The notes under the pieces are model-generated. The model worked only from the letters and a program-made list of their open reading frames with translations, was not told the origin of the DNA and did not search any database. Source: Eledone cirrhosa (taxonomy: Eukaryota). Taken from it: a stretch of 64,000 nt of DNA. Each line of letters opens with the position of its first letter. Positions within the stretch are counted from its first letter, which is position 1. The DNA lies in NCBI GenBank assembly GCA_964016885.1, contig CAXHJY010000589.1, positions 128,603-192,602 of the forward strand, given 5' to 3'. Position numbers and translations under genes: made by a program. Positions 1 through 64,000 of this stretch are shown here, one piece after another.

Positions 1-1219
1 TAGGAGATCTATCCCCGTCCGACGGGAGGAGTTGACAGGTCTGGTAGGCTCTATGTGGATAAAGATCGTTGGGAAATATAATGGTTTCTGAGTTAGACAC
101 AAGGTCAGCAATTTTGGGAGGAGAGAAAAGTTGATTCAATCAACCCCAGTGCATTACTGGTACTTTATTTTATTGACTCGGTAAGGATGAAAGGCAAAGC
201 TAACCTCGGCGGGATTTGAAGTCAGAACGTAAAGAACTGTACCTCTATGCCGCTAATCATATTGTTCGACGCTCTACCAATCCAATTCGGAAATATAATG
301 CAAATAATAAACTTGGTTGAGAAATTTCTATATTCGAGGTTCAGTTCTTGTTTGTCTATGATTAATGGCAATTCAAACACTGACAACGTCTACAAACCTC
401 CAAATATAGATAGGACTGAAAATGAAGGAGAATGAAATTATTGAAAATATCGAACATTTTCTCTGAGATTGTTTCTATCATATATAAGAATCCAGGAAAT
501 AATTCCGAGGATACAGAAACAGGTATTGTAACTAGCTACATCATTTATAATGGCTAAGAAAGTCAACGGGTTGTTGCTTAAAACACAAAAGCAATAGACA
601 GAACGGAATATGAAGAGGATGACGTGTTTCAGCTTGTAAAAGACAAACTAGTCTCAATTTAATAAGCACGAAGATTACGTTTGTAAAGAAACAATTGGGA
701 AACAGGTTTTACAATGTTCTGCGCTGAAATATGCCTGAAAGAATTGATCTGCATGAATTTGATGTAATTAATATTAGTTCTCATCAGTCTGATATAACAT
801 ATTGGTAGATATTTGGCTGCTACTGTAAATTTTAAGCTTGGCTGTTCGTGAACAGCAACGTACGGCCTATATATAGTTGAAAATACATCGATCCTTTCAA
901 GTCCCATATTATGAAACTATTCAACATTGGCTATGATGATCAATCTATTTCATTTAGCCCCGGTCGAAAGTTAGAAGGGTTAAAGGAAAAAATAATTAAC
1001 CCCGACTTGATCTCCTGTCCGAAATTGAAATTCGTCCAGAAATGACAATATTTGAAATGGAGACTGCAATATATTTTTCGAACAGGTCCCTCTACCTAAA
1101 GCCTGGACGCGTCCCTTTTTAACCTGTATGAAGGACGGCACGGTATGGTGTTTCTTTGTTTTCTTCATTATATTGTAGTTTCAGTTTTGGTGGTCTTATT
1201 CGCGCAAGTCACCAATCTG

Positions 1220-1450
1220 GCACTTAGTCAAACACGCGAAGGAAAGAATCGCTGGACAGATTTTACGGGCCAAACCAACCAGCAAGAGGACCAGGGGTAG
1301 ACCCCGAGCAAGATGGTTACATAACATCCATGAGCTTGTTTGGTCATGCTTGGGGATCAAGCCGGAGCAGTTGGCGGTGGTTGCTTCTGACAGAACCCGT
1401 TGGAAGGAGTTTGAGGACTTTTCCCTGCCCCACAACCATCTCAGGAATAC
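1220..1450 (+). mobile_element. RTE-type LINE 3' remnant
   Basis: Frame reads HLVKHAKERIAGQILRAKPTSKRTRGRPRARWLHNIHEL...VASDRTRWK. Related fragments at about 32650-32805 (-), 45000-45175 (+) and 50020-50130 (+). Confidence 0.8.
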
Positions 1451-2348
1451 GTGGGCAAAGAAGAATTACAATACTTATGACTAAAATTCAAAAATGGCCA
1501 AACAACTACATTTTCACCATCTTTAGGAAGCAGTGGACCAAATATGCTTTCCATTGCGTGCTTCTTTGTTTGTTAAAAAAGCCGAGCTTCAGAATCATTT
1601 CAAGAGGATCATCCGCCTTATATAAAATGTGTACTAAGTGTTACCAAAAGTAAAAGATGAAAAGCAAATTCAATTAAAACCACTTAGAAGACATCTGGGT
1701 GCCTACTCACAAATAAATGGCATTTTAATAGCAACAAAGAAAATATGAAAAAGGTTTGCATAGTGTACACAAGTTAGGAATAAGGAAACGTTTTTTTTTT
1801 TTAGTTCTAAAAAATTCTCAGAACTTCGTCTTTAAGTATTTGTCGAAATTTTAAAAAGTGTTTCAAATTCAACAAAAAAGCATTGCTCTACATTTTGATC
1901 CTTATCTCGTAGAGTTTGACGCTGGCATCAAACTCTACGCACACATACACGCAGATACACACACGCGTGTGTGTGTGTGTGTGTGGTGTGTGGTGTGTGG
2001 TGTGTGTGTGTGTATATTTATATATATATATATATATACATATATACATACACACATACATATATAGATAGATACACATATGTACATATATACATATATA
2101 GATAAAGATAAATATACATACACATATATGTACATATATACATATATAGATAAAGATAAATATACATACACATATATGTACATATATATAAATAAATATA
2201 TATACATATAAGTGTGTATAACTACTTGCCCCAGTTTGGCTGGCTGACAAGCAAAAATGCGTTCTACTTGAGAACTAATTAGTTCACAGTAGGATGGGCA
2301 TCAAACAATAGATGGAAACAAGAATAAACCCACGTATTCGGTTATGTA

Positions 2349-2400
<52 letters not shown>

Positions 2401-2844
2401 GTGTGTATAATACAGTAAGTGCTGCAACTTAATTTGACAGCACCATAAATATATGCATGTATGTGTGTATACTGATATATGTGTATGTGTGGTGTGGTGT
2501 GGTGTGGTGTGGTGTGGTGTGGTGTGGTGTGGTGTGGTGTGGTGTGGTGTGGTGTGGTGTGGTGTGGTGTGTCTGTGTCTGTGTCTCTGTGTCTCTGTGT
2601 GTGTGTGTGTGTGTGTGTATGTGTCTGTGTGTGTGTGTCTGTGTGTATGTGTCTGTGTGTGTGTGTCTGTGTGTCTGTCTGTGTGTCTGTCTGTGTGTGT
2701 GTGTGTGTGTACTTGCCCGCGCACCCACACCTTCATACACTTATATAGTTAATATACTCACCAAACTAAGTACAATTGCACGCACGCGGTGAGTATTCAA
2801 TGTATGTAGTAGAGTGATTATTGTTCGAAGCGGATTCAGGGTTG

Positions 2845-4027
2845 GAGGCCATGCTTTGAAACATGGAGTTATGGCCCTTTACGATCTGAGTTCAAATCCC
2901 GCTGAGGTTAACTTTGCCTTTCATCCTTACGGGGGTCGATAAAATAAAGTACCAGTAATGCAGTGGGGTAATTGCTGGCCTTGTGCCTAAAGTAGAAACA
3001 ATTATTACCCAGTTTCTTGTATATCTATGATTTGGGGGCAGCAAAATGAAGGATGAAAAGGCTTCATTAGTTTACAAAGGTACCAAAGATGATATATATT
3101 AGTTAAGTAAAGATTCATTGGCAGTATCGGTAGAGGGTCGGACGCCATGCTTTCCAGCATAGTTACGTCCCTTTACAATCTGAGTTCAAATCCCGCCGAG
3201 GTTAACTTTGCCTTTCATCCTTACGGGGGTCGATAAAATAAAGTACCAGTAATGCACTGGGGTAATTGCTGGCCCCTTGTGCCTAAAGTAGAAACAATTA
3301 TTACCCAGTTTCTTGTATATCTATGATTTGGGGGCAGCAAAATGAAGGATGAAAAGGCTTCATTAGTTTACAAAGGTACCAAAGATGATATATATTAGTT
3401 AAGTAAAGATTCATTGGCAGTATCGGTAGAGGGTCGGACGCCATGCTTTCCAGCATAGTTACGTCCCTTTACGATCTGAGTTCAAATCCCGCCGAGGTTG
3501 ACTTTGCCTTTCATCCTTACGGGGTCGATAAAATAAAAAGTACCAGTAATGCACTGGGTAATTGCTGGCCTTGTGCCTAAAGTAGAAACAAGTATTTTAA
3601 TGTTGATAGGAGTAGTTTATAAAAAAAAGATATCTAGAAAGTTAGTGTTTCGAGGTTGATGTTGGTGATTTTTAAATCGAATTTCTTGAAAAATAACTGT
3701 TTCTACTTTATTTTATCGACCCTGTAAGGATGAAATGCAAAGTTAACCTCGACGAGATTTGAACTCAGACCATAAAGAAACGTAACTATGCTAGAAAGCA
3801 TAGCATCCAACCCTCTACCGATACTGCCAAGAATAAATAATTGTTTCTACGTTAGGCACAAGGCCAGCAATTACCCAGTGCATTACTGGTACTTTATTTT
3901 ATCGACTCCGTAAGGATGAAAGGCAAAGTCAACCTCGGCGGGATTTGAACTCGGATCGTAAAGGGATGTAACTATGCTGGAAAGTATGGCGTCCGACCCT
4001 CTACCGATACTGCCAATCCACCGCCCT
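2845..4027. mobile_element. Cluster of five family-1 tRNA-derived SINEs (three +, two -)
   Basis: Consensus GGCGGTGGATTGGCAGTATCGGTAGAG...GAGTTCAAATCCCGCCGAGGTTGACTTTGCCTTTCATCCTTACGGGGTCGATAAAATAAAGTACCAGT...TTGCTGGCCTTGTGCCTAAAGTAGAAAC with A/B boxes and an (ATT)n tail. Other copies near 70-290, 10555-10728, 12735-12922, 14546-14727, 17660-17850, 25915-26110, 29305-29458 and 40850-40937. Confidence 0.9.
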
Positions 4028-4954
4028 TATTTCTTGAAAAATAACATCCTTATTACTTCTTGTCTGAATGTGTACACATTGTTGCCATTCATATTATGGG
4101 AAGTGGCTAGACAGTCATCCGTTTATGATTCTATACTATGGGAACTTAACGTTTTTCTTATTATATCAAAAATATACAGACCAAATAATTCGCACACTTC
4201 AGCTCCATCGAAACTCCCATGGACACATCGAAAAGTTCATCATCCGCCTTAATGATCCAAATTTAATCGCCATGAAACAAGTGCGACCTTATAGCTTTCT
4301 TAATTATTCTGATTCCAGTCCCGCTAAATGTAATGAATATTTACCCAAATTTCTAGAAACAATATTTAGAAACGAGTAGAAAAGTTCACTATACCGGATT
4401 GGATGAATTTGTAAAGTGTTTTGTTTTTTATTCTTTTAAGCTACTTAATTACAGCTCTGCGGCAGTTCCACTGGGCTAAATTTGAGGTATAACTTACCGT
4501 TATATCAAAAGAAACGAGGGTCTATTTGGGAATTCCTCACAATTTAGTTTTGGATGGGGTTTATTAATTTATGTTTTAATTAGATAAAAATTTGTCTTCG
4601 TGGTCTTTTAAGGTGGGATATGGTTTCGCATATCAGAAATTTCCTGCGGGTTTAATTGGAACTCAGGTATTTTTGCCTCGGCATTAATAATGTTGTAAGT
4701 ATTAGCGCTTGTCTTCTTTTTGGGGGGTGGGTGGGTGTAGATACCTTATCTGACAGGGATTACAATATGCAGAGTTGTTTAGTTTGTATATGTATCTTTT
4801 CTTTTTTTCTACAAGTTTGTGGATATTAAAGGAATGTCTAAGATTTAATGTGTTCATTTAGAAAGTTCTGGAAGTGTGATAAGAGAATAGTTTTACAGGT
4901 CTTTATTGTGAGGGGAAATTTTCGTGATCTGGAACCGACCGTACTGATTACGCA

Positions 4955-6305
4955 TAGACACACAGACACACACATACACACACACAGACAAACACACACA
5001 CACAGACACACACACACACACACACAGACACACAGACACACACACACACACACACAGACACACAGACACACACAGACACACACACACAGACACACACACA
5101 CACAGACACACACACACAGACACACAGACACACACAGACACACACAGACACACAGACACACAGACACAGACACAGACACACACAGACACACAGACACACA
5201 GACAGACACACACACAGACACACAGACACACACACACAGACACACAGACAGACACACACACAGACACACACACACAGACACACACACAGACACACAGACA
5301 CAGACACACAGACACACACACAGACACACAGACACACAGACACACACACACAGACACACACAGACACACACACACACACACACACAGACACACACACACA
5401 CAGACACACACAGACACACACACACAGACGCGCACACACAAACACACACACACACAGACGCGCGCACACACGCACGCACACACACACACACAGACACACA
5501 CACACACACAGACACACACACAGACAGACACACACACACAGACACACACACACAGACACACACACAGACAGACACACACACCTCTCTCCATTTCACTAGT
5601 TGATGAAAATGATCAACTGCAGTTGCTTATGCAACATAATTATACAGCACAACAACAACAACTAAGGAATCAGCGACAACAATTGCAACTACCACACAAC
5701 AGCAACTACCACAACAACAACAACAACTAAGGAATCAGCGACAACAACAGCAACTACCACACAACAGCAACTACAACGACAGCAACAACAGCAACTACCA
5801 CAACAGCAACTACAACGACAGCAACAACAGCAACTACCACAACAGCAACTACAACGACAGCAACAACAGCAACTACCACAACAGCAACTACAACGACAGC
5901 AACAACAGCAACTACAACGACAGCAACAACAGCAACTACCACAACAGCAACTACAACGACAGCAACAACAGCAACTACCACAACAAACAACATCAATAAC
6001 AACAGCAACTACCACAACAGCAACATCACCAACAACAGCAACAACAACAGCAACATCAACAACAACAGCAACATCAACAACAACAGCAACAACAACAGCA
6101 ACATCAACAACCACAACAGCAACATCAACAACCACAACATCAACCACAACAGCAACTACCACAACAGCAACTACCACAACAGCAACTACCACAACAGCAA
6201 CAACGACAACGACAACGACGACGACGACGACGACAACGACAACGACAACAACAACAACAGCAACAGCAACTACCACAACAACAACAACAACAACAACAAC
6301 AACAC
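4955..6305. repeat. (CA/CAGA)n tract followed by a CAA/CAG/CTA trinucleotide tract
   Basis: 4955-5581 and 5645-6305. Confidence 0.95.
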
Positions 6306-6540
6306 GCCTTAGTCCACAGTTATGGACTTTTCCATTGTATTTGATTTTGTTTCTTTTATCTCTTTTATCTCATTTCTCTCCACTCCTGTCATTAACTCAC
6401 CTGAACCACACCTCTCCACATATCTACTTATAACATCTACCTAGCCTAGTCACCACCCCCAACTTCTACCCACTTACCTATCTATCCACCCGCCCGTCAC
6501 TTCGACTGTGTGTCTGTTTGTCTATCTACTTATCTATACA

Positions 6541-6638
<98 letters not shown>

Positions 6639-6759
6639 AGGTGAGTTTTATTGTAGTACAATAAAGCAATGCAGATATCGGATAAGAAGCACTCTACAGT
6701 TTGTTGATTTAAAACTGCACTATCCACAAGTGTTTTTTAGCCTTCATATCATGTTCTCC

Positions 6760-6830
6760 TGTTTTATCTGATGAAAACACAAATATTATTGCATGATGAT
6801 GTTTGTTTTTGAAATGCGCATAATAAAATA
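6760..6830 (+). ncRNA. Hammerhead ribozyme (helix III palindrome TGCGCA, AUA triplet)
   Basis: TGTTTTAT-CTGATGA-(AAAcACAAATAT...ATGTTTGTtTTT)-GAAA-TGCGCA-TA-ATAAAATA; 8-bp stem I and long stem II; element bounded by (TA)n on both sides. Confidence 0.8.
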
Positions 6831-6858
6831 CAAGGAACTCCTTTAACCATCTTTTGAT

Positions 6859-6909
<51 letters not shown>

Positions 6910-7003
6910 GAAGTAATTCCGTCGGAAAAGTCCAGGAAAAAAGAGTGCTCTATGTAGGTAACAGAGCTTAATAGTTATGTAATGAACAACATAAGGCAAT
7001 TAT

Positions 7004-7062
7004 TTCATTTACCAGTGGTTTCTTAAAAGCAAAAACATTTTGCTTTCAATCATCAGAATGAA
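7004..7062 (-). ncRNA. Hammerhead ribozyme, CCACTGG family (left arm of fold-back)
   Basis: Reverse complement of the 7128-7186 motif. Confidence 0.8.
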
Positions 7063-7127
7063 AAAATGCAATCTATGATTGCATTTTTGTTTTTAAAATC
7101 CAAAGTCAATAAATACGCCAGGATTTT

Positions 7128-7186
7128 TTCATTCTGATGATTGAAAGCAAAATGTTTTTGTTTTTAAGAAACCACTGGTAAATGAA
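7128..7186 (+). ncRNA. Hammerhead ribozyme, CCACTGG family
   Basis: TTCATT-CTGATGA-TTGAAAGCAAAA tgt TTTTGTTTTTAA-GAAA-CCA c TGG-TA-AATGAA; all three stems pair; GUA triplet. Confidence 0.85.
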
Positions 7187-8246
7187 ATAATTGCCTTATG
7201 TTGTTTATTACATAACTATATATATATATATATATATATAACAAAGGAATTGTGGTAAGGAACCAGTTGGACCATAACGCACCAGAGTACTCAATACTTA
7301 GGGTAGTAGAGTGGGAAATAGGAAAAAAATATATACATATATAGGGGTTATATACATACATCGGTAGGGGTTCTCCTACATGGATATAAAGTAGTGGCCA
7401 TACTCGAAAACGAGTTGGCAGCCACCATGTATGTATGTATGTATGTATGTCTCTTAATTTCGAGTACATTTTTTTTGACCGGCCACCTTCCTGGTGGCAA
7501 GGTTGTAAAAGAAAAGAAATTGTCATCCCTTGAATCGCAAGAATGTTTTGCAAATTTTGAAGGTGCCAGCTATCGCAGCCATTTGTAGACTATGAATTAG
7601 GGAGCTGCGCTATGTATGTATGTATGTATGTATGTATGTATGTATGTATGTTCTTCCGAAAGTGTGTAAATATGTATATACACATGTACCGCGCGGTTAA
7701 ACCACTGGGAGTAAAGGACCCCTAGCCTTTGTCAGGGCATTCTTCTAGGAGAAGGCAACTCAGGTAACTGGGATAACTCTGATATAAAACCTGCGGCTCA
7801 GTAGTTACCGATGATGTTGATCTTTTCCTCTTTTCGGGTTATAGCTATTGTCGCTCAGAGAGTGGGATTGGCTCAGTGCACAGTCTTTCATTACTTTAAA
7901 AAATATCTTCACGCACAGGCATTGCACGATAGAATTAATAAATAATTATTAATAATGGTATATCGTGCAATGACCATACTCGATAATGAGGGGGAAGCCA
8001 TCATGTATGTATGTATGTATGTATCTGTCCGTGCATCTATCTGTCTTTCTACAAACCTATCCATCCATCGTCCCAACTTTCAACCCATACATCTCTCCGC
8101 CACACTAAACCAACAATAAAACATGACGTACACCGTTTCGAACAAATTTTATTTCGTTTGATTTTACTTCGTTTTAATCTATTTTATCTCCCTTTCTTTC
8201 TTGGAACAACACACAACAGCAAAACCTACAATAACAGTATTAACCT

Positions 8247-9009
8247 CTACAACGTACGTATTCTTGTTGGCAAACGTACAATAACGTCTACAACGTACGT
8301 ATTCATGTTGGCAAACGTACAATAACGTCTACAACGTACGTATTTTTGTTAGCAAACGTACAATAATGTCTACAACGTACGTATTCTTGTTGGAAAACGT
8401 ACAATAACGTCTACAACGTACGTATTTTTGTTAGCAAACGTACAATAATGTCTACAACGTACGTATTTTTGTTAGCAAACGTACAATAACGTCTACAACG
8501 TACGTATTCTTGTTGGCAAACGTACTATAACGTCTACAACGTACCTATTTTTGTTAGCAAACGTACAATAACGTCTACAACGTACGTATGTTTGTTAGCA
8601 AACGTACAATAATGTCTACAACGTACGTATTTTTAATCGCAAACGTACAATAACGTCTACAACGTACGTATTTTTGTTCGCAAACGTACAATAACGTCTA
8701 CAACGTACGTATGTTTGTTAGCAAACGCACAATAACGTGTTCAACGTAATGTTTTTGTTAGCAAACGTACAATAACGTCTACAACGTACGTATTTTTGTT
8801 CGCAAACGTACAATAAAGTCTACAACGCACAATAACGTCTACAACGTACGTATTTTTGTTCGCAAACGTACAATAAAGTCTACAACGCACAATAACGTCT
8901 ACAACGTACGTATTTTTGTTAGCAGACGTACAATAACGTGTTCAATGTACGTATTTTTGTTAGCAGACGTACAATAACGTGTTCAATGTACGTATTTTTG
9001 TTAGCAAAC
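8247..9009. repeat. 41-bp ACGT-rich minisatellite, about 18 copies
   Basis: Unit CTACAACGTACGTATTYTTGTTRGCAAACGTACAATAACGT. Confidence 0.95.
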
Positions 9010-9696
9010 TTGAAATAGTAATTTCATAAATTTCAGAGGTTACCCGACACCCTTCCTTCCGAATGCGAATAAATTGCTTGCAAGGTTTAGCAGAGATAAG
9101 CCAAGTGCATTGTCGGACACGCTTCTCCTTCTCTCACTAAATAAACACACGTGTGTTTGTGTGTGTGTGTACGTGTGTCTATATGTACGTGTGTATATAT
9201 ATTACCTATTCACTCTTTTTTCCTTTAACGCTGTCCATCACTCTTTCTACACCCTGCCCCCCCCCCTCTCTCCACCTTTCTATCTCTAATTCTCATTATC
9301 TCGTGACATTTCGCTGTTACGAATGGAATTTACCGGATGTATAGTTTGGTAATCTAGAAAAAGTAATAATGAAAGGAAAATAAATATATACAACACACAC
9401 ACACCTACACCCACCCCTACACACACTCACACCTACACACCCACCCCTACACACACACCTACACACACATTCACACATACACACACCTACACACACACAC
9501 TCACACCTACACACACAAACCCCTACACACGCACACACCCCTACACACACACCCCTATACACACCCCTACACACACCTACACCTACACCTACACACACAC
9601 GTACATTTATTTACGTGCGTGTGTTTGGATGTATTTGTATCTATAGACAAGTGAAATATGTTCCTGTATGAAATAAAAGAGGGCAAAGATCCTACT

Positions 9697-10003
9697 TTAA
9701 TCACGTATGATCATGGGCTTTGCGCCTAGAAAGTTCCCCTCCGAGGCCCAAGTCCGAGCAAGATTGTTTGTGGAAAGCCAGACTCCCTTCTGCACACCAC
9801 CGATGTTGTCCAAGGGAAATGGTAAATGCCGATACAGCTTGGCACCAGTGACTTCGCAGTTTATTTCTACAGTTAAGTCAACTGGGGCAACGTGGAATAT
9901 AGAGTTTTGCTCGAGAACACAACACAGCCCAGTCCGAGGATCGAACTTACAACCTCATGAGTGTAAACCCAACGCTCTAACCACTAAGCCACGCGCCTTC
10001 ACA
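9697..10003 (-). mobile_element. Family-2 tRNA-derived SINE
   Basis: Head GTGAAGGCGCGTGGCTTAGTGGTTAGAGCG...GTTCGATCC then a core GAGCAA...TTCCACGTTGCCCCAGTTGACT. Confidence 0.8.
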
Positions 10004-10162
10004 TAATATCTACATATAACCATACATATAAATACATACATATAAATACATACATATAAATACATACATAACCATACATATAAATACATACATATAACCA
10101 TACATCCATACATATAAATACATACAATTACTTCCCCCAATAAAAAGACGAAAATGAAAAGA

Positions 10163-10236
10163 TAGCCAGTGTGGGGGGTCGAACCGACGACCTTCGCGTT
10201 ATGGTTCCACGCTTTAACCAACCAAGATGACTGGGA
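10163..10236 (-). pseudogene. Degenerate tRNA gene, closest to tRNA-Ile
   Basis: - strand CCCAGTCATCTTGGTTGGTTAAAGCGTGGAACCATAACGCGAAGGTCGTCGGTTCGACCCCCCACACTGGCTA: A- and B-box-like motifs, CCAGT/ACTGG acceptor pairing, downstream T4-T5 tracts; anticodon and T stems broken. Confidence 0.6.
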
Positions 10237-10859
10237 GACACACAGACAAACATTTCCGACTAGTCAAGTCTCGGATTATGGAAGACCCATCTCTGGTTCC
10301 ACGCTTTAACCAACCAAGATGACTGGGAGACACACAGACAAACATTTCCGACTAGTCAAGTCTCGGATTATGGAAGACCCATCTTCGGACGTAAAATAAC
10401 GATAATCATATAAATGTATGGAACCATCTCTTCCTAGAGTCTGAATATAGCCGATTTAATCAAGAGAAAGAGAGGAAGTGAAAAGGAGGTATAGTGGAAG
10501 AATCGATCCAACTATTACTATAGTTATCTGCATTATGGCGATATATATATATTATAATTGTTTCTACTTTTGGCACAAGGCCAGCAATTACCCAGTGTAT
10601 TACTGGTACTTTATTTTATCGACTCCGTAAGGATGAAAGGCAAAGTTAACCTCGGCGGGATTTGAACTCAGAATGGCAAGGGCCGTAACTCTATGCGTCA
10701 AAGCATAGCGTCCGAGCCTCTACCGATAATAAAATAACAGGAGGCTGGACTTGTGTAAATCCTTGAAAGGTTTATTATACTATGAGTACTCTCCATATTA
10801 TTACATCAAGATTGACCATACGGAATGACCAGCTTTATCCAGTGGTGAACCTTCGAACC

Positions 10860-10917
<58 letters not shown>

Positions 10918-11400
10918 ACTATATATATATATATATAGTTGTGAATAGTGGTAGCTATGGTGCTTCCATAGGCGGTATGCCAAAATTAGCACTCGATATT
11001 CATCAGAGTAGAGTGTAGATATTATAAAGAAAACGAAAAATGATGAAAAGTGATGCATCTGGACTTAGCTTATTTCGTGTTACAAATGTTTCGCCGGCAT
11101 GTAGCTCGAGTCATGGTCCTTGTATGGATCTGGCTGATTCTACTTCTGCGAGTTCTTTCAGACACGGGTGAATAGCAACATCACAACTTACAATTAAGGA
11201 CAAAATGAAAACACACACACACACACATAGAACAAACAACCAACCAGTAACATGTAAATAAACAAATAAATAAACAAATATAAACACACACAGACACCCG
11301 GATGTAACACATGCGCAAACTAAGCATACAACACACACAAAAACAAGATGGCGTAGGACAGAACAAAGGAGAGGCACAAAAACAAAGAAAAGAATCCCCA

Positions 11401-11443
11401 GTCACTGAAGAGGTCACAGAATGTGTGACGAAAGAACTTTGAC
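11401..11443 (+). ncRNA. Minimal hammerhead-like motif
   Basis: GTCA-CTGAAGA-g-GTCACA gaatg TGTGAC-GAAA-GAAC-TT-TGAC; stems I and II pair; CUU triplet. Confidence 0.65.
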
Positions 11444-11595
11444 AATATATGAACAATCGTCTGGTTGTGGAACCAACCAACCAACCGGAAATTTATAAAT
11501 TCCTAAATTTATAAATTTAATTTATAATAAATTGAAGTGAAAGCAACTGGTGCGTGTGTTTCTTATTGGCAACATGACCCTCCCAAAGCATAACA

Positions 11596-11630
<35 letters not shown>

Positions 11631-11936
11631 TACGTATATATACATATATATATATATGTGTGTGTGTATAAACATACCTATACATACATACACACACAGA
11701 CACATATATATGCATATATGTATTATGTATGTGTGTGTGTGTGTGTAGTTTCAAAGTTTCTCAGTATTGTTTAATGGGAAGTCACGCCTAAGATAGTTGT
11801 TACAAGACTACAACTGTTAGAATTAGCTGTGGGGGGGGGGGGTGACAGTATGTCACATGTGTGAAATGGTGATTTCAGAGGTAGCGTGGAGATACGTGTG
11901 ACGGTCAATTTATTCAAGGAGAGTGTCATATTACCG

Positions 11937-12273
11937 TGACTGAGGCACTCCGTCGGTTACGACGATGAGTATTCCAGTTGATCCCATTAACGGAACACCC
12001 CGCTCAAGAAATTAACGTGCAAGTGGTTGAGCATTCCACAAACACGCGTACTCTTAACGTACGTAGTTCTCAGGGAGATTCAGCGCGACGAAGAATGTGA
12101 CAAGGCTGGCCATTCGAATTACAGATACAACTCATTTTTTCCCCAGCTGAGTTGACTGGCGCAACGTGAAATAAAGGGTCTTGCTGAAGGACACAAGGCG
12201 CTGTCGAGAATCGAACTCACCACCTTACGATTGTAAGCCCAATTCCCTAACCACAAAGCCAGGCGCCTTCACA
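11937..12273 (-). mobile_element. Family-2 SINE with a different 3' tail
   Basis: Same head and core (TTGTGTCCTTCAGCAAGAC...TTTCACGTTGCGCCAGTCAACTCAGCTG); a third core-sharing, headless copy lies at about 24040-24214. Confidence 0.8.
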
Positions 12274-12877
12274 CAGCAGTATCTAATAAAAACAAAAGAC
12301 ACTACTAAAGGAAACACAAAAGTTAGAAGAAGAAAAGATAAAAAGGAGAGAAAGAAAAGGATTATGCAACAAAAGAATTGGAGAGGAGCAGACACTACAC
12401 CCCAGTATGGACAATAAGCAGCGCCCCACGGACAAAACGGAAAAAGCGTTAACCCTGAGAATGGTCAAAGCCACCCCCCTGCAACAGACATACCACCTCA
12501 GGTGCCCCCCTCCCCTTCTCAAGCGGTCTTTCCGACTTTACAGAAGAAATCAGCAGTACGGGAACCAAGGACCTCAGAGGTGGGTATCGACGGAAACCTG
12601 TCGGTCGGGCCCTCGTATTGGACTATCTCCGTCTCTTCCAAAAAGCGATCAGCGGAGCCCAGGTTTGTGGCCGAACTGACAAGGCTTGAGGTGGAGAAGG
12701 AGTCACTGCACCTCGCAGACATCGAAATAAATACTTGTTTCTACTTTAGGCACAAGGCCAGCAATTATCCCAGTGCATTACTGGTACTTTATTTTATCGA
12801 CCCCGTAAGGATGAAAGGCAAAGTCAACCTCGGCGAGATTTGAACTCAGATCATAAAGGGACGTAACTATGCTGGAA

Positions 12878-13282
12878 AGCATGGCGTCCGACGCTCTACC
12901 GATACTGCCAATCCACCGCCCTAGCATGGCGTCCGACGCTCTACCGATACTGCCAATCTACCGCCCTAGCATGGCGTCCGACCCTCTACCAATACTGCCA
13001 ATCCACCGCCCTAGCATGGCGTCCGACCCTCTACCGATACTGCCAATCCACCGCCCTAGCATGGCGTCCGACGCTCTACCGATACTGCCAATCCACCGCC
13101 CTAGCATGGCGTCCGACCCTCTACCGATACTGCCAATCCACCGCCCTAGCATGGCGTCCGACGCTCTACCGATACTGCCAATCCACCACCCTAACATGGC
13201 GTCCGACGCTCTACCGATACTGCCAATCCGCCACCCTAACATGGCGTCCGACGCTCTACCGATACTGCCAATCCGCCGCCCT
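12878..13282. repeat. 45-bp tandem repeat of the SINE 5' end, 9 copies
   Basis: Unit AGCATGGCGTCCGACSCTCTACCGATACTGCCAATCCACCGCCCT, continuous with the SINE at 12735. Confidence 0.95.
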
Positions 13283-13365
13283 TCGAAATAAATACTAATG
13301 AGTTGTGGCATACGTCAAGACGGGTCTCAAAAGTGAAACTAATTTTTGACATGTGTGTATATATA

Positions 13366-28722: not shown

Positions 28723-28810
<88 letters not shown>

Positions 28811-29192
28811 ATAAACCAATAGTAAGACATGAAAAAGAAAAGAAACCTCTTTGTTTTGAAGTTAGGTAACAATAGCTATTGTAAATAGGAAGAGAAAAGA
28901 TAGAAATGAGAAGTCAATACTCATTGAAAGCCGGTTTTAACGTAATAATATTTAATACACTGTAGCAATATGTCTCTCGACAACACCAACCTATGTAATG
29001 TTAAAACCAAAGTAGATTCCGTAATAAAATGTTTATGATGTCTTTTTATAAGTTGCTATGTTCAAAATTCCCTTGCAATGGTATACAATAAAAGGTTGTT
29101 TTTTTATGAGATGTGAAGCATTCATTTTAATTTTATAAAAATGTCTTCTAAACAGTTTCAGCAGCAAAAGTGACCGTCCATTTCCTTTAGAG

Positions 29193-30952
29193 CAGATGTT
29201 CTCAAAGTGGGCACTACCAGACCCAACCCGGGGGCGTTGAGAAGATCCAGGGCGACGGGAGCTGGGGACTAAAAGGTCGCTATGAATTTATTATTTATAT
29301 TTGACGGCCCTTGTCATTCTGAGTTACGGCTCTTGCCATTCTGAGTTCAAATCCCGCGAAGGTTAACTTTGCCTTTCATCCTTACGGGATCGATAAAATA
29401 AAGTACCAGTAATGTACTGGGTAATTGCTGGCCTTGTGCCTAAAGTAGAAACAATTATTTTTATAGTATTGTATCGACAGTTGATCGACAAGATCCCAGA
29501 CCTCGTCAAATCGGACCGAGGAAAGAAATTAGCACAACCGCTGTTCGGCGTACTTGCGGAGGGCGTTCACACTGCGGTGTAGGTGCAACAAAAGGGGTCA
29601 CTGTGGAATTAGCGCTACCACTGTTCGGCGTACTTGCGCAGGGCGTTCACACTGCGGTGTAGGTGCAACAAAAGGGGTCACTGTGGAATTAGCGCTACCA
29701 CTGTTCGGCGTACTTGCGGAGGGCGTTCACACTGCGGTGTAGGTGCAACAAAAGGGGTCACTGTGGAATTAGCGCTACCACTGTTCGGCGTACTTGCGCA
29801 GGGCGTTCACACTGCGGTGTAGGTGCAACAAAAGGGGTCACTGTGGAATTAGCGCTACCACTGTTCGGCGTACTTGCGGAGGGCGTTCACACTGCGGTGT
29901 AGGTGCAACAAAAGGGGTCACTGTGGAATTAGCGCTACCACTGTTCGGCGTACTTGCGGAGGGCGTTCACACTGCGGTGTAGGTGCAACAAAAGGGGTCA
30001 CTGTGGAATTAGCGCTACCACTGTTCGGCGTACTTGCGGAGGGCGTTCATACTGCGGTGTAGGTGCAACAAAAGGGGTCACTGTGGAATTAGCGCTACCA
30101 CTGTTCGGCGTACTTGCGGAGGGCGTTCATACTGCGGTGTAGGTGCAACAAAAGGGGTCACTGTGGAATTAGCGCTACCACTGTTCGGCGTACTTGCGGA
30201 GGGCGTTCATACTGCGGTGTAGGTGCAACAAAAGGGGTCTTAGTAGAAGTAGCACAGGCGTGAGTTTTACGGTGTCAATAACACGGAAACGTACACAGGG
30301 CCCGGATTTGCGCGTGATGAAAGCACGAAGCATCAACAGGGCGCCGACAAAAATTTTAAGGTCCTCCTCATGTCCTCAATCCCCAGAAAATGGTCCTGCT
30401 TAAAAGTAAGTGATGTGTTTTCTGTTAAATAAACCTAATTTTTAACGAAATATTATACGCTACTTACGATGTTTAAGTAGCGTTTATATTGAAAATAAAA
30501 ATGGCATGTAATGCCCAATGTTAATTCGTAAATTTCCCAGAAACCATCAATGGAATCGGATTTTTTTTTGTCCACAGCAATGCGAGGGAACTAATTAATG
30601 TGTGCTGCAAATTTCGAGGAAATCGGCTGGATTATCTTTAAGTTACGCCTCAAAAAAGCCTTAAAATGCGGTTTTTCGACTATGGCAGAAAACGTTAAAC
30701 TCTTTTTAGCCCATTGCACTTCAAGAAATATAAGTAACGCATGTGTAAAGTTTGAAAAAATTCGGTCGGGTACTTCTCGAGTTTTAGGGATTTACAGACA
30801 GACAGACATCCTCTGTTTTATATATATAGATAAATAAAAAATATATAATATTTATTTATTATATTTTATTTACAATTTGTGTATAGGCAGGTCTCTCTGG
30901 AAATAGGGTTGGGGGCAAAAAGGGTTTGGCCCAAAAAGTTTGAGAATCTCTA
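29193..30952. mobile_element. hAT (Charlie-like) MITE expanded by nested insertions
   Basis: Imperfect TIRs CAGATGTTCTCAAA / TTTGAGAATCTCTA; 8-bp TSD CTTTAGAG (29185-29192) / CTCTAGAG (30953-30960). Confidence 0.7.
29527..30239. repeat. GC-rich 80-bp minisatellite, about 8.9 copies
   Basis: Unit AATTAGCGCTACCACTGTTCGGCGTACTTGCGGAGGGCGTTCACACTGCGGTGTAGGTGCAACAAAAGGGGTCACTGTGG. Confidence 0.97.
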
Positions 30953-31007
30953 CTCTAGAGTTTTCACGTCATATGTTAACTTAATCTTACCTATGATAAG
31001 TATGATG

Positions 31008-31141
31008 CAGCCTCCATTCGATTGAGGTAGCCTCCATTCGATTGAGGCAGCCTCCATTCGATTGAGGCAGCCTCCATTCGATTGAGGTAGCCTCCATTCG
31101 ATTGGGGTAGCCTCCATTCGATTGAGGTAGCCTCCATTCGA
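31008..31141. repeat. 20-bp minisatellite, about 7 copies
   Basis: Unit YAGCCTCCATTCGATTGAGG. Confidence 0.95.
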
Positions 31142-32077
31142 TGAAAAAATAAAATGGATTATTGTACAGTTGACAATATTATTAGTAAAAGTCGTAAACA
31201 TTTTTGGCCAAGAGTCGCGGTGAGGACGCTTGTGTTGCGATATTTGCCTTCAATTGCGGAAGAAACGACTGGTTAATATTCCCATAATGTATGTATATAT
31301 GTAATTTATGGTCCCGTGACTCCTGATAGAGACGTAGAGGCGCCATATTGACATATGGCGTTTCTTGAACATTTTAAGCCTAGCGGATACCATCCTTCTC
31401 TAGACCTAAATACAGCAGATTTCTTCCAGAGAAAGATAGAAAGTGAGAGAGAGGAAATGAGAAAGAGATATAGAGGAAGAATCGACCTCAGTACTTGACT
31501 GGTACTTTTTTTATCGACCTCGAAAGGATGAAAGGCAAAGTTGACTTCGGCGCGATTTGAACACAGAGAGCAGAGAGCTGGAACAAATCCCACAAAGCAT
31601 TCTATCCGACCTTCTAACGACTCTGCCAATTCGCCGCCTTATTCCCACAAAACCAGTAGAAAATTTGTCAAAGTACTCTGTGTACACTTGACTCTAATGC
31701 CGCAGTACATTTAACCCAACATGAAAAAAACTGAATTGTGGACATAATTGTTTCTACTTTAGGCACAAGGCCAGCAATTACCACAGTGCATTACTGATAC
31801 TTTATTTTATCGACCCCGCAAGGATGAAAGGCAAAGTCAACCTCGGCGGGATTTGAACTCAGATCGTAAAGGGACGTAATTATGCTGGAAAGCATGGCGT
31901 CCGACCCTCTACCGACACTGCCAATCCACCAATAATTGTTTCTATTTTAGGCACAAGGCCAGCAATTACCCAGTGCATTACTGGTACTTTATTTTATCGA
32001 CCCCGTAAGGATGAAAGGCAAAGTCAACCTCGGCGGGATTTGAACTCAGATTGTAAAGGGACGTAACTATGCTGGAA

Positions 32078-32392
32078 AGCATGGTGTCCGACCCTCTACC
32101 GATACTGCCAATCCACTGCCCTAATATGGTGTCCGACCCTCTACCGATACTGCCAATCCACCACCCTAACATGGTGTCCGACCCTCTACCGATACTGCCA
32201 ATCCACCACCCTAACATGGTGTCCGACCCTCTACCGATACTGCCAATCCACCGCCCTAACATGGTGTCCGACCCTCTACCGATACTGCCAATCCACTGCC
32301 CTAACATGGTGTCCGACCCTCTACCGATACTGCCAATCCACCACCCTAACATGGTGTCCGACCCTCTACCGATACTGCCAATCCACCACCCT
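32078..32392. repeat. 45-bp tandem repeat of the SINE 5' end, 7 copies
   Basis: Same register as 12878-13282 with its own variants (GGTGTCC, CTAAC). Confidence 0.95.
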
Positions 32393-33826
32393 GAATTGTG
32401 GACATAATGTGTCTGGAAAATAGTCCTGATCACGAATGTGTGTGAATAAATATTTTACAGCTTTTTTTTTATATTTTTTTTTTTTTTTTTTAAATTACAC
32501 GCATAAACCTGGCTAATCTTTCAATATTTTAAGTTTCACTATGTGCTTTCATTTTTCTAGATAATATATTTTTTTTCTTAATAATAAGAGTCTTCTCAAT
32601 TGTGAATTGATCGATAGGGGAAGTCTTTCTTCCTCTTCGACCACTTTGTCCCCACAACCCTTTCAGCAATGAGTCCTCAAACACTCCCTCCAGCTAGTCC
32701 TGTCAGAAGCAACAGTCTTCAATTGATCCAGCTGAATCACCAAACGAAACCAGCCAAGCTCATGGATGTTATCCAACCATCTTGCTCGGGGTTTACCCCT
32801 GGGTCTTTCTTTAAACTTATTAATTGATCTATTAATTTTGTAACACTAAAATGCTGAAACAAATTCAGCATAAACAAAAATTTCGTAGTAAGTGGAATAG
32901 CAGTGAATCTTCTGAAAAACGTTTAATTGCAGTTACAAATAATTGTTTCTACTTTTGGCACAAGGCCAGCAATTACCTCAGTGCATTACTGGTACTTTAT
33001 TTTATCGACCCCGTAAGGATGAAAAGCAAAGTTAACCTCGGCGGGATTTGAACTCAGACCATAAAGGGGCGTAACTCTATGCGTCAAAGCATGGTGTCCG
33101 ACCCTCTACCGATACTGCCAATCCACCGTTTGGTTCATTCTAAATTTTGTGAGTGTCTTGTTTGGTTTTATCTTTCATTGTTTAGGTGAATTGGCAGTAT
33201 CGGTAGAGGGTCGGACGCCATGCTTTCCAGCATAGTTACGTCCCTTTACGATCTGAGTTCAAATCCCGCCGAGGTTGACTTTGCCTTTCATCCTTACGTG
33301 ATCGATAAAATAAAGTACCAGTCACGCACTGTGGTCAATTTAATCGACTTTCCCCTCCCCCAAAATTGCTGGCCTTGTGCCTAAATAGGAAACTATTATT
33401 TAGACCGACATATGGCGGTGAATTGGCAGTATCGGTAGAGGTTCGGACGCCATGCTTTGCAGCATAGAGTTACGTCCCTTTATGATCTGAGTTCAAATCC
33501 CGTCAAGGTTAACTTTGCCTTTCATCCTTACGGGGTCGATAAAATAAAGTACCAGTCACGCACTGGGGTCGACTTAATCGACTTTCCCCTCACCCAAAAT
33601 TGCTGGCCTTGTGCCTTTACTAGAAATCATTATTTAGACCGACAGTTTATAAAGACTTACACCAGTTAATTAGAGACAGATGAAAGAAAAAACAATTCAA
33701 AATTCCTAATAACTGCACAATTACGAGGTTAACTAATTGGAAGAATAATGAGCCAATTGCTTAAATAAATAAAACATCAAATAAATAAAACATCATTTTC
33801 AAATTAGGAGAAACGTTGAAAAGTTC

Positions 33827-34016
33827 CAAACCTGCCAAGCGCTAAAAACACAAACGGGGAGCACCATGAAAAAAAGTGCCCCCAAACGGGGAGAAATGGG
33901 GCAAAAATGTGGAGATTTTACATGACAGCTATACCCATTGCCACAAAAGACATCTCCCACCCACCCTAAAGTGGGTGGGAGATCTCCCCGTCGGACTGGG
34001 AGAGTTGACACGTCTG
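33827..34016. mobile_element. MITE with 6-bp TSD
   Basis: TIRs CAAACCTGCCAA / TTGACACGTCTG; exact TSD AAGTTC (33821-33826, 34017-34022). Confidence 0.75.
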
Positions 34017-34093
34017 AAGTTCTATATTGCTGAAATCCTTTATAAAATGTATTCAGATGAAAATAACTTAGTATATTATTTATCATCTCATTG

Positions 34094-34695
34094 CAGACCT
34101 GTCAACTGTCCCTGCCTGACAGGGAGAACTCCCACAAACTTTCGGGTGGCTGAGAGATGTTTTCTGTTATGAAAATGGGTATAGCTTTCATTATGTAAAA
34201 TAGCGGTGGATTGGCAGTATCAGTAGAGGGTCGGACGCCATGCTTTCCAGCATAGTTACGTCCCTTTACGATCTGAGTTCAAATCCCGCCGAGGTTGACT
34301 TTGCCTTTCATCCTTACGGGGTCGATAAAATAAAGTACCAGTAATGCATTGGGTAATTGCTGGCCTTGTGCCTAAAGTAGAGACAATTATGTAAAATATC
34401 CCCGGAGGCGGCGGTGAATTGGCAGTATCGGTAGAGGGTCGGACGCCATGCTTTGCAGCATAGAGTTACGGGCCTTTATTATCTGAGTTCAAATCCCGCC
34501 GAGGTTAACTTTATTTTATCGACCCCCGTAAGGATGAAAGGCAAAGTACCAGTAATACACTGAGTATTTGCTGGCCTCGTGCCAAAAAGTGGAAACAATT
34601 ATGTAAAATATCCCCATTTTGCCTCATTTCTCCCCGTTTTGGGGCCCTTTTTTCATGGTGCTCCCCGTTTAGGTTTTTAGAGGTTGGCAGGTCTG
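34094..34695. mobile_element. Second copy of the 6-bp-TSD MITE, inverted, carrying two SINEs
   Basis: TIRs CAGACCTGTCAAC / GTTGGCAGGTCTG; TSD TCATTG/CCATTG; another end of this family is at 1-43. Confidence 0.75.
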
Positions 34696-34786
34696 CCATT
34701 GGCTTCTATGCGTCACCCTTTCTCTCCTATACTAAAACAATAACAAATATATGAGCCAACGGGGAGCATATTGAACTAAGTAAAAG

Positions 34787-35171
34787 TCCTTGATATACAA
34801 GGGGACTGTATGGTCCGTGATAACCAAGGGGACTGTATGGTTGATAACCAAGGGGACTATGGTCCTTAATATACAAGGCGACTGTATGGTCCTTGATATA
34901 CAAGGGGACTGTATGGTCCTTGATAACCAAGGAGACTGTATGGTACCTTAATATACAAGGGGACTGTATGGTCCTTGATAACCAAGGGGACAGTATGGTC
35001 CTTGATAACCAAGGGGACTGTATGGTACCTTAATATACAAGGGGACTGTATGGTACCTTAATATACAAGGGGACTGTATGGTACCTTAATATACAAGGGG
35101 ACTGTATGGTCCTTGATAACCAAGGGGACTGTATGGTCCTTGATATACAAGGGGACTGTATGGTCCTTGAT
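34787..35171. repeat. 27-28-bp minisatellite, about 14 copies
   Basis: Unit CAAGGGGACTGTATGGTCCTTGATA(TA/AC). Confidence 0.95.
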
Positions 35172-36031
35172 AGAATGTCTGATCAAGGCTAACCTTGAGC
35201 TAAACACAATAAGGGGACCTTCACGTGGTTGTCCAGCTTGTAGGAGACATACAACCCTTATAGAGATTCGAAACTGAAACCTGCTACGACATGGCCCTTT
35301 CCACCACAATATCGTTTGAACACAAGACGGGATGGTCACGACTGGAACGTCTTTGATCTTTTCGATTATAACTAATCTAGTTATATAAAAATATTTCTTC
35401 ATGCCAGTGTTAATGTGTGTATGTTAATGTGTGTATGTATGTTAATGTGTGTATGTGTGTTAATGTGTATATATGTATGTGTACGTTTATACACAATTTA
35501 AAGTATCCACCATTCCTATATCTGCCCCACCCCTGTCTACAGCAGTTATCAGTCTCTGTTTAACTCAACTATCTCTCCCACTTCTCTCACTCAACTATGT
35601 CTCTCACTTCTCTCACTCAACTATCACTCAACTATCTCTCACACTCAACTATCTCTCCCACTCTTAACCACTTAACTATCCTTACCCTCACACTTGATCT
35701 CCTCTCAACAGACATTCCACTTGGTTATCTCCACCCCACTCACCTAATGTCATTACTATCTAAAACATTTCAAAGGCATTCCTCTAAGGCGAAGGGCTTG
35801 ACTCCAAACAACAGGATTCTCTTTTTTTTTTTTTTTTTCGAGGAAATAGTGAAAATGTAAATAAACATAATTCCGTAAGTTTCCCGGACTTTACCCAACA
35901 GAGGTGGTGGAATTGGAGAAATGGGGGGAACAAAAGGTGACTATGGCATCCCCAGCAATAATATTTTTCTCCCCAAACTATCAAAACACACATCTATTAA
36001 ATAAATTGTTTGCTTGAAGCATTGTATATAA

Positions 36032-36311
36032 CAGAGGTCCCCAAACCCCTCCCCGCGGGCCACATCCGGCCCACCAAGGGTTTCAATCGGACCCGCAAGG
36101 GTTCTAAAAAAGGTACAGTTTGCAATAAATTCGCGGCCGATCTATCGATATTGCCGAATAAAACAATGTTTAAATGTATTTTTCTGCTTGGGACAGCCCT
36201 AAGTATCAATATTGAATTTTGTTTCAAATCTAACATAAGGGATAAATAAATAATTACTTATTTGTATATAAGTAGTATTAATTGCACATCCGACCCACGG
36301 AGCCACCACTG
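36032..36311. mobile_element. hAT-like MITE remnant
   Basis: Begins CAGAGGTCCCCAAAC...GCGGGCCACATCCGGCCC, a common hAT MITE 5' end; right end and TSD unclear. Confidence 0.45.
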
Positions 36312-36386
36312 CATGGCTTACGAAAAGTAAGTTACCTGGTAATCTTTGTTTGTTTGTTTGTTTGTTTTTTTGGTCTTTTTTTCTGT

Positions 36387-36422
36387 CCAATATTTCGGGA
36401 CTTAAAAGTCCCTTCTTCAGGG
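36387..36422 (-). ncRNA. Hammerhead-like motif, decayed
   Basis: - strand CC-CTGAAGA-a-GGGACTT tt AAGTCCC-GAAA-TA-TT-GG; strong stem II, stem I only 2 bp. Confidence 0.45.
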
Positions 36423-37143
36423 TTTAAGGAACTATTTGTATATGTGCTACAATATATGTACATGTTATATTTATCGCATGTCGAAGTTTTTTTTTTAATA
36501 TCTTGGTTAATATTTGATAATAACAGCGAAACTAATCACTACAACTAAATTGATTAATTTTTCCCATCCCTCGTCCAATTCAGAAATGCTTCCACCATAC
36601 CTGCCCAATGAATTTAATCATTGAGTTTATATGAAATGTTCTTTTTGCACGAATACGTGGCTATTTCACGCGATTAATTTGCGAATTAATTTTCAAAGCA
36701 TGTGGATTGAGTGACTTCATTTCAAATTGCCCTTAAAGCGTGATACACCATTTAAATATCTTTCAAATTTGATTTTCTTAAACCAGTAGTTGCTGATTTT
36801 CACTCACAGTTTAATTCTGTTACACCATTTTCTTTCTTGGGAAAAGCTGTGTATCGTGGGAAAGATGAAGTTTGAAATAAAAATAAACAGGTGTGAAAGC
36901 AGTGTGTACCTAATATATATATAGAAAATCAGTCAGGACCCCGACGGCTGAGCTCCGACCGTTTCGACAGCTAAGTCTGAACGTTCAGACCTAGCTGTCG
37001 AAACGGCCGGAGCTCAGCCGTCGGGGTCCTGACTCTTTTCCTATTACCCACTCTACTACCCAAAGTATCGAGTACTCTGGTGCATTATGGTCCACCTGGT
37101 TCCTTACTACACTTCCTTCGTTATAGAGAGAGAGAGAGAGAGA

Positions 37144-37351
37144 TACAGTAGTCCCCCGGTATTAGCGGGGACTACGTTCCTAGAGTACCCGCGAAGCGTG
37201 AAAAATCGCGAATATTGGACGTGGTTCATAAAAATGCCTATAATTGTCAAAATATAACGTAAAATATAATTTAAAAAAAGAGGGACCGTTTTTTGCGAAG
37301 GGGCGTCCAATAGGCCGGCAAATACGGTATACTACTATTAATAATTTAGTC

Positions 37352-37394
<43 letters not shown>

Positions 37395-37522
37395 CCACGA
37401 AAAGAGCCATAAAAAAAAAATCACAGAAGATATTTACGATTCCGCGAATATGCAGTGGTTTCAACGAACAATTATCAGTTAGGTTCTTAGGAAAATTCCG
37501 CGAATAGCTGGACCGCGAATAC
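37144..37522. mobile_element. Tigger-like MITE remnant
   Basis: Starts TA-CAGTAGTCCCCCGGTATTAGCGGGG; repeated CCGCGAATA subterminal motifs; right end incomplete. Confidence 0.5.
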
Positions 37523-37985
37523 ACTAATTTTGTATGATTAATTTAGGATTACTATATAGCAATTATTCGCAAACAGAAGGTACTTGGCTCCCAGCCGTAG
37601 AATTGTACATAAAAACTACTCTTCTAGACTTAATCCAGTTTGAAACTAAACAGTTATTGAGGGTTGAAATACTTGTTCAATGTTAATACGGTGTTCGGGT
37701 GAAACATGAGTAGATGACAATTGAAAATACGGAAGAACTGAGGAAACTTGGGATTGCAAAGGTAGAAATGTAACTTGGTTCTCTGGGAACCACTGCTAGA
37801 TAACTAAAATTAGATTGAATGGTTGTTTATAATTAGAAATTGTAATATTTCGAGAGTAAGGCTTGTATATTCTCTCAATCAGCTTTAATTAACATTCAGT
37901 GATAAAAGACTAAAAATACATCAATACATTTTTATTTTTAACTGTAAATCTTCATAAGAAAAGACGTGTGTGTGTGTGTGTGTGC

Positions 37986-38032
<47 letters not shown>

Positions 38033-38035
<3 letters not shown>

Positions 38036-40154
38036 TTTATAAAGAACTCAGGAAAAATTATAAAAAAAACAAATAATGCGGCACTTACCAATATCAACAA
38101 CAAAACACACAACATAGTAAATAAGCTCAATATTGAAGATAGAACTGAACCTTTGGCACTGAAAAAACCAGACTTTAACCTAAAAGATCATAAATCTAAC
38201 TTTAACTCTAATCCTTCTATAAGACTTATATGCCCTTCCAAATCTGACATTGGCATCATCAGTAAAACAATTTTAGATAGAGTCATCCCACAATTAAGAA
38301 AACATGTTAATTTACCACTCTGGGAAAACACATCCCAAGTAATTAACTGGTTTACCAATATTAGAAATAAATCATCTGCTTCATTTCTACAATTCGATGT
38401 AGATGCTTATTATCCCTCTATATCACCCATACTCCTGAACAAAGCCTTGATATTTGCCAAAAATAGATCAAACTTAACTATGGATGACATTAATATTATT
38501 ACGCACGCTAGACAAACACTACTAGAATTTCAGAAGGAATACTGGACCAGAAATACATGTAGTAATCTATTCGACATTACTATGGGCTCTAGTGATTCTG
38601 CCCAAATTACCGATCTTGTGGGCCTCTTTCTTCTATTTAACATAAATGCTTCTTTTCCCCACCTTAAAGGTGGTTTATATCGTGATGACTGTCTTCTTCT
38701 TTCCACTAACCTTAGCCTATCAGAAATTGAAAAAAATAAAAAACTTAGAACTTTCCTCAAAGACTATTATAGTCTCACTATTACATTTGAAAACACCAGT
38801 AAAATAGTTAATTTCCTTGATATAACTTTAGACTTATCTACGGGTATCTACCAACCTTACCATAAACCTAACCAACACTTACATTACATACACTCACAAT
38901 CCAATCACCCTAGATCTATCCTTAAAAACCTAGCATATAATATCTCACGCAGAATTTCTAACCCTTCATCTAACCAGGATGTATTCGATAAAAATGCGAC
39001 CTTTTATAACGAAGCTTTAGCTAGAAGCGGCCACAGAAACAAATTAGTCTATATACCTTGTACCAATAATACTACAAACATACAACCCACTATTACCAAC
39101 AAACACCAAATGAAAAACACACCTAAATGCCACTCACACTATACCCCAAAATACCAACTTAAAACTTGATTTCTCTACCACTTCTCACATAAAATATAAT
39201 AACTTTCAAAAAACCATTCATCCTAATACTCCAATATATGTTAACAAGATTACTAACAAATTCCTAATAATCAGACTAAAACACCTAAATAAGTTAATCT
39301 AACTAAACCTATATATAATAAATTCACTAATATTAACTCTCTTAGTAAACATCCTGATACATCGTATAAATATAAAAAACATCGAAACCGTAATAGACGA
39401 GTTACTTGGTATAATGCTCCATTTAATCTACAAATTAAAGATAATATCCCTAAAAACTTTTACTATCCTAGAGAAAAACTTCCCGCCAAACCATAAATAC
39501 CATCAAATTTTAAATAGATCAACTGTCAAATTTTCCTACTCCACTACCAAAAATATACAACAAAATATAAGTGCCTACAATGCATATAAATGTAAAAAAA
39601 AAACCATGAATATACCACCAACACATCAAACTAACCATAATACTAAAATAAATCGCAACAAACCACCATTTCCTTCACATATAACAAGTCGAGTAAATTC
39701 CACACCAAATTTGACTAACTCCCCTGATATAATATCCACGAATGCTTGTAACTGTAGAAACAAAGGAAATTTCCCATTAAAAGGAAATTGTCTTATTAAT
39801 AACATAGTATATAAATGTAAAATTAGCACTAAGGACTCAACTTATTCATATATAGGAGCTACTTCTAACCAATTTAAAGTAAGATTTAATACCCACAAAC
39901 AGTTTTTAAAATGCCGCATTAGCTAATACAACATCCTTGGCTGAAATAATAATTATAGAGAAAAGAATATGACCTGGAGTGTGATCAAAATGGCTACCCC
40001 TTATCAAAATAACAGTTATGAGTGTAGATTATGTTCCCAAGAACTTTTTGAAATAATGAAATCTAAGGATATCCTATTAAATAAGCGACAAGAATTAATT
40101 ATATCGTGCAATCATAGAATTAGAAGAACTTTCAAATATTATAAACCTAATTAA
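38033..40154 (+). mobile_element. 5'-truncated, frameshifted Penelope-like retroelement (RT plus C-terminal GIY-YIG endonuclease)
   Basis: RT motifs IRLICPSKSDIG, FLQFDVDAYYPSIS, FDITMGSSDSAQITDLVGL, GGLYRDD (YRDD at 38678-38689), VNFLDITLDL, YHKPN..YIHSQSNHP. After frameshifts: RRVTWYNAPF, FSYSTTKN, CNCRNKGNFPLKGNCL..NIVYKC..YIGATSNQFKVRFNTH and a terminal CRLC...LLNKRQE...C.H. Starts abruptly at a (TA)n tract. Confidence 0.93.
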
Positions 40155-41139
40155 TATACACATTACACTTATATTTTACAAATTATTATAATTAGTTCTT
40201 TTAATTTAGTTAACCTATAATTAGTATTTTACTACTGAGAACTTCATAATTTTATTTCCCTTTTACAGCTCTTTTTCCTAAAATTAATACCTATAAGTAT
40301 ACATATAAACTATTTTAATTTACTCTTATGAATCTAAATTCCTTGTAGTCTATATAAATTTGTTATTTCTCACTAATACATTTATTCCAAAAAATGTTTT
40401 CCTTTGTTTAAAAACATTCTTTAATAACATCTAACTCTTATTTATCACATCTATATGAATTAATATAAATTTATCCCCATTAGTATACCTATCAATTAAA
40501 TTAATTTAATTTCTTGTTATAGATCTAAATTCCTTGTGTTTTAAATAAGATTGGTATTTCTCACTAACATATTTACCCTAAAATTTTATTCTCCTTCAAT
40601 TTTAACATTAGCATTTTTCTTTAATACAATCAAATTTTCGTGTACCTTTCACCGGCTTGACCTCTTTTCATGCCCAAAGTAATCTTTTCATTCAAAACTT
40701 AAGTCTGCATTCCTCTACCCCTAAATTAAATTTCTACTACTACTATTCTATCAACTTGACCACTTACTACTTTTCTATTGGTCAATTCAAAACATGTTCC
40801 CAAACAGACCTATTATATTAAATCTTTGGGTTTTTTTCAATAAACAAATATCCCGCCGAGGTTGACTTTGCCTTTCATCCTTACGGGGTCGATAAAATAA
40901 AATACCAGTAATGCACTGTGTAATTGCTGGCCTTGGGCCAAAAGTAGAAACAATTATTTCTGAAGACAGCATATATATGTGTAGGTATATATATTTCCTC
41001 TGATAGTTTGTAAATTTTTTACATAGATCTATATGATATACATACCAACACACACATGTATATCCTAGAAACGATCGTAAAATAATGAATTTTTTAATAT
41101 AAGGAACTGTTTCTTTGTTTTTATTCATTGTTTTTATTA

Positions 41140-41182
<43 letters not shown>

Positions 41183-41580
41183 AAAAAGGATGAACCCGAC
41201 GGCAATACTTAGGGTAGTAGAGTGGGAAATAGCCATCGAAACGGCTATTTCCCACTCTACTACCCTAAGTATTGAGTACTCTGGTGCGTTATGGTCCATC
41301 TGGTTTCTTACCACAATTCCTTTGTTTTATATATATATATATGAAGATTAGAGTTAAAACTCAATTGGAACCCTGTAACTATTAAGCTCCAAGTATAAAA
41401 ATACTGAGCCGATTAATAATATATAGTAAGAAACACAGTAAACCGTGTGTCTAAAATTACAAGGGTTGAAAAACCACATTTGTTTGAAATATTTAACCAA
41501 GAAGCAGACAGAATGATAAAATAAAAATATATTTTTATACAAACCGCCTCAATAACCATTATATCTCTCGGACAAATTAT

Positions 41581-41640
41581 CCCTAATTTGTTTCGCCCTG
41601 AGTGTGTTTGTAACAGATAATCCTGGGCTTCATCAGCGAG
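41581..41640 (-). ncRNA. Hammerhead-like motif, decayed
   Basis: - strand CTGATGA-a-GCCC...GGGC-GAAAC; stems I and III poorly paired; lies in a TA-flanked element with direct and inverted repeats (41342-41945). Confidence 0.4.
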
Positions 41641-41936
41641 AGAATCTGATTAAATGCAACAAACACTATTTGCCAACGTTCACACAGAAAGATGAATTTG
41701 TCACCTCGTGCTCCGCTAGCCAAACGTGGTAAGCGTGTATTGAACAGAAACAACAGTCCAACACACGCAACTTAATAAGCTCAACTTGTGAGGGAGCAGA
41801 AATATATATGAAGATTAGAGTTAAAACTCAATTGGAACCCTGTAACTATTAAGCTCCAAGTATAAAAATACTGAGCCGATTAATAATATATTTCAACCCT
41901 TGTAATTTTAGACACACGGTTTACTGTGTTTCTTAC

Positions 41937-41993
<57 letters not shown>

Positions 41994-42031
41994 ATATTAA
42001 TAAATGGAAACTATATTTATAAAACCATATC

Positions 42032-42097
42032 TATTTTATTATATATATTTCAAGAGCAACCAAGGCAAATTATGGTGCGCTTTCATCAGATAAAATA
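42032..42097 (-). ncRNA. Hammerhead ribozyme, TATGTA family (TATATA variant)
   Basis: - strand TATTTTAT-CTGATGA-AAGcGCACCA...TGGtTGCtCTT-GAAA-TATATA-TA-ATAAAATA. Confidence 0.75.
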
Positions 42098-42603
42098 CAG
42101 ATTTGTTTTATAAATAAATATTGACATACCCGGAAAAAAGACAGCCTTAACGGTTGGAGCTTCCTGGATTTGTTGAATCACAACAAATTAAATATAACCT
42201 CTGCATATATATATATATATATATACATAAGTGTGTTTTGAAACAGCGAGCGATTTTGAAATTAGAAATAGAAGCTTTCGCCGTATTATTTTTACTAAAG
42301 AAATTTTAGCCTGATAGTGGGGTTTAGAACCCTCTAAGATATGGAAAAAGATGAGTATTGACGTACATATCTTCCTGCTATTTCAAGCGTTAAACTAATA
42401 TATTCCTTCCATATACTGTACCGATTGAGTTGTTATTTCTGTTTACCTTTTACACACACATACATACATACATATTTAAATGTATAGGAAAAACAAATGA
42501 CTAGGAGTGAAATATAGAATAGAAATGAAGAATTTAATCAAAGTTCATTCTTTAACACATGTTTCAATACAGTATCAGTCTACGAGTGCTGGTTGCATAT
42601 TAT

Positions 42604-43888
42604 TTGCCTTTCATCTTTACGGGGTCGATAAAATAAAGTACCAGTAATGTACTGGGGGTAATTGCTGGCCTTGTGCCAAAAGTAGAAACAATTTGTGCCA
42701 AAAGTAGAAACAATTATTATTATTATTATTATAGGGTAGTGGATTGGCAGTATCGGTAGAGGGTCGGACGCCATGCTTTGCAGCATAGAGTTACGTCCCT
42801 TTACGGTCTGAGTTCAAATCCCGCCGAGGTTGACTTTGCCTTTCATCCTTACGGGGGTCGATAAAATAAAGTACCAGTAATGTACTGGGTATTTGCTGGC
42901 CTTGTGCCTAAAGTAGAAACAATTATTATTATTATTATTATTATTTTATATTTTTATATTTTCATTGTTAAATTAGTCTTGCCATTGTGCACTTTTACTC
43001 CACCTTATTGTAAACCCCCACTGTCCCTGTCTTTGTATTGTCCCCTACATGTCGGCCCTGGTGGCTAATAAATGAAATGATTATTATTATTATTATTATG
43101 CCCATTCACTAGCAATACGTTAAATATTGCATTTCATCAAAGATTTCGAAGTGACGTAGCTGGATCTTGCAGTAAACATATTCCTACTACTATCCACCCA
43201 GATTAAAAGGCAACTCAAATAATTATTTCTACTTTTGGCACAAGGCCAGCAATTATCCCAGTGCATTACTGGTACTTTATTTTATCGACCCCGTAAGGAT
43301 GAAAGGCAAAGTCAACCTCGGCGAGATTTGAACTCAGATCGTAAAGGGACGTAACTATGCTGGAAAGCATGGCGTCTGACCCTACAATAATAGAGGTGAG
43401 GTAGAAACGATATATGTTGGAAGACAAGATGCAACGACCTCACCTCAAACTTTGAAATCTTTCTGATGAAATGCAGTATTTAATGTATAATGAATGGGCA
43501 TAATGATAATTATTTCTACTTTAGGCACAAGGCCAGCAATTACCCAGTACATTACTGGTACTTTTATTTTATCGACCCCGTAAGGATGAAAGGCAAAGTT
43601 AACCTCGGCGGGATTTGAACTCAGAATAGAAAGGGCCGTAACTCTATGCGTCAAATCATGGCGTCCTACCCTCTACCAATCCACCACTCTCTAATGATAA
43701 TTGTTTCTACTTTAGGCACAAGGCCAGCAATTACCCAGTAGATTACTGGTACTTTTATTTTATCGACCCCGTAAGGATGAAAGGCAAAGTTAACCTCGGC
43801 GGGATTTGAACTCAGAATAGAAATGGCCGTAACTATGCGTCAAAGCATGGCGTCCGACCCTCTACCAATACTGCCAATCCACCACCCT
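42604..43888. mobile_element. Cluster of five family-1 SINEs
   Basis: + copies 42604-42720 and 42735-42925; - copies 43218-43383, 43508-43690 and 43697-43888. Confidence 0.88.
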
Positions 43889-44289
43889 CTAATGATAATA
43901 ATATGCAACCAGCACTCGTAGACTGATACCTTATTGAAACCTGTGTTTCTACTCTATATTTCACGCCAAGTCATTTGTTTTTCCAATACATTTAAATATA
44001 TTATTACTCCGTGATCTTCCCCCTGGATACTGTACTTTGATCTCTCTTTTTGGACAATTACCGGACCTCTTGCAAAGACCACGTTGAGAAAAATACTTTG
44101 GTGAGCAATTTTATTATTTTTGTTTGTATACTGATCTACACGAACAAATTTTATCTGTACATATCTTCATATATGTGTATATATATATATATTATATATA
44201 TATATATATTATATATATATATATATATTGTCTCAACAACAAACTTTTGACCAATCCTTGTGACAATCACTTTTACCATATATGGAATT

Positions 44290-44387
44290 ACCCCCCCGAG
44301 AAGCTCGGCTATTCATATACCAGGATAAAAAATTTTCATTTAGTCCAGAATTAGCCGTTGAAACGGCTTGAGGTCAGCCGTCGGGGT
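44290..44387 (+). ncRNA. Decayed hammerhead with full helix III and a long helix II insert
   Basis: ACCCCc-CCGAGAA (two transitions from CTGAGGA)-...CGGCTA-(long loop)-TAGCCG..-GAAA-CGGC ttgaggtca GCCG-TC-GGGGT. Confidence 0.55.
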
Positions 44388-44397
44388 CCTACTCGTT

Positions 44398-44436
<39 letters not shown>

Positions 44437-44438
<2 letters not shown>

Positions 44439-44982
44439 CAATAACTTCCTATATGTCGTCTGCAACTAAACTATGACAACAATAACTTCCTATATGTCGT
44501 CTGCAACTAAACTATGACAACAATAACTTCCTATATGTCGTCTGCAACTAAACTATGACAATAACTTCCTATATGTCGTCTGCAACTAAACTATGACAAT
44601 AACTTCCTATATGTCGTCTGCAACTAAACTATGACAATAACTTCCTATATGTCGTCTGCAACTAAACTATGACAATAACTTCCTATATGTCGTCTGCAAC
44701 TAAACTATGACAACAATAACTTCCTATATGTCGTCTGCAACTAAACTATGACAACAATAACTTCCTATATGTCGTCTGCAACTAAACTATGACAACAATA
44801 ACTTCCTATATGTCGTCTGCAACTAAACTATGACAACAATAACTTCCTATATGTCGTCTGCAACTAAACTATGACAACAATAACTTCCTATATGTCGTCT
44901 GCAACTAAACTATGACAACAATAACTTCCTATATGTCGTCTGCAACTAAACTATGACAACAATAACTTCATATATGTCGTCT
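44437..44982. repeat. 41/38-bp minisatellite, about 13.5 copies
   Basis: Unit (AAC)AATAACTTCCTATATGTCGTCTGCAACTAAACTATGAC. Confidence 0.95.
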
Positions 44983-45512
44983 AGTTCTACCAGAAATCGC
45001 AAGAGAGCAAATTATATTGTTGGTAGACTCTGTGCAAGATGGTTGGATAACATCCATTAGCTTGGCTGGTCACGCTCGGGGGTCCAGCTGCATCAATTGG
45101 AGACGGTTGCTTCTGACAGGACTCACGGCTGGAAGGAGTGTTTGAGGACTCAGCCACCCCACGACCCTCCCGCGGAGGAGGGGGGGGGGGCAGAAAGAAA
45201 TGATAAAGAGAAGGGAAGGAAGGGGTAGGAGAAGGAGGAGTAGAAGAAGAGGAAAGAAGAGGAAAGAAGAAGAAAGAAGAAGAAGAAGAAGAAGAAGAAG
45301 AGGAAAGAAGAAGAAGAAGAAGAAGAAGAAGAAGAAGAAGAGGAAAGAAGAAGAAGAGGAAAGAAGAAGAAGAAGAAGAAGAAAGAAGAAGAAGAAAAAA
45401 GAAAGAAAGAAGAAAGAAGAAAGAAGAAAGAAGAAAGAAGAAAGAAGAAGAAGGTTTTTCTATTGGTAAACAACAAACAGCTTAAATTATCCACATTGTT
45501 GGCCTCTGATAC

Positions 45513-46306
45513 AATAACAACCTATAACAACCTATAACAACCTATAACAACCCATAACAACCCATAACAACCTATAACAACCTATAACAACCTATAACAA
45601 CCTATAACAACCCATAACCTATAACAATCCATAACAACCTATAACCACCTATAACAATCCATAACAACCTATAACAACCCATATCAATCCATAACAATCC
45701 ATAACAACCTATAACAACCCATAACAATCCATAACAACCTATAACAACCTATAACAACCTATAACAAACCATAACAACCTATAACAACCCATAACAACCC
45801 ATAACAACCTATAACAACCCATAACAATCCATAACAACCCATAACAACCTATAACCACCCATAACAACCTATAACAACCCATAACAACCTATAACAACCC
45901 ATAACAACCTATAACAACCCATAACAATCCATAACAACCCATAACAACCCATAACCACCTATAACAACCCATAACAACCTATAACAACCCATAACAACCT
46001 ATAACCACCCATAACAACCTATAACAACCCATAACAACCTATAACAACCCATAACAACCTATAACAACCCATAACAACCTATAACAACCCATAACAACCT
46101 ATAACCACCCATAACAACCTATAACAACCCATAACAACCTATAACCACCCATAACAACCTATAACAACCCATAACAATCCATAACCTATAACAATCCATA
46201 ACAACCTATAACAACCCATAACAACCTATAACAACCCATAACAACCTATAACAACCCATAACAACCTATAACCACCCATAACAACCTATAACAACCCATA
46301 ACAACC
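45513..46306. repeat. 10-bp minisatellite ATAACAACCY
   Basis: Direct reading; about 80 copies. Confidence 0.95.
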
Positions 46307-46389
46307 GTAGAAGTTCTATATTGTTGACGAAATCAAAATTACAAAATTACAGCATTTCCTCTTAACAACTCTTGAAGGTGTACAGACAC

Positions 46390-47640
46390 ATACAGCTAAC
46401 ATACACACACACACACCTAACACACACACACCTAACATACACACCTAACATACACACACACACACCTAACACACACACACCTAACACACACACCTAACAT
46501 ACACACACACACCTAACACACACACACACCTAACATACACACACCTAACATACACACACACACACCTAACACACACATCTAACACACACGCACCTAACAT
46601 ACACACACACCTAACACACACACACCTAACATACACACACACCTAACATACACACATACCTAACACACACACACACCTAACACACCTAACACATACACAC
46701 CTAACCCACACGTAACACACACACACACCTAACACACACACACCTAACACACACACACACCTAACACACACACACACCTAACACACACACACACACCTAA
46801 CACACACCTAACACACACACCTAACATACACCTAACATACACACACACACCTAACACATACACACCTAACATACACACACACACCTAACACACACACACA
46901 CACCTAACATACACACACACACACACCTAACATAGACACACACCTAACATACACACACACCTAACATAGACACACACCTAACATAGACACACACCTAACA
47001 TAGACACACACCTAACAGACACACACACCTAACAGACACACACCTAACATACACACACACCTAACACACACACACACCTAACATACACACACACACCTAA
47101 CACACACACACACCTAACACACACACACACCTAACAGACACACACCTAACATACACACACCTAACATACACACACCTAACACACACACACACCTAACACA
47201 TACACACCTAACATACACACACACACACCTAACACACACACACACCTAACATATACACACACCTAACATATACACACACCTAACATAGACACACACCTAA
47301 CATAGACACACACCTAACATAGACACACACCTAACATAGACACACACCTAACAGACACACACCTAACATAGACACACACACACCTAACATAGACACACAC
47401 ACACCTAACATACACACACACCTAACATACACACACACCTAACACACACACACACAGTAACGACTGTCTCACGTACACCTAACACACACACACACAGTAA
47501 TGGCGGTCTCACACACACCTAACACACACCTAACACACACACACACACACACAGTAATGGCGGTCTCACACACACCTAACACACACCTAACACACACACA
47601 CACACACACAGTAATGGCGGTCTCACACACACCTATCACA
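46390..47640. repeat. CCTAA-punctuated (CA)n repeat
   Basis: CCTAACA(TA/CA)(CA)n units; three longer CAGTAATGGCGGTCTC units at the end. Confidence 0.9.
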
Positions 47641-48142
47641 CGGCAGACGATATACTCAGCAAAGAGCCATTCAAGCAGAAATACTTTGCATGATATATAA
47701 GCTGGCATTCTTTAACCGCTTCCCCGCCCCTCGTCCAGTCTATTCTACTCCCAGCAGACACTAGGGAAAACTTCACGGGTTGGGGTGAACCCCTGGGTAT
47801 TGGACTGGCTATTTCAACACGTTCGTCTCGGCACCCCTCCGGGACAACACTTTATTCTATTCGCTAGGCCCCTCCAGGTGGTTCGCGCCTGTGGTTCTGC
47901 ACCCCCAGAGCTAGTATCATGGTAATAACTATGATTCGGTATTGTTTATCGCTCACATTCACACATTCAAATACATATTCAACGAAATTCACGAGGTATT
48001 AAAAGAAAATTCGTTGTAACCGAAAATGCTTTATAACGAGATCGACCTAACTCATTGATCATGTGGCCATGGATTGAAAAAAATTTCGTTATACTGAAAA
48101 ATTCGTTATAATGGCATTCGTTATGACCCAATTTTACCTATA

Positions 48143-48477
48143 TACCGTCGAACCTCGGTTCATGAACTTAATTCGTTCCTGAAAGCCGTTCATTACTCCA
48201 AATAGTCATAAACCGAAAATATTTTCCCCATACAAAATATCGATAAAGAAATACAGTGAAAGAGAAACAGATATCACCATAGTAACTAACTACACAGCAA
48301 GTGACACTTTCCTACCGATACTCCCAGCTTGTCGCCAACCGCTGTTGCCGGCTTGTATGTTCGTTACTCGAGACACCGTTCATGAATCAAGACGTTTTAT
48401 GTTCGGAAAAAAAAAAAATTCTTCGTGAACCGATTTGTTCGTGATGAGAGGTGTTCGTGAGCCGAGGTTCCACTGTA
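48143..48477. mobile_element. Tigger/pogo-like MITE
   Basis: TA-CCGTCGAACCTCGGTTCATGAAC ... GTTCGTGAGCCGAGGTTCCACTG-TA; TA TSD. Confidence 0.75.
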
Positions 48478-48731
48478 CATCATTGAAACACAGAGGCAGT
48501 GTCTTTCCTTAGAAATATGATAACAAAAGGAACAACTCAACTTCCGCTTGATTTGCAGACATGCGTGTGATGAACTGACTTGTTTAATATAAAATAGCCG
48601 CAAGGTTAGAGAAAAGAAAAAACATTATCTTGATTATAAGAAGTCATTCAAGCATGACTATTGTGTTAAGTTAAAGAGTGCACTACATATTTTACAGAGA
48701 TAGATAGATAGATAGAGAAAGAGAGAGAAGG

Positions 48732-48764
<33 letters not shown>

Positions 48765-48839
48765 TGGAGGGAGAGAGAGAGAGATGGAGGGAGATAATGT
48801 TTAGTGTAAATTATTGCAGTCCTTTATTATATTCAAAGC

Positions 48840-49942
48840 TAGGCGGTGGATTGACAATAACGGTAGAGGGTCAGACGCCATGCTTTGCAGCAAAGAGTTA
48901 CGGCCCTTTATGGTCTGAGTTCAAATCCCGCCGAGGTTAACTTTGCCTTTCATCCTTACGGGGTCGATAAAATAAAGTACTAGTAATGTACTGGTATAAT
49001 TGCTGGCCTTGTGCCAAAATTAGAAACAATTATATTCAAAGCTTCCTGTCACTTTCAACTATAAATCTGACTTTTCTACTGAAAATATTTCCAGGCTTTA
49101 CCAGTTGGGGTAATCTCTCTCTCCCTCTCTCAAGATGGAAGGGTTGTGTGTGTAAAAATACACACACATGTACACCAGGTTCGAACACGGAGGAGCCAAA
49201 CTCCCACTGTCATCCCCTCCGTCTCTCTCGCTCTCCCTATTTCTCTTATTAGCAAATGGGAGCACACATGCTGGCCGCCCCACGACCCCGGCGGACAGAA
49301 TAGAGAAGGCGTTTCCCCAGAGGATGGTGAGGGAGATGCGCTGGAAGAGTTATTCCAGCTCGCAAGGCTCACACCTGCGGCTAGCCAGCTCTGTGTCGAT
49401 GGTGGTGAGTAGGGAGGTAGCCCTAGGGCCAAGGACACCAGAAGCCTCCACTAATACCGCAGCTGTTAAAAAATATCGCCGAGCAGGACCAACACCTTGT
49501 CACATGTGGTAGTACGGTAGAGTGTCGGACAACATGTTTTGTAGGATAGAATTACGGCCCTTTAGGTTCTGAGTTCAAATCCCACAGAGGTTAGCTTTGC
49601 CTTACATCCTTACATGGTCAATAAAATTAAGTACCAGTAACGAACTGGGGTCGATTCAATCGATTTTCCCTTTCCCTTCAAATTATTGGATTTGTGCCAA
49701 ATGTAGAAACTATTCTATACCAAAGACGGCCAGTGGATTGGTAGTATGGTAGAGCGTCGGACAACATGTTTTGTGGGGCAGAGTTACGTCCCTTTACGTT
49801 CAAAGTTAAAATCCCACCTAGGTTAGCTTTGCTTTTCATCCTTACGGTGTCGATATAATAAAGCACCAGTAATGCATTGCGGTCGATTTAATCGACTTGT
49901 CCCTCTCACCAAATTGTTGGCCTTGTGCCCAAATAAGAAACT
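48840..49942 (+). mobile_element. Three family-1 SINEs (two older, diverged)
   Basis: Copies at about 48840-49030, 49505-49710 and 49728-49942. Confidence 0.8.
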
Positions 49943-50134
49943 ATCATATATCAAAGAGAAAGATTTTTTTGAGAAACTGGCGAAATTAATATTTCTAGTA
50001 CTTTGCATATCTATAGGCAGATCATCGTTTATTTAGATGACAGAGCCGTTACTTCTCCGAATTCAGAGATCACAGCTCTGTAACTATGGAGATGTGGTTA
50101 GAATGTCCCATGAAAGAATTGCTGGACAGCAATG

Positions 50135-50188
<54 letters not shown>

Positions 50189-50374
50189 AACCAGTAAGAC
50201 CCCGACAGCTGAGCTCAAGCCGTTTCGACGGCTAATTCTAGACTCATTAGCCGTCGAAACGGCTTGAGCTCAGCTGTCGGGGTCTTACTGGTTCCTATTA
50301 CCCACTCTACTACCTCAAGTATTGAGTACTTTGGTGCGTTATGGTCCACCTGGTTCCTTACCACATTTCCTTCG

Positions 50375-50409
<35 letters not shown>

Positions 50410-50537
50410 GAAGTTCTATTTAAATTGTTGGGATACAACAAGCAAATATTTTTATAACTGATATAAAGCACTCAACAATTATTGGAGTAAAAATACGATA
50501 TATTAACAAATGGAAACTATATTTATAAAACCATATT

Positions 50538-50602
50538 TATTTCATTATACATATTTCAAGGACACCAAGTTACATTATGGTGTGCTTTCATCAGATAAAA
50601 TA
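50538..50602 (-). ncRNA. Hammerhead ribozyme, TATGTA family
   Basis: Nearly identical to 20707-20771. Confidence 0.8.
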
Positions 50603-50765
50603 TAATATAGAGCAGTTTTATAAATAAATATTGACATACCCTTAAAGAATGCGAGCATTTCTGTTGGAAGCTCCGGGAGCATATGTGTATATATATATAC
50701 ATGTATATATATATATATATATGTGTATATATATATATATGTGTATATATATATATATATGTGTG

Positions 50766-50796
<31 letters not shown>

Positions 50797-51171
50797 GTGT
50801 GTATATATATATATATGTATATATATGTATATATATGTATATATATATACGATATATTAACAAATGGAAACTATATTTATATATGTATTTATATATGTAT
50901 GTATATATATGTATATATATATATATATGTGTGTATATATATATATATGTATATATATATAAATATGTATATATATATATGTGTATATATATATATATAT
51001 ATGTGTATATATATATATATATATGTGTATATATATATATATATATGTGTATATATATATATATATGTGTATATATATATATATATGTGTATATATATAT
51101 ATATATATGTGTATATATATATATATATATGTGTATATATATATATATATATGTGTATATATATATATATA

Positions 51172-51414
<243 letters not shown>

Positions 51415-51415
51415 G

Positions 51416-51455
<40 letters not shown>

Positions 51456-51492
51456 TGTGTATATATATGTGTATATATATATATATGTGTAT

Positions 51493-53186
51493 ATTTAACT
51501 CACTCAATATGCAAATTAGGCTGCTCAGCCGTTAATTTTCATAAGGAAAGTATATACTTTCGAACGTTCAACTATCTGGCAGATGGGTAAACGGTGCTGA
51601 TGATAGCTAACAAGCTTGAAACTAGTACATCGTTCCTGTGTCAGTGTTGAACAAAAAGGTGACGTGGTTGCCTTAACACCGTATGGCATAAATTCAGGCT
51701 GTTCAGTTTGTTTACAAACGAACAAAGCGACGTTAGCGCCGCTAAACTGATACGTGCATATATGTATGTGTACCTGTATGCATATGTATATATATATGTA
51801 TATATATATATATGTGCATGCTACTGTACGTCTGTAAACATATATGTATGTACGTATACATGCATACTTACATTTAAGTAAGTGCCATACTAAGAGTGAG
51901 AAATGAAATTTCGTTTTCATTTTGTTTCAATTTATCGTTTTCGGTATGCCTGACCGATTTAACTCACTCAATATGCAAATTAGGCTGCTCAGCCGTTAAT
52001 TTTCATAAGGAAAGTATATACTTTCGAACGTTCAACTATCTGGCAGATGGGTAAACGGTGCTGATGATAGCTAACAAGCTTGAAACTAGTACATCGTTCC
52101 TGTGTCAGTGTTGAACAAAAAGGTGACGTGGTTGCCTTAACACCGTATGGCATAAATTCAGGCTGTTCAGTTTGTTTACAAACGAACAAAGCGACGTTAG
52201 CGCCGCTAAACTGATACGTGCATATATGTATGTGTACCTGTATGCATATGTATATATATATGTATATATATATATATATATGTGCATGCTACTGTACGTC
52301 TGTATACATATATGTATGTACGTATACATGCATACTTACATTTAAGTAAGTGCCATACTAAGAGTGAGAAATGAAATTTCGTTTTCATTTTGTTTCAATT
52401 TATCGTTTTCGGTATGCCTGACCGATTTAACTCACTCAATATGCAAATTAGGCTGCTCAGCCGTTAATTTTCATAAGGAAAGTATATACTTTCGAACGTT
52501 CAACTATCTGGCAGATGGGTAAACGGTGCTGATGATAGCTAACAAGCTTGAAACTAGTACATCGTTCCTGTGTCAGTGTTGAACAAAAAGGTGACGTGGT
52601 TGCCTTAACACCGTATGGCATAAATTCAGGCTGTTCAGTTTGTTTACAAACGAACAAAGCGACGTTAGCGCCGCTAAACTGATACGTGCATATATGTATG
52701 TGTACCTGTATGCATATGTATATATATATGTATATATATATATATATATGTGCATGCTACTGTACGTCTGTATACATATATGTATGTACGTATACATGCA
52801 TACTTACATTTAAGTAAGTGCCATACTAAGAGTGAGAAATGAAATTTCGTTTTCATTTTGTTTCAATTTATCGTTTTCGGTATGCCTGACCGATTTAACT
52901 CACTCAATATGCAAATTAGGCTGCTCAGCCGTTAATTTTCATAAGGAAAGTATATACTTTCGAACGTTCAACTATCTGGCAGATGGGTAAACGGTGCTGA
53001 TGATAGCTAACAAGCTTGAAACTAGTACATCGTTCCTGTGTCAGTGTTGAACAAAAAGGTGACGTGGTTGCCTTAACACCGTATGGCATAAATTCAGGCT
53101 GTTCAGTTTGTTTACAAACGAACAAAGCGACGTTAGCGCCGCTAAACTGATACGTGCATATATGTATGTGTACCTGTATGCATATG

Positions 53187-53218
<32 letters not shown>

Positions 53219-55666
53219 TGTGCATGCTACTGTACGTCTGTATACATATATGTATGTACGTATACATGCATACTTACATTTAAGTAAGTGCCATACTAAG
53301 AGTGAGAAATGAAATTTCGTTTTCATTTTGTTTCAATTTATCGTTTTCGGTATGCCTGACCGATTTAACTCACTCAATATGCAAATTAGGCTGCTCAGCC
53401 GTTAATTTTCATAAGGAAAGTATATACTTTCGAACGTTCAACTATCTGGCAGATGGGTAAACGGTGCTGATGATAGCTAACAAGCTTGAAACTAGTACAT
53501 CGTTCCTGTGTCAGTGTTGAACAAAAAGGTGACGTGGTTGCCTTAACACCGTATGGCATAAATTCAGGCTGTTCAGTTTGTTTACAACGAACAAAGCGAC
53601 GTTAGCGCCGCTAAACTGATACGTGCATATATGTATGTGTACCTGTATGCATATGTATATATATATATATATATATGTGCATGCTACTGTACGTCTGTAT
53701 ACATATATGTATGTACGTATACATGCATACTTACATTTAAGTAAGTGCCATACTAAGAGTGAGAAATGAAATTTCGTTTTCATTTTGTTTCAATTTATCG
53801 TTTTCGGTATGCCTGACCGATTTAACTCACTCAATATGCAAATTAGGCTGCTCAGCCGTTAATTTTCATAAGGAAAGTATATACTTTCGAACGTTCAACT
53901 ATCTGGCAGATGGGTAAACGGTGCTGATGATAGCTAACAAGCTTGAAACTAGTACATCGTTCCTGTGTCAGTGTTGAACAAAAAGGTGACGTGGTTGCCT
54001 TAACACCGTATGGCATAAATTCAGGCTGTTCAGTTTGTTTACAAACGAACAAAGCGACGTTAGCGCCGCTAAACTGATACGTGCATATATGTATGTGTAC
54101 CTGTATGCATATGTATATATATATGTATATATATATATATATATGTGCATGCTACTGTACGTCTGTATACATATATGTATGTACGTATACATGCATACTT
54201 ACATTTAAGTAAGTGCCATACTAAGAGTGAGAAATGAAATTTCGTTTTCATTTTGTTTCAATTTATCGTTTTCGTTATGCCTGACCGATTTAACTCACTC
54301 AATATGCAAATTAGGCTGCTCAGCCGTTAATTTTCATAAGGAAAGTATATACTTTCGAACGTTCAACTATCTGGCAGATGGGTAAACGGTGCTGATGATA
54401 GCTAACAAGCTTGAAACTAGTACATCGTTCCTGTGTCAGTGTTGAACAAAAAGGTGACGTGGTTGCCTTAACACCGTATGGCATAAATTCAGGCTGTTCA
54501 GTTTGTTTACAAACGAACAAAGCGACGTTAGCGCCGCTAAACTGATACGTGCATATATGTATGTGTACCTGTATGCATATGTATATATATATGTATATAT
54601 ATATATATATATGTGCATGCTACTGTACGTCTGTATACATATATGTATGTACGTATACATGCATACTTACATTTAAGTAAGTGCCATACTAAGAGTGAGA
54701 AATGAAATTTCGTTTTCATTTTGTTTTAATTTATCGTTTTCGGTATGCCTGACCGATTTAACTCACTCAATATGCAAATTAGGATGCTCAGCCGTTAATT
54801 TTCATAAGGAAAGTATATACTTTCGAACGTTCAACTATCTGGCAGATGGGTAAACGGTGCTGATGATAGCTAACAAGCTTGAAACTAGTACATCGTTCCT
54901 GTGTCAGTGTTGAACAAAAAGGTGACGTGGTTGCCTTAACACCGTATGGCATAAATTCAGGCTGTTCAGTTTGTTTACAAACGAACAAAGCGACGTTAGC
55001 GCCGCTAAACTGATACGTGCATATATGTATGTGTACCTGTATGCATATGTATATATATATGTATATATATATATATATATGTGCATGCTACTGTACGTCT
55101 GTATACATATATGTATGTACGTATACATGCATACTTACATTTAAGTAAGTGCCATACTAAGAGTGAGAAATGAAATTTCGTTTTCATTTTGTTTCAATTT
55201 ATCGTTTTCGGTATGCCTGACCGATTTAACTCACTCAATATGCAAATTAGGCTGCTCAGCCGTTAATTTTCATAAGGAAAGTATATACTTTCGAACGTTC
55301 AACTATCTGGCAGATGGGTAAACGGTGCTGATGATAGCTAACAAGCTTGAAACTAGTACATCGTTCCTGTGTCAGTGTTGAACAAAAAGGTGACGTGGTT
55401 GCCTTAACACCGTATGGCATAAATTCAGGCTGTTCAGTTTGTTTACAAACGAACAAAGCGACGTTAGCGCCGCTAAACTGATACGTGCATATATGTATGT
55501 GTACCTGTATGCATATGTATATATATATGTATATATATATATATATATGTGCATGCTACTGTACGTCTGTATACATATATGTATGTACGTATACATGCAT
55601 ACTTACATTTAAGTAAGTGCCATACTAAGAGTGAGAAATGAAATTTCGTTTTCATTTTGTTTTAAT
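51493..55666 (+). repeat. Tandem array of ~468-bp units (about 8.9 copies), each with a hammerhead ribozyme (retrozyme-like)
   Basis: Near-identical units begin ATTTAACTCACTCAATATGCAAATTAGG. CTGATGA cores lie at 51597, 52061, 52529, 52997, 53467, 53924, 54392, 54860 and 55328 (periods 464, 468, 468, 470, 457, 468, 468, 468). Length differences come mostly from an internal TA/TG microsatellite. Both flanks are (TA)n. Confidence 0.95.
51576..51644 (+). ncRNA. Type I hammerhead ribozyme, array unit 1 (same motif in all nine units)
   Basis: AACGGTG-CTGATGA-tAGC taacaa GCTt-GAAA-CTAG-TA-CATCGTT. Stem I is 7 bp (one G-U), core CUGAUGA/GAAA, helix III is the palindrome A-CUAG-U, GUA cleavage predicted after 51627. 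Stem I extends through TGGG/CCTG and CTGGCA/TGTCAG with bulges. Confidence 0.9.
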
Positions 55667-55667
55667 G

Positions 55668-55701
<34 letters not shown>

Positions 55702-55763
55702 TGTGTATATATATATATATGTATATATATATATTTATATATATGTGTATATATATATATGTG

Positions 55764-55797
<34 letters not shown>

Positions 55798-55973
55798 TAT
55801 GTGTATATATATATATATATATGTGTATACATATATATATGTATATATATATGTGTATACATATATATATGTATATATATATATATATGTGTATATATAA
55901 ATATATGTATATATATATATATATATATGTGTATACATATATATATGTATATATATATATATATATATATGTG

Positions 55974-56007
<34 letters not shown>

Positions 56008-56027
56008 TGTGTATATATATATATATG

Positions 56028-56082
<55 letters not shown>

Positions 56083-56091
56083 ATACATATA

Positions 56092-56130
<39 letters not shown>

Positions 56131-56187
56131 ATACATATATATATGTATATATATATATATATATGTGTATATATATATATATATGTA

Positions 56188-56841
<654 letters not shown>

Positions 56842-56926
56842 GTGTATATATATATATATGTGTATATATATATATATGTGTATATATATATATATGTGTA
56901 TATATATATATATGTGTATATATATA

Positions 56927-57012
<86 letters not shown>

Positions 57013-57202
57013 AGCGGTTGCTGGTCCGGCAGAAATTAGAATTTGGATTTAATGCTCTGAAATAGCGATATATATGTGAAGATAAACACAGAATATTCGA
57101 AAATATTCTGTATCTTTATAATAAACATTTTGAAGACCTAATCGCTATAGAATAGAATACATCACGTATTACAATTTGAGATTCTCGATAAAAGCAAGGG
57201 AA

Positions 57203-57245
57203 GTAACCTACGCGTTTCATTCTTATTAGAAATCATCAGGATTAC
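57203..57245 (-). ncRNA. Hammerhead ribozyme, CGCG family (left arm of fold-back)
   Basis: Reverse complement of 57377-57419. Confidence 0.8.
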
Positions 57246-57376
57246 ATATCCAGTGCTTTTATCGAGAATTCTAATTTCTGCCGGACCGGCAACCGCTCTT
57301 TCAAACCAGTTCCTGTACACAGCTAAGTATTCTATAAGTCTCTAGCTGTGTCATTCTCGATAAAATCACTGGATAT

Positions 57377-57419
57377 GTAATCCTGATGATTTCTAATAAG
57401 AATGAAACGCGTAGGTTAC
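57377..57419 (+). ncRNA. Minimal hammerhead ribozyme, CGCG family
   Basis: GTAATC-CTGATGA-tTTCT aata AGAAt-GAAA-CGCG-TA-GGTTAC, enclosed by an outer CTCGATAAAA/TTTTATCGAG stem. Confidence 0.85.
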
Positions 57420-57580
57420 TTCCCTTGCTTTTATCGAGAATCTCAAATTGTAATACGTGATGTATTCTATTCTATAGCGATTAGGTCTTCAAAATGTTTA
57501 TTATAAACATACAGAATATTTTCGAATATTCTGTGTTTATCTTCACATATATATCGCTATTTCAGAGCATTAAATCCAAA

Positions 57581-64000
<6,420 letters not shown>

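What the first reader, a model, noticed from the sequence alone, without database searches (positions are those of the whole stretch)
51493..55666. Nine-unit tandem array with a hammerhead ribozyme in every ~468-bp monomer: candidate cephalopod retrozyme / circular-RNA source
Seen: nine near-identical units, each with AACGGTG-CTGATGA-TAGCTAACAAGCTT-GAAA-CTAG-TA-CATCGTT, i.e. a complete type I HHR core, paired stems I and II, a palindromic helix III and a GUA site, all on the + strand. Established: HHR-bearing tandem repeats (newt satellite 2, Schistosoma Sm-alpha, cricket pDo500, metazoan non-LTR retrozymes) are transcribed as multimers and self-cleave to monomers, some of which circularise; short palindromic helix III motifs work as dimers. 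Inference: read-through here would release ~457-470-nt monomers, adjacent units could supply the dimer partner, and the non-integer copy number between (TA)n flanks fits insertion of a rolling-circle cDNA by a Penelope-type RT/EN. I do not know of this family being described in octopods.
Basis: partly seen in the sequence, partly recalled or inferred. Interest (0 to 1): 0.93.

Follow-up and report, generated by a model that had tools for sequence, protein, structure and literature searches.

The report
Self-cutting RNA repeat, Penelope-mobilised retrozyme
This is one of thousands of copies of a young jumping repeat, probably in a cephalopod, in which every unit encodes a self-cutting RNA; its ends show it is pasted in by a Penelope-type transposon enzyme, which makes an open question about how those enzymes work testable.

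Summary
Confirmed. Nine units (8 full, 1 partial; period 457-470 bp) each carry a type I hammerhead. It is weak on paper: a U.U mismatch closes helix II, and helix III is a short palindrome. The array is one insertion of a dispersed non-LTR retrozyme family: 8,299 exact ribozyme copies, and 43,463 matches to the wider motif against 1 control.

Head-to-head insertions use one site per arm (47 of 47 pairs). A second family in the window (25 of 28) and a young, intact Neptune-like Penelope element with the same ribozyme type (12 of 12) follow the same rule. This is the Penelope 'tail' signature. Reverse transcription runs through the cut site, and arrays look multimeric and homogeneous at birth. 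That favours an RNA circle as template (about 60%); an uncut multimer is not excluded. Cleavage, expression and circles were not shown, and no helper is tied by sequence.

Verdict: new member of a known kind, with unusually clear mechanistic footprints.

The parts
51494..55666 (+). One-armed insertion of retrozyme family A: 8 full units plus a ninth of 442 bp; 5' end at an arbitrary unit position, 3' end at the family's long site
   Evidence: long site defined
51578..51643 (+). Type I hammerhead of unit 1 with extended helix I (core helix I 51590-51596 with 51628-51634; CUGAUGA at 51597; U.U at base of helix II; palindromic helix III; predicted cut after 51627). Repeats cut after 52091, 52559, 53027, 53497, 53954, 54422, 54890, 55358
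   Evidence: extended helix read from the sequence
52092..52559 (+). Predicted 468-nt monomer from cut to cut (putative circle)
   Evidence: inference, no RNA seen
52214..52345 (+). Long A/U-rich microsatellite hairpin inside each unit (unit 2 shown); length varies between units and subfamilies
52340..52348 (+). Short reverse-transcription start site (unit position 387, unit 2 shown), in the loop of a small hairpin
   Evidence: 718 genomic ends into (TA)n; fold
52399..52405 (+). Long reverse-transcription start site (unit position 446, unit 2 shown); the 59 nt between the two sites are the Penelope-type tail
   Evidence: 1,018 genomic ends into (TA)n
55611..55666 (+). Tail at the 3' end of this insertion
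50688..51493 (.). Left (TA)n-rich target microsatellite
55667..56190 (.). Right (TA)n-rich target microsatellite
57010..57581 (.). Separate head-to-head insertion of retrozyme family B (312-bp unit elsewhere); hammerheads at 57239 (-) and 57383 (+), same U.U and palindromic helix III design
27985..28332 (-). Solo 3' end (pseudo-LTR) of the Neptune-like Penelope element, hammerhead at 28180, ending at its long site in (TA)n; coordinates approximate

Best explanation
A non-autonomous Penelope-dependent retroelement (non-LTR retrozyme). Step 1 (inferred): arrays are transcribed as multimers; the promoter is unknown. Step 2 (inferred from structure and literature): neighbouring hammerheads pair through the palindromic helix III and cut out monomers of about 468 nt, which a host ligase closes into circles; the single, weak hammerhead in a monomer circle re-cuts poorly. 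Step 3 (genomic footprint shown, enzyme inferred): a Neptune-like RT/GIY-YIG protein, probably a dimer, nicks both strands of (TA)n and primes cDNA at two internal sites 59 nt apart, one site per strand. Step 4 (favoured): each cDNA runs round the template for a variable number of turns, through the ribozyme site. The two cDNA ends are joined head to head; if only one extends, a one-armed array like this one results. Step 5 (shown in a minority of loci): later local duplication changes unit number.
For: Dispersal. Two fixed ends: 1,018 and 718. One long and one short end in 47 of 47 close pairs, all divergent, P about 2e-15 if sites were chosen independently. Family B 25 of 28 two-armed loci, none with both arms at one site. 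Autonomous element 12 of 12 plus L156. This matches the two RT start sites and both-strand extension measured for a Poseidon element (PMC11167929). No run-off at the cut: 8 pattern matches, 5 of them true junctions, against 23 at a control position; 2 of 70 junction ends within 3 nt. 28 of 41 long-site and 36 of 41 short-site arms cross the cut; 18 and 21 cross it twice. In 38 of 40 fetched young loci, 111 variant calls are single-unit, 7 fixed and 1 mosaic; three variants are fixed across both arms (5/5, 5/5, 9/9 units). Structure kept across families: 11 of 16 pairs change on both sides, 85% paired against 35-45% when slid. Intact young helper candidates exist.
Against: No cleavage, RNA or circle was observed. 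Two loci show variants mirrored in both arms but not in all units (L072, L080), which fits a heterogeneous multimer template or later conversion. In vitro, ribozyme-dead Poseidon RNA inserted normally and uncut RNA was the main substrate. Eight of nine Xenopus retrozyme dimers did not cleave. The minimum-energy fold pairs the core with helix III, and helix I pairs 1.1-1.3 have probability 0.18-0.28 in the circle. Family A shares no sequence with the candidate helper outside the ribozyme design. Covariation rests on only three families and their subfamilies.
Confidence: 0.62

Rival explanations
1. Same element and same Penelope enzyme, but the template is an uncut linear multimer from a few long homogeneous source arrays; the hammerhead acts late, rarely, or only trims the RNA.
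For: Uncut RNA was the dominant substrate in vitro. Mirrored mosaic variants in L072 and L080. The ribozyme is doubly weakened; in the young subfamily U1.7 can be held by A2.7, which halved turnover in an engineered hammerhead (PMC11875169 passages; alignment). All end rules hold equally for this model.
Against: Daughters could never be longer than their source, yet arms reach about 15 units. Mirrored single-unit variants were seen in none of 38 young loci, while three variants were fixed across both arms. No foreign insert longer than about 20 nt was seen at the junctions that could be resolved. The core stays invariant across families.
Confidence: 0.27
2. Short pseudo-LTR-like pieces insert as about one unit and expand on the spot by unequal crossover (model of preprint 10.64898/2026.07.22.740005).
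For: Mosaic private variants in some long arrays (L074, L161). L166 and L167 share one junction but differ in unit number. Units 7 and 9 of this array share a substitution.
Against: Both arms are often multi-unit in nearly mutation-free loci (L077, L175, L176). 111 single-unit against 1 mosaic variant call. The 4,211-bp autonomous unit also occurs as full tandems.
Confidence: 0.06
3. The hammerhead is a non-functional relic carried along by a Penelope-mobilised repeat.
For: Rfam score far below threshold; folding z-score -0.96; many Xenopus examples inactive.
Against: Core and U1.7 are invariant in 17 of 17 aligned sequences while helices change on both sides and N7 and loop 2 vary. The 17 were picked by a pattern that fixes part of the core, but helix III, U1.7 and the pairing were free.
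Confidence: 0.05

Closest known systems
Metazoan non-LTR retrozymes (Cervera and de la Pena 2020, PMC7229834): axolotl Rtz_331/Rtz_353, Mytilus, Acropora; newt satellite 2
   Same: Non-coding, low-GC tandem units with a type I hammerhead in each; thousands of copies. The weak palindromic helix III resembles HHR_Amex1; the U.U at the base of helix II resembles HHR_Amex2.
   Different: Both weaknesses occur in one motif. The unit (468 bp, up to about 520) is above the 170-400 nt RNAs reported there. Inverted arms, a tail and two fixed ends are not mentioned in that main text (0 hits for 'inverted', 'tail'). Expression is shown there, not here.
Penelope-like elements, Neptune clade; Poseidon PAc in vitro (PMC11167929); structure review in PMC8557442
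   Same: Tail between two internal RT start sites, inverted 5'-truncated arm, partial tandems, (TA)n bias, hammerhead upstream of the start sites.
   Different: No ORF. Tail of 59 nt against 30-40 bp. The literature says the tail is 'often' at one end only and found no strand difference in vitro; here the two arms use different sites in 47 of 47 pairs.
Vertebrate retrozymes as pseudo-LTR derivatives (preprint 10.64898/2026.07.22.740005)
   Same: Retrozymes co-occur with, and depend on, Penelope-like elements.
   Different: That link rests on distribution and pLTR homology, with local expansion proposed; no mollusc is named in its main text. Here the link rests on insertion footprints, no pLTR homology was found, and arrays look multimeric at birth.
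Non-autonomous Chlamys elements such as MRC1 (PMC8557442 passage)
   Same: Non-coding Penelope-dependent elements with multicopy head-to-tail insertions.
   Different: They share 3' sequence with their helpers, and most Chlamys elements lack canonical hammerheads.

Membership tests
Type I hammerhead ribozyme | Core CUGANGA, GAAA and NUH in type I order | tested here: met
   9 of 9 units; invariant in the 17-sequence alignment
Type I hammerhead ribozyme | Helices I-III supported by covariation | tested here: met
   11 of 16 pairs change on both sides; score 0.557 against at most 0.144 when slid; only three families
Type I hammerhead ribozyme | Watson-Crick pair closing helix II at the core (10.1-11.1) | tested here: not met
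   U.U in all three families; a known variant in axolotl HHR_Amex2, which cleaves weakly as a monomer
Type I hammerhead ribozyme | Rfam hammerhead model at gathering score | tested here: not met
   None; HH9 18.5 bits against 52
Type I hammerhead ribozyme | Site-specific self-cleavage | not testable with these tools
   Needs in vitro transcription
Non-LTR retrozyme | Short tandem units with a type I hammerhead in each, at least two consecutive | tested here: met
Non-LTR retrozyme | Non-coding, GC under 50% | tested here: met
   GC 0.36; only two unit-internal frames of 133-135 aa on the minus strand, not kept in the other units
Non-LTR retrozyme | Dispersed multicopy family | tested here: met
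   8,299 exact copies; the first 100 fall in about 32 loci over 80 Mb
Non-LTR retrozyme | Expressed as linear and circular monomer RNA | tested here: inconclusive
   Could not be judged from the runs offered
Penelope-mobilised element | Tail between two fixed internal 3' ends | tested here: met
Penelope-mobilised element | Inverted 5'-truncated arm and partial tandems | tested here: met
   the window's own array has one arm
Penelope-mobilised element | Intact RT plus GIY-YIG helper in the genome | tested here: met
   Many of 131 scored matches sit in a 775-codon open frame at 97-99% identity; domains
Penelope-mobilised element | Sequence shared with the helper's pseudo-LTR | tested here: not met
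   No significant match of A or B to the 4,211-bp unit; matches in 50 GIY-YIG loci looked like inserted retrozyme copies or related hammerhead repeats; other helper families were only sampled
Autonomous Penelope-like element | Encodes RT and endonuclease | tested here: not met
   No such ORF in the array

The most novel reading that the evidence does not exclude
One Penelope RT/endonuclease dimer holds a single RNA circle, and its two subunits prime the two target strands at two different fixed sites: a double rolling-circle insertion. The 4,211-bp autonomous element uses the same cut-and-close cycle, and the retrozymes are its miniature parasites, recognised by structure rather than by sequence. 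This would explain the Penelope tail, inverted arms, tandems and the hammerhead in one scheme, and would predict abundant circular RNAs in cephalopod tissues.
Probability: 0.35. Interest if true: 0.8.

Novelty: new member of a known kind. Interest (0 to 1): 0.58.

Why it matters
How Penelope-like elements finish insertion, and what their hammerhead is for, is open: the one in vitro study found the ribozyme dispensable, and two papers disagree on whether retrozyme arrays come from circles or from local expansion. This genome holds thousands of very young retrozyme insertions and intact helper candidates. It gives a strict rule (one start site per arm) and a ready pair of enzyme and 468-nt template to test circle against linear copying. 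If expressed like the mussel and axolotl relatives, these would also be a large unannotated source of circular RNA in a cephalopod.

Tried and rejected
Expression: no RNA holder listed. Four contig runs were laid; X4 and X5 each hold one roughly monomer-sized contig (470 and 486 nt, depth 7-10) but their kind is unknown, so they are not used either way.

The DNA search with family A found nothing, not even itself; common words are skipped, so it is uninformative.

snRNA-type promoter: the unit has an octamer-like word, and I recalled such a promoter for newt satellite 2; that paper is not held. U2 upstream regions from 3 loci match unit A no better than shuffles (fractions 0.15-0.35), and the word also fits an RNA hairpin. 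Not supported.

Linear self-cut monomer as template: rejected. Simple fold-back copying of one arm by the other: either arm can be the longer (19 against 22) and lengths are uncorrelated (rho 0.16, p 0.31).

The formal haplotype tally is only partly informative: in family B, 82 of 124 shared variant-locus pairs are fixed, 29 single and 13 mosaic, with imperfect CpG labelling.

Not used: summary arm and junction figures (spoiled by microsatellite hits, redone) and the target-structure energy (badly specified). The script mislabelled L270 as short because of one substitution; the printed sequence shows the long end.

The Rfam microRNA hits are the AT hairpin. Protein searches named only bivalves and bivalve-symbiont assemblies, so they did not place the host. 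No earlier findings.

Full report
OBSERVATION. The array is real. Nine hammerhead cores lie 457-470 bp apart from 51597 to 55328; the ninth unit stops after 442 bp in (TA)n. Each has CUGAUGA, GAAA and a GUA site in type I order, with the predicted cut after 51627 and its repeats. Rfam does not call it and the region folds no better than shuffles.

FAMILY. The exact 45-nt motif occurs 8,299 times in the 3.0-Gb genome, control 0. A looser pattern with U.U and GUA occurs 43,463 times, control 1. It covers older subfamilies of this family (A; periods about 422-520) and a second family, B (310-312 bp), one insertion of which lies in the window at 57010-57581. A and B share only the ribozyme. In 17 chosen hammerheads from A, B and a Penelope element, the core, the U.U and U1.7 are invariant, while 11 of 16 pairs change on both sides. 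That is three families, not 17 independent events, and the picking pattern fixed part of the core.

ENDS. Copies do not end at the ribozyme site (unit position 134/135; unit = window 51958-52425). They end at position 387 or 446, running into (TA)n over an AT overlap. For the young haplotype there are 1,018 long ends and 718 short ends. I compared the 100 long and 71 short ends listed for C1 up to 313.7 Mb; short ends listed beyond that range were left out. 47 pairs lie within 10 kb. All 47 are one long plus one short, pointing apart; P is about 2e-15 under independent choice. The other 53 long and 24 short ends had no listed partner. Family B shows the same in 25 of 28 two-armed loci (one of the 25 is a duplicate locus); in 3, including the window's, one arm ends elsewhere; none has both arms at one site. 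These loci were top-scoring matches, not a random draw.

HELPER. The genome has many RT plus GIY-YIG frames. One family has the CxxxxCxxC linker that PMC8557442 gives for Neptune and Nematis (clade not tested by a tree). It has a hammerhead of the same design about 390 nt after the stop and two 3' ends about 55 nt apart in (TA)n. It is young: the 131 scored matches other than the query are 97-99% identical, many in a 775-codon open frame, and it forms full tandems of 4,211 bp from ribozyme to ribozyme. 12 of 12 inverted copies fetched have one long and one short end. PMC11167929 showed that the Penelope tail is the stretch between two internal RT start sites, and that both target strands are cut and extended by a protein predicted to be a dimer. 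So mobilisation of A by a Penelope-type enzyme is close to certain (about 0.9, my estimate). Which family does it is open: there is no shared sequence with this one, and at least five other families were seen.

TEMPLATE. A self-cut linear monomer is excluded. Junctions at the cut are not enriched (8 matches, 5 true, against 23 at a control; 2 of 70 ends from 35 of 45 loci, about 1.4 expected). Most arms cross the site, and 39 of 82 cross it twice. Arrays seem multimeric at birth: in 38 of 40 young loci, 111 variant calls are single-unit (some are junction artefacts), 7 fixed, 1 mosaic, and three variants are fixed through both arms. Fixation of a new variant in all units is what a one-molecule circle gives. 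Against this: L072 and L080 have variants mirrored in both arms but not in all units; L074 and L161 are mosaic; L166 and L167 show unit number changing after insertion; and uncut RNA was the working substrate in vitro. Homogeneous long source arrays would leave most of the same marks. I put the circle at about 0.6 and the uncut multimer at about 0.27.

ACTIVITY. Not shown. PMC7229834 reports that axolotl motifs with a weak helix III, or with U.U, cleave poorly alone and well as dimers. That suits a multimer that cuts and a circle that persists (inference). The young subfamily of A has A at 2.7, able to pair U1.7, where older A and B have U. In an engineered hammerhead, changing A2.7 to U doubled turnover. 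The 2026 preprint found only 1 of 9 Xenopus dimers active.

HOST. Molluscan hemocyanin genes are present. One functional unit scores 659 and 650 bits against single units of 4yd9 and 1js8, and 460 or less against 8tnv and 1lnl. From recall the first two are squid and octopus and the others gastropod; different units are being compared, so this is a class-level pointer only.

LITERATURE SEEN. PMC7229834: passages and part 4 of 6; supplement unreadable, and it may list cephalopods. Preprint 10.64898/2026.07.22.740005: parts 1-3 of 5 and passages; supplements closed. PMC11167929: parts 1-2 of 4. PMC8557442, PMC11875169, PMC6155905, PMC13282606: passages. Searches for hammerhead+octopus, retrozyme (8), ribozyme+cephalopod (42), Penelope+octopus+genome+satellite (43), octopus retrotransposons (73) and inverted/tail terms (78) listed no report of a cephalopod retrozyme. 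Word counts were 0 for octopus and cephalopod in both retrozyme papers and 0 for hammerhead and ribozyme in a 2026 Octopus vulgaris repeat annotation. Subscription papers and repeat databases were not searched.

VERDICT. A real, young, high-copy non-LTR retrozyme: a new member of a published class, probably new for cephalopods. Its value lies in the strict one-site-per-arm rule shared with an intact Penelope element, which turns the circle-versus-linear question into a direct experiment. Interest 0.58.

Noticed in passing
window 57010-57581: Second retrozyme family (B, 310-312 bp) as a head-to-head pair; 182 matches from 40 of 507 candidate places, 95-100% identical; two fixed ends about 30-40 nt apart.
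   Followed up: yes
L277 (G000:C4:322581000-322590999); window about 27985-28332 (-): Young Neptune-like Penelope element, 4,211-bp unit with two frames (476 and 775 codons stop to stop), in full tandems and inverted pairs; a solo 3' end lies in the window.
   Followed up: partly
window 37958-39926 (+): Broken RT and GIY-YIG-like frames of another, more distant Penelope-like family (weak match).
   Followed up: no
L146:161-241, L150:6577-6701, L157:4242-4322, L067:1115-1195: A third U.U hammerhead family with a longer, non-palindromic helix III, 74-75% like family B upstream of the core.
   Followed up: no
L112:2687-2768, L085:125-207, L156:461-540, L157:242-322, L121:25, L153:1858: Further hammerhead-like motifs of other repeat families.
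   Followed up: no
window 6768, 7056, 7134, 17334, 20763, 20964, 25479, 27215, 27564, 42089, 50594: Several dispersed repeats with a CUGANGA core, some in inverted pairs; possibly minimal Penelope hammerheads.
   Followed up: no
window 52214-52345 and equivalents: Each monomer has a long, nearly perfect A/U hairpin; a possible substrate for A-to-I editing or Dicer if expressed (inference).
   Followed up: no
L200, L201, L202 (C10): Three copies of an older A subfamily share a changed cut site that looks inactive; probably one duplicated locus.
   Followed up: no
window 50500-50690 and 50854-50880: A 28-nt word recurs on both sides of the start of the left microsatellite and elsewhere in the window; it belongs to one of the dispersed core-bearing repeats.
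   Followed up: partly
L181, L183, L184, L196: U2 snRNA genes lie in tandem arrays (about 2.2 and 2.5 kb period) and share a conserved upstream block about 40-60 nt before the start, a likely proximal element.
   Followed up: no
window 2838-3596, 8241-9009, 12878-13282, 29527-30239, 31744-32392, 33185-33644, 43501-43869, 44437-44982: Many other tandem arrays with periods of 41-296 bp, several built from one SINE-like repeat.
   Followed up: no
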